Notes under the pieces: model-generated
The model's database searches: none
Seen by the model: only the letters and a program-made list of their open reading frames with translations
Told to the model about the DNA's origin: nothing
In this document: positions 1-64,000 of the stretch, in pieces
How the letters are laid out: each line of letters starts with the position of its first letter
How positions within the stretch are numbered: the stretch's first letter is position 1
Program-made: the position numbers and the translations under genes
Assembly: GCA_964057225.1 (NCBI GenBank)
Contig: OZ059894.1
Span: 12,152,001-12,216,000, forward strand
Direction of reading: 5' to 3'
From: Auanema rhodensis
Lineage: Eukaryota; Animalia; Nematoda
DNA: 64,000 nucleotides

Positions 1-17
1 AAAGGCCGAGAAGCGAT
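1..17 (-). ncRNA. U2: U2 snRNA, 5' 17 nt (cut by window edge)
   Basis: Reverse complement ATCGCTTCTCGGCCTTT in unit context. Confidence 0.85.
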
Positions 18-59
18 ACAGCATAGCCATGAGTATCAAAGACATCAAGCAAATGTATC

Positions 60-88
60 GTACTTGTTACGAGTGCACTCTCTCATTT
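60..88 (-). promoter_or_regulatory. Candidate U2 proximal sequence element (PSE) region
   Basis: Palindrome GAGTGCACTC (71-80) at -54 to -63 from U2 +1, where snRNA PSEs normally lie; no consensus match verified. Confidence 0.35.
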
Positions 89-449
89 GAATATAAAAGT
101 GTGGTTTGACAATCTTGACTGTACAGGTCATAAATGGCTCATATAAACTGTGGATTTACTCAACTTTTGGACTTATTTTTTTCTTATTCGAAGCGCTGCA
201 CTTTTTTCTATTCTTTTTATTCAAATACTTGTATATAGTTTTATATGTACGGTTGCAAAGTTTCCGAATATTTTATATATTTTTATACAATAATTAGGAG
301 AAGGTTAATACAATGAAATCTCCCAACTTTACAGTGTTTGTATTGCTTACAGTATCTAGAACAACCACTCTTGTAATATTAGAGCACATATCAATCAACA
401 ACTTTTTCTAGTTATCAAAGCTTTTTTATTTCTTCAAGATATTTCAAAT

Positions 450-460
450 AAAATATAAAA
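450..460 (-). terminator. Pol III T-run terminator of 5S (same after every 5S copy)
   Basis: Minus strand TTTTATATTTT at the 5S 3' end. Confidence 0.75.
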
Positions 461-578
461 GCTTACGACACCCGGGATTCCCAAGCCGTCTCCGATCCAA
501 GTACTAACCGGGCCCAACGTTGCTTGACTTGCCAGATCGGACGGGATGGCGTACTTTCAACGTGGTATGGTCGTAAGC
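460..578 (-). rRNA. 5S: 5S rRNA
   Basis: GCTTACGACCATACCACGTTGAAAG...GTTAGTACTTGGATCGGAGAC...GTCGTAAGCT, 119 nt, complementary ends, followed by a T-run; nematode-like. Confidence 0.97.
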
Positions 579-600
579 AATGTTATATTCTTCATTATCA

Positions 601-608
601 GTTATATC
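601..608 (-). promoter_or_regulatory. TATA-like element about -25 to -30 upstream of 5S
   Basis: GATATAAC on the minus strand, kept in both 5S cassettes; positional inference. Confidence 0.45.
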
Positions 609-819
609 ACTCTAAATCTTGTTGTTAATAGTTAGGACCACAAAGAAAACAACAGGAACAGTAACAAATGAAATGCCCAAACTTTACAGTGTTCGAGTTA
701 TTTACAGTATCTAAGACTACCTCTGTCGTGTTATTAGAGCAAACATTCGATTAACAACAACTTTTTTTTAGTTATCAAAGCTTTTTTATTTCTTCAAAAA
801 ATTTCAAATAAAATATAAA

Positions 820-938
820 AGCTTACGACACCCGGGATTCCCAAGCCGTCTCCGATCCAAGTACTAACCGGGCCCAACGTTGCTTGACTTGCCAGATCGG
901 ACGGGATGGCGTACTTTCAACGTGGTATGGTCGTAAGC
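820..938 (-). rRNA. 5S: 5S rRNA
   Basis: Identical second copy 360 bp away. Confidence 0.97.
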
Positions 939-1080
939 AATGTCATATTCTTCATTATCAGTTATATCACTCTAAATCTTGTTGTTAATAGATACGACCA
1001 CAAAGAAAACAACAGGAACAGTAACAATAACAAAAAAAATTTTTTTTTCACCTATGTGTCTAAAGGTTAGCCATGTATCC

Positions 1081-1084
<4 letters not shown>

Positions 1085-1126
<42 letters not shown>
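1085..1126. repeat. (AT)21 microsatellite (first-unit example; about 5-27 repeats across units)
   Basis: Read directly; (AT)11 at 13481-13502, (AT)5 at 46176-46185. Confidence 0.97.
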
Positions 1127-1128
<2 letters not shown>

Positions 1129-1953
1129 ACAGTAAAAAGTCCAATCAAGAGAGAAATTTTTTCAACACATAGTTGTTTTTTTTTTAAATATCATTGTTTT
1201 TCCTCATAACTCGGTTTAAACTCGTTCTAACCCGTTGAAATACGTCTAGAAAGTCTTTATAACATGCATATGTATGATAGAACTTCATATTTATTGTAAT
1301 AGAAAATTTTATTTTCAGACGTCTTGGTTAACAATGATATGTTTTACCCCCTTATAATTTTTATCATAATGTTCCTTATACGGAACGCTCAATGAAACTT
1401 GCTTCCAGAAAAATTTCTTTCTATTTTTTCTTCATATGTACGTAGATACTATAGAGAACTATGATAGAAAACTTTAACATTCACGAAATCATCATTTCTC
1501 ATTACGCTACGGAGGTTTAAAAAGCTGTGTTTTACCTTATAATAGACCGGAAAACCCTTGTGTTAAAACTGGACCGTTTTTACACATATAAAAATGTCCC
1601 GTATTCGGGACCCTAATGTAACTTTTGATTCCCTATATTTTTTTTCATGAAATTTACAATCTACTGTAGAAAGAAGAATTATTTTTATAAAAACTGTAAA
1701 TTTTTGAAAAATGAAAACAAAACGAAAACAAAAACAACTTTTTTTTGAACATTTTCTCACACAAGGGTCCCCCCTTACCTACTTTTTTTCTCATTACTCG
1801 TTTCAACCTCATCCGATCACTCTGCAAACATGTTTAATCGTTCTAACTTGTTGAAATACGTCTTAAAAGTCTAAACAACATGCATATGCATAATAGAAAC
1901 CACCCGAATAGGCCCCCACGCACTAAACGAGATATATACATTACCAGTATAGT

Positions 1954-1993
1954 AATAGAACACATATTGAAGATTAATTCGATAAGAACAATT
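1954..1993 (-). pseudogene. Decayed U2 fragment (nt 39-78), present in every unit (first-unit example)
   Basis: aatagaacacatattgaagattaattcgataagaacaatt matches the U2 gene at 36/40 positions. Confidence 0.88.
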
Positions 1994-2307
1994 TATTGAC
2001 GTAGAGAATGTTTGTTCCGAAAAACTACAATATTAAACTATAAAAGTAACAAAAGCGTAGAGGCAGCAAAGACATGAATAAACATAAATGTAAATACAGA
2101 ATTACCAGGTAGTACATAAGTATGACAAAAAATTATAAGAAAGCCATGAAAATAGAAGGTTTGTGAACAAATGAGAGGTACATCTTTGATCGTATAGTCA
2201 TTTCTAAACCGTTCGTATGCTGCAGCATCGTCATAAGCGTCACTCAAGTTGAATTTCCATGTGTACTACACGATTTTCATTCTTATTGTTACATTCTTTC
2301 CCTGAGG

Positions 2308-2494
2308 GAATGGGCCGTTCCCGCCAGCAGTGCAAGAGCGGGTCGACCCGTGAGGTGGAGCTAGCAAGCCAGCATCTACCTCAAGTCTCAAAAATCGGTT
2401 AACCTTATTGTGAACCAATGGAACACATATCGAAGGTTAATTCGATAAGAACGATTACTACACTTTGATCTTAGCCAAAAGGCCGAGAAGCGAT
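2308..2494 (-). ncRNA. U2: U2 snRNA
   Basis: ATCGCTTCTCGGCCTTTTGGCTAAGATCAAAGTGTAGTA start; stem IIa TATCGAA/TTCGATA; Sm site ATTTTTG; stem IV with TTGCAC loop. Confidence 0.96.
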
Positions 2495-2936
2495 ACAGCA
2501 TAGCCATGAGTATCAAAGACATCAAGCAAATGTATCGTACTTGTTACGAGTGCACTCTCTCATTTGAATATAAAAGTGTGGTTTGACAATCTTGACTGTA
2601 CAGGTCATAAATGGCTCATATAAACTGTGGATTTACTCAACTTTTGGACTTATTTTTTTCTTATTCGAAGCGCTGCACTTTTTTCTATTCTTTTTATTCA
2701 AATACTTGTATATAGTTTTATATGTACGGTTGCAAAGTTTCCGAATATTTTATATATTTTTATACAATAATTAGGAGAAGGTTAATACAATGAAATCTCC
2801 CAACTTTACAGTGTTTGTATTGCTTACAGTATCTAGAACAACCACTCTTGTAATATTAGAGCACATATCAATCAACAACTTTTTCTAGTTATCAAAGCTT
2901 TTTTATTTCTTCAAGATATTTCAAATAAAATATAAA

Positions 2937-3055
2937 AGCTTACGACACCCGGGATTCCCAAGCCGTCTCCGATCCAAGTACTAACCGGGCCCAACGTTGC
3001 TTGACTTGCCAGATCGGACGGGATGGCGTACTTTCAACGTGGTATGGTCGTAAGC
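2937..3055 (-). rRNA. 5S: 5S rRNA
   Basis: Repeat copy. Confidence 0.96.
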
Positions 3056-3296
3056 AATGTTATATTCTTCATTATCAGTTATATCACTCTAAATCTTGTT
3101 GTTAATAGTTAGGACCACAAAGAAAACAACAGGAACAGTAACAAATGAAATGCCCAAACTTTACAGTGTTCGAGTTATTTACAGTATCTAAGACTACCTC
3201 TGTCGTGTTATTAGAGCAAACATTCGATTAACAACAACTTTTTTTTAGTTATCAAAGCTTTTTTATTTCTTCAAAAAATTTCAAATAAAATATAAA

Positions 3297-3415
3297 AGCT
3301 TACGACACCCGGGATTCCCAAGCCGTCTCCGATCCAAGTACTAACCGGGCCCAACGTTGCTTGACTTGCCAGATCGGACGGGATGGCGTACTTTCAACGT
3401 GGTATGGTCGTAAGC
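3297..3415 (-). rRNA. 5S: 5S rRNA
   Basis: Repeat copy. Confidence 0.96.
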
Positions 3416-3557
3416 AATGTCATATTCTTCATTATCAGTTATATCACTCTAAATCTTGTTGTTAATAGATACGACCACAAAGAAAACAACAGGAACAGTA
3501 ACAATAACAAAAAAAATTTTTTTTTCACCTATGTGTCTAAAGGTTAGCCATGTATCC

Positions 3558-3607
<50 letters not shown>

Positions 3608-4785
3608 ACAGTAAAAAGTCCAATCAAGAGAGAAATTTTTTCAACACATAGTTGTTTTTTTTTTAAATATCATTGTTTTTCCTCATAACTCGGTTTAAAC
3701 TCGTTCTAACCCGTTGAAATACGTCTAGAAAGTCTTTATAACATGCATATGTATGATAGAACTTCATATTTATTGTAATAGAAAATTTTATTTTCAGACG
3801 TCTTGGTTAACAATGATATGTTTTACCCCCTTATAATTTTTATCATAATGTTCCTTATACGGAACGCTCAATGAAACTTGCTTCCAGAAAAATTTCTTTC
3901 TATTTTTTCTTCATATGTACGTAGATACTATAGAGAACTATGATAGAAAACTTTAACATTCACGAAATCATCATTTCTCATTACGCTACGGAGGTTTAAA
4001 AAGCTGTGTTTTACCTTATAATAGACCGGAAAACCCTTGTGTTAAAACTGGACCGTTTTTACACATATAAAAATGTCCCGTATTCGGGACCCTAATGTAA
4101 CTTTTGATTCCCTATATTTTTTTTCATGAAATTTACAATCTACTGTAGAAAGAAGAATTATTTTTATAAAAACTGTAAATTTTTGAAAAATGAAAACAAA
4201 ACGAAAACAAAAGAACTTTTTTTTGAACATTTTCTCACACAAGGGTCCCCCCTTACCTACTTTTTTTCTCATTACTCGTTTCAACCTCATCCGATCACTC
4301 TGCAAACATGTTTAATCGTTCTAACTTGTTGAAATACGTCTTAAAAGTCTAAACAACATGCATATGCATAATAGAAACCACCCGAATAGGCCCCCACGCA
4401 CTAAACGAGATATATACATTACCAGTATAGTAATAGAACACATATTGAAGATTAATTCGATAAGAACAATTTATTGACGTAGAGAATGTTTGTTCCGAAA
4501 AACTACAATATTAAACTATAAAAGTAACAAAAGCGTAGAGGCAGCAAAGACATGAATAAACATAAATGTAAATACAGAATTACCAGGTAGTACATAAGTA
4601 TGACAAAAAATTATAAGAAAGCCATGAAAATAGAAGGTTTGTGAACAAATGAGAGGTACATCTTTGATCGTATAGTCATTTCTAAACCGTTCGTATGCTG
4701 CAGCATCGTCATAAGCGTCACTCAAGTTGAATTTCCATGTGTACTACACGATTTTCATTCTTATTGTTACATTCTTTCCCTGAGG

Positions 4786-4972
4786 GAATGGGCCGTTCCC
4801 GCCAGCAGTGCAAGAGCGGGTCGACCCGTGAGGTGGAGCTAGCAAGCCAGCATCTACCTCAAGTCTCAAAAATCGGTTAACCTTATTGTGAACCAATGGA
4901 ACACATATCGAAGGTTAATTCGATAAGAACGATTACTACACTTTGATCTTAGCCAAAAGGCCGAGAAGCGAT
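4786..4972 (-). ncRNA. U2: U2 snRNA
   Basis: Repeat copy of 2308-2494. Confidence 0.95.
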
Positions 4973-5414
4973 ACAGCATAGCCATGAGTATCAAAGACAT
5001 CAAGCAAATGTATCGTACTTGTTACGAGTGCACTCTCTCATTTGAATATAAAAGTGTGGTTTGACAATCTTGACTGTACAGGTCATAAATGGCTCATATA
5101 AACTGTGGATTTACTCAACTTTTGGACTTATTTTTTTCTTATTCGAAGCGCTGCACTTTTTTCTATTCTTTTTATTCAAATACTTGTATATAGTTTTATA
5201 TGTACGGTTGCAAAGTTTCCGAATATTTTATATATTTTTATACAATAATTAGGAGAAGGTTAATACAATGAAATCTCCCAACTTTACAGTGTTTGTATTG
5301 CTTACAGTATCTAGAACAACCACTCTTGTAATATTAGAGCACATATCAATCAACAACTTTTTCTAGTTATCAAAGCTTTTTTATTTCTTCAAGATATTTC
5401 AAATAAAATATAAA

Positions 5415-5533
5415 AGCTTACGACACCCGGGATTCCCAAGCCGTCTCCGATCCAAGTACTAACCGGGCCCAACGTTGCTTGACTTGCCAGATCGGACGGG
5501 ATGGCGTACTTTCAACGTGGTATGGTCGTAAGC
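5415..5533 (-). rRNA. 5S: 5S rRNA
   Basis: Repeat copy. Confidence 0.96.
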
Positions 5534-5774
5534 AATGTTATATTCTTCATTATCAGTTATATCACTCTAAATCTTGTTGTTAATAGTTAGGACCACAAAG
5601 AAAACAACAGGAACAGTAACAAATGAAATGCCCAAACTTTACAGTGTTCGAGTTATTTACAGTATCTAAGACTACCTCTGTCGTGTTATTAGAGCAAACA
5701 TTCGATTAACAACAACTTTTTTTTAGTTATCAAAGCTTTTTTATTTCTTCAAAAAATTTCAAATAAAATATAAA

Positions 5775-5893
5775 AGCTTACGACACCCGGGATTCCCAAG
5801 CCGTCTCCGATCCAAGTACTAACCGGGCCCAACGTTGCTTGACTTGCCAGATCGGACGGGATGGCGTACTTTCAACGTGGTATGGTCGTAAGC
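5775..5893 (-). rRNA. 5S: 5S rRNA
   Basis: Repeat copy. Confidence 0.96.
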
Positions 5894-6035
5894 AATGTCA
5901 TATTCTTCATTATCAGTTATATCACTCTAAATCTTGTTGTTAATAGATACGACCACAAAGAAAACAACAGGAACAGTAACAATAACAAAAAAAATTTTTT
6001 TTTCACCTATGTGTCTAAAGGTTAGCCATGTATCC

Positions 6036-6095
<60 letters not shown>

Positions 6096-7274
6096 ACAGT
6101 AAAAAGTCCAATCAAGAGAGAAATTTTTTCAACACATAGTTGTTTTTTTTTTAAATATCATTGTTTTTCCTCATAACTCGGTTTAAACTCGTTCTAACCC
6201 GTTGAAATACGTCTAGAAAGTCTTTATAACATGCATATGTATGATAGAACTTCATATTTATTGTAATAGAAAATTTTATTTTCAGACGTCTTGGTTAACA
6301 ATGATATGTTTTACCCCCTTATAATTTTTATCATAATGTTCCTTATACGGAACGCTCAATGAAACTTGCTTCCAGAAAAATTTCTTTCTATTTTTTCTTC
6401 ATATGTACGTAGATACTATAGAGAACTATGATAGAAAACTTTAACATTCACGAAATCATCATTTCTCATTACGCTACGGAGGTTTAAAAAGCTGTGTTTT
6501 ACCTTATAATAGACCGGAAAACCCTTGTGTTAAAACTGGACCGTTTTTACACATATAAAAATGTCCCGTATTCGGGACCCTAATGTAACTTTTGATTCCC
6601 TATATTTTTTTTCATGAAATTTACAATCTACTGTAGAAAGAAGAATTATTTTTATAAAAACTGTAAATTTTTGAAAAATGAAAACAAAACGAAAACAAAA
6701 ACAACTTTTTTTTGAACATTTTCTCACACAAGGGTCCCCCCTTACCTACTTTTTTTCTCATTACTCGTTTCAACCTCATCCGATCACTCTGCAAACATGT
6801 TTAATCGTTCTAACTTGTTGAAATACGTCTTAAAAGTCTAAACAACATGCATATGCATAATAGAAACCACCCGAATAGGCCCCCACGCACTAAACGAGAT
6901 ATATACATTACCAGTATAGTAATAGAACACATATTGAAGATTAATTCGATAAGAACAATTTATTGACGTAGAGAATGTTTGTTCCGAAAAACTACAATAT
7001 TAAACTATAAAAGTAACAAAAGCGTAGAGGCAGCAAAGACATGAATAAACATAAATGTAAATACAGAATTACCAGGTAGTACATAAGTATGACAAAAAAT
7101 TATAAGAAAGCCATGAAAATAGAAGGTTTGTGAACAAATGAGAGGTACATCTTTGATCGTATAGTCATTTCTAAACCGTTCGTATGCTGCAGCATCGTCA
7201 TAAGCGTCACTCAAGTTGAATTTCCATGTGTACTACACGATTTTCATTCTTATTGTTACATTCTTTCCCTGAGG

Positions 7275-7461
7275 GAATGGGCCGTTCCCGCCAGCAGTGC
7301 AAGAGCGGGTCGACCCGTGAGGTGGAGCTAGCAAGCCAGCATCTACCTCAAGTCTCAAAAATCGGTTAACCTTATTGTGAACCAATGGAACACATATCGA
7401 AGGTTAATTCGATAAGAACGATTACTACACTTTGATCTTAGCCAAAAGGCCGAGAAGCGAT
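7275..7461 (-). ncRNA. U2: U2 snRNA
   Basis: Repeat copy. Confidence 0.95.
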
Positions 7462-7903
7462 ACAGCATAGCCATGAGTATCAAAGACATCAAGCAAATGT
7501 ATCGTACTTGTTACGAGTGCACTCTCTCATTTGAATATAAAAGTGTGGTTTGACAATCTTGACTGTACAGGTCATAAATGGCTCATATAAACTGTGGATT
7601 TACTCAACTTTTGGACTTATTTTTTTCTTATTCGAAGCGCTGCACTTTTTTCTATTCTTTTTATTCAAATACTTGTATATAGTTTTATATGTACGGTTGC
7701 AAAGTTTCCGAATATTTTATATATTTTTATACAATAATTAGGAGAAGGTTAATACAATGAAATCTCCCAACTTTACAGTGTTTGTATTGCTTACAGTATC
7801 TAGAACAACCACTCTTGTAATATTAGAGCACATATCAATCAACAACTTTTTCTAGTTATCAAAGCTTTTTTATTTCTTCAAGATATTTCAAATAAAATAT
7901 AAA

Positions 7904-8022
7904 AGCTTACGACACCCGGGATTCCCAAGCCGTCTCCGATCCAAGTACTAACCGGGCCCAACGTTGCTTGACTTGCCAGATCGGACGGGATGGCGTACTT
8001 TCAACGTGGTATGGTCGTAAGC
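7904..8022 (-). rRNA. 5S: 5S rRNA
   Basis: Repeat copy. Confidence 0.96.
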
Positions 8023-8263
8023 AATGTTATATTCTTCATTATCAGTTATATCACTCTAAATCTTGTTGTTAATAGTTAGGACCACAAAGAAAACAACAGG
8101 AACAGTAACAAATGAAATGCCCAAACTTTACAGTGTTCGAGTTATTTACAGTATCTAAGACTACCTCTGTCGTGTTATTAGAGCAAACATTCGATTAACA
8201 ACAACTTTTTTTTAGTTATCAAAGCTTTTTTATTTCTTCAAAAAATTTCAAATAAAATATAAA

Positions 8264-8382
8264 AGCTTACGACACCCGGGATTCCCAAGCCGTCTCCGAT
8301 CCAAGTACTAACCGGGCCCAACGTTGCTTGACTTGCCAGATCGGACGGGATGGCGTACTTTCAACGTGGTATGGTCGTAAGC
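8264..8382 (-). rRNA. 5S: 5S rRNA
   Basis: Repeat copy. Confidence 0.96.
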
Positions 8383-8524
8383 AATGTCATATTCTTCATT
8401 ATCAGTTATATCACTCTAAATCTTGTTGTTAATAGATACGACCACAAAGAAAACAACAGGAACAGTAACAATAACAAAAAAAATTTTTTTTTCACCTATG
8501 TGTCTAAAGGTTAGCCATGTATCC

Positions 8525-8570
<46 letters not shown>

Positions 8571-9749
8571 ACAGTAAAAAGTCCAATCAAGAGAGAAATT
8601 TTTTCAACACATAGTTGTTTTTTTTTTAAATATCATTGTTTTTCCTCATAACTCGGTTTAAACTCGTTCTAACCCGTTGAAATACGTCTAGAAAGTCTTT
8701 ATAACATGCATATGTATGATAGAACTTCATATTTATTGTAATAGAAAATTTTATTTTCAGACGTCTTGGTTAACAATGATATGTTTTACCCCCTTATAAT
8801 TTTTATCATAATGTTCCTTATACGGAACGCTCAATGAAACTTGCTTCCAGAAAAATTTCTTTCTATTTTTTCTTCATATGTACGTAGATACTATAGAGAA
8901 CTATGATAGAAAACTTTAACATTCACGAAATCATCATTTCTCATTACGCTACGGAGGTTTAAAAAGCTGTGTTTTACCTTATAATAGACCGGAAAACCCT
9001 TGTGTTAAAACTGGACCGTTTTTACACATATAAAAATGTCCCGTATTCGGGACCCTAATGTAACTTTTGATTCCCTATATTTTTTTTCATGAAATTTACA
9101 ATCTACTGTAGAAAGAAGAATTATTTTTATAAAAACTGTAAATTTTTGAAAAATGAAAACAAAACGAAAACAAAAACAACTTTTTTTTGAACATTTTCTC
9201 ACACAAGGGTCCCCCCTTACCTACTTTTTTTCTCATTACTCGTTTCAACCTCATCCGATCACTCTGCAAACATGTTTAATCGTTCTAACTTGTTGAAATA
9301 CGTCTTAAAAGTCTAAACAACATGCATATGCATAATAGAAACCACCCGAATAGGCCCCCACGCACTAAACGAGATATATACATTACCAGTATAGTAATAG
9401 AACACATATTGAAGATTAATTCGATAAGAACAATTTATTGACGTAGAGAATGTTTGTTCCGAAAAACTACAATATTAAACTATAAAAGTAACAAAAGCGT
9501 AGAGGCAGCAAAGACATGAATAAACATAAATGTAAATACAGAATTACCAGGTAGTACATAAGTATGACAAAAAATTATAAGAAAGCCATGAAAATAGAAG
9601 GTTTGTGAACAAATGAGAGGTACATCTTTGATCGTATAGTCATTTCTAAACCGTTCGTATGCTGCAGCATCGTCATAAGCGTCACTCAAGTTGAATTTCC
9701 ATGTGTACTACACGATTTTCATTCTTATTGTTACATTCTTTCCCTGAGG

Positions 9750-9936
9750 GAATGGGCCGTTCCCGCCAGCAGTGCAAGAGCGGGTCGACCCGTGAGGTGG
9801 AGCTAGCAAGCCAGCATCTACCTCAAGTCTCAAAAATCGGTTAACCTTATTGTGAACCAATGGAACACATATCGAAGGTTAATTCGATAAGAACGATTAC
9901 TACACTTTGATCTTAGCCAAAAGGCCGAGAAGCGAT
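9750..9936 (-). ncRNA. U2: U2 snRNA
   Basis: Repeat copy. Confidence 0.95.
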
Positions 9937-10378
9937 ACAGCATAGCCATGAGTATCAAAGACATCAAGCAAATGTATCGTACTTGTTACGAGTGCACTCT
10001 CTCATTTGAATATAAAAGTGTGGTTTGACAATCTTGACTGTACAGGTCATAAATGGCTCATATAAACTGTGGATTTACTCAACTTTTGGACTTATTTTTT
10101 TCTTATTCGAAGCGCTGCACTTTTTTCTATTCTTTTTATTCAAATACTTGTATATAGTTTTATATGTACGGTTGCAAAGTTTCCGAATATTTTATATATT
10201 TTTATACAATAATTAGGAGAAGGTTAATACAATGAAATCTCCCAACTTTACAGTGTTTGTATTGCTTACAGTATCTAGAACAACCACTCTTGTAATATTA
10301 GAGCACATATCAATCAACAACTTTTTCTAGTTATCAAAGCTTTTTTATTTCTTCAAGATATTTCAAATAAAATATAAA

Positions 10379-10497
10379 AGCTTACGACACCCGGGATTCC
10401 CAAGCCGTCTCCGATCCAAGTACTAACCGGGCCCAACGTTGCTTGACTTGCCAGATCGGACGGGATGGCGTACTTTCAACGTGGTATGGTCGTAAGC
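10379..10497 (-). rRNA. 5S: 5S rRNA
   Basis: Repeat copy. Confidence 0.96.
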
Positions 10498-10738
10498 AAT
10501 GTTATATTCTTCATTATCAGTTATATCACTCTAAATCTTGTTGTTAATAGTTAGGACCACAAAGAAAACAACAGGAACAGTAACAAATGAAATGCCCAAA
10601 CTTTACAGTGTTCGAGTTATTTACAGTATCTAAGACTACCTCTGTCGTGTTATTAGAGCAAACATTCGATTAACAACAACTTTTTTTTAGTTATCAAAGC
10701 TTTTTTATTTCTTCAAAAAATTTCAAATAAAATATAAA

Positions 10739-10857
10739 AGCTTACGACACCCGGGATTCCCAAGCCGTCTCCGATCCAAGTACTAACCGGGCCCAACGTT
10801 GCTTGACTTGCCAGATCGGACGGGATGGCGTACTTTCAACGTGGTATGGTCGTAAGC
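10739..10857 (-). rRNA. 5S: 5S rRNA
   Basis: Repeat copy. Confidence 0.96.
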
Positions 10858-10999
10858 AATGTCATATTCTTCATTATCAGTTATATCACTCTAAATCTTG
10901 TTGTTAATAGATACGACCACAAAGAAAACAACAGGAACAGTAACAATAACAAAAAAAATTTTTTTTTCACCTATGTGTCTAAAGGTTAGCCATGTATCC

Positions 11000-11047
<48 letters not shown>

Positions 11048-12226
11048 ACAGTAAAAAGTCCAATCAAGAGAGAAATTTTTTCAACACATAGTTGTTTTTT
11101 TTTTAAATATCATTGTTTTTCCTCATAACTCGGTTTAAACTCGTTCTAACCCGTTGAAATACGTCTAGAAAGTCTTTATAACATGCATATGTATGATAGA
11201 ACTTCATATTTATTGTAATAGAAAATTTTATTTTCAGACGTCTTGGTTAACAATGATATGTTTTACCCCCTTATAATTTTTATCATAATGTTCCTTATAC
11301 GGAACGCTCAATGAAACTTGCTTCCAGAAAAATTTCTTTCTATTTTTTCTTCATATGTACGTAGATACTATAGAGAACTATGATAGAAAACTTTAACATT
11401 CACGAAATCATCATTTCTCATTACGCTACGGAGGTTTAAAAAGCTGTGTTTTACCTTATAATAGACCGGAAAACCCTTGTGTTAAAACTGGACCGTTTTT
11501 ACACATATAAAAATGTCCCGTATTCGGGACCCTAATGTAACTTTTGATTCCCTATATTTTTTTTCATGAAATTTACAATCTACTGTAGAAAGAAGAATTA
11601 TTTTTATAAAAACTGTAAATTTTTGAAAAATGAAAACAAAACGAAAACAAAAACAACTTTTTTTTGAACATTTTCTCACACAAGGGTCCCCCCTTACCTA
11701 CTTTTTTTCTCATTACTCGTTTCAACCTCATCCGATCACTCTGCAAACATGTTTAATCGTTCTAACTTGTTGAAATACGTCTTAAAAGTCTAAACAACAT
11801 GCATATGCATAATAGAAACCACCCGAATAGGCCCCCACGCACTAAACGAGATATATACATTACCAGTATAGTAATAGAACACATATTGAAGATTAATTCG
11901 ATAAGAACAATTTATTGACGTAGAGAATGTTTGTTCCGAAAAACTACAATATTAAACTATAAAAGTAACAAAAGCGTAGAGGCAGCAAAGACATGAATAA
12001 ACATAAATGTAAATACAGAATTACCAGGTAGTACATAAGTATGACAAAAAATTATAAGAAAGCCATGAAAATAGAAGGTTTGTGAACAAATGAGAGGTAC
12101 ATCTTTGATCGTATAGTCATTTCTAAACCGTTCGTATGCTGCAGCATCGTCATAAGCGTCACTCAAGTTGAATTTCCATGTGTACTACACGATTTTCATT
12201 CTTATTGTTACATTCTTTCCCTGAGG

Positions 12227-12413
12227 GAATGGGCCGTTCCCGCCAGCAGTGCAAGAGCGGGTCGACCCGTGAGGTGGAGCTAGCAAGCCAGCATCTACCT
12301 CAAGTCTCAAAAATCGGTTAACCTTATTGTGAACCAATGGAACACATATCGAAGGTTAATTCGATAAGAACGATTACTACACTTTGATCTTAGCCAAAAG
12401 GCCGAGAAGCGAT
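12227..12413 (-). ncRNA. U2: U2 snRNA
   Basis: Repeat copy. Confidence 0.95.
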
Positions 12414-12855
12414 ACAGCATAGCCATGAGTATCAAAGACATCAAGCAAATGTATCGTACTTGTTACGAGTGCACTCTCTCATTTGAATATAAAAGTGTGG
12501 TTTGACAATCTTGACTGTACAGGTCATAAATGGCTCATATAAACTGTGGATTTACTCAACTTTTGGACTTATTTTTTTCTTATTCGAAGCGCTGCACTTT
12601 TTTCTATTCTTTTTATTCAAATACTTGTATATAGTTTTATATGTACGGTTGCAAAGTTTCCGAATATTTTATATATTTTTATACAATAATTAGGAGAAGG
12701 TTAATACAATGAAATCTCCCAACTTTACAGTGTTTGTATTGCTTACAGTATCTAGAACAACCACTCTTGTAATATTAGAGCACATATCAATCAACAACTT
12801 TTTCTAGTTATCAAAGCTTTTTTATTTCTTCAAGATATTTCAAATAAAATATAAA

Positions 12856-12974
12856 AGCTTACGACACCCGGGATTCCCAAGCCGTCTCCGATCCAAGTAC
12901 TAACCGGGCCCAACGTTGCTTGACTTGCCAGATCGGACGGGATGGCGTACTTTCAACGTGGTATGGTCGTAAGC
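12856..12974 (-). rRNA. 5S: 5S rRNA
   Basis: Repeat copy. Confidence 0.96.
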
Positions 12975-13215
12975 AATGTTATATTCTTCATTATCAGTTA
13001 TATCACTCTAAATCTTGTTGTTAATAGTTAGGACCACAAAGAAAACAACAGGAACAGTAACAAATGAAATGCCCAAACTTTACAGTGTTCGAGTTATTTA
13101 CAGTATCTAAGACTACCTCTGTCGTGTTATTAGAGCAAACATTCGATTAACAACAACTTTTTTTTAGTTATCAAAGCTTTTTTATTTCTTCAAAAAATTT
13201 CAAATAAAATATAAA

Positions 13216-13334
13216 AGCTTACGACACCCGGGATTCCCAAGCCGTCTCCGATCCAAGTACTAACCGGGCCCAACGTTGCTTGACTTGCCAGATCGGACGG
13301 GATGGCGTACTTTCAACGTGGTATGGTCGTAAGC
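13216..13334 (-). rRNA. 5S: 5S rRNA
   Basis: Repeat copy. Confidence 0.96.
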
Positions 13335-14683
13335 AATGTCATATTCTTCATTATCAGTTATATCACTCTAAATCTTGTTGTTAATAGATACGACCACAAA
13401 GAAAACAACAGGAACAGTAACAATAACAAAAAAAATTTTTTTTTCACCTATGTGTCTAAAGGTTAGCCATGTATCCGTTTATATATATATATATATATAT
13501 ATCAACAGTAAAAAGTCCAATCAAGAGAGAAATTTTTTCAACACATAGTTGTTTTTTTTTTAAATATCATTGTTTTTCCTCATAACTCGGTTTAAACTCG
13601 TTCTAACCCGTTGAAATACGTCTAGAAAGTCTTTATAACATGCATATGTATGATAGAACTTCATATTTATTGTAATAGAAAATTTTATTTTCAGACGTCT
13701 TGGTTAACAATGATATGTTTTACCCCCTTATAATTTTTATCATAATGTTCCTTATACGGAACGCTCAATGAAACTTGCTTCCAGAAAAATTTCTTTCTAT
13801 TTTTTCTTCATATGTACGTAGATACTATAGAGAACTATGATAGAAAACTTTAACATTCACGAAATCATCATTTCTCATTACGCTACGGAGGTTTAAAAAG
13901 CTGTGTTTTACCTTATAATAGACCGGAAAACCCTTGTGTTAAAACTGGACCGTTTTTACACATATAAAAATGTCCCGTATTCGGGACCCTAATGTAACTT
14001 TTGATTCCCTATATTTTTTTTCATGAAATTTACAATCTACTGTAGAAAGAAGAATTATTTTTATAAAAACTGTAAATTTTTGAAAAATGAAAACAAAACG
14101 AAAACAAAAACAACTTTTTTTTGAACATTTTCTCACACAAGGGTCCCCCCTTACCTACTTTTTTTCTCATTACTCGTTTCAACCTCATCCGATCACTCTG
14201 CAAACATGTTTAATCGTTCTAACTTGTTGAAATACGTCTTAAAAGTCTAAACAACATGCATATGCATAATAGAAACCACCCGAATAGGCCCCCACGCACT
14301 AAACGAGATATATACATTACCAGTATAGTAATAGAACACATATTGAAGATTAATTCGATAAGAACAATTTATTGACGTAGAGAATGTTTGTTCCGAAAAA
14401 CTACAATATTAAACTATAAAAGTAACAAAAGCGTAGAGGCAGCAAAGACATGAATAAACATAAATGTAAATACAGAATTACCAGGTAGTACATAAGTATG
14501 ACAAAAAATTATAAGAAAGCCATGAAAATAGAAGGTTTGTGAACAAATGAGAGGTACATCTTTGATCGTATAGTCATTTCTAAACCGTTCGTATGCTGCA
14601 GCATCGTCATAAGCGTCACTCAAGTTGAATTTCCATGTGTACTACACGATTTTCATTCTTATTGTTACATTCTTTCCCTGAGG

Positions 14684-14833
14684 GAATGGGCCGTTCCCGC
14701 CAGCAGTGCAAGAGCGGGTCGACCCGTGAGGTGGAGCTAGCAAGCCAGCATCTACCTCAAGTCTCAAAAATCGGTTAACCTTATTGTGAACCAATGGAAC
14801 ACATATCGAAGGTTAATTCGATAAGAACGATTA
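14684..14833 (-). pseudogene. U2: 3' part (nt ~38-187) of the interrupted U2 gene
   Basis: Identical to the U2 unit up to the element 3' junction. Confidence 0.93.
14775..14833. repeat. Left copy of 59-bp direct repeat flanking the retrotransposon (right copy 18561-18619)
   Basis: ttaaccttat...gaacgatta is present identically on both sides. Confidence 0.95.
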
Positions 14834-17800
14834 ATGGTTTATTGAATAACTAATGTTATGAAACAATAAATAACCAATAAAAAAGAGCCCAGAATCGGGG
14901 AGACGGTATTACCAGTACAACTTAAAACAGCAAGTGATTAAAAAGTACAAAATAAAACACATTACCAACAGAGGCTAAAACGACTCAAGAGTCGGGGGAG
15001 TGGGTTAAAAAAAGTAATGAATAACAAAAAAAATGAATAATAAAGCAGAACAGTGAAAAGTAAATATCAAGTGCCGCTATGATCAAACAATTTGAGTGCC
15101 TACGGCAATGGTGTTAAAAATAAACAACAAAATACATGTACCAATGAAGGTCAGAAAGAGAGAAAGAAAAAAGACAAAAATAAGTAATACAAAAAGTAAA
15201 AAATATATTACAGTCAAATCACAAACAAGTCAATGGATAATTTCTTCTTCATACTGCCTTACACCAGAAACATGTTCCACGTAGATATTCCTGGCCCACT
15301 TGATGGTATCGGCGACGACGAGCTTCTCCATTAGCCGGTTGTAGTGGCTGCTGATCTTGAGTGATCGGAGGGCTTGTACGTTGAGCGGGTCCATAGTTCC
15401 AAGCATTCCTACGACATACGCTTCTACACTAGTCTTATAACCAAGACATTGGTATTGGCTGGCTATGTCAGCATATTTCCTCTCCTTTATCATACGCGCG
15501 GCTATCATGGCTTGTCGGCGGTTTTCATAGCTCACTGTAACATCAACGATACTACAGTGTTTTGCGTCATGATCGACCACTACTATGTCAGGTCGGAGTG
15601 TACTATTAATGCCAGGAAGAGGCTGGTTAGTGTAAACTTCTCCGTTTTTAGGCTCTGGCAGGGCTTTGATAAGACGGTCCACGATGTTGTTGTGGCGGAG
15701 TTGGATTGCTCTCGTGTGAAAGTGGCAGTGTCCAAGAACATGTGCAGCAGTTTCGTTGGGGTAACTACACCTGCGGCACTGTTTGTTTCCTTCTCCGTGT
15801 CTTCTACAGCCATTGAGCTGGAGAGTATTAAGTCGAGCCTTGTGGATGAATCGCCAATCAGCAAACCGTATGAAATCTCCCTTCGCCATAAAGTGATTGG
15901 ACGCTTTGTTGAGCATTGTGACATCAAAGACTTTCCCTTGATCCGGTTTTTGAAGAAGGATCCGAAGGTCTTTCAGCCATAATGCACGTCGCAGGCTTCT
16001 GTGGCATAGTGAAGGTGTTAACAGTTGGTTGTTTAGATTGAGTTCTAAACCACTTTCGAGGCATGTCCAGTTAGCGTTGATGAGTTTCTTGAGTTGACGC
16101 ATCGCTACTCTTACTCTAGTCCAGATGGAGGAAACATCAGATGTTTCGGTGTCGAAAATGCCATCAACGGAACCGTTGTAATATGCAGCTGTCTCATCGT
16201 TACTGGCTTGACGTTTAATCCTTTTTGATGCTACTTTTATTGAGTCTTGATGCGCAATATCAGCTACTACAAGATCAGATGACTTCAAAAGTTGGTAGGC
16301 ATGAGTGACTTCACAGACGTCTGACAGGTGTTGGAGTCGAGAGAGACCAAGTCCGCCGTAGTTGGTTGGCAGGTAGATTGGTTCAGCACTGGCGTTTGGA
16401 GGATAGTGCATCCATCTACGGGCACAGCGTTTGAGTTCTTTGTCAAAGGCGACTAGTTTACTCTTTGGGACGTGGCCATTCGTCATATGAAAATTAAGGC
16501 AGGGCATCAGGAAGGTGCGTACTGCGTCAGCTTTCTGCCATTCAGCCAGTAAGGATTTGTCAATTTTTTCCAAGTGTTGACTCATGATATTCACTGTTGG
16601 AACCGCAGACTTATGTAAATGCATTCCAGTAGGGATTCCCAGGTGGGAGTAGCTGTCAAATTTGCTGAGAGCGGGTAGAAAGCAGCTCTGAAGCATGTAT
16701 GAGGCTGTTGATATTTTCCCTTTGTCGATCGTCAAAGTGGCGCATTTCGCTGGTTTGAAGGTCAAGCCTGTGAAATTAGCCGCATTTGATGCTGCGTCCA
16801 ACATTTTCTGTAGATCTTCTGATGATGAGGAGACCAGGGCAAGGTCATCGGCGTACGCTAGCACAGCGATGTTGTGATTGTGTAGCTTATAGCCTGTAGA
16901 GGTTTCCAAGATGGTTTTAATTAGAGGTTCAATGGCAAGGTTGAACAGGATCGGAGATAGTGGGGATCCTTGTAACACACCTGCGTGAACTGGAATGGTC
17001 GAAGTGAGTCCGGAGCCTGTCTGGATTCTTGTAGAGGCATCTGTGTATAGAGCTCGTACTCGGGATATTGAGGCTTCAGCCATTCCTGACCATCTTAGAA
17101 CGTCTAGCAGAGTTTCGTGTGGCAGCGATCCAAAAGCGTTTGCGAGATCAAGCCAAGCAATTGCAATTTTCTCACGTTTACGTTTAGCGTCTGCAATGGT
17201 ACTTTGCAACAAAAAGTTGTGTTCCATGCATCCAGCTTTGGCCACAAAGCCCTTTTGGGAGGGAGAAAGTCTTTTTTCTGCTCTTGCCCATGTTAGCAGT
17301 CGATGCGTAAGACAAGCTGAGTACGTCTTACCAATTGTGCACGAAAGTGCTATTGGTCGCCAGTTGTTAATGTCAGCTTTATCACCTTTCTTATGGATGA
17401 GGACGGTGGTCGACTCTTTCCAGGAAAAAGGGATGTGTCCTAGCTTGTGTACGGTGTTAAATATCGCTGCTAATATGTGACCTCCTTGGTCAAATTTCTT
17501 CCAGTGCGAGTATCGAAGTCCATCAGCTCCTGGAGCCGTATCGCTGCAACGTCGTATGCGTTCCCAGACTTCCAAAGGGGTGAAAACACCTTCTAATGGG
17601 TCGGTACTAGTTGGCAAATCCGGTCTGGTGACTGTGATGGGGAGGGCTGGGCCTTGACTGCTGTGAACAGAAAGGAAGTGTTTTTCAACATCTGCAGATG
17701 GTATGGTGCAGGTTTCACTTTGTTCTCCGAGCAGTTGTCGAAAGGCTTTCTTCTTGTTGGCCCTCCAAAGCTTCTGGATCTTCATCGCCTGGGTTTTTTG

Positions 17801-18560
17801 GTCTTCCTCAGGTTGTGTGTGTGGTCGGCGCCTTTGTCGGAAGTTGGGAACTTTGATCATAATGTCAAGAGACTTTCTGATTGTGTCTACCAACTCTTCC
17901 AGGACCTGCTCGAGCTCACTTTTGCATACTACCTTTTTAATTCTATCCACCCAAATATTTTCAGAGTTTCTATTCGGATCAGGGTCGGCAAAAGATGGTT
18001 CTGTACTCGGAACCCTGATCTCGTTGAATATTACACTCTCTCGCGGAAGGGGGGAAACTTCGGCCTCTGGGGACAAGTCCAGAATTGGGGCCTCAAACAA
18101 GCGTACCGTTGATGGAGATCCTTGTTCCTGTCCACTGGATGATGTTTCCTCCATTGTACGCTCCTCCACGGGCGGGGTGGTCGTCCTTGTGCCTGGTGGG
18201 CGGGTGTTCCTGATCCTCCGCAATATAGGGCGGGAACTGGGCTCTCTCGGAGATAGAGGTGAGATCACCACAGTTTCCTCTATGATGCGGAGGCATCCTT
18301 CAGCTTTTTTCTGATGGCTTTTAACGGCCTTCAGATTGCTGGTGAGGCCACAGGCACGGCACTCAAATTCTACTCCGACCTCATGTTCTCTCCGAAGATG
18401 GCGGACGAGACCATTGTGGTCTGAGTAGGATCGCGGAATAGGAGCGCAGATTGAACAAGAAAAAGGGCTCTGAAGAGGCACCTTTAGCTTGTAAAGCCCT
18501 TGCTCCATCTCTAGCAGATCTAAAGACTTACGTAGTACAGTTGCAATATCGATTTAGCCA
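14834..18560 (-). mobile_element. U2-snRNA-specific non-LTR retrotransposon (RLE type, Utopia-like), apparently intact
   Basis: Unique, more GC-rich segment inserted in U2 immediately after GTGTAGTA, same orientation as U2; single RT+RLE ORF; ~400-nt 3' UTR ending AATAAACCAT; 3' junction ambiguous over 14832-14834. Confidence 0.95.
15230..18508 (-). CDS. Retrotransposon protein (1092 aa): N-terminal zinc fingers, reverse transcriptase, CCHC knuckle, restriction-like endonuclease
   Basis: CSIC..HLRREH and CRAC..H zinc fingers; RT motifs APGADG, NWRPIAL, QKGF, WLDLANAFGSLPH, GVLQGSPLSP, YADD (16844-16855); CRRC..ETAAHVLGHC; RHN, RPDIVV, DVTV, KERKY; no stops or frameshifts. Confidence 0.97.
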   Translation of the reverse strand: MEQGLYKLKVPLQSPFSCSICAPIPRSYSDHNGLVRHLRREHEVGVEFECRACGLTSNLKAVKSHQKKAEGCLRIIEETVVISPLSPREPSSRPILRRIRNTRPPGTRTTTPPVEERTMEETSSSGQEQGSPSTVRLFEAPILDLSPEAEVSPLPRESVIFNEIRVPSTEPSFADPDPNRNSENIWVDRIKKVVCKSELEQVLEELVDTIRKSLDIMIKVPNFRQRRRPHTQPEEDQKTQAMKIQKLWRANKKKAFRQLLGEQSETCTIPSADVEKHFLSVHSSQGPALPITVTRPDLPTSTDPLEGVFTPLEVWERIRRCSDTAPGADGLRYSHWKKFDQGGHILAAIFNTVHKLGHIPFSWKESTTVLIHKKGDKADINNWRPIALSCTIGKTYSACLTHRLLTWARAEKRLSPSQKGFVAKAGCMEHNFLLQSTIADAKRKREKIAIAWLDLANAFGSLPHETLLDVLRWSGMAEASISRVRALYTDASTRIQTGSGLTSTIPVHAGVLQGSPLSPILFNLAIEPLIKTILETSTGYKLHNHNIAVLAYADDLALVSSSSEDLQKMLDAASNAANFTGLTFKPAKCATLTIDKGKISTASYMLQSCFLPALSKFDSYSHLGIPTGMHLHKSAVPTVNIMSQHLEKIDKSLLAEWQKADAVRTFLMPCLNFHMTNGHVPKSKLVAFDKELKRCARRWMHYPPNASAEPIYLPTNYGGLGLSRLQHLSDVCEVTHAYQLLKSSDLVVADIAHQDSIKVASKRIKRQASNDETAAYYNGSVDGIFDTETSDVSSIWTRVRVAMRQLKKLINANWTCLESGLELNLNNQLLTPSLCHRSLRRALWLKDLRILLQKPDQGKVFDVTMLNKASNHFMAKGDFIRFADWRFIHKARLNTLQLNGCRRHGEGNKQCRRCSYPNETAAHVLGHCHFHTRAIQLRHNNIVDRLIKALPEPKNGEVYTNQPLPGINSTLRPDIVVVDHDAKHCSIVDVTVSYENRRQAMIAARMIKERKYADIASQYQCLGYKTSVEAYVVGMLGTMDPLNVQALRSLKISSHYNRLMEKLVVADTIKWARNIYVEHVSGVRQYEEEIIH

Positions 18561-18656
18561 TTAACCTTATTGTGAACCAATGGAACACATATCGAAGGTT
18601 AATTCGATAAGAACGATTACTACACTTTGATCTTAGCCAAAAGGCCGAGAAGCGAT
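18561..18656 (-). pseudogene. U2: 5' part (nt 1-96) of the interrupted U2 gene, fused to the element 5' end
   Basis: ATCGCTTCTCGG...AAGGTTAA followed by element sequence TGGCTAAATCG. Confidence 0.93.
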
Positions 18657-20118
18657 ACAGCATAGCCATGAGTATCAAAGACATCAAGCAAATGTATCGT
18701 ACTTGTTACGAGTGCACTCTCTCATTTGAATATAAAAGTGTGGTTTGACAATCTTGACTGTACAGGTCATAAATGGCTCATATAAACTGTGGATTTACTC
18801 AACTTTTGGACTTATTTTTTTCTTATTCGAAGCGCTGCACTTTTTTCTATTCTTTTTATTCAAATACTTGTATATAGTTTTATATGTACGGTTGCAAAGT
18901 TTCCGAATATTTTATATATTTTTATACAATAATTAGGAGAAGGTTAATACAATGAAATCTCCCAACTTTACAGTGTTTGTATTGCTTACAGTATCTAGAA
19001 CAACCACTTTTTCCTCATAACTCGGTTTAAACTCGTTCTAACCCGTTGAAATACGTCTAGAAAGTCTTTATAACATGCATATGTATGATAGAACTTCATA
19101 TTTATTGTAATAGAAAATTTTATTTTCAGACGTCTTGGTTAACAATGATATGTTTTACCCCCTTATAATTTTTATCATAATGTTCCTTATACGGAACGCT
19201 CAATGAAACTTGCTTCCAGAAAAATTTCTTTCTATTTTTTCTTCATATGTACGTAGATACTATAGAGAACTATGATAGAAAACTTTAACATTCACGAAAT
19301 CATCATTTCTCATTACGCTACGGAGGTTTAAAAAGCTGTGTTTTACCTTATAATAGACCGGAAAACCCTTGTGTTAAAACTGGACCGTTTTTACACATAT
19401 AAAAATGTCCCGTATTCGGGACCCTAATGTAACTTTTGATTCCCTATATTTTTTTTCATGAAATTTACAATCTACTGTAGAAAGAAGAATTATTTTTATA
19501 AAAACTGTAAATTTTTGAAAAATGAAAACAAAACGAAAACAAAAACAACTTTTTTTTGAACATTTTCTCACACAAGGGTCCCCCCTTACCTACTTTTTTT
19601 CTCATTACTCGTTTCAACCTCATCCGATCACTCTGCAAACATGTTTAATCGTTCTAACTTGTTGAAATACGTCTTAAAAGTCTAAACAACATGCATATGC
19701 ATAATAGAAACCACCCGAATAGGCCCCCACGCACTAAACGAGATATATACATTACCAGTATAGTAATAGAACACATATTGAAGATTAATTCGATAAGAAC
19801 AATTTATTGACGTAGAGAATGTTTGTTCCGAAAAACTACAATATTAAACTATAAAAGTAACAAAAGCGTAGAGGCAGCAAAGACATGAATAAACATAAAT
19901 GTAAATACAGAATTACCAGGTAGTACATAAGTATGACAAAAAATTATAAGAAAGCCATGAAAATAGAAGGTTTGTGAACAAATGAGAGGTACATCTTTGA
20001 TCGTATAGTCATTTCTAAACCGTTCGTATGCTGCAGCATCGTCATAAGCGTCACTCAAGTTGAATTTCCATGTGTACTACACGATTTTCATTCTTATTGT
20101 TACATTCTTTCCCTGAGG

Positions 20119-20305
20119 GAATGGGCCGTTCCCGCCAGCAGTGCAAGAGCGGGTCGACCCGTGAGGTGGAGCTAGCAAGCCAGCATCTACCTCAAGTCTC
20201 AAAAATCGGTTAACCTTATTGTGAACCAATGGAACACATATCGAAGGTTAATTCGATAAGAACGATTACTACACTTTGATCTTAGCCAAAAGGCCGAGAA
20301 GCGAT
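20119..20305 (-). ncRNA. U2: U2 snRNA
   Basis: Repeat copy. Confidence 0.95.
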
Positions 20306-20747
20306 ACAGCATAGCCATGAGTATCAAAGACATCAAGCAAATGTATCGTACTTGTTACGAGTGCACTCTCTCATTTGAATATAAAAGTGTGGTTTGACAA
20401 TCTTGACTGTACAGGTCATAAATGGCTCATATAAACTGTGGATTTACTCAACTTTTGGACTTATTTTTTTCTTATTCGAAGCGCTGCACTTTTTTCTATT
20501 CTTTTTATTCAAATACTTGTATATAGTTTTATATGTACGGTTGCAAAGTTTCCGAATATTTTATATATTTTTATACAATAATTAGGAGAAGGTTAATACA
20601 ATGAAATCTCCCAACTTTACAGTGTTTGTATTGCTTACAGTATCTAGAACAACCACTCTTGTAATATTAGAGCACATATCAATCAACAACTTTTTCTAGT
20701 TATCAAAGCTTTTTTATTTCTTCAAGATATTTCAAATAAAATATAAA

Positions 20748-20866
20748 AGCTTACGACACCCGGGATTCCCAAGCCGTCTCCGATCCAAGTACTAACCGGG
20801 CCCAACGTTGCTTGACTTGCCAGATCGGACGGGATGGCGTACTTTCAACGTGGTATGGTCGTAAGC
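20748..20866 (-). rRNA. 5S: 5S rRNA
   Basis: Repeat copy. Confidence 0.96.
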
Positions 20867-21107
20867 AATGTTATATTCTTCATTATCAGTTATATCACTC
20901 TAAATCTTGTTGTTAATAGTTAGGACCACAAAGAAAACAACAGGAACAGTAACAAATGAAATGCCCAAACTTTACAGTGTTCGAGTTATTTACAGTATCT
21001 AAGACTACCTCTGTCGTGTTATTAGAGCAAACATTCGATTAACAACAACTTTTTTTTAGTTATCAAAGCTTTTTTATTTCTTCAAAAAATTTCAAATAAA
21101 ATATAAA

Positions 21108-21226
21108 AGCTTACGACACCCGGGATTCCCAAGCCGTCTCCGATCCAAGTACTAACCGGGCCCAACGTTGCTTGACTTGCCAGATCGGACGGGATGGCGT
21201 ACTTTCAACGTGGTATGGTCGTAAGC
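21108..21226 (-). rRNA. 5S: 5S rRNA
   Basis: Repeat copy. Confidence 0.96.
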
Positions 21227-21368
21227 AATGTCATATTCTTCATTATCAGTTATATCACTCTAAATCTTGTTGTTAATAGATACGACCACAAAGAAAACAA
21301 CAGGAACAGTAACAATAACAAAAAAAATTTTTTTTTCACCTATGTGTCTAAAGGTTAGCCATGTATCC

Positions 21369-21424
<56 letters not shown>

Positions 21425-22603
21425 ACAGTAAAAAGTCCAATCAAGAGAGAAATTTTTTCAACACATAGTTGTTTTTTTTTAAAATATCATTGTTTTTCCT
21501 CATAACTCGGTTTAAACTCGTTCTAACCCGTTGAAATACGTCTAGAAAGTCTTTATAACATGCATATGTATGATAGAACTTCATATTTATTGTAATAGAA
21601 AATTTTATTTTCAGACGTCTTGGTTAACAATGATATGTTTTACCCCCTTATAATTTTTATCATAATGTTCCTTATACGGAACGCTCAATGAAACTTGCTT
21701 CCAGAAAAATTTCTTTCTATTTTTTCTTCATATGTACGTAGATACTATAGAGAACTATGATAGAAAACTTTAACATTCACGAAATCATCATTTCTCATTA
21801 CGCTACGGAGGTTTAAAAAGCTGTGTTTTACCTTATAATAGACCGGAAAACCCTTGTGTTAAAACTGGACCGTTTTTACACATATAAAAATGTCCCGTAT
21901 TCGGGACCCTAATGTAACTTTTGATTCCCTATATTTTTTTTCATGAAATTTACAATCTACTGTAGAAAGAAGAATTATTTTTATAAAAACTGTAAATTTT
22001 TGAAAAATGAAAACAAAACGAAAACAAAAACAACTTTTTTTTGAACATTTTCTCACACAAGGGTCCCCCCTTACCTACTTTTTTTCTCATTACTCGTTTC
22101 AACCTCATCCGATCACTCTGCAAACATGTTTAATCGTTCTAACTTGTTGAAATACGTCTTAAAAGTCTAAACAACATGCATATGCATAATAGAAACCACC
22201 CGAATAGGCCCCCACGCACTAAACGAGATATATACATTACCAGTATAGTAATAGAACACATATTGAAGATTAATTCGATAAGAACAATTTATTGACGTAG
22301 AGAATGTTTGTTCCGAAAAACTACAATATTAAACTATAAAAGTAACAAAAGCGTAGAGGCAGCAAAGACATGAATAAACATAAATGTAAATACAGAATTA
22401 CCAGGTAGTACATAAGTATGACAAAAAATTATAAGAAAGCCATGAAAATAGAAGGTTTGTGAACAAATGAGAGGTACATCTTTGATCGTATAGTCATTTC
22501 TAAACCGTTCGTATGCTGCAGCATCGTCATAAGCGTCACTCAAGTTGAATTTCCATGTGTACTACACGATTTTCATTCTTATTGTTACATTCTTTCCCTG
22601 AGG

Positions 22604-22790
22604 GAATGGGCCGTTCCCGCCAGCAGTGCAAGAGCGGGTCGACCCGTGAGGTGGAGCTAGCAAGCCAGCATCTACCTCAAGTCTCAAAAATCGGTTAACC
22701 TTATTGTGAACCAATGGAACACATATCGAAGGTTAATTCGATAAGAACGATTACTACACTTTGATCTTAGCCAAAAGGCCGAGAAGCGAT
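22604..22790 (-). ncRNA. U2: U2 snRNA
   Basis: Repeat copy. Confidence 0.95.
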
Positions 22791-23232
22791 ACAGCATAGC
22801 CATGAGTATCAAAGACATCAAGCAAATGTATCGTACTTGTTACGAGTGCACTCTCTCATTTGAATATAAAAGTGTGGTTTGACAATCTTGACTGTACAGG
22901 TCATAAATGGCTCATATAAACTGTGGATTTACTCAACTTTTGGACTTATTTTTTTCTTATTCGAAGCGCTGCACTTTTTTCTATTCTTTTTATTCAAATA
23001 CTTGTATATAGTTTTATATGTACGGTTGCAAAGTTTCCGAATATTTTATATATTTTTATACAATAATTAGGAGAAGGTTAATACAATGAAATCTCCCAAC
23101 TTTACAGTGTTTGTATTGCTTACAGTATCTAGAACAACCACTCTTGTAATATTAGAGCACATATCAATCAACAACTTTTTCTAGTTATCAAAGCTTTTTT
23201 ATTTCTTCAAGATATTTCAAATAAAATATAAA

Positions 23233-23351
23233 AGCTTACGACACCCGGGATTCCCAAGCCGTCTCCGATCCAAGTACTAACCGGGCCCAACGTTGCTTGA
23301 CTTGCCAGATCGGACGGGATGGCGTACTTTCAACGTGGTATGGTCGTAAGC
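23233..23351 (-). rRNA. 5S: 5S rRNA
   Basis: Repeat copy. Confidence 0.96.
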
Positions 23352-23592
23352 AATGTTATATTCTTCATTATCAGTTATATCACTCTAAATCTTGTTGTTA
23401 ATAGTTAGGACCACAAAGAAAACAACAGGAACAGTAACAAATGAAATGCCCAAACTTTACAGTGTTCGAGTTATTTACAGTATCTAAGACTACCTCTGTC
23501 GTGTTATTAGAGCAAACATTCGATTAACAACAACTTTTTTTTAGTTATCAAAGCTTTTTTATTTCTTCAAAAAATTTCAAATAAAATATAAA

Positions 23593-23711
23593 AGCTTACG
23601 ACACCCGGGATTCCCAAGCCGTCTCCGATCCAAGTACTAACCGGGCCCAACGTTGCTTGACTTGCCAGATCGGACGGGATGGCGTACTTTCAACGTGGTA
23701 TGGTCGTAAGC
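23593..23711 (-). rRNA. 5S: 5S rRNA
   Basis: Repeat copy. Confidence 0.96.
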
Positions 23712-23853
23712 AATGTCATATTCTTCATTATCAGTTATATCACTCTAAATCTTGTTGTTAATAGATACGACCACAAAGAAAACAACAGGAACAGTAACAA
23801 TAACAAAAAAAATTTTTTTTTCACCTATGTGTCTAAAGGTTAGCCATGTATCC

Positions 23854-23911
<58 letters not shown>

Positions 23912-25090
23912 ACAGTAAAAAGTCCAATCAAGAGAGAAATTTTTTCAACACATAGTTGTTTTTTTTTTAAATATCATTGTTTTTCCTCATAACTCGGTTT
24001 AAACTCGTTCTAACCCGTTGAAATACGTCTAGAAAGTCTTTATAACATGCATATGTATGATAGAACTTCATATTTATTGTAATAGAAAATTTTATTTTCA
24101 GACGTCTTGGTTAACAATGATATGTTTTACCCCCTTATAATTTTTATCATAATGTTCCTTATACGGAACGCTCAATGAAACTTGCTTCCAGAAAAATTTC
24201 TTTCTATTTTTTCTTCATATGTACGTAGATACTATAGAGAACTATGATAGAAAACTTTAACATTCACGAAATCATCATTTCTCATTACGCTACGGAGGTT
24301 TAAAAAGCTGTGTTTTACCTTATAATAGACCGGAAAACCCTTGTGTTAAAACTGGACCGTTTTTACACATATAAAAATGTCCCGTATTCGGGACCCTAAT
24401 GTAACTTTTGATTCCCTATATTTTTTTTCATGAAATTTACAATCTACTGTAGAAAGAAGAATTATTTTTATAAAAACTGTAAATTTTTGAAAAATGAAAA
24501 CAAAACGAAAACAAAAACAACTTTTTTTTGAACATTTTCTCACACAAGGGTCCCCCCTTACCTACTTTTTTTCTCATTACTCGTTTCAACCTCATCCGAT
24601 CACTCTGCAAACATGTTTAATCGTTCTAACTTGTTGAAATACGTCTTAAAAGTCTAAACAACATGCATATGCATAATAGAAACCACCCGAATAGGCCCCC
24701 ACGCACTAAACGAGATATATACATTACCAGTATAGTAATAGAACACATATTGAAGATTAATTCGATAAGAACAATTTATTGACGTAGAGAATGTTTGTTC
24801 CGAAAAACTACAATATTAAACTATAAAAGTAACAAAAGCGTAGAGGCAGCAAAGACATGAATAAACATAAATGTAAATACAGAATTACCAGGTAGTACAT
24901 AAGTATGACAAAAAATTATAAGAAAGCCATGAAAATAGAAGGTTTGTGAACAAATGAGAGGTACATCTTTGATCGTATAGTCATTTCTAAACCGTTCGTA
25001 TGCTGCAGCATCGTCATAAGCGTCACTCAAGTTGAATTTCCATGTGTACTACACGATTTTCATTCTTATTGTTACATTCTTTCCCTGAGG

Positions 25091-25277
25091 GAATGGGCCG
25101 TTCCCGCCAGCAGTGCAAGAGCGGGTCGACCCGTGAGGTGGAGCTAGCAAGCCAGCATCTACCTCAAGTCTCAAAAATCGGTTAACCTTATTGTGAACCA
25201 ATGGAACACATATCGAAGGTTAATTCGATAAGAACGATTACTACACTTTGATCTTAGCCAAAAGGCCGAGAAGCGAT
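25091..25277 (-). ncRNA. U2: U2 snRNA
   Basis: Repeat copy. Confidence 0.95.
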
Positions 25278-25719
25278 ACAGCATAGCCATGAGTATCAAA
25301 GACATCAAGCAAATGTATCGTACTTGTTACGAGTGCACTCTCTCATTTGAATATAAAAGTGTGGTTTGACAATCTTGACTGTACAGGTCATAAATGGCTC
25401 ATATAAACTGTGGATTTACTCAACTTTTGGACTTATTTTTTTCTTATTCGAAGCGCTGCACTTTTTTCTATTCTTTTTATTCAAATACTTGTATATAGTT
25501 TTATATGTACGGTTGCAAAGTTTCCGAATATTTTATATATTTTTATACAATAATTAGGAGAAGGTTAATACAATGAAATCTCCCAACTTTACAGTGTTTG
25601 TATTGCTTACAGTATCTAGAACAACCACTCTTGTAATATTAGAGCACATATCAATCAACAACTTTTTCTAGTTATCAAAGCTTTTTTATTTCTTCAAGAT
25701 ATTTCAAATAAAATATAAA

Positions 25720-25838
25720 AGCTTACGACACCCGGGATTCCCAAGCCGTCTCCGATCCAAGTACTAACCGGGCCCAACGTTGCTTGACTTGCCAGATCGG
25801 ACGGGATGGCGTACTTTCAACGTGGTATGGTCGTAAGC
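25720..25838 (-). rRNA. 5S: 5S rRNA
   Basis: Repeat copy. Confidence 0.96.
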
Positions 25839-26079
25839 AATGTTATATTCTTCATTATCAGTTATATCACTCTAAATCTTGTTGTTAATAGTTAGGACCA
25901 CAAAGAAAACAACAGGAACAGTAACAAATGAAATGCCCAAACTTTACAGTGTTCGAGTTATTTACAGTATCTAAGACTACCTCTGTCGTGTTATTAGAGC
26001 AAACATTCGATTAACAACAACTTTTTTTTAGTTATCAAAGCTTTTTTATTTCTTTAAAAAATTTCAAATAAAATATAAA

Positions 26080-26198
26080 AGCTTACGACACCCGGGATTC
26101 CCAAGCCGTCTCCGATCCAAGTACTAACCGGGCCCAACGTTGCTTGACTTGCCAGATCGGACGGGATGGCGTACTTTCAACGTGGTATGGTCGTAAGC
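26080..26198 (-). rRNA. 5S: 5S rRNA
   Basis: Repeat copy. Confidence 0.96.
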
Positions 26199-26340
26199 AA
26201 TGTCATATTCTTCATTATCAGTTATATCACTCTAAATCTTGTTGTTAATAGATACGACCACAAAGAAAACAACAGGAACAGTAACAATAACAAAAAAAAT
26301 TTTTTTTTCACCTATGTGTCTAAAGGTTAGCCATGTATCC

Positions 26341-26388
<48 letters not shown>

Positions 26389-27567
26389 ACAGTAAAAAGT
26401 CCAATCAAGAGAGAAATTTTTTCAACACATAGTTGTTTTTTTTTTAAATATCATTGTTTTTCCTCATAACTCGGTTTAAACTCGTTCTAACCCGTTGAAA
26501 TACGTCTAGAAAGTCTTTATAACATGCATATGTATGATAGAACTTCATATTTATTGTAATAGAAAATTTTATTTTCAGACGTCTTGGTTAACAATGATAT
26601 GTTTTACCCCCTTATAATTTTTATCATAATGTTCCTTATACGGAACGCTCAATGAAACTTGCTTCCAGAAAAATTTCTTTCTATTTTTTCTTCATATGTA
26701 CGTAGATACTATAGAGAACTATGATAGAAAACTTTAACATTCACGAAATCATCATTTCTCATTACGCTACGGAGGTTTAAAAAGCTGTGTTTTACCTTAT
26801 AATAGACCGGAAAACCCTTGTGTTAAAACTGGACCGTTTTTACACATATAAAAATGTCCCGTATTCGGGACCCTAATGTAACTTTTGATTCCCTATATTT
26901 TTTTTCATGAAATTTACAATCTACTGTAGAAAGAAGAATTATTTTTATAAAAACTGTAAATTTTTGAAAAATGAAAACAAAACGAAAACAAAAACAACTT
27001 TTTTTTGAACATTTTCTCACACAAGGGTCCCCCCTTACCTACTTTTTTTCTCATTACTCGTTTCAACCTCATCCGATCACTCTGCAAACATGTTTAATCG
27101 TTCTAACTTGTTGAAATACGTCTTAAAAGTCTAAACAACATGCATATGCATAATAGAAACCACCCGAATAGGCCCCCACGCACTAAACGAGATATATACA
27201 TTACCAGTATAGTAATAGAACACATATTGAAGATTAATTCGATAAGAACAATTTATTGACGTAGAGAATGTTTGTTCCGAAAAACTACAATATTAAACTA
27301 TAAAAGTAACAAAAGCGTAGAGGCAGCAAAGACATGAATAAACATAAATGTAAATACAGAATTACCAGGTAGTACATAAGTATGACAAAAAATTATAAGA
27401 AAGCCATGAAAATAGAAGGTTTGTGAACAAATGAGAGGTACATCTTTGATCGTATAGTCATTTCTAAACCGTTCGTATGCTGCAGCATCGTCATAAGCGT
27501 CACTCAAGTTGAATTTCCATGTGTACTACACGATTTTCATTCTTATTGTTACATTCTTTCCCTGAGG

Positions 27568-27754
27568 GAATGGGCCGTTCCCGCCAGCAGTGCAAGAGCG
27601 GGTCGACCCGTGAGGTGGAGCTAGCAAGCCAGCATCTACCTCAAGTCTCAAAAATCGGTTAACCTTATTGTGAACCAATGGAACACATATCGAAGGTTAA
27701 TTCGATAAGAACGATTACTACACTTTGATCTTAGCCAAAAGGCCGAGAAGCGAT
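27568..27754 (-). ncRNA. U2: U2 snRNA
   Basis: Repeat copy. Confidence 0.95.
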
Positions 27755-28196
27755 ACAGCATAGCCATGAGTATCAAAGACATCAAGCAAATGTATCGTAC
27801 TTGTTACGAGTGCACTCTCTCATTTGAATATAAAAGTGTGGTTTGACAATCTTGACTGTACAGGTCATAAATGGCTCATATAAACTGTGGATTTACTCAA
27901 CTTTTGGACTTATTTTTTTCTTATTCGAAGCGCTGCACTTTTTTCTATTCTTTTTATTCAAATACTTGTATATAGTTTTATATGTACGGTTGCAAAGTTT
28001 CCGAATATTTTATATATTTTTATACAATAATTAGGAGAAGGTTAATACAATGAAATCTCCCAACTTTACAGTGTTTGTATTGCTTACAGTATCTAGAACA
28101 ACCACTCTTGTAATATTAGAGCACATATCAATCAACAACTTTTTCTAGTTATCAAAGCTTTTTTATTTCTTCAAGATATTTCAAATAAAATATAAA

Positions 28197-28315
28197 AGCT
28201 TACGACACCCGGGATTCCCAAGCCGTCTCCGATCCAAGTACTAACCGGGCCCAACGTTGCTTGACTTGCCAGATCGGACGGGATGGCGTACTTTCAACGT
28301 GGTATGGTCGTAAGC
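28197..28315 (-). rRNA. 5S: 5S rRNA
   Basis: Repeat copy. Confidence 0.96.
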
Positions 28316-28556
28316 AATGTTATATTCTTCATTATCAGTTATATCACTCTAAATCTTGTTGTTAATAGTTAGGACCACAAAGAAAACAACAGGAACAGTA
28401 ACAAATGAAATGCCCAAACTTTACAGTGTTCGAGTTATTTACAGTATCTAAGACTACCTCTGTCGTGTTATTAGAGCAAACATTCGATTAACAACAACTT
28501 TTTTTTAGTTATCAAAGCTTTTTTATTTCTTCAAAAAATTTCAAATAAAATATAAA

Positions 28557-28675
28557 AGCTTACGACACCCGGGATTCCCAAGCCGTCTCCGATCCAAGTA
28601 CTAACCGGGCCCAACGTTGCTTGACTTGCCAGATCGGACGGGATGGCGTACTTTCAACGTGGTATGGTCGTAAGC
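28557..28675 (-). rRNA. 5S: 5S rRNA
   Basis: Repeat copy. Confidence 0.96.
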
Positions 28676-28817
28676 AATGTCATATTCTTCATTATCAGTT
28701 ATATCACTCTAAATCTTGTTGTTAATAGATACGACCACAAAGAAAACAACAGGAACAGTAACAATAACAAAAAAAATTTTTTTTTCACCTATGTGTCTAA
28801 AGGTTAGCCATGTATCC

Positions 28818-28873
<56 letters not shown>

Positions 28874-30052
28874 ACAGTAAAAAGTCCAATCAAGAGAGAA
28901 ATTTTTTCAACACATAGTTGTTTTTTTTTTAAATATCATTGTTTTTCCTCATAACTCGGTTTAAACTCGTTCTAACCCGTTGAAATACGTCTAGAAAGTC
29001 TTTATAACATGCATATGTATGATAGAACTTCATATTTATTGTAATAGAAAATTTTATTTTCAGACGTCTTGGTTAACAATGATATGTTTTACCCCCTTAT
29101 AATTTTTATCATAATGTTCCTTATACGGAACGCTCAATGAAACTTGCTTCCAGAAAAATTTCTTTCTATTTTTTCTTCATATGTACGTAGATACTATAGA
29201 GAACTATGATAGAAAACTTTAACATTCACGAAATCATCATTTCTCATTACGCTACGGAGGTTTAAAAAGCTGTGTTTTACCTTATAATAGACCGGAAAAC
29301 CCTTGTGTTAAAACTGGACCGTTTTTACACATATAAAAATGTCCCGTATTCGGGACCCTAATGTAACTTTTGATTCCCTATATTTTTTTTCATGAAATTT
29401 ACAATCTACTGTAGAAAGAAGAATTATTTTTATAAAAACTGTAAATTTTTGAAAAATGAAAACAAAACGAAAACAAAAACAACTTTTTTTTGAACATTTT
29501 CTCACACAAGGGTCCCCCCTTACCTACTTTTTTTCTCATTACTCGTTTCAACCTCATCCGATCACTCTGCAAACATGTTTAATCGTTCTAACTTGTTGAA
29601 ATACGTCTTAAAAGTCTAAACAACATGCATATGCATAATAGAAACCACCCGAATAGGCCCCCACGCACTAAACGAGATATATACATTACCAGTATAGTAA
29701 TAGAACACATATTGAAGATTAATTCGATAAGAACAATTTATTGACGTAGAGAATGTTTGTTCCGAAAAACTACAATATTAAACTATAAAAGTAACAAAAG
29801 CGTAGAGGCAGCAAAGACATGAATAAACATAAATGTAAATACAGAATTACCAGGTAGTACATAAGTATGACAAAAAATTATAAGAAAGCCATGAAAATAG
29901 AAGGTTTGTGAACAAATGAGAGGTACATCTTTGATCGTATAGTCATTTCTAAACCGTTCGTATGCTGCAGCATCGTCATAAGCGTCACTCAAGTTGAATT
30001 TCCATGTGTACTACACGATTTTCATTCTTATTGTTACATTCTTTCCCTGAGG

Positions 30053-30239
30053 GAATGGGCCGTTCCCGCCAGCAGTGCAAGAGCGGGTCGACCCGTGAGG
30101 TGGAGCTAGCAAGCCAGCATCTACCTCAAGTCTCAAAAATCGGTTAACCTTATTGTGAACCAATGGAACACATATCGAAGGTTAATTCGATAAGAACGAT
30201 TACTACACTTTGATCTTAGCCAAAAGGCCGAGAAGCGAT
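30053..30239 (-). ncRNA. U2: U2 snRNA
   Basis: Repeat copy. Confidence 0.95.
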
Positions 30240-30681
30240 ACAGCATAGCCATGAGTATCAAAGACATCAAGCAAATGTATCGTACTTGTTACGAGTGCAC
30301 TCTCTCATTTGAATATAAAAGTGTGGTTTGACAATCTTGACTGTACAGGTCATAAATGGCTCATATAAACTGTGGATTTACTCAACTTTTGGACTTATTT
30401 TTTTCTTATTCGAAGCGCTGCACTTTTTTCTATTCTTTTTATTCAAATACTTGTATATAGTTTTATATGTACGGTTGCAAAGTTTCCGAATATTTTATAT
30501 ATTTTTATACAATAATTAGGAGAAGGTTAATACAATGAAATCTCCCAACTTTACAGTGTTTGTATTGCTTACAGTATCTAGAACAACCACTCTTGTAATA
30601 TTAGAGCACATATCAATCAACAACTTTTTCTAGTTATCAAAGCTTTTTTATTTCTTCAAGATATTTCAAATAAAATATAAA

Positions 30682-30800
30682 AGCTTACGACACCCGGGAT
30701 TCCCAAGCCGTCTCCGATCCAAGTACTAACCGGGCCCAACGTTGCTTGACTTGCCAGATCGGACGGGATGGCGTACTTTCAACGTGGTATGGTCGTAAGC
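30682..30800 (-). rRNA. 5S: 5S rRNA
   Basis: Repeat copy. Confidence 0.96.
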
Positions 30801-31041
30801 AATGTTATAATCTTCATTATCAGTTATATCACTCTAAATCTTGTTGTTAATAGTTAGGACCACAAAGAAAACAACAGGAACAGTAACAAATGAAATGCCC
30901 AAACTTTACAGTGTTCGAGTTATTTACAGTATCTAAGACTACCTCTGTCGTGTTATTAGAGCAAACATTCGATTAACAACAACTTTTTTTTAGTTATCAA
31001 AGCTTTTTTATTTCTTCAAAAAATTTCAAATAAAATATAAA

Positions 31042-31160
31042 AGCTTACGACACCCGGGATTCCCAAGCCGTCTCCGATCCAAGTACTAACCGGGCCCAAC
31101 GTTGCTTGACTTGCCAGATCGGACGGGATGGCGTACTTTCAACGTGGTATGGTCGTAAGC
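31042..31160 (-). rRNA. 5S: 5S rRNA
   Basis: Repeat copy. Confidence 0.96.
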
Positions 31161-31302
31161 AATGTTATATTCTTCATTATCAGTTATATCACTCTAAATC
31201 TTGTTGTTAATAGATACGACCACAAAGAAAACAACAGGAACAGTAACAATAACAAAAAAAATTTTTTTTTCACCTATGTGTCTAAAGGTTAGCCATGTAT
31301 CC

Positions 31303-31350
<48 letters not shown>

Positions 31351-32529
31351 ACAGTAAAAAGTCCAATCAAGAGAGAAATTTTTTCAACACATAGTTGTTT
31401 TTTTTTTAAATATCATTGTTTTTCCTCATAACTCGGTTTAAACTCGTTCTAACCCGTTGAAATACGTCTAGAAAGTCTTTATAACATGCATATGTATGAT
31501 AGAACTTCATATTTATTGTAATAGAAAATTTTATTTTCAGACGTCTTGGTTAACAATGATATGTTTTACCCCCTTATAATTTTTATCATAATGTTCCTTA
31601 TACGGAACGCTCAATGAAACTTGCTTCCAGAAAAATTTCTTTCTATTTTTTCTTCATATGTACGTAGATACTATAGAGAACTATGATAGAAAACTTTAAC
31701 ATTCACGAAATCATCATTTCTCATTACGCTACGGAGGTTTAAAAAGCTGTGTTTTACCTTATAATAGACCGGAAAACCCTTGTGTTAAAACTGGACCGTT
31801 TTTACACATATAAAAATGTCCCGTATTCGGGACCCTAATGTAACTTTTGATTCCCTATATTTTTTTTCATGAAATTTACAATCTACTGTAGAAAGAAGAA
31901 TTATTTTTATAAAAACTGTAAATTTTTGAAAAATGAAAACAAAACGAAAACAAAAACAACTTTTTTTTGAACATTTTCTCACACAAGGGTCCCCCCTTAC
32001 CTACTTTTTTTCTCATTACTCGTTTCAACCTCATCCGATCACTCTGCAAACATGTTTAATCGTTCTAACTTGTTGAAATACGTCTTAAAAGTCTAAACAA
32101 CATGCATATGCATAATAGAAACCACCCGAATAGGCCCCCACGCACTAAACGAGATATATACATTACCAGTATAGTAATAGAACACATATTGAAGATTAAT
32201 TCGATAAGAACAATTTATTGACGTAGAGAATGTTTGTTCCGAAAAACTACAATATTAAACTATAAAAGTAACAAAAGCGTAGAGGCAGCAAAGACATGAA
32301 TAAACATAAATGTAAATACAGAATTACCAGGTAGTACATAAGTATGACAAAAAATTATAAGAAAGCCATGAAAATAGAAGGTTTGTGAACAAATGAGAGG
32401 TACATCTTTGATCGTATAGTCATTTCTAAACCGTTCGTATGCTGCAGCATCGTCATAAGCGTCACTCAAGTTGAATTTCCATGTGTACTACACGATTTTC
32501 ATTCTTATTGTTACATTCTTTCCCTGAGG

Positions 32530-32716
32530 GAATGGGCCGTTCCCGCCAGCAGTGCAAGAGCGGGTCGACCCGTGAGGTGGAGCTAGCAAGCCAGCATCTA
32601 CCTCAAGTCTCAAAAATCGGTTAACCTTATTGTGAACCAATGGAACACATATCGAAGGTTAATTCGATAAGAACGATTACTACACTTTGATCTTAGCCAA
32701 AAGGCCGAGAAGCGAT
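32530..32716 (-). ncRNA. U2: U2 snRNA
   Basis: Repeat copy. Confidence 0.95.
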
Positions 32717-33158
32717 ACAGCATAGCCATGAGTATCAAAGACATCAAGCAAATGTATCGTACTTGTTACGAGTGCACTCTCTCATTTGAATATAAAAGTG
32801 TGGTTTGACAATCTTGACTGTACAGGTCATAAATGGCTCATATAAACTGTGGATTTACTCAACTTTTGGACTTATTTTTTTCTTATTCGAAGCGCTGCAC
32901 TTTTTTCTATTCTTTTTATTCAAATACTTGTATATAGTTTTATATGTACGGTTGCAAAGTTTCCGAATATTTTATATATTTTTATACAATAATTAGGAGA
33001 AGGTTAATACAATGAAATCTCCCAACTTTACAGTGTTTGTATTGCTTACAGTATCTAGAACAACCACTCTTGTAATATTAGAGCACATATCAATCAACAA
33101 CTTTTTCTAGTTATCAAAGCTTTTTTATTTCTTCAAGATATTTCAAATAAAATATAAA

Positions 33159-33277
33159 AGCTTACGACACCCGGGATTCCCAAGCCGTCTCCGATCCAAG
33201 TACTAACCGGGCCCAACGTTGCTTGACTTGCCAGATCGGACGGGATGGCGTACTTTCAACGTGGTATGGTCGTAAGC
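33159..33277 (-). rRNA. 5S: 5S rRNA
   Basis: Repeat copy. Confidence 0.96.
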
Positions 33278-33518
33278 AATGTTATATTCTTCATTATCAG
33301 TTATATCACTCTAAATCTTGTTGTTAATAGTTAGGACCACAAAGAAAACAACAGGAACAGTAACAAATGAAATGCCCAAACTTTACAGTGTTCGAGTTAT
33401 TTACAGTATCTAAGACTACCTCTGTCGTGTTATTAGAGCAAACATTCGATTAACAACAACTTTTTTTTAGTTATCAAAGCTTTTTTATTTCTTCAAAAAA
33501 TTTCAAATAAAATATAAA

Positions 33519-33637
33519 AGCTTACGACACCCGGGATTCCCAAGCCGTCTCCGATCCAAGTACTAACCGGGCCCAACGTTGCTTGACTTGCCAGATCGGA
33601 CGGGATGGCGTACTTTCAACGTGGTATGGTCGTAAGC
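33519..33637 (-). rRNA. 5S: 5S rRNA
   Basis: Repeat copy. Confidence 0.96.
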
Positions 33638-33779
33638 AATGTCATATTCTTCATTATCAGTTATATCACTCTAAATCTTGTTGTTAATAGATACGACCAC
33701 AAAGAAAACAACAGGAACAGTAACAATAACAAAAAAAATTTTTTTTTCACCTATGTGTCTAAAGGTTAGCCATGTATCC

Positions 33780-33833
<54 letters not shown>

Positions 33834-35011
33834 ACAGTAAAAAGTCCAATCAAGAGAGAAATTTTTTCAACACATAGTTGTTTTTTTTTAAATATCATTG
33901 TTTTTCCTCATAACTCGGTTTAAACTCGTTCTAACCCGTTGAAATACGTCTAGAAAGTCTTTATAACATGCATATGTATGATAGAACTTCATATTTATTG
34001 TAATAGAAAATTTTATTTTCAGACGTCTTGGTTAACAATGATATGTTTTACCCCCTTATAATTTTTATCATAATGTTCCTTATACGGAACGCTCAATGAA
34101 ACTTGCTTCCAGAAAAATTTCTTTCTATTTTTTCTTCATATGTACGTAGATACTATAGAGAACTATGATAGAAAACTTTAACATTCACGAAATCATCATT
34201 TCTCATTACGCTACGGAGGTTTAAAAAGCTGTGTTTTACCTTATAATAGACCGGAAAACCCTTGTGTTAAAACTGGACCGTTTTTACACATATAAAAATG
34301 TCCCGTATTCGGGACCCTAATGTAACTTTTGATTCCCTATATTTTTTTTCATGAAATTTACAATCTACTGTAGAAAGAAGAATTATTTTTATAAAAACTG
34401 TAAATTTTTGAAAAATGAAAACAAAACGAAAACAAAAACAACTTTTTTTTGAACATTTTCTCACACAAGGGTCCCCCCTTACCTACTTTTTTTCTCATTA
34501 CTCGTTTCAACCTCATCCGATCACTCTGCAAACATGTTTAATCGTTCTAACTTGTTGAAATACGTCTTAAAAGTCTAAACAACATGCATATGCATAATAG
34601 AAACCACCCGAATAGGCCCCCACGCACTAAACGAGATATATACATTACCAGTATAGTAATAGAACACATATTGAAGATTAATTCGATAAGAACAATTTAT
34701 TGACGTAGAGAATGTTTGTTCCGAAAAACTACAATATTAAACTATAAAAGTAACAAAAGCGTAGAGGCAGCAAAGACATGAATAAACATAAATGTAAATA
34801 CAGAATTACCAGGTAGTACATAAGTATGACAAAAAATTATAAGAAAGCCATGAAAATAGAAGGTTTGTGAACAAATGAGAGGTACATCTTTGATCGTATA
34901 GTCATTTCTAAACCGTTCGTATGCTGCAGCATCGTCATAAGCGTCACTCAAGTTGAATTTCCATGTGTACTACACGATTTTCATTCTTATTGTTACATTC
35001 TTTCCCTGAGG

Positions 35012-35198
35012 GAATGGGCCGTTCCCGCCAGCAGTGCAAGAGCGGGTCGACCCGTGAGGTGGAGCTAGCAAGCCAGCATCTACCTCAAGTCTCAAAAATC
35101 GGTTAACCTTATTGTGAACCAATGGAACACATATCGAAGGTTAATTCGATAAGAACGATTACTACACTTTGATCTTAGCCAAAAGGCCGAGAAGCGAT
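35012..35198 (-). ncRNA. U2: U2 snRNA
   Basis: Repeat copy. Confidence 0.95.
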
Positions 35199-35640
35199 AC
35201 AGCATAGCCATGAGTATCAAAGACATCAAGCAAATGTATCGTACTTGTTACGAGTGCACTCTCTCATTTGAATATAAAAGTGTGGTTTGACAATCTTGAC
35301 TGTACAGGTCATAAATGGCTCATATAAACTGTGGATTTACTCAACTTTTGGACTTATTTTTTTCTTATTCGAAGCGCTGCACTTTTTTCTATTCTTTTTA
35401 TTCAAATACTTGTATATAGTTTTATATGTACGGTTGCAAAGTTTCCGAATATTTTATATATTTTTATACAATAATTAGGAGAAGGTTAATACAATGAAAT
35501 CTCCCAACTTTACAGTGTTTGTATTGCTTACAGTATCTAGAACAACCACTCTTGTAATATTAGAGCACATATCAATCAACAACTTTTTCTAGTTATCAAA
35601 GCTTTTTTATTTCTTCAAGATATTTCAAATAAAATATAAA

Positions 35641-35759
35641 AGCTTACGACACCCGGGATTCCCAAGCCGTCTCCGATCCAAGTACTAACCGGGCCCAACG
35701 TTGCTTGACTTGCCAGATCGGACGGGATGGCGTACTTTCAACGTGGTATGGTCGTAAGC
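35641..35759 (-). rRNA. 5S: 5S rRNA
   Basis: Repeat copy. Confidence 0.96.
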
Positions 35760-36000
35760 AATGTTATATTCTTCATTATCAGTTATATCACTCTAAATCT
35801 TGTTGTTAATAGTTAGGACCACAAAGAAAACAACAGGAACAGTAACAAATGAAATGCCCAAACTTTACAGTGTTCGAGTTATTTACAGTATCTAAGACTA
35901 CCTCTGTCGTGTTATTAGAGCAAACATTCGATTAACAACAACTTTTTTTTAGTTATCAAAGCTTTTTTATTTCTTCAAAAAATTTCAAATAAAATATAAA

Positions 36001-36119
36001 AGCTTACGACACCCGGGATTCCCAAGCCGTCTCCGATCCAAGTACTAACCGGGCCCAACGTTGCTTGACTTGCCAGATCGGACGGGATGGCGTACTTTCA
36101 ACGTGGTATGGTCGTAAGC
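36001..36119 (-). rRNA. 5S: 5S rRNA
   Basis: Repeat copy. Confidence 0.96.
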
Positions 36120-36261
36120 AATGTCATATTCTTCATTATCAGTTATATCACTCTAAATCTTGTTGTTAATAGATACGACCACAAAGAAAACAACAGGAAC
36201 AGTAACAATAACAAAAAAAATTTTTTTTTCACCTATGTGTCTAAAGGTTAGCCATGTATCC

Positions 36262-36307
<46 letters not shown>

Positions 36308-37485
36308 ACAGTAAAAAGTCCAATCAAGAGAGAAATTTTTTCAACACATAGTTGTTTTTTTTTAAATATCATTGTTTTTCCTCATAACTCGGTTTAAACT
36401 CGTTCTAACCCGTTGAAATACGTCTAGAAAGTCTTTATAACATGCATATGTATGATAGAACTTCATATTTATTGTAATAGAAAATTTTATTTTCAGACGT
36501 CTTGGTTAACAATGATATGTTTTACCCCCTTATAATTTTTATCATAATGTTCCTTATACGGAACGCTCAATGAAACTTGCTTCCAGAAAAATTTCTTTCT
36601 ATTTTTTCTTCATATGTACGTAGATACTATAGAGAACTATGATAGAAAACTTTAACATTCACGAAATCATCATTTCTCATTACGCTACGGAGGTTTAAAA
36701 AGCTGTGTTTTACCTTATAATAGACCGGAAAACCCTTGTGTTAAAACTGGACCGTTTTTACACATATAAAAATGTCCCGTATTCGGGACCCTAATGTAAC
36801 TTTTGATTCCCTATATTTTTTTTCATGAAATTTACAATCTACTGTAGAAAGAAGAATTATTTTTATAAAAACTGTAAATTTTTGAAAAATGAAAACAAAA
36901 CGAAAACAAAAACAACTTTTTTTTGAACATTTTCTCACACAAGGGTCCCCCCTTACCTACTTTTTTTCTCATTACTCGTTTCAACCTCATCCGATCACTC
37001 TGCAAACATGTTTAATCGTTCTAACTTGTTGAAATACGTCTTAAAAGTCTAAACAACATGCATATGCATAATAGAAACCACCCGAATAGGCCCCCACGCA
37101 CTAAACGAGATATATACATTACCAGTATAGTAATAGAACACATATTGAAGATTAATTCGATAAGAACAATTTATTGACGTAGAGAATGTTTGTTCCGAAA
37201 AACTACAATATTAAACTATAAAAGTAACAAAAGCGTAGAGGCAGCAAAGACATGAATAAACATAAATGTAAATACAGAATTACCAGGTAGTACATAAGTA
37301 TGACAAAAAATTATAAGAAAGCCATGAAAATAGAAGGTTTGTGAACAAATGAGAGGTACATCTTTGATCGTATAGTCATTTCTAAACCGTTCGTATGCTG
37401 CAGCATCGTCATAAGCGTCACTCAAGTTGAATTTCCATGTGTACTACACGATTTTCATTCTTATTGTTACATTCTTTCCCTGAGG

Positions 37486-37672
37486 GAATGGGCCGTTCCC
37501 GCCAGCAGTGCAAGAGCGGGTCGACCCGTGAGGTGGAGCTAGCAAGCCAGCATCTACCTCAAGTCTCAAAAATCGGTTAACCTTATTGTGAACCAATGGA
37601 ACACATATCGAAGGTTAATTCGATAAGAACGATTACTACACTTTGATCTTAGCCAAAAGGCCGAGAAGCGAT
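37486..37672 (-). ncRNA. U2: U2 snRNA
   Basis: Repeat copy. Confidence 0.95.
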
Positions 37673-38114
37673 ACAGCATAGCCATGAGTATCAAAGACAT
37701 CAAGCAAATGTATCGTACTTGTTACGAGTGCACTCTCTCATTTGAATATAAAAGTGTGGTTTGACAATCTTGACTGTACAGGTCATAAATGGCTCATATA
37801 AACTGTGGATTTACTCAACTTTTGGACTTATTTTTTTCTTATTCGAAGCGCTGCACTTTTTTCTATTCTTTTTATTCAAATACTTGTATATAGTTTTATA
37901 TGTACGGTTGCAAAGTTTCCGAATATTTTATATATTTTTATACAATAATTAGGAGAAGGTTAATACAATGAAATCTCCCAACTTTACAGTGTTTGTATTG
38001 CTTACAGTATCTAGAACAACCACTCTTGTAATATTAGAGCACATATCAATCAACAACTTTTTCTAGTTATCAAAGCTTTTTTATTTCTTCAAGATATTTC
38101 AAATAAAATATAAA

Positions 38115-38233
38115 AGCTTACGACACCCGGGATTCCCAAGCCGTCTCCGATCCAAGTACTAACCGGGCCCAACGTTGCTTGACTTGCCAGATCGGACGGG
38201 ATGGCGTACTTTCAACGTGGTATGGTCGTAAGC
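38115..38233 (-). rRNA. 5S: 5S rRNA
   Basis: Repeat copy. Confidence 0.96.
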
Positions 38234-38474
38234 AATGTTATATTCTTCATTATCAGTTATATCACTCTAAATCTTGTTGTTAATAGTTAGGACCACAAAG
38301 AAAACAACAGGAACAGTAACAAATGAAATGCCCAAACTTTACAGTGTTCGAGTTATTTACAGTATCTAAGACTACCTCTGTCGTGTTATTAGAGCAAACA
38401 TTCGATTAACAACAACTTTTTTTTAGTTATCAAAGCTTTTTTATTTCTTCAAAAAATTTCAAATAAAATATAAA

Positions 38475-38593
38475 AGCTTACGACACCCGGGATTCCCAAG
38501 CCGTCTCCGATCCAAGTACTAACCGGGCCCAACGTTGCTTGACTTGCCAGATCGGACGGGATGGCGTACTTTCAACGTGGTATGGTCGTAAGC
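38475..38593 (-). rRNA. 5S: 5S rRNA
   Basis: Repeat copy. Confidence 0.96.
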
Positions 38594-38735
38594 AATGTCA
38601 TATTCTTCATTATCAGTTATATCACTCTAAATCTTGTTGTTAATAGATACGACCACAAAGAAAACAACAGGAACAGTAACAATAACAAAAAAAATTTTTT
38701 TTTCACCTATGTGTCTAAAGGTTAGCCATGTATCC

Positions 38736-38791
<56 letters not shown>

Positions 38792-39970
38792 ACAGTAAAA
38801 AGTCCAATCAAGAGAGAAATTTTTTCAACACATAGTTTTTTTTTTTTTAAATATCATTGTTTTTCCTCATAACTCGGTTTAAACTCGTTCTAACCCGTTG
38901 AAATACGTCTAGAAAGTCTTTATAACATGCATATGTATGATAGAACTTCATATTTATTGTAATAGAAAATTTTATTTTCAGACGTCTTGGTTAACAATGA
39001 TATGTTTTACCCCCTTATAATTTTTATCATAATGTTCCTTATACGGAACGCTCAATGAAACTTGCTTCCAGAAAAATTTCTTTCTATTTTTTCTTCATAT
39101 GTACGTAGATACTATAGAGAACTATGATAGAAAACTTTAACATTCACGAAATCATCATTTCTCATTACGCTACGGAGGTTTAAAAAGCTGTGTTTTACCT
39201 TATAATAGACCGGAAAACCCTTGTGTTAAAACTGGACCGTTTTTACACATATAAAAATGTCCCGTATTCGGGACCCTAATGTAACTTTTGATTCCCTATA
39301 TTTTTTTTCATGAAATTTACAATCTACTGTAGAAAGAAGAATTATTTTTATAAAAACTGTAAATTTTTGAAAAATGAAAACAAAACGAAAACAAAAACAA
39401 CTTTTTTTTGAACATTTTCTCACACAAGGGTCCCCCCTTACCTACTTTTTTTCTCATTACTCGTTTCAACCTCATCCGATCACTCTGCAAACATGTTTAA
39501 TCGTTCTAACTTGTTGAAATACGTCTTAAAAGTCTAAACAACATGCATATGCATAATAGAAACCACCCGAATAGGCCCCCACGCACTAAACGAGATATAT
39601 ACATTACCAGTATAGTAATAGAACACATATTGAAGATTAATTCGATAAGAACAATTTATTGACGTAGAGAATGTTTGTTCCGAAAAACTACAATATTAAA
39701 CTATAAAAGTAACAAAAGCGTAGAGGCAGCAAAGACATGAATAAACATAAATGTAAATACAGAATTACCAGGTAGTACATAAGTATGACAAAAAATTATA
39801 AGAAAGCCATGAAAATAGAAGGTTTGTGAACAAATGAGAGGTACATCTTTGATCGTATAGTCATTTCTAAACCGTTCGTATGCTGCAGCATCGTCATAAG
39901 CGTCACTCAAGTTGAATTTCCATGTGTACTACACGATTTTCATTCTTATTGTTACATTCTTTCCCTGAGG

Positions 39971-40157
39971 GAATGGGCCGTTCCCGCCAGCAGTGCAAGA
40001 GCGGGTCGACCCGTGAGGTGGAGCTAGCAAGCCAGCATCTACCTCAAGTCTCAAAAATCGGTTAACCTTATTGTGAACCAATGGAACACATATCGAAGGT
40101 TAATTCGATAAGAACGATTACTACACTTTGATCTTAGCCAAAAGGCCGAGAAGCGAT
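39971..40157 (-). ncRNA. U2: U2 snRNA
   Basis: Repeat copy. Confidence 0.95.
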
Positions 40158-40599
40158 ATAGCATAGCCATGAGTATCAAAGACATCAAGCAAATGTATCG
40201 TACTTGTTACGAGTGCACTCTCTCATTTGAATATAAAAGTGTGGTTTGACAATCTTGACTGTACAGGTCATAAATGGCTCATATAAACTGTGGATTTACT
40301 CAACTTTTGGACTTATTTTTTTCTTATTCGAAGCGCTGCACTTTTTTCTATTCTTTTTATTCAAATACTTGTATATAGTTTTATATGTACGGTTGCAAAG
40401 TTTCCGAATATTTTATATATTTTTATACAATAATTAGGAGAAGGTTAATACAATGAAATCTCCCAACTTTACAGTGTTTGTATTGCTTACAGTATCTAGA
40501 ACAACCACTCTTGTAATATTAGAGCACATATCAATCAACAATTTTTTCTAGTTATCAAAGCTTTTTTATTTCTTCAAGATATTTCAAATAAAATATAAA

Positions 40600-40718
40600 A
40601 GCTTACGACACCCGGGATTCCCAAGCCGTCTCCGATCCAAGTACTAACCGGGCCCAACGTTGCTTGACTTGCCAGATCGGACGGGATGGCGTACTTTCAA
40701 CGTGGTATGGTCGTAAGC
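40600..40718 (-). rRNA. 5S: 5S rRNA
   Basis: Repeat copy. Confidence 0.96.
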
Positions 40719-40959
40719 AATGTTATATTCTTCATTATCAGTTATATCACTCTAAATCTTGTTGTTAATAGTTAGGACCACAAAGAAAACAACAGGAACA
40801 GTAACAAATGAAATGCCCAAACTTTACAGTGTTCGAGTTATTTACAGTATCTAAGACTACCTCTGTCGTGTTATTAGAGCAAACATTCGATTAACAACAA
40901 CTTTTTTTTAGTTATCAAAGCTTTTTTATTTCTTCAAAAAATTTCAAATAAAATATAAA

Positions 40960-41078
40960 AGCTTACGACACCCGGGATTCCCAAGCCGTCTCCGATCCAA
41001 GTACTAACCGGGCCCAACGTTGCTTGACTTGCCAGATCGGACGGGATGGCGTACTTTCAACGTGGTATGGTCGTAAGC
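40960..41078 (-). rRNA. 5S: 5S rRNA
   Basis: Repeat copy. Confidence 0.96.
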
Positions 41079-41220
41079 AATGTCATATTCTTCATTATCA
41101 GTTATATCACTCTAAATCTTGTTGTTAATAGATACGACCACAAAGAAAACAACAGGAACAGTAACAATAACAAAAAAAATTTTTTTTTCACCTATGTGTC
41201 TAAAGGTTAGCCATGTATCC

Positions 41221-41268
<48 letters not shown>

Positions 41269-42447
41269 ACAGTAAAAAGTCCAATCAAGAGAGAAATTTT
41301 TTCAACACATAGTTGTTTTTTTTTTAAATATCATTGTTTTTCCTCATAACTCGGTTTAAACTCGTTCTAACCCGTTGAAATACGTCTAGAAAGTCTTTAT
41401 AACATGCATATGTATGATAGAACTTCATATTTATTGTAATAGAAAATTTTATTTTCAGACGTCTTGGTTAACAATGATATGTTTTACCCCCTTATAATTT
41501 TTATCATAATGTTCCTTATACGGAACGCTCAATGAAACTTGCTTCCAGAAAAATTTCTTTCTATTTTTTCTTCATATGTACGTAGATACTATAGAGAACT
41601 ATGATAGAAAACTTTAACATTCACGAAATCATCATTTCTCATTACGCTACGGAGGTTTAAAAAGCTGTGTTTTACCTTATAATAGACCGGAAAACCCTTG
41701 TGTTAAAACTGGACCGTTTTTACACATATAAAAATGTCCCGTATTCGGGACCCTAATGTAACTTTTGATTCCCTATATTTTTTTTCATGAAATTTACAAT
41801 CTACTGTAGAAAGAAGAATTATTTTTATAAAAACTGTAAATTTTTGAAAAATGAAAACAAAACGAAAACAAAAACAACTTTTTTTTGAACATTTTCTCAC
41901 ACAAGGGTCCCCCCTTACCTACTTTTTTTCTCATTACTCGTTTCAACCTCATCCGATCACTCTGCAAACATGTTTAATCGTTCTAACTTGTTGAAATACG
42001 TCTTAAAAGTCTAAACAACATGCATATGCATAATAGAAACCACCCGAATAGGCCCCCACGCACTAAACGAGATATATACATTACCAGTATAGTAATAGAA
42101 CACATATTGAAGATTAATTCGATAAGAACAATTTATTGACGTAGAGAATGTTTGTTCCGAAAAACTACAATATTAAACTATAAAAGTAACAAAAGCGTAG
42201 AGGCAGCAAAGACATGAATAAACATAAATGTAAATACAGAATTACCAGGTAGTACATAAGTATGACAAAAAATTATAAGAAAGCCATGAAAATAGAAGGT
42301 TTGTGAACAAATGAGAGGTACATCTTTGATCGTATAGTCATTTCTAAACCGTTCGTATGCTGCAGCATCGTCATAAGCGTCACTCAAGTTGAATTTCCAT
42401 GTGTACTACACGATTTTCATTCTTATTGTTACATTCTTTCCCTGAGG

Positions 42448-42634
42448 GAATGGGCCGTTCCCGCCAGCAGTGCAAGAGCGGGTCGACCCGTGAGGTGGAG
42501 CTAGCAAGCCAGCATCTACCTCAAGTCTCAAAAATCGGTTAACCTTATTGTGAACCAATGGAACACATATCGAAGGTTAATTCGATAAGAACGATTACTA
42601 CACTTTGATCTTAGCCAAAAGGCCGAGAAGCGAT
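42448..42634 (-). ncRNA. U2: U2 snRNA
   Basis: Repeat copy. Confidence 0.95.
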
Positions 42635-43076
42635 ATAGCATAGCCATGAGTATCAAAGACATCAAGCAAATGTATCGTACTTGTTACGAGTGCACTCTCT
42701 CATTTGAATATAAAAGTGTGGTTTGACAATCTTGACTGTACAGGTCATAAATGGCTCATATAAACTGTGGATTTACTCAACTTTTGGACTTATTTTTTTC
42801 TTATTCGAAGCGCTGCACTTTTTTCTATTCTTTTTATTCAAATACTTGTATATAGTTTTATATGTACGGTTGCAAAGTTTCCGAATATTTTATATATTTT
42901 TATACAATAATTAGGAGAAGGTTAATACAATGAAATCTCCCAACTTTACAGTGTTTGTATTGCTTACAGTATCTAGAACAACCACTCTTGTAATATTAGA
43001 GCACATATCAATCAACAATTTTTTCTAGTTATCAAAGCTTTTTTATTTCTTCAAGATATTTCAAATAAAATATAAA

Positions 43077-43195
43077 AGCTTACGACACCCGGGATTCCCA
43101 AGCCGTCTCCGATCCAAGTACTAACCGGGCCCAACGTTGCTTGACTTGCCAGATCGGACGGGATGGCGTACTTTCAACGTGGTATGGTCGTAAGC
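43077..43195 (-). rRNA. 5S: 5S rRNA
   Basis: Repeat copy. Confidence 0.96.
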
Positions 43196-43436
43196 AATGT
43201 TATATTCTTCATTATCAGTTATATCACTCTAAATCTTGTTGTTAATAGTTAGGACCACAAAGAAAACAACAGGAACAGTAACAAATGAAATGCCCAAACT
43301 TTACAGTGTTCGAGTTATTTACAGTATCTAAGACTACCTCTGTCGTGTTATTAGAGCAAACATTCGATTAACAACAACTTTTTTTTAGTTATCAAAGCTT
43401 TTTTATTTCTTCAAAAAATTTCAAATAAAATATAAA

Positions 43437-43555
43437 AGCTTACGACACCCGGGATTCCCAAGCCGTCTCCGATCCAAGTACTAACCGGGCCCAACGTTGC
43501 TTGACTTGCCAGATCGGACGGGATGGCGTACTTTCAACGTGGTATGGTCGTAAGC
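43437..43555 (-). rRNA. 5S: 5S rRNA
   Basis: Repeat copy. Confidence 0.96.
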
Positions 43556-43697
43556 AATGTCATATTCTTCATTATCAGTTATATCACTCTAAATCTTGTT
43601 GTTAATAGATACGACCACAAAGAAAACAACAGGAACAGTAACAATAACAAAAAAAATTTTTTTTTCACCTATGTGTCTAAAGGTTAGCCATGTATCC

Positions 43698-43743
<46 letters not shown>

Positions 43744-44921
43744 ACAGTAAAAAGTCCAATCAAGAGAGAAATTTTTTCAACACATAGTTGTTTTTTTTTA
43801 AATATCATTGTTTTTCCTCATAACTCGGTTTAAACTCGTTCTAACCCGTTGAAATACGTCTAGAAAGTCTTTATAACATGCATATGTATGATAGAACTTC
43901 ATATTTATTGTAATAGAAAATTTTATTTTCAGACGTCTTGGTTAACAATGATATGTTTTACCCCCTTATAATTTTTATCATAATGTTCCTTATACGGAAC
44001 GCTCAATGAAACTTGCTTCCAGAAAAATTTCTTTCTATTTTTTCTTCATATGTACGTAGATACTATAGAGAACTATGATAGAAAACTTTAACATTCACGA
44101 AATCATCATTTCTCATTACGCTACGGAGGTTTAAAAAGCTGTGTTTTACCTTATAATAGACCGGAAAACCCTTGTGTTAAAACTGGACCGTTGTTACACA
44201 TATAAAAATGTCCCGTATTCGGGACCCTAATGTAACTTTTGATTCCCTATATTTTTTTTCATGAAATTTACAATCTACTGTAGAAAGAAGAATTATTTTT
44301 ATAAAAACTGTAAATTTTTGAAAAATGAAAACAAAACGAAAACAAAAACAACTTTTTTTTGAACATTTTCTCACACAAGGGTCCCCCCTTACCTACTTTT
44401 TTTCTCATTACTCGTTTCAACCTCATCCGATCACTCTGCAAACATGTTTAATCGTTCTAACTTGTTGAAATACGTCTTAAAAGTCTAAACAACATGCATA
44501 TGCATAATAGAAACCACCCGAATAGGCCCCCACGCACTAAACGAGATATATACATTACCAGTATAGTAATAGAACACATATTGAAGATTAATTCGATAAG
44601 AACAATTTATTGACGTAGAGAATGTTTGTTCCGAAAAACTACAATATTAAACTATAAAAGTAACAAAAGCGTAGAGGCAGCAAAGACATGAATAAACATA
44701 AATGTAAATACAGAATTACCAGGTAGTACATAAGTATGACAAAAAATTATAAGAAAGCCATGAAAATAGAAGGTTTGTGAACAAATGAGAGGTACATCTT
44801 TGATCGTATAGTCATTTCTAAACCGTTCGTATGCTGCAGCATCGTCATAAGCGTCACTCAAGTTGAATTTCCATGTGTACTACACGATTTTCATTCTTAT
44901 TGTTACATTCTTTCCCTGAGG

Positions 44922-45108
44922 GAATGGGCCGTTCCCGCCAGCAGTGCAAGAGCGGGTCGACCCGTGAGGTGGAGCTAGCAAGCCAGCATCTACCTCAAGT
45001 CTCAAAAATCGGTTAACCTTATTGTGAACCAATGGAACACATATCGAAGGTTAATTCGATAAGAACGATTACTACACTTTGATCTTAGCCAAAAGGCCGA
45101 GAAGCGAT
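44922..45108 (-). ncRNA. U2: U2 snRNA
   Basis: Repeat copy. Confidence 0.95.
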
Positions 45109-45550
45109 ACAGCATAGCCATGAGTATCAAAGACATCAAGCAAATGTATCGTACTTGTTACGAGTGCACTCTCTCATTTGAATATAAAAGTGTGGTTTGA
45201 CAATCTTGACTGTACAGGTCATAAATGGCTCATATAAACTGTGGATTTACTCAACTTTTGGACTTATTTTTTTCTTATTCGAAGCGCTGCACTTTTTTCT
45301 ATTCTTTTTATTCAAATACTTGTATATAGTTTTATATGTACGGTTGCAAAGTTTCCGAATATTTTATATATTTTTATACAATAATTAGGAGAAGGTTAAT
45401 ACAATGAAATCTCCCAACTTTACAGTGTTTGTATTGCTTACAGTATCTAGAACAACCACTCTTGTAATATTAGAGCACATATCAATCAACAACTTTTTCT
45501 AGTTATCAAAGCTTTTTTATTTCTTCAAGATATTTCAAATAAAATATAAA

Positions 45551-45669
45551 AGCTTACGACACCCGGGATTCCCAAGCCGTCTCCGATCCAAGTACTAACC
45601 GGGCCCAACGTTGCTTGACTTGCCAGATCGGACGGGATGGCGTACTTTCAACGTGGTATGGTCGTAAGC
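45551..45669 (-). rRNA. 5S: 5S rRNA
   Basis: Repeat copy. Confidence 0.96.
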
Positions 45670-45910
45670 AATGTTATATTCTTCATTATCAGTTATATCA
45701 CTCTAAATCTTGTTGTTAATAGTTAGGACCACAAAGAAAACAACAGGAACAGTAACAAATGAAATGCCCAAACTTTACAGTGTTCGAGTTATTTACAGTA
45801 TCTAAGACTACCTCTGTCGTGTTATTAGAGCAAACATTCGATTAACAACAACTTTTTTTTAGTTATCAAAGCTTTTTTATTTCTTCAAAAAATTTCAAAT
45901 AAAATATAAA

Positions 45911-46029
45911 AGCTTACGACACCCGGGATTCCCAAGCCGTCTCCGATCCAAGTACTAACCGGGCCCAACGTTGCTTGACTTGCCAGATCGGACGGGATGG
46001 CGTACTTTCAACGTGGTATGGTCGTAAGC
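45911..46029 (-). rRNA. 5S: 5S rRNA
   Basis: Repeat copy. Confidence 0.96.
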
Positions 46030-47366
46030 AATGTCATATTCTTCATTATCAGTTATATCACTCTAAATCTTGTTGTTAATAGATACGACCACAAAGAAAA
46101 CAACAGGAACAGTAACAATAACAAAAAAAATTTTTTTTTCACCTATGTGTCTAAAGGTTAGCCATGTATCCGTTTATATATATATCAACAGTAAAAAGTC
46201 CAATCAAGAGAGAAATTTTTTCAACACATAGTTTTTTTTTTTTTAAATATCATTGTTTTTCCTCATAACTCGGTTTAAACTCGTTCTAACCCGTTGAAAT
46301 ACGTCTAGAAAGTCTTTATAACATGCATATGTATGATAGAACTTCATATTTATTGTAATAGAAAATTTTATTTTCAGACGTCTTGGTTAACAATGATATG
46401 TTTTACCCCCTTATAATTTTTATCATAATGTTCCTTATACGGAACGCTCAATGAAACTTGCTTCCAGAAAAATTTCTTTCTATTTTTTCTTCATATGTAC
46501 GTAGATACTATAGAGAACTATGATAGAAAACTTTAACATTCACGAAATCATCATTTCTCATTACGCTACGGAGGTTTAAAAAGCTGTGTTTTACCTTATA
46601 ATAGACCGGAAAACCCTTGTGTTAAAACTGGACCGTTTTTACACATATAAAAATGTCCCGTATTCGGGACCCTAATGTAACTTTTGATTCCCTATATTTT
46701 TTTTCATGAAATTTACAATCTACTGTAGAAAGAAGAATTATTTTTATAAAAACTGTAAATTTTTGAAAAATGAAAACAAAACGAAAACAAAAACAACTTT
46801 TTTTTGAACATTTTCTCACACAAGGGTCCCCCCTTACCTACTTTTTTTCTCATTACTCGTTTCAACCTCATCCGATCACTCTGCAAACATGTTTAATCGT
46901 TCTAACTTGTTGAAATACGTCTTAAAAGTCTAAACAACATGCATATGCATAATAGAAACCACCCGAATAGGCCCCCACGCACTAAACGAGATATATACAT
47001 TACCAGTATAGTAATAGAACACATATTGAAGATTAATTCGATAAGAACAATTTATTGACGTAGAGAATGTTTGTTCCGAAAAACTACAATATTAAACTAT
47101 AAAAATAACAAAAGCGTAGAGGCAGCAAAGACATGAATAAACATAAATGTAAATACAGAATTACCAGGTAGTACATAAGTATGACAAAAAATTATAAGAA
47201 AGCCATGAAAATAGAAGGTTTGTGAACAAATGAGAGGTACATCTTTGATCGTATAGTCATTTCTAAACCGTTCGTATGCTGCAGCATCGTCATAAGCGTC
47301 ACTCAAGTTGAATTTCCATGTGTACTACACGATTTTCATTCTTATTGTTACATTCTTTCCCTGAGG

Positions 47367-47553
47367 GAATGGGCCGTTCCCGCCAGCAGTGCAAGAGCGG
47401 GTCGACCCGTGAGGTGGAGCTAGCAAGCCAGCATCTACCTCAAGTCTCAAAAATCGGTTAACCTTATTGTGAACCAATGGAACACATATCGAAGGTTAAT
47501 TCGATAAGAACGATTACTACACTTTGATCTTAGCCAAAAGGCCGAGAAGCGAT
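47367..47553 (-). ncRNA. U2: U2 snRNA
   Basis: Repeat copy. Confidence 0.95.
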
Positions 47554-47995
47554 ATAGCATAGCCATGAGTATCAAAGACATCAAGCAAATGTATCGTACT
47601 TGTTACGAGTGCACTCTCTCATTTGAATATAAAAGTGTGGTTTGACAATCTTGACTGTACAGGTCATAAATGGCTCATATAAACTGTGGATTTACTCAAC
47701 TTTTGGACTTATTTTTTTCTTATTCGAAGCGCTGCACTTTTTTCTATTCTTTTTATTCAAATACTTGTATATAGTTTTATATGTACGGTTGCAAAGTTTC
47801 CGAATATTTTATATATTTTTATACAATAATTAGGAGAAGGTTAATACAATGAAATCTCCCAACTTTACAGTGTTTGTATTGCTTACAGTATCTAGAACAA
47901 CCACTCTTGTAATATTAGAGCACATATCAATCAACAATTTTTTCTAGTTATCAAAGCTTTTTTATTTCTTCAAGATATTTCAAATAAAATATAAA

Positions 47996-48114
47996 AGCTT
48001 ACGACACCCGGGATTCCCAAGCCGTCTCCGATCCAAGTACTAACCGGGCCCAACGTTGCTTGACTTGCCAGATCGGACGGGATGGCGTACTTTCAACGTG
48101 GTATGGTCGTAAGC
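47996..48114 (-). rRNA. 5S: 5S rRNA
   Basis: Repeat copy. Confidence 0.96.
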
Positions 48115-48355
48115 AATGTTATATTCTTCATTATCAGTTATATCACTCTAAATCTTGTTGTTAATAGTTAGGACCACAAAGAAAACAACAGGAACAGTAA
48201 CAAATGAAATGCCCAAACTTTACAGTGTTCGAGTTATTTACAGTATCTAAGACTACCTCTGTCGTGTTATTAGAGCAAACATTCGATTAACAACAACTTT
48301 TTTTTAGTTATCAAAGCTTTTTTATTTCTTCAAAAAATTTCAAATAAAATATAAA

Positions 48356-48474
48356 AGCTTACGACACCCGGGATTCCCAAGCCGTCTCCGATCCAAGTAC
48401 TAACCGGGCCCAACGTTGCTTGACTTGCCAGATCGGACGGGATGGCGTACTTTCAACGTGGTATGGTCGTAAGC
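48356..48474 (-). rRNA. 5S: 5S rRNA
   Basis: Repeat copy. Confidence 0.96.
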
Positions 48475-48616
48475 AATGTCATATTCTTCATTATCAGTTA
48501 TATCACTCTAAATCTTGTTGTTAATAGATACGACCACAAAGAAAACAACAGGAACAGTAACAATAACAAAAAAAATTTTTTTTTCACCTATGTGTCTAAA
48601 GGTTAGCCATGTATCC

Positions 48617-48666
<50 letters not shown>

Positions 48667-49845
48667 ACAGTAAAAAGTCCAATCAAGAGAGAAATTTTTT
48701 CAACACATAGTTGTTTTTTTTTTAAATATCATTGTTTTTCCTCATAACTCGGTTTAAACTCGTTCTAACCCGTTGAAATACGTCTAGAAAGTCTTTATAA
48801 CATGCATATGTATGATAGAACTTCATATTTATTGTAATAGAAAATTTTATTTTCAGACGTCTTGGTTAACAATGATATGTTTTACCCCCTTATAATTTTT
48901 ATCATAATGTTCCTTATACGGAACGCTCAATGAAACTTGCTTCCAGAAAAATTTCTTTCTATTTTTTCTTCATATGTACGTAGATACTATAGAGAACTAT
49001 GATAGAAAACTTTAACATTCACGAAATCATCATTTCTCATTACGCTACGGAGGTTTAAAAAGCTGTGTTTTACCTTATAATAGACCGGAAAACCCTTGTG
49101 TTAAAACTGGACCGTTTTTACACATATAAAAATGTCCCGTATTCGGGACCCTAATGTAACTTTTGATTCCCTATATTTTTTTTCATGAAATTTACAATCT
49201 ACTGTAGAAAGAAGAATTATTTTTATAAAAACTGTAAATTTTTGAAAAATGAAAACAAAACGAAAACAAAAACAACTTTTTTTTGAACATTTTCTCACAC
49301 AAGGGTCCCCCCTTACCTACTTTTTTTCTCATTACTCGTTTCAACCTCATCCGATCACTCTGCAAACATGTTTAATCGTTCTAACTTGTTGAAATACGTC
49401 TTAAAAGTCTAAACAACATGCATATGCATAATAGAAACCACCCGAATAGGCCCCCACGCACTAAACGAGATATATACATTACCAGTATAGTAATAGAACA
49501 CATATTGAAGATTAATTCGATAAGAACAATTTATTGACGTAGAGAATGTTTGTTCCGAAAAACTACAATATTAAACTATAAAAGTAACAAAAGCGTAGAG
49601 GCAGCAAAGACATGAATAAACATAAATGTAAATACAGAATTACCAGGTAGTACATAAGTATGACAAAAAATTATAAGAAAGCCATGAAAATAGAAGGTTT
49701 GTGAACAAATGAGAGGTACATCTTTGATCGTATAGTCATTTCTAAACCGTTCGTATGCTGCAGCATCGTCATAAGCGTCACTCAAGTTGAATTTCCATGT
49801 GTACTACACGATTTTCATTCTTATTGTTACATTCTTTCCCTGAGG

Positions 49846-50032
49846 GAATGGGCCGTTCCCGCCAGCAGTGCAAGAGCGGGTCGACCCGTGAGGTGGAGCT
49901 AGCAAGCCAGCATCTACCTCAAGTCTCAAAAATCGGTTAACCTTATTGTGAACCAATGGAACACATATCGAAGGTTAATTCGATAAGAACGATTACTACA
50001 CTTTGATCTTAGCCAAAAGGCCGAGAAGCGAT
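49846..50032 (-). ncRNA. U2: U2 snRNA
   Basis: Repeat copy. Confidence 0.95.
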
Positions 50033-50474
50033 ACAGCATAGCCATGAGTATCAAAGACATCAAGCAAATGTATCGTACTTGTTACGAGTGCACTCTCTCA
50101 TTTGAATATAAAAGTGTGGTTTGACAATCTTGACTGTACAGGTCATAAATGGCTCATATAAACTGTGGATTTACTCAACTTTTGGACTTATTTTTTTCTT
50201 ATTCGAAGCGCTGCACTTTTTTCTATTCTTTTTATTCAAATACTTGTATATAGTTTTATATGTACGGTTGCAAAGTTTCCGAATATTTTATATATTTTTA
50301 TACAATAATTAGGAGAAGGTTAATACAATGAAATCTCCCAACTTTACAGTGTTTGTATTGCTTACAGTATCTAGAACAACCACTCTTGTAATATTAGAGC
50401 ACATATCAATCAACAACTTTTTCTAGTTATCAAAGCTTTTTTATTTCTTCAAGATATTTCAAATAAAATATAAA

Positions 50475-50593
50475 AGCTTACGACACCCGGGATTCCCAAG
50501 CCGTCTCCGATCCAAGTACTAACCGGGCCCAACGTTGCTTGACTTGCCAGATCGGACGGGATGGCGTACTTTCAACGTGGTATGGTCGTAAGC
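50475..50593 (-). rRNA. 5S: 5S rRNA
   Basis: Repeat copy. Confidence 0.96.
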
Positions 50594-50834
50594 AATGTTA
50601 TATTCTTCATTATCAGTTATATCACTCTAAATCTTGTTGTTAATAGTTAGGACCACAAAGAAAACAACAGGAACAGTAACAAATGAAATGCCCAAACTTT
50701 ACAGTGTTCGAGTTATTTACAGTATCTAAGACTACCTCTGTCGTGTTATTAGAGCAAACATTCGATTAACAACAACTTTTTTTTAGTTATCAAAGCTTTT
50801 TTATTTCTTCAAAAAATTTCAAATAAAATATAAA

Positions 50835-50953
50835 AGCTTACGACACCCGGGATTCCCAAGCCGTCTCCGATCCAAGTACTAACCGGGCCCAACGTTGCTT
50901 GACTTGCCAGATCGGACGGGATGGCGTACTTTCAACGTGGTATGGTCGTAAGC
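50835..50953 (-). rRNA. 5S: 5S rRNA
   Basis: Repeat copy. Confidence 0.96.
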
Positions 50954-51095
50954 AATGTCATATTCTTCATTATCAGTTATATCACTCTAAATCTTGTTGT
51001 TAATAGATACGACCACAAAGAAAACAACAGGAACAGTAACAATAACAAAAAAAATTTTTTTTTCACCTATGTGTCTAAAGGTTAGCCATGTATCC

Positions 51096-51145
<50 letters not shown>

Positions 51146-52324
51146 ACAGTAAAAAGTCCAATCAAGAGAGAAATTTTTTCAACACATAGTTGTTTTTTTT
51201 TTAAATATCATTGTTTTTCCTCATAACTCGGTTTAAACTCGTTCTAACCCGTTGAAATACGTCTAGAAAGTCTTTATAACATGCATATGTATGATAGAAC
51301 TTCATATTTATTGTAATAGAAAATTTTATTTTCAGACGTCTTGGTTAACAATGATATGTTTTACCCCCTTATAATTTTTATCATAATGTTCCTTATACGG
51401 AACGCTCAATGAAACTTGCTTCCAGAAAAATTTCTTTCTATTTTTTCTTCATATGTACGTAGATACTATAGAGAACTATGATAGAAAACTTTAACATTCA
51501 CGAAATCATCATTTCTCATTACGCTACGGAGGTTTAAAAAGCTGTGTTTTACCTTATAATAGACCGGAAAACCCTTGTGTTAAAACTGGACCGTTTTTAC
51601 ACATATAAAAATGTCCCGTATTCGGGACCCTAATGTAACTTTTGATTCCCTATATTTTTTTTCATGAAATTTACAATCTACTGTAGAAAGAAGAATTATT
51701 TTTATAAAAACTGTAAATTTTTGAAAAATGAAAACAAAACGAAAACAAAAACAACTTTTTTTTGAACATTTTCTCACACAAGGGTCCCCCCTTACCTACT
51801 TTTTTTCTCATTACTCGTTTCAACCTCATCCGATCACTCTGCAAACATGTTTAATCGTTCTAACTTGTTGAAATACGTCTTAAAAGTCTAAACAACATGC
51901 ATATGCATAATAGAAACCACCCGAATAGGCCCCCACGCACTAAACGAGATATATACATTACCAGTATAGTAATAGAACACATATTGAAGATTAATTCGAT
52001 AAGAACAATTTATTGACGTAGAGAATGTTTGTTCCGAAAAACTACAATATTAAACTATAAAAGTAACAAAAGCGTAGAGGCAGCAAAGACATGAATAAAC
52101 ATAAATGTAAATACAGAATTACCAGGTAGTACATAAGTATGACAAAAAATTATAAGAAAGCCATGAAAATAGAAGGTTTGTGAACAAATGAGAGGTACAT
52201 CTTTGATCGTATAGTCATTTCTAAACCGTTCGTATGCTGCAGCATCGTCATAAGCGTCACTCAAGTTGAATTTCCATGTGTACTACACGATTTTCATTCT
52301 TATTGTTACATTCTTTCCCTGAGG

Positions 52325-52511
52325 GAATGGGCCGTTCCCGCCAGCAGTGCAAGAGCGGGTCGACCCGTGAGGTGGAGCTAGCAAGCCAGCATCTACCTCA
52401 AGTCTCAAAAATCGGTTAACCTTATTGTGAACCAATGGAACACATATCGAAGGTTAATTCGATAAGAACGATTACTACACTTTGATCTTAGCCAAAAGGC
52501 CGAGAAGCGAT
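52325..52511 (-). ncRNA. U2: U2 snRNA
   Basis: Repeat copy. Confidence 0.95.
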
Positions 52512-52953
52512 ACAGCATAGCCATGAGTATCAAAGACATCAAGCAAATGTATCGTACTTGTTACGAGTGCACTCTCTCATTTGAATATAAAAGTGTGGTT
52601 TGACAATCTTGACTGTACAGGTCATAAATGGCTCATATAAACTGTGGATTTACTCAACTTTTGGACTTATTTTTTTCTTATTCGAAGCGCTGCACTTTTT
52701 TCTATTCTTTTTATTCAAATACTTGTATATAGTTTTATATGTACGGTTGCAAAGTTTCCGAATATTTTATATATTTTTATACAATAATTAGGAGAAGGTT
52801 AATACAATGAAATCTCCCAACTTTACAGTGTTTGTATTGCTTACAGTATCTAGAACAACCACTCTTGTAATATTAGAGCACATATCAATCAACAACTTTT
52901 TCTAGTTATCAAAGCTTTTTTATTTCTTCAAGATATTTCAAATAAAATATAAA

Positions 52954-53072
52954 AGCTTACGACACCCGGGATTCCCAAGCCGTCTCCGATCCAAGTACTA
53001 ACCGGGCCCAACGTTGCTTGACTTGCCAGATCGGACGGGATGGCGTACTTTCAACGTGGTATGGTCGTAAGC
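52954..53072 (-). rRNA. 5S: 5S rRNA
   Basis: Repeat copy. Confidence 0.96.
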
Positions 53073-53313
53073 AATGTTATATTCTTCATTATCAGTTATA
53101 TCACTCTAAATCTTGTTGTTAATAGTTAGGACCACAAAGAAAACAACAGGAACAGTAACAAATGAAATGCCCAAACTTTACAGTGTTCGAGTTATTTACA
53201 GTATCTAAGACTACCTCTGTCGTGTTATTAGAGCAAACATTCGATTAACAACAACTTTTTTTTAGTTATCAAAGCTTTTTTATTTCTTCAAAAAATTTCA
53301 AATAAAATATAAA

Positions 53314-53432
53314 AGCTTACGACACCCGGGATTCCCAAGCCGTCTCCGATCCAAGTACTAACCGGGCCCAACGTTGCTTGACTTGCCAGATCGGACGGGA
53401 TGGCGTACTTTCAACGTGGTATGGTCGTAAGC
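53314..53432 (-). rRNA. 5S: 5S rRNA
   Basis: Repeat copy. Confidence 0.96.
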
Positions 53433-53574
53433 AATGTCATATTCTTCATTATCAGTTATATCACTCTAAATCTTGTTGTTAATAGATACGACCACAAAGA
53501 AAACAACAGGAACAGTAACAATAACAAAAAAAATTTTTTTTTCACCTATGTGTCTAAAGGTTAGCCATGTATCC

Positions 53575-53618
<44 letters not shown>

Positions 53619-54796
53619 ACAGTAAAAAGTCCAATCAAGAGAGAAATTTTTTCAACACATAGTTGTTTTTTTTTAAATATCATTGTTTTTCCTCATAACT
53701 CGGTTTAAACTCGTTCTAACCCGTTGAAATACGTCTAGAAAGTCTTTATAACATGCATATGTATGATAGAACTTCATATTTATTGTAATAGAAAATTTTA
53801 TTTTCAGACGTCTTGGTTAACAATGATATGTTTTACCCCCTTATAATTTTTATCATAATGTTCCTTATACGGAACGCTCAATGAAACTTGCTTCCAGAAA
53901 AATTTCTTTCTATTTTTTCTTCATATGTACGTAGATACTATAGAGAACTATGATAGAAAACTTTAACATTCACGAAATCATCATTTCTCATTACGCTACG
54001 GAGGTTTAAAAAGCTGTGTTTTACCTTATAATAGACCGGAAAACCCTTGTGTTAAAACTGGACCGTTGTTACACATATAAAAATGTCCCGTATTCGGGAC
54101 CCTAATGTAACTTTTGATTCCCTATATTTTTTTTCATGAAATTTACAATCTACTGTAGAAAGAAGAATTATTTTTATAAAAACTGTAAATTTTTGAAAAA
54201 TGAAAACAAAACGAAAACAAAAACAACTTTTTTTTGAACATTTTCTCACACAAGGGTCCCCCCTTACCTACTTTTTTTCTCATTACTCGTTTCAACCTCA
54301 TCCGATCACTCTGCAAACATGTTTAATCGTTCTAACTTGTTGAAATACGTCTTAAAAGTCTAAACAACATGCATATGCATAATAGAAACCACCCGAATAG
54401 GCCCCCACGCACTAAACGAGATATATACATTACCAGTATAGTAATAGAACACATATTGAAGATTAATTCGATAAGAACAATTTATTGACGTAGAGAATGT
54501 TTGTTCCGAAAAACTACAATATTAAACTATAAAAGTAACAAAAGCGTAGAGGCAGCAAAGACATGAATAAACATAAATGTAAATACAGAATTACCAGGTA
54601 GTACATAAGTATGACAAAAAATTATAAGAAAGCCATGAAAATAGAAGGTTTGTGAACAAATGAGAGGTACATCTTTGATCGTATAGTCATTTCTAAACCG
54701 TTCGTATGCTGCAGCATCGTCATAAGCGTCACTCAAGTTGAATTTCCATGTGTACTACACGATTTTCATTCTTATTGTTACATTCTTTCCCTGAGG

Positions 54797-54983
54797 GAAT
54801 GGGCCGTTCCCGCCAGCAGTGCAAGAGCGGGTCGACCCGTGAGGTGGAGCTAGCAAGCCAGCATCTACCTCAAGTCTCAAAAATCGGTTAACCTTATTGT
54901 GAACCAATGGAACACATATCGAAGGTTAATTCGATAAGAACGATTACTACACTTTGATCTTAGCCAAAAGGCCGAGAAGCGAT
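54797..54983 (-). ncRNA. U2: U2 snRNA
   Basis: Repeat copy. Confidence 0.95.
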
Positions 54984-55245
54984 ACAGCATAGCCATGAGT
55001 ATCAAAGACATCAAGCAAATGTATCGTACTTGTTACGAGTGCACTCTCTCATTTGAATATAAAAGTGTGGTTTGACAATCTTGACTGTACAGGTCATAAA
55101 TGGCTCATATAAACTGTGGATTTACTCAACTTTTGGACTTATTTTTTTCTTATTCGAAGCGCTGCACTTTTTTCTATTCTTTTTATTCAAATACTTGTAT
55201 ATAGTTTTATATGTACGGTTGCAAAGTTTCCGAATATTTTATATA

Positions 55246-55282
55246 TTGAAAAAATTTCTCTCTTGATTGGACTTTTTACTGT

Positions 55283-55338
<56 letters not shown>

Positions 55339-55375
55339 ACAGTAAAAAGTCCAATCAAGAGAGAAATTTTTTCAA
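55246..55375. repeat. Perfect 130-bp palindrome: 39-bp arms around (AT)26
   Basis: ttgaaaaaatttctctcttgattggactttttactgttg is the exact reverse complement of caacagtaaaaagtccaatcaagagagaaattttttcaa. Confidence 0.95.
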
Positions 55376-56517
55376 CACATAGTTGTTTTTTTTTTAAATA
55401 TCATTGTTTTTCCTCATAACTCGGTTTAAACTCGTTCTAACCCGTTGAAATACGTCTAGAAAGTCTTTATAACATGCATATGTATGATAGAACTTCATAT
55501 TTATTGTAATAGAAAATTTTATTTTCAGACGTCTTGGTTAACAATGATATGTTTTACCCCCTTATAATTTTTATCATAATGTTCCTTATACGGAACGCTC
55601 AATGAAACTTGCTTCCAGAAAAATTTCTTTCTATTTTTTCTTCATATGTACGTAGATACTATAGAGAACTATGATAGAAAACTTTAACATTCACGAAATC
55701 ATCATTTCTCATTACGCTACGGAGGTTTAAAAAGCTGTGTTTTACCTTATAATAGACCGGAAAACCCTTGTGTTAAAACTGGACCGTTTTTACACATATA
55801 AAAATGTCCCGTATTCGGGACCCTAATGTAACTTTTGATTCCCTATATTTTTTTTCATGAAATTTACAATCTACTGTAGAAAGAAGAATTATTTTTATAA
55901 AAACTGTAAATTTTTGAAAAATGAAAACAAAACGAAAACAAAAACAACTTTTTTTTGAACATTTTCTCACACAAGGGTCCCCCCTTACCTACTTTTTTTC
56001 TCATTACTCGTTTCAACCTCATCCGATCACTCTGCAAACATGTTTAATCGTTCTAACTTGTTGAAATACGTCTTAAAAGTCTAAACAACATGCATATGCA
56101 TAATAGAAACCACCCGAATAGGCCCCCACGCACTAAACGAGATATATACATTACCAGTATAGTAATAGAACACATATTGAAGATTAATTCGATAAGAACA
56201 ATTTATTGACGTAGAGAATGTTTGTTCCGAAAAACTACAATATTAAACTATAAAAGTAACAAAAGCGTAGAGGCAGCAAAGACATGAATAAACATAAATG
56301 TAAATACAGAATTACCAGGTAGTACATAAGTATGACAAAAAATTATAAGAAAGCCATGAAAATAGAAGGTTTGTGAACAAATGAGAGGTACATCTTTGAT
56401 CGTATAGTCATTTCTAAACCGTTCGTATGCTGCAGCATCGTCATAAGCGTCACTCAAGTTGAATTTCCATGTGTACTACACGATTTTCATTCTTATTGTT
56501 ACATTCTTTCCCTGAGG

Positions 56518-56704
56518 GAATGGGCCGTTCCCGCCAGCAGTGCAAGAGCGGGTCGACCCGTGAGGTGGAGCTAGCAAGCCAGCATCTACCTCAAGTCTCA
56601 AAAATCGGTTAACCTTATTGTGAACCAATGGAACACATATCGAAGGTTAATTCGATAAGAACGATTACTACACTTTGATCTTAGCCAAAAGGCCGAGAAG
56701 CGAT
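56518..56704 (-). ncRNA. U2: U2 snRNA
   Basis: Repeat copy. Confidence 0.95.
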
Positions 56705-57146
56705 ACAGCATAGCCATGAGTATCAAAGACATCAAGCAAATGTATCGTACTTGTTACGAGTGCACTCTCTCATTTGAATATAAAAGTGTGGTTTGACAAT
56801 CTTGACTGTACAGGTCATAAATGGCTCATATAAACTGTGGATTTACTCAACTTTTGGACTTATTTTTTTCTTATTCGAAGCGCTGCACTTTTTTCTATTC
56901 TTTTTATTCAAATACTTGTATATAGTTTTATATGTACGGTTGCAAAGTTTCCGAATATTTTATATATTTTTATACAATAATTAGGAGAAGGTTAATACAA
57001 TGAAATCTCCCAACTTTACAGTGTTTGTATTGCTTACAGTATCTAGAACAACCACTCTTGTAATATTAGAGCACATATCAATCAACAACTTTTTCTAGTT
57101 ATCAAAGCTTTTTTATTTCTTCAAGATATTTCAAATAAAATATAAA

Positions 57147-57265
57147 AGCTTACGACACCCGGGATTCCCAAGCCGTCTCCGATCCAAGTACTAACCGGGC
57201 CCAACGTTGCTTGACTTGCCAGATCGGACGGGATGGCGTACTTTCAACGTGGTATGGTCGTAAGC
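57147..57265 (-). rRNA. 5S: 5S rRNA
   Basis: Repeat copy. Confidence 0.96.
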
Positions 57266-57506
57266 AATGTTATATTCTTCATTATCAGTTATATCACTCT
57301 AAATCTTGTTGTTAATAGTTAGGACCACAAAGAAAACAACAGGAACAGTAACAAATGAAATGCCCAAACTTTACAGTGTTCGAGTTATTTACAGTATCTA
57401 AGACTACCTCTGTCGTGTTATTAGAGCAAACATTCGATTAACAACAACTTTTTTTTAGTTATCAAAGCTTTTTTATTTCTTCAAAAAATTTCAAATAAAA
57501 TATAAA

Positions 57507-57625
57507 AGCTTACGACACCCGGGATTCCCAAGCCGTCTCCGATCCAAGTACTAACCGGGCCCAACGTTGCTTGACTTGCCAGATCGGACGGGATGGCGTA
57601 CTTTCAACGTGGTATGGTCGTAAGC
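57507..57625 (-). rRNA. 5S: 5S rRNA
   Basis: Repeat copy. Confidence 0.96.
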
Positions 57626-57767
57626 AATGTCATATTCTTCATTATCAGTTATATCACTCTAAATCTTGTTGTTAATAGATACGACCACAAAGAAAACAAC
57701 AGGAACAGTAACAATAACAAAAAAAATTTTTTTTTCACCTATGTGTCTAAAGGTTAGCCATGTATCC

Positions 57768-57825
<58 letters not shown>

Positions 57826-59004
57826 ACAGTAAAAAGTCCAATCAAGAGAGAAATTTTTTCAACACATAGTTGTTTTTTTTTTAAATATCATTGTTTTTCC
57901 TCATAACTCGGTTTAAACTCGTTCTAACCCGTTGAAATACGTCTAGAAAGTCTTTATAACATGCATATGTATGATAGAACTTCATATTTATTGTAATAGA
58001 AAATTTTATTTTCAGACGTCTTGGTTAACAATGATATGTTTTACCCCCTTATAATTTTTATCATAATGTTCCTTATACGGAACGCTCAATGAAACTTGCT
58101 TCCAGAAAAATTTCTTTCTATTTTTTCTTCATATGTACGTAGATACTATAGAGAACTATGATAGAAAACTTTAACATTCACGAAATCATCATTTCTCATT
58201 ACGCTACGGAGGTTTAAAAAGCTGTGTTTTACCTTATAATAGACCGGAAAACCCTTGTGTTAAAACTGGACCGTTTTTACACATATAAAAATGTCCCGTA
58301 TTCGGGACCCTAATGTAACTTTTGATTCCCTATATTTTTTTTCATGAAATTTACAATCTACTGTAGAAAGAAGAATTATTTTTATAAAAACTGTAAATTT
58401 TTGAAAAATGAAAACAAAACGAAAACAAAAACAACTTTTTTTTGAACATTTTCTCACACAAGGGTCCCCCCTTACCTACTTTTTTTCTCATTACTCGTTT
58501 CAACCTCATCCGATCACTCTGCAAACATGTTTAATCGTTCTAACTTGTTGAAATACGTCTTAAAAGTCTAAACAACATGCATATGCATAATAGAAACCAC
58601 CCGAATAGGCCCCCACGCACTAAACGAGATATATACATTACCAGTATAGTAATAGAACACATATTGAAGATTAATTCGATAAGAACAATTTATTGACGTA
58701 GAGAATGTTTGTTCCGAAAAACTACAATATTAAACTATAAAAGTAACAAAAGCGTAGAGGCAGCAAAGACATGAATAAACATAAATGTAAATACAGAATT
58801 ACCAGGTAGTACATAAGTATGACAAAAAATTATAAGAAAGCCATGAAAATAGAAGGTTTGTGAACAAATGAGAGGTACATCTTTGATCGTATAGTCATTT
58901 CTAAACCGTTCGTATGCTGCAGCATCGTCATAAGCGTCACTCAAGTTGAATTTCCATGTGTACTACACGATTTTCATTCTTATTGTTACATTCTTTCCCT
59001 GAGG

Positions 59005-59191
59005 GAATGGGCCGTTCCCGCCAGCAGTGCAAGAGCGGGTCGACCCGTGAGGTGGAGCTAGCAAGCCAGCATCTACCTCAAGTCTCAAAAATCGGTTAAC
59101 CTTATTGTGAACCAATGGAACACATATCGAAGGTTAATTCGATAAGAACGATTACTACACTTTGATCTTAGCCAAAAGGCCGAGAAGCGAT
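59005..59191 (-). ncRNA. U2: U2 snRNA
   Basis: Repeat copy. Confidence 0.95.
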
Positions 59192-59633
59192 ACAGCATAG
59201 CCATGAGTATCAAAGACATCAAGCAAATGTATCGTACTTGTTACGAGTGCACTCTCTCATTTGAATATAAAAGTGTGGTTTGACCATCTTGACTGTACAG
59301 GTCATAAATGGCTCATATAAACTGTGGATTTACTCAACTTTTGGACTTATTTTTTTCTTATTCGAAGCGCTGCACTTTTTTCTATTCTTTTTATTCAAAT
59401 ACTTGTATATAGTTTTATATGTACGGTTGCAAAGTTTCCGAATATTTTATATATTTTTATACAATAATTAGGAGAAGGTTAATACAATGAAATCTCCCAA
59501 CTTTACAGTGTTTGTATTGCTTACAGTATCTAGAACAACCACTCTTGTAATATTAGAGCACATATCAATCAACAACTTTTTCTAGTTATCAAAGCTTTTT
59601 TATTTCTTCAAGATATTTCAAATAAAATATAAA

Positions 59634-59752
59634 AGCTTACGACACCCGGGATTCCCAAGCCGTCTCCGATCCAAGTACTAACCGGGCCCAACGTTGCTTG
59701 ACTTGCCAGATCGGACGGGATGGCGTACTTTCAACGTGGTATGGTCGTAAGC
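59634..59752 (-). rRNA. 5S: 5S rRNA
   Basis: Repeat copy. Confidence 0.96.
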
Positions 59753-59993
59753 AATGTTATATTCTTCATTATCAGTTATATCACTCTAAATCTTGTTGTT
59801 AATAGTTAGGACCACAAAGAAAACAACAGGAACAGTAACAAATGAAATGCCCAAACTTTACAGTGTTCGAGTTATTTACAGTATCTAAGACTACCTCTGT
59901 CGTGTTATTAGAGCAAACATTCGATTAACAACAACTTTTTTTTAGTTATCAAAGCTTTTTTATTTCTTCAAAAAATTTCAAATAAAATATAAA

Positions 59994-60112
59994 AGCTTAC
60001 GACACCCGGGATTCCCAAGCCGTCTCCGATCCAAGTACTAACCGGGCCCAACGTTGCTTGACTTGCCAGATCGGACGGGATGGCGTACTTTCAACGTGGT
60101 ATGGTCGTAAGC
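59994..60112 (-). rRNA. 5S: 5S rRNA
   Basis: Repeat copy. Confidence 0.96.
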
Positions 60113-60254
60113 AATGTCATATTCTTCATTATCAGTTATATCACTCTAAATCTTGTTGTTAATAGATACGACCACAAAGAAAACAACAGGAACAGTAACA
60201 ATAACAAAAAAAATTTTTTTTTCACCTATGTGTCTAAAGGTTAGCCATGTATCC

Positions 60255-60300
<46 letters not shown>

Positions 60301-61479
60301 ACAGTAAAAAGTCCAATCAAGAGAGAAATTTTTTCAACACATAGTTGTTTTTTTTTTAAATATCATTGTTTTTCCTCATAACTCGGTTTAAACTCGTTCT
60401 AACCCGTTGAAATACGTCTAGAAAGTCTTTATAACATGCATATGTATGATAGAACTTCATATTTATTGTAATAGAAAATTTTATTTTCAGACGTCTTGGT
60501 TAACAATGATATGTTTTACCCCCTTATAATTTTTATCATAATGTTCCTTATACGGAACGCTCAATGAAACTTGCTTCCAGAAAAATTTCTTTCTATTTTT
60601 TCTTCATATGTACGTAGATACTATAGAGAACTATGATAGAAAACTTTAACATTCACGAAATCATCATTTCTCATTACGCTACGGAGGTTTAAAAAGCTGT
60701 GTTTTACCTTATAATAGACCGGAAAACCCTTGTGTTAAAACTGGACCGTTTTTACACATATAAAAATGTCCCGTATTCGGGACCCTAATGTAACTTTTGA
60801 TTCCCTATATTTTTTTTCATGAAATTTACAATCTACTGTAGAAAGAAGAATTATTTTTATAAAAACTGTAAATTTTTGAAAAATGAAAACAAAACGAAAA
60901 CAAAAACAACTTTTTTTTGAACATTTTCTCACACAAGGGTCCCCCCTTACCTACTTTTTTTCTCATTACTCGTTTCAACCTCATCCGATCACTCTGCAAA
61001 CATGTTTAATCGTTCTAACTTGTTGAAATACGTCTTAAAAGTCTAAACAACATGCATATGCATAATAGAAACCACCCGAATAGGCCCCCACGCACTAAAC
61101 GAGATATATACATTACCAGTATAGTAATAGAACACATATTGAAGATTAATTCGATAAGAACAATTTATTGACGTAGAGAATGTTTGTTCCGAAAAACTAC
61201 AATATTAAACTATAAAAGTAACAAAAGCGTAGAGGCAGCAAAGACATGAATAAACATAAATGTAAATACAGAATTACCAGGTAGTACATAAGTATGACAA
61301 AAAATTATAAGAAAGCCATGAAAATAGAAGGTTTGTGAACAAATGAGAGGTACATCTTTGATCGTATAGTCATTTCTAAACCGTTCGTATGCTGCAGCAT
61401 CGTCATAAGCGTCACTCAAGTTGAATTTCCATGTGTACTACACGATTTTCATTCTTATTGTTACATTCTTTCCCTGAGG

Positions 61480-61666
61480 GAATGGGCCGTTCCCGCCAGC
61501 AGTGCAAGAGCGGGTCGACCCGTGAGGTGGAGCTAGCAAGCCAGCATCTACCTCAAGTCTCAAAAATCGGTTAACCTTATTGTGAACCAATGGAACACAT
61601 ATCGAAGGTTAATTCGATAAGAACGATTACTACACTTTGATCTTAGCCAAAAGGCCGAGAAGCGAT
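61480..61666 (-). ncRNA. U2: U2 snRNA
   Basis: Repeat copy. Confidence 0.95.
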
Positions 61667-62108
61667 ACAGCATAGCCATGAGTATCAAAGACATCAAGCA
61701 AATGTATCGTACTTGTTACGAGTGCACTCTCTCATTTGAATATAAAAGTGTGGTTTGACAATCTTGACTGTACAGGTCATAAATGGCTCATATAAACTGT
61801 GGATTTACTCAACTTTTGGACTTATTTTTTTCTTATTCGAAGCGCTGCACTTTTTTCTATTCTTTTTATTCAAATACTTGTATATAGTTTTATATGTACG
61901 GTTGCAAAGTTTCCGAATATTTTATATATTTTTATACAATAATTAGGAGAAGGTTAATACAATGAAATCTCCCAACTTTACAGTGTTTGTATTGCTTACA
62001 GTATCTAGAACAACCACTCTTGTAATATTAGAGCACATATCAATCAACAACTTTTTCTAGTTATCAAAGCTTTTTTATTTCTTCAAGATATTTCAAATAA
62101 AATATAAA

Positions 62109-62227
62109 AGCTTACGACACCCGGGATTCCCAAGCCGTCTCCGATCCAAGTACTAACCGGGCCCAACGTTGCTTGACTTGCCAGATCGGACGGGATGGCG
62201 TACTTTCAACGTGGTATGGTCGTAAGC
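62109..62227 (-). rRNA. 5S: 5S rRNA
   Basis: Repeat copy. Confidence 0.96.
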
Positions 62228-62468
62228 AATGTTATATTCTTCATTATCAGTTATATCACTCTAAATCTTGTTGTTAATAGTTAGGACCACAAAGAAAACA
62301 ACAGGAACAGTAACAAATGAAATGCCCAAACTTTACAGTGTTCGAGTTATTTACAGTATCTAAGACTACCTCTGTCGTGTTATTAGAGCAAACATTCGAT
62401 TAACAACAACTTTTTTTTAGTTATCAAAGCTTTTTTATTTCTTCAAAAAATTTCAAATAAAATATAAA

Positions 62469-62587
62469 AGCTTACGACACCCGGGATTCCCAAGCCGTCT
62501 CCGATCCAAGTACTAACCGGGCCCAACGTTGCTTGACTTGCCAGATCGGACGGGATGGCGTACTTTCAACGTGGTATGGTCGTAAGC
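62469..62587 (-). rRNA. 5S: 5S rRNA
   Basis: Repeat copy. Confidence 0.96.
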
Positions 62588-62729
62588 AATGTCATATTCT
62601 TCATTATCAGTTATATCACTCTAAATCTTGTTGTTAATAGATACGACCACAAAGAAAACAACAGGAACAGTAACAATAACAAAAAAAATTTTTTTTTCAC
62701 CTATGTGTCTAAAGGTTAGCCATGTATCC

Positions 62730-62779
<50 letters not shown>

Positions 62780-63958
62780 ACAGTAAAAAGTCCAATCAAG
62801 AGAGAAATTTTTTCAACACATAGTTGTTTTTTTTTTAAATATCATTGTTTTTCCTCATAACTCGGTTTAAACTCGTTCTAACCCGTTGAAATACGTCTAG
62901 AAAGTCTTTATAACATGCATATGTATGATAGAACTTCATATTTATTGTAATAGAAAATTTTATTTTCAGACGTCTTGGTTAACAATGATATGTTTTACCC
63001 CCTTATAATTTTTATCATAATGTTCCTTATACGGAACGCTCAATGAAACTTGCTTCCAGAAAAATTTCTTTCTATTTTTTCTTCATATGTACGTAGATAC
63101 TATAGAGAACTATGATAGAAAACTTTAACATTCACGAAATCATCATTTCTCATTACGCTACGGAGGTTTAAAAAGCTGTGTTTTACCTTATAATAGACCG
63201 GAAAACCCTTGTGTTAAAACTGGACCGTTTTTACACATATAAAAATGTCCCGTATTCGGGACCCTAATGTAACTTTTGATTCCCTATATTTTTTTTCATG
63301 AAATTTACAATCTACTGTAGAAAGAAGAATTATTTTTATAAAAACTGTAAATTTTTGAAAAATGAAAACAAAACGAAAACAAAAACAACTTTTTTTTGAA
63401 CATTTTCTCACACAAGGGTCCCCCCTTACCTACTTTTTTTCTCATTACTCGTTTCAACCTCATCCGATCACTCTGCAAACATGTTTAATCGTTCTAACTT
63501 GTTGAAATACGTCTTAAAAGTCTAAACAACATGCATATGCATAATAGAAACCACCCGAATAGGCCCCCACGCACTAAACGAGATATATACATTACCAGTA
63601 TAGTAATAGAACACATATTGAAGATTAATTCGATAAGAACAATTTATTGACGTAGAGAATGTTTGTTCCGAAAAACTACAATATTAAACTATAAAAGTAA
63701 CAAAAGCGTAGAGGCAGCAAAGACATGAATAAACATAAATGTAAATACAGAATTACCAGGTAGTACATAAGTATGACAAAAAATTATAAGAAAGCCATGA
63801 AAATAGAAGGTTTGTGAACAAATGAGAGGTACATCTTTGATCGTATAGTCATTTCTAAACCGTTCGTATGCTGCAGCATCGTCATAAGCGTCACTCAAGT
63901 TGAATTTCCATGTGTACTACACGATTTTCATTCTTATTGTTACATTCTTTCCCTGAGG

Positions 63959-64000
63959 GAATGGGCCGTTCCCGCCAGCAGTGCAAGAGCGGGTCGACCC
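63959..64000 (-). ncRNA. U2: U2 snRNA, 3' end (cut by window edge)
   Basis: Stem-loop IV sequence. Confidence 0.85.

Follow-up and report, generated by a model that had tools for sequence, protein, structure and literature searches.

Utopia elements are non-LTR retrotransposons of the restriction-like endonuclease (RLE) type that are specific for the U2 snRNA gene (Kojima & Jurka 2015, PMC4640811). At their insertion site the downstream part of U2 begins immediately after GUAGUA, at canonical nt 39, and the described families include the nematode Utopia-1_PPac along with arthropod families, with Dendroctonus ponderosae listed among the hosts (PMC4640811). The lack of a Myb domain is the criterion that separates Utopia from R2 (PMC13188248). 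Utopia in nematodes is scarcely covered in the literature. To our knowledge no member of the group has been shown to be active or has been studied biochemically, and the descriptions come from sequence alone.

The stretch of DNA analysed here, called the window, is 64,000 nt of the nematode Auanema rhodensis. We consider it likely that the element it contains represents a new Utopia family (RLE, NeSL clade) that has recently been active, and probably still is, within a 1.3-Mb host array, and that cycles through an RNA started at the U2 start site.

Structure of the element and its protein

The element is a non-LTR retrotransposon of 3,727 nt on the minus strand, at 14834-18560 of the window. 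The 5' UTR of the element proper is 52 nt (18509..18560) and includes a TACTAC tract at 18532-18537 that is complementary to the branch-point recognition sequence GUAGUA of U2. There follows an uninterrupted ORF of 1,092 codons plus stop (15230..18508) and a 3' UTR of 396 nt (14834..15229), for which the length classes among the element copies run from 378 to 407 nt. An AATAAA lies at 14838-14843, 4 nt from the last unambiguous element base, and relatives L032, L034 and L035, taken up below, also have it close to their 3' ends.

The protein begins with a pair of zinc fingers, CCHH and CCHC, at aa 18-72 (18293..18457). The reverse transcriptase (RT) domain is placed at aa 371-593 (16730..17398) by Pfam RVT_1 (E = 5 × 10−28) and by alignment to R2, with YADD at aa 552-555 (16844-16855). 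A CCHC zinc knuckle at aa 911-928 (15725..15778) aligns with that of R2, and the core of the restriction-like endonuclease at aa 972-1015 (15464..15595) has RPD (aa 972-974), VDVTV (aa 988-992) and RKY (aa 1010-1012) aligned with the R2 motifs PD, D-V-T and K-Y. The whole region from RT to endonuclease aligns with the solved R2 proteins at E = 4 × 10−67. The initial annotation had proposed just such an intact 1,092-aa ORF with zinc fingers, YADD RT, CCHC and PD..D endonuclease, and both Pfam and the motifs bear it out over 18508..15230, with no stop. It had also proposed that there is no Ulp1-type protease, and Pfam finds no Peptidase_C48/Ulp1 match in the 1,092-aa protein even at permissive thresholds. 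Likewise by Pfam only, Myb has no match at E up to 10, either in aa 73-300 or elsewhere, and there is no APE domain in the protein, the endonuclease instead being C-terminal and of the RLE type.

The zinc-finger pair has 12 invariant columns across 13 relatives. Its AF2 model has a pLDDT of 80, and the best PDB match to the model is the N-terminus of R2Tg, with an rmsd of 2.1 Å over 65 columns. The pair is probably the reader of the upstream DNA.

The insertion site and the host U2 array

Rfam finds 23 intact U2 genes and one split U2 in the window, with two 5S genes per unit. The 23 are identical to one another and the array is extremely homogeneous; in total the host U2-5S-5S array spans 1.3 Mb and offers 399 free sites. 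The element sits directly after GTGTAGTA (U2 nt 39) in 1 of the 24 U2 genes of the window. The 3' flank begins at U2 nt 40, window position 14831, and the 3' part of the disrupted gene, nt 40-190, extends over 14681..14831. Between this and the element is a TA (14832..14833) that fits equally the element end or U2 nt 38-39.

Immediately upstream of the element there is a head composed of U2 nt 1-96 (18561..18656), with 0 mismatches to intact U2, the normal 20 nt upstream of U2 +1, and its own target site at nt 39/40 intact. U2 nt 40-96 (18561..18617 in the upstream copy) consequently flanks the element on both sides as a 57-nt repeat. The repeat upstream of the element is an addition to the first description. 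On either side the flank matches intact U2 at 100% identity, and the claim of an insertion after GTGTAGTA with unmutated flanks, in one split U2 beside 23 intact ones, is upheld.

The bases 3' of the site read ATCGTT where the canonical sequence is TCTGTT, which confirms the letters of what had been called a non-canonical target. The target is less special than that term implied, since an exact-pattern count finds no canonical U2 site anywhere in the assembly; this is the only U2 that the host has, and the element follows the host sequence. An extra A further upstream shifts the numbering of this U2 by one, so that its nt 40 corresponds to canonical nt 39.

Relationship to Utopia

The insertion point is the published Utopia site. 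The architecture is also that of Utopia, which is defined with 1-3 N-terminal zinc fingers, RT, a C-terminal zinc finger and a PD..D/ExK endonuclease in one protein, and the Pfam-based absence of Myb agrees with this.

An RT phylogeny had been suggested as a check, and a quick unrooted maximum likelihood (ML) tree of 106 proteins, drawn up without Repbase references or a verified R2 outgroup, places the element in a Utopia-type clade. Its protein nests among nematode and arthropod proteins with SH-aLRT of 98-100 (the 99* clade), and the Ulp1-bearing NeSL-like proteins form a separate clade, the next one out. The basal matches of the tree, L036 and L037, have no rRNA flank marking either one as R2. 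Junctions of relatives were read in L032, L034 and L035; of the closest relatives, the contig of L031 ends inside the 3' UTR and the Diploscapter locus L033 is gapped and truncated. In all three of these clade relatives, from Dendroctonus (L035), Centruroides (L034) and a metagenome contig (L032), the 3' end adjoins canonical U2 TCTGTTCTTATC. The published site, the mixed nematode and arthropod clade and these three U2-adjoining relatives together sustain the proposed Utopia identity.

The nearest database protein, a Diploscapter-like one, is 59-61% identical, and the protein database search finds no near-identical catalogued protein. As far as can be judged from that best match, in a comparison made outside Repbase and Dfam, the element is probably undescribed, as proposed.

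Copies in the genome

The suggested survey of copies and junctions was carried out by reading sequence at 30 fetched loci, with the genome-wide totals taken from exact-pattern counts and coordinates. DNA and protein matches from the genome search all fall within C1:10.93-12.22 Mb. Genome-wide, 74 of 74 element 3' ends adjoin U2 nt 40; the standard junction accounts for 70 of them, the L021 type for 3 and the L020 type for 1, and no copy lies outside U2. Exact full-length 5' junctions number 47, all with the identical nt-96 junction.

The ORF is intact in 29 of the 30 fetched copies, and the 17 copies of 3,727 nt, full-length members of the main group, are 0-12 nt apart, with a median of 4. Together with the junction counts, these figures agree with the earlier proposal of recent activity. 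Variable sites favor third codon positions (25, 11 and 47 at positions 1, 2 and 3), and in most subfamily pairs synonymous codon differences equal or exceed non-synonymous ones. There are at least 14 distinct points of 5' truncation and four 3'-junction variants, and tandem copies occur with 57-59 nt of U2 between them. Array recombination clearly copies some insertions: three truncated copies spaced 3-5 kb from one another are identical, and junctions are common to L016/L017 and likewise to L021-L023. A second element type at these loci has its own fixed leader, U2 40-79.

Intact ORFs, third-position bias, the variety of truncations and the tandem insertions make the family look recently or currently active. 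Neither a polymorphic insertion nor a pair of empty and filled alleles came to light, and current activity is what we infer: the family has been recently active and probably remains so in the U2-5S-5S array of this nematode. A look through the public runs found none of RNA. Three public 20-Mb runs, contig-only, of one study and of uncertain type, contain three element pieces of 157-241 nt at 100% identity; such contig-only runs are silent on transcript starts and expression.

The 5' end and the U2 head

Two truncated copies, one at C1:12097152 and one at C1:11183062, are fused straight to U2 nt 39, with neither duplication nor loss, and an exact-pattern search of the genome finds no junction of U2 nt 96 to A or G. 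Elsewhere, six junction classes have heads that start at U2 +1 (L009, L019, L025), +2 (L016/L017, L030) or +4 (L023), fused to array-unit positions 475, 500, 1034, 1215, 2439 and 2446, and the DNA upstream of all six is abnormal for U2. Judging indirectly from these footprints, the transposed RNA apparently has its 5' end at the host U2 start site. On the same reading of junctions, the repeat of nt 40-96 is best described as a pseudo target-site duplication carried on the element RNA and not as the duplication left by a staggered cut. In one more junction, that of L026, array-unit position 1086 is followed by a leader that begins with U2 nt 38, which processing of the RNA at nt 39/40 would explain as well.

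In the predicted fold of head plus UTR, U2 nt 33-39 pairs with the TACTAC tract (z = −2.9 versus shuffles). A search for an anti-U2 tract in the leaders of L032, L034 and L035 gave 6-nt matches only, not clearly above chance. Two points weigh against a U2-headed RNA: it would have two upstream AUGs ahead of the main ATG, and snRNA-type promoters normally yield short RNAs. As a source of a processed 5' end, an HDV-like or other ribozyme was considered and rejected, Rfam finding no match in the window and five loci at E up to 1.

Alternative explanations

The element might owe its U2 site not to Utopia descent but to independent acquisition by an R2- or NeSL-type element, in the way that the APE-type Keno came to U2. 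The best matches among solved structures are R2 proteins, the zinc-finger pair is similar to that of lineage-A R2, and the tree is unrooted and free of curated references. Even so, the protein nests at SH-aLRT 98-100 in a clade whose sampled members adjoin U2 at the same nucleotide, one of them from the listed Utopia host Dendroctonus ponderosae; it has neither the Myb hallmark of R2 nor the Ulp1 hallmark of NeSL, and its endonuclease is RLE and not APE, leaving a separate origin extremely improbable. Somewhat less remote, though still very unlikely, is a genuine target-site duplication as the origin of the 57-bp repeat, made by a bottom cut at 39/40 and a top cut at 96/97, from an RNA without a U2 head. 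That would suit the identical nt-96 junction in 47 of 47 full-length copies and the fixed U2 40-79 leader of the second element type, and for reptile Utopia 20-bp duplications have been reported and ascribed to staggered cuts (PMC4640811). Against it, both of the truncated copies that are joined to the 5' part of U2 join at nt 39 and not at nt 96, the genome has no nt 96-to-A or -G junction, and a staggered cut cannot make six classes of head start, +1 to +4, beside unrelated upstream DNA. We prefer the RNA-borne repeat.

A better candidate than either of these, but an unlikely one, is that the family no longer transposes and that its copies were spread and homogenised solely by unequal crossing-over and gene conversion in the array. 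The extreme homogeneity of the array, with its 23 identical U2 genes in the window, lends itself to this, and segmental copies are evident in the three identical truncations and in the junctions common to L016/L017 and to L021-L023. Yet the truncation points (at least 14), the four 3'-junction variants, the six aberrant 5' joins and the recurrent tandem insertions each call for retrotransposition events of their own, subfamily divergence is biased to third codon positions, and the 3.3-kb ORF is open in 29 of 30 copies. The patterns show numerous events in the past, with selection maintaining a functional protein; activity today is not thereby proven.

Proposed cycle

We propose that the host U2 promoter transcribes a full-length copy lying behind it, as the footprints indirectly indicate, so that the RNA would begin at U2 +1 and consist of U2 nt 1-96, the 52-nt UTR and then the ORF. 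This RNA probably stops shortly after the conserved AAUAAA and so would include the first few bases of downstream U2. The single protein would bind its own RNA and U2 DNA, the endonuclease nicking the bottom strand between nt 39 and 40 and the nick priming reverse transcription, steps suggested by the R2 homology and by the invariant 3' junction. The second strand is cut at about the same place, as the truncated copies that join nt 39 without duplication or loss show. A full-length cDNA, ending in the complement of U2 1-96, could then pair with U2 1-39 of the target, which would rebuild promoter, head and target site and mimic a 57-bp duplication; where this pairing fails, the head, from +1 to +4, would join broken DNA farther upstream. 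The rebuilt site could be hit again, giving tandem copies. Part of the fit to ATCG would cost the element nothing, since the tail of its RNA is itself transcribed from the flank.

A wider reading, which we hold only tentatively and think somewhat doubtful, is that the U2 head is a working RNA module: a promoter-hijacked U2 fragment without the Sm site, its branch-site reader paired in cis with the leader TACTAC, that would guide 5' joining and might also decide what becomes of the RNA, for example by barring it from snRNPs or by labelling it for the element protein. If that were true, the fixed target-site duplications of other RLE elements in small-RNA genes might also be RNA-borne, candidates being the 20 nt of reptile Utopia, the 20 nt between scorpion copies in L034 and the SLACS repeat; hijack of a host start site with homology-guided 5' joining might be a general strategy, and the ATCG variant target with its matched enzyme might serve as a natural orthogonal pair for insertion tools.

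Dozens of copies that are intact and almost identical, one sole target and a vast natural array of target sites probably make this family the best available candidate for Utopia biochemistry. The footprints suggest a mechanism by which a site-specific element could obtain its promoter and also a clean 5' junction, namely by carrying the front of the host gene on its own RNA, and this suggests that published target-site duplications of related elements merit re-reading. The variant U2 target lends itself naturally to testing which bases are recognised by the enzyme. Efforts at RNA-templated gene insertion currently build on R2, and comparison with a compact Myb-less relative aimed at another multicopy locus would be useful to them. 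As a natural model, the element is well suited to the study of RNA-templated insertion at a single precise site.

Comparison with known systems

The element shares with Utopia the single ORF with N-terminal zinc fingers, RT, CCHC and RLE, and the 3' junction at the base after GUAGUA. Strict specificity is as in the Utopia elements of Phytophthora and Nasonia, and tandem insertions are as in Nasonia (PMC4640811). The zinc-finger pair is modelled like the N-terminal fingers of R2Tg, as for some Utopia proteins (PMC13188248). It differs in its protein, at most 61% identical to anything found, and in a target with ATCG, not TCTG, after the site. The U2 repeat is 57 nt here, whereas arthropod Utopia has none and reptile Utopia 20 bp (PMC4640811), and we attribute it, from indirect footprints, to an RNA that would start at U2 +1 and not to staggered cuts. 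The host array with its 399 free sites is very large, in contrast to the low number of U2 copies that the 2015 account emphasised (PMC4640811).

Keno, an APE-type non-LTR retrotransposon, uses the identical U2 insertion nucleotide (PMC4640811), but its APE endonuclease is N-terminal to the RT, whereas the endonuclease here is C-terminal and of the restriction-like PD-D/K kind.

NeSL-1 of nematodes is likewise an RLE element in tandemly arrayed small-RNA genes; it targets spliced-leader genes and bears Ulp1, whereas the present element targets U2 and has no Ulp1. SLACS/CZAR of trypanosome spliced-leader genes are also RLE elements in tandemly arrayed small-RNA genes. They have a 49-bp flanking repeat and transcripts from +1 of the spliced-leader gene. 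Their insertion is at nt 11/12 of the mini-exon (PMC5814959).

R2, specific for 28S rDNA (8gh6, 9dou, 9nl3), has in common with this element the RT-linker-CCHC-RLE core that gave the E = 4 × 10−67 alignment, and a co-folded pair of N-terminal zinc fingers resembling the one in lineage A. From work of the Eickbush lab, R2 is said to be co-transcribed with its host gene and to achieve uniform 5' junctions by means of host sequence on its RNA. The target is 28S in R2 and U2 in all copies here, Myb is present in R2 and absent here, and Rfam detects no HDV-like ribozyme here. The head of host sequence, which is cleaved off in R2, would here be retained on the RNA from the host start site onward.

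Element structure within the U2/5S array

The minus strand of the window carries a tandem U2/5S array with a unit of ~2.48 kb, containing one U2 snRNA gene and two 5S rRNA genes. Rfam finds 23 intact U2 copies with equal scores and a single split U2, with parts at 18548-18656 and 14681-14859, between which GC rises from ~0.33 to 0.39-0.46. Reading the junctions directly on the minus strand gives U2 nt 1-96 as the upstream flank (18656-18561), 3,727 nt of element proper (18560-14834), and U2 nt 40-190 as the downstream flank (14831-14681), with a "TA" between 14834 and 14831 that is assignable to either side. The ORF is a single frame of 1,092 codons from 18508 to 15230 (-). Neither flank differs from intact U2. 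The initial annotation had the coordinates, ORF, domains, junctions and insertion site right, and lacked the fact that U2 nt 40-96 occurs on either side of the element. Elsewhere in the window, Rfam marks a short array unit (54794-56704) with a U2 spacing of 1,721 nt versus ~2,480 and without 5S genes.

Site specificity and target sequence

In the 181-Mb assembly, in which the window spans C1:12152001-12216000, all 43 DNA-search matches and 62 scored protein-search matches fall on the same contig (C1) at 10.93-12.22 Mb. Exact-pattern counts over the whole assembly give 47 full-length 5' junctions (U2 nt 85-96 running into the element head) and 74 element 3' ends, 70 of which are standard junctions to ATCGTTCTTATCG. 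The other 4, read in their loci, are variants in the array loci L021-L023 and a short copy in L020 that likewise adjoin U2, so that every one of the 74 3' ends abuts U2 at a single nucleotide position, and the survey of copies and junctions returned none outside it, as expected for the U2 targeting first proposed. By the same kind of count, there are 763 copies of U2 nt 40-69 versus 399 uninterrupted target sites, leaving ~364 sites with some insertion, 74 of them occupied by this family. Split by strand, the forward has 152 such copies versus just 14 intact sites and the reverse 611 versus 385; hence, forward-oriented array blocks seem nearly fully occupied. A second coding family is also present in the array (G000:C1:10962226-10964379, minus strand), 58% identical over RT-to-endonuclease and with one in-frame TAA.

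The host U2 reads GTAGTA-ATCG-TTCTTATCG, and other eukaryotes and the flanks in relatives read GTAGTA-TCTG-TTCTTATC. The canonical form has no match in the whole assembly with one mismatch allowed, so the ATCG variant is the host's only U2. The target had been called non-canonical, which is correct for the ATCG bases, but there is no canonical site in this assembly to be passed over. On the sequence evidence, the element has followed the variant U2 of its host. By analogy with R2 structures, the N-terminal fingers would recognise DNA on the upstream side of the nick, a stretch that has the canonical sequence in this host.

The element protein

Pfam places RVT_1 at aa 371-593 and has no match to Ulp1 or Myb in the element protein. 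Motifs identify a CCHH + CCHC zinc-finger pair (aa 18-72), YADD (aa 552-555), a CCHC knuckle (aa 911-928), and the endonuclease motifs RPD (972), VDVTV (988), and RKY (1010). Solved R2 proteins align from the RT to the endonuclease, knuckle included, at E = 4e-67 to 1e-50, and the catalytic motifs fall in register. Twelve relatives keep the finger pair, with 12 invariant alignment columns. The AlphaFold model of aa 1-95 has a pLDDT of 80, and its best PDB match is the N-terminal fingers of zebra-finch R2 with an rmsd of 2.1 Å over 65 columns, at 29-31% identity and a Foldseek E of only 0.03-0.1; classical tandem fingers fit the modelled pair at ~8 Å. This likeness agrees with the co-folded finger pair, like that of lineage-A R2, reported for some Utopia proteins (PMC13188248). 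Residues 76-236, rich in E, P, R, and S, match nothing in Pfam and motif scans.

The 57-nt repeat and a proposed U2-headed RNA

The 57-nt repeat was considered as a duplication made by a staggered cut, and this was rejected on the structure of the 5' ends. In both 5'-truncated copies that retain the U2 5' part ahead of them, the join lies precisely at nt 39: a 168-nt copy in L020 (junction read; pattern match C1:12097152) and a copy starting near element position 379, beside the pattern match C1:11183062. Exact patterns over the whole assembly find no junction of U2 nt 96 followed by A or G, and none in which U2 nt 40 precedes anything but T. Furthermore, the normal U2 upstream sequence is missing ahead of the U2 head (nt 1-96) in 7 of 30 full-length copies, where the head starts at +1 (L009, L019, L025), +2 (L016/L017, L030), or +4 (L023). 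These heads are fused to array-unit positions 500, 2439, 1034, 475, 1215, and 2446; some of the joins include 6-9 extra bases or show short microhomology. Six independent breakpoints thus lie at most 4 bases from the U2 start, as would be expected of an RNA starting there whose cDNA end is sometimes joined to broken upstream DNA.

We propose that the copied RNA would start at the U2 start site and carry U2 1-96 ahead of the element. In an ordinary insertion, the cDNA complement of U2 1-96 would anneal to nt 1-39 of the target U2, which would rebuild promoter, head, and target site and mimic a 57-bp duplication; now and then the cDNA end would be joined to broken upstream DNA, producing the aberrant head fusions. 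An RNA headed by the U2 start site, with an inherited pseudo-duplication, is a well-supported new twist on Utopia. In another array locus, L026 (G000:C1:11383737-11390446), U2 nt 38-96 and the element follow immediately after a complete U2 and its spacer up to unit position 1086; this arrangement may reflect upstream loss in a truncated copy, retro-copying of a read-through U2 transcript, or a deletion at a later stage.

The U2 head stops at nt 96, immediately ahead of the Sm-site-like ATTTTTG. TACTAC in the leader, between head and ORF, pairs with U2 GUAGUA in the fold of head plus leader, which has z = -2.9 (1 of 200 shuffles equally stable). AATAAA lies 4-13 nt ahead of the 3' end in the element and in three relatives (contigs L032, L034, L035), which suggests polyadenylated RNAs ending a few bases into downstream U2; such a U2-derived tail would anneal to the nicked target, which would act as the primer. 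Rfam has no ribozyme match in the window or in five loci. Three public contig-only runs of one study contain pieces of the element of 157-241 nt at 100% identity, which are uninformative on RNA starts and expression. In window 18509-18600 (-), the U2-headed RNA would have two short upstream ORFs preceding the main ATG, and the U2/element junction creates one of these. In the leader, TACTAC-GTAAGT-CTTTAG looks like a branch point followed by a 5' splice site and an acceptor for 3' splicing or trans-splicing, with CTTTAG 14 nt ahead of the ATG.

Recent activity and array recombination

The 1,092-aa ORF is intact in 29 of 30 fetched full-length copies, with a stop in one, and the 17 copies of exactly 3,727 nt differ pairwise by 0-12 nt (median 4). 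At least 6 sequence groups are 13-44 nt apart in the ORF and are also set apart by 3' UTR length (378-407 nt). Variable ORF sites fall at codon positions 1/2/3 as 25/11/47, and synonymous codon differences equal or exceed non-synonymous ones in most pairs of groups, a pattern that reads as lineages diverging while keeping a working protein. Array recombination has plainly copied some insertions: the protein search has three identical truncated copies 3-5 kb apart, and junctions are common to L016/L017 and likewise to L021-L023. The same search gives at least 14 different 5' truncation points, the loci read show four forms of 3' junction, and several copies are in tandem with only 57-59 nt of U2 between; together with the near-identical copies, these point to many separate, recent insertion events, bearing out the earlier view of a recently active element.

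Probable rider elements in the array

A non-coding element of ~790 bp, with a fixed leader (U2 nt 40-79) and a tail unlike that of the coding element, ending ...CTTCAATAA, occupies the same U2 nucleotide as the coding element, often in tandem with it: downstream in L007, L009 (G000:C1:11197840-11204566), L019, and L025, and upstream in L029 and L028. Its head holds ATACTACAC, complementary to U2 GTGTAGTAT, and this non-coding element is probably a non-autonomous rider. Upstream of the full-length copy in L028 (G000:C1:11333051-11339760), the coding element's last 179 nt are fused to the body of the ~790-bp element, whose own last ~55 nt are missing, as if reverse transcription had switched templates. 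A rider-like tail relic, 84-90% similar, lies ~265 nt after U2 in every array unit (window 11862-11959, minus strand), and after it comes a stretch resembling U2 nt 39-90 (ATTGTTCTTATCG). Together they represent a fossil 3' junction that has become fixed in the array.

Relatives and family placement

The element had been suspected to be undescribed. A protein database search returned nothing at or near 100% identity; identity peaks at 59-61%, in two metagenome proteins and one partial protein of Diploscapter pachys, followed by Plectus, Globodera, and Panagrolaimus proteins at 45-49%, and then scorpion and insect proteins. These neighbours, together with the form of the U2, point to a nematode host. 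In a quick, unrooted maximum-likelihood tree of 106 proteins, the element groups with Diploscapter-like proteins (support 100), adjoining a scorpion clade (93) within a nematode and arthropod clade (99) that has U2-abutting members, and Ulp1-bearing NeSL-like proteins fall outside that clade. One such NeSL-like element, on a JGI metagenome contig (L038:6100-6284; P0092), has the terminus ...CGTAATAAACTCTAA and abuts a U1 snRNA gene that scores 78.9 bits with Rfam U1. Its junction seems to fall within the U1 end that reads the 5' splice site, making this single copy a possible U1-specific RLE retrotransposon.

All 3 inner-clade members examined (L032; L035, Dendroctonus ponderosae; L034, Centruroides) end against canonical U2 TCTGTTCTTATC. 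Dendroctonus ponderosae is a listed Utopia host (PMC4640811), and the N-terminal fingers of the Centruroides protein are clearly like those of the element. On the Centruroides sculpturatus contig (KZ495641.1, L034:1900-1945), two Utopia copies are exactly 20 nt of U2 apart (TCTGTTCTTATCAGCTTAAT). Utopia target duplications are described as absent in arthropods and of 20 bp in reptiles (PMC4640811); the Centruroides spacer has the length of the reptile duplication, and may be an RNA-borne leader too. The 2015 description of Utopia covers its insertion point, domain order, and tandem insertions in Nasonia (PMC4640811). The insertion point and domain order of the element agree with that description, and its assignment to Utopia, as a new family within that known kind, is supported.
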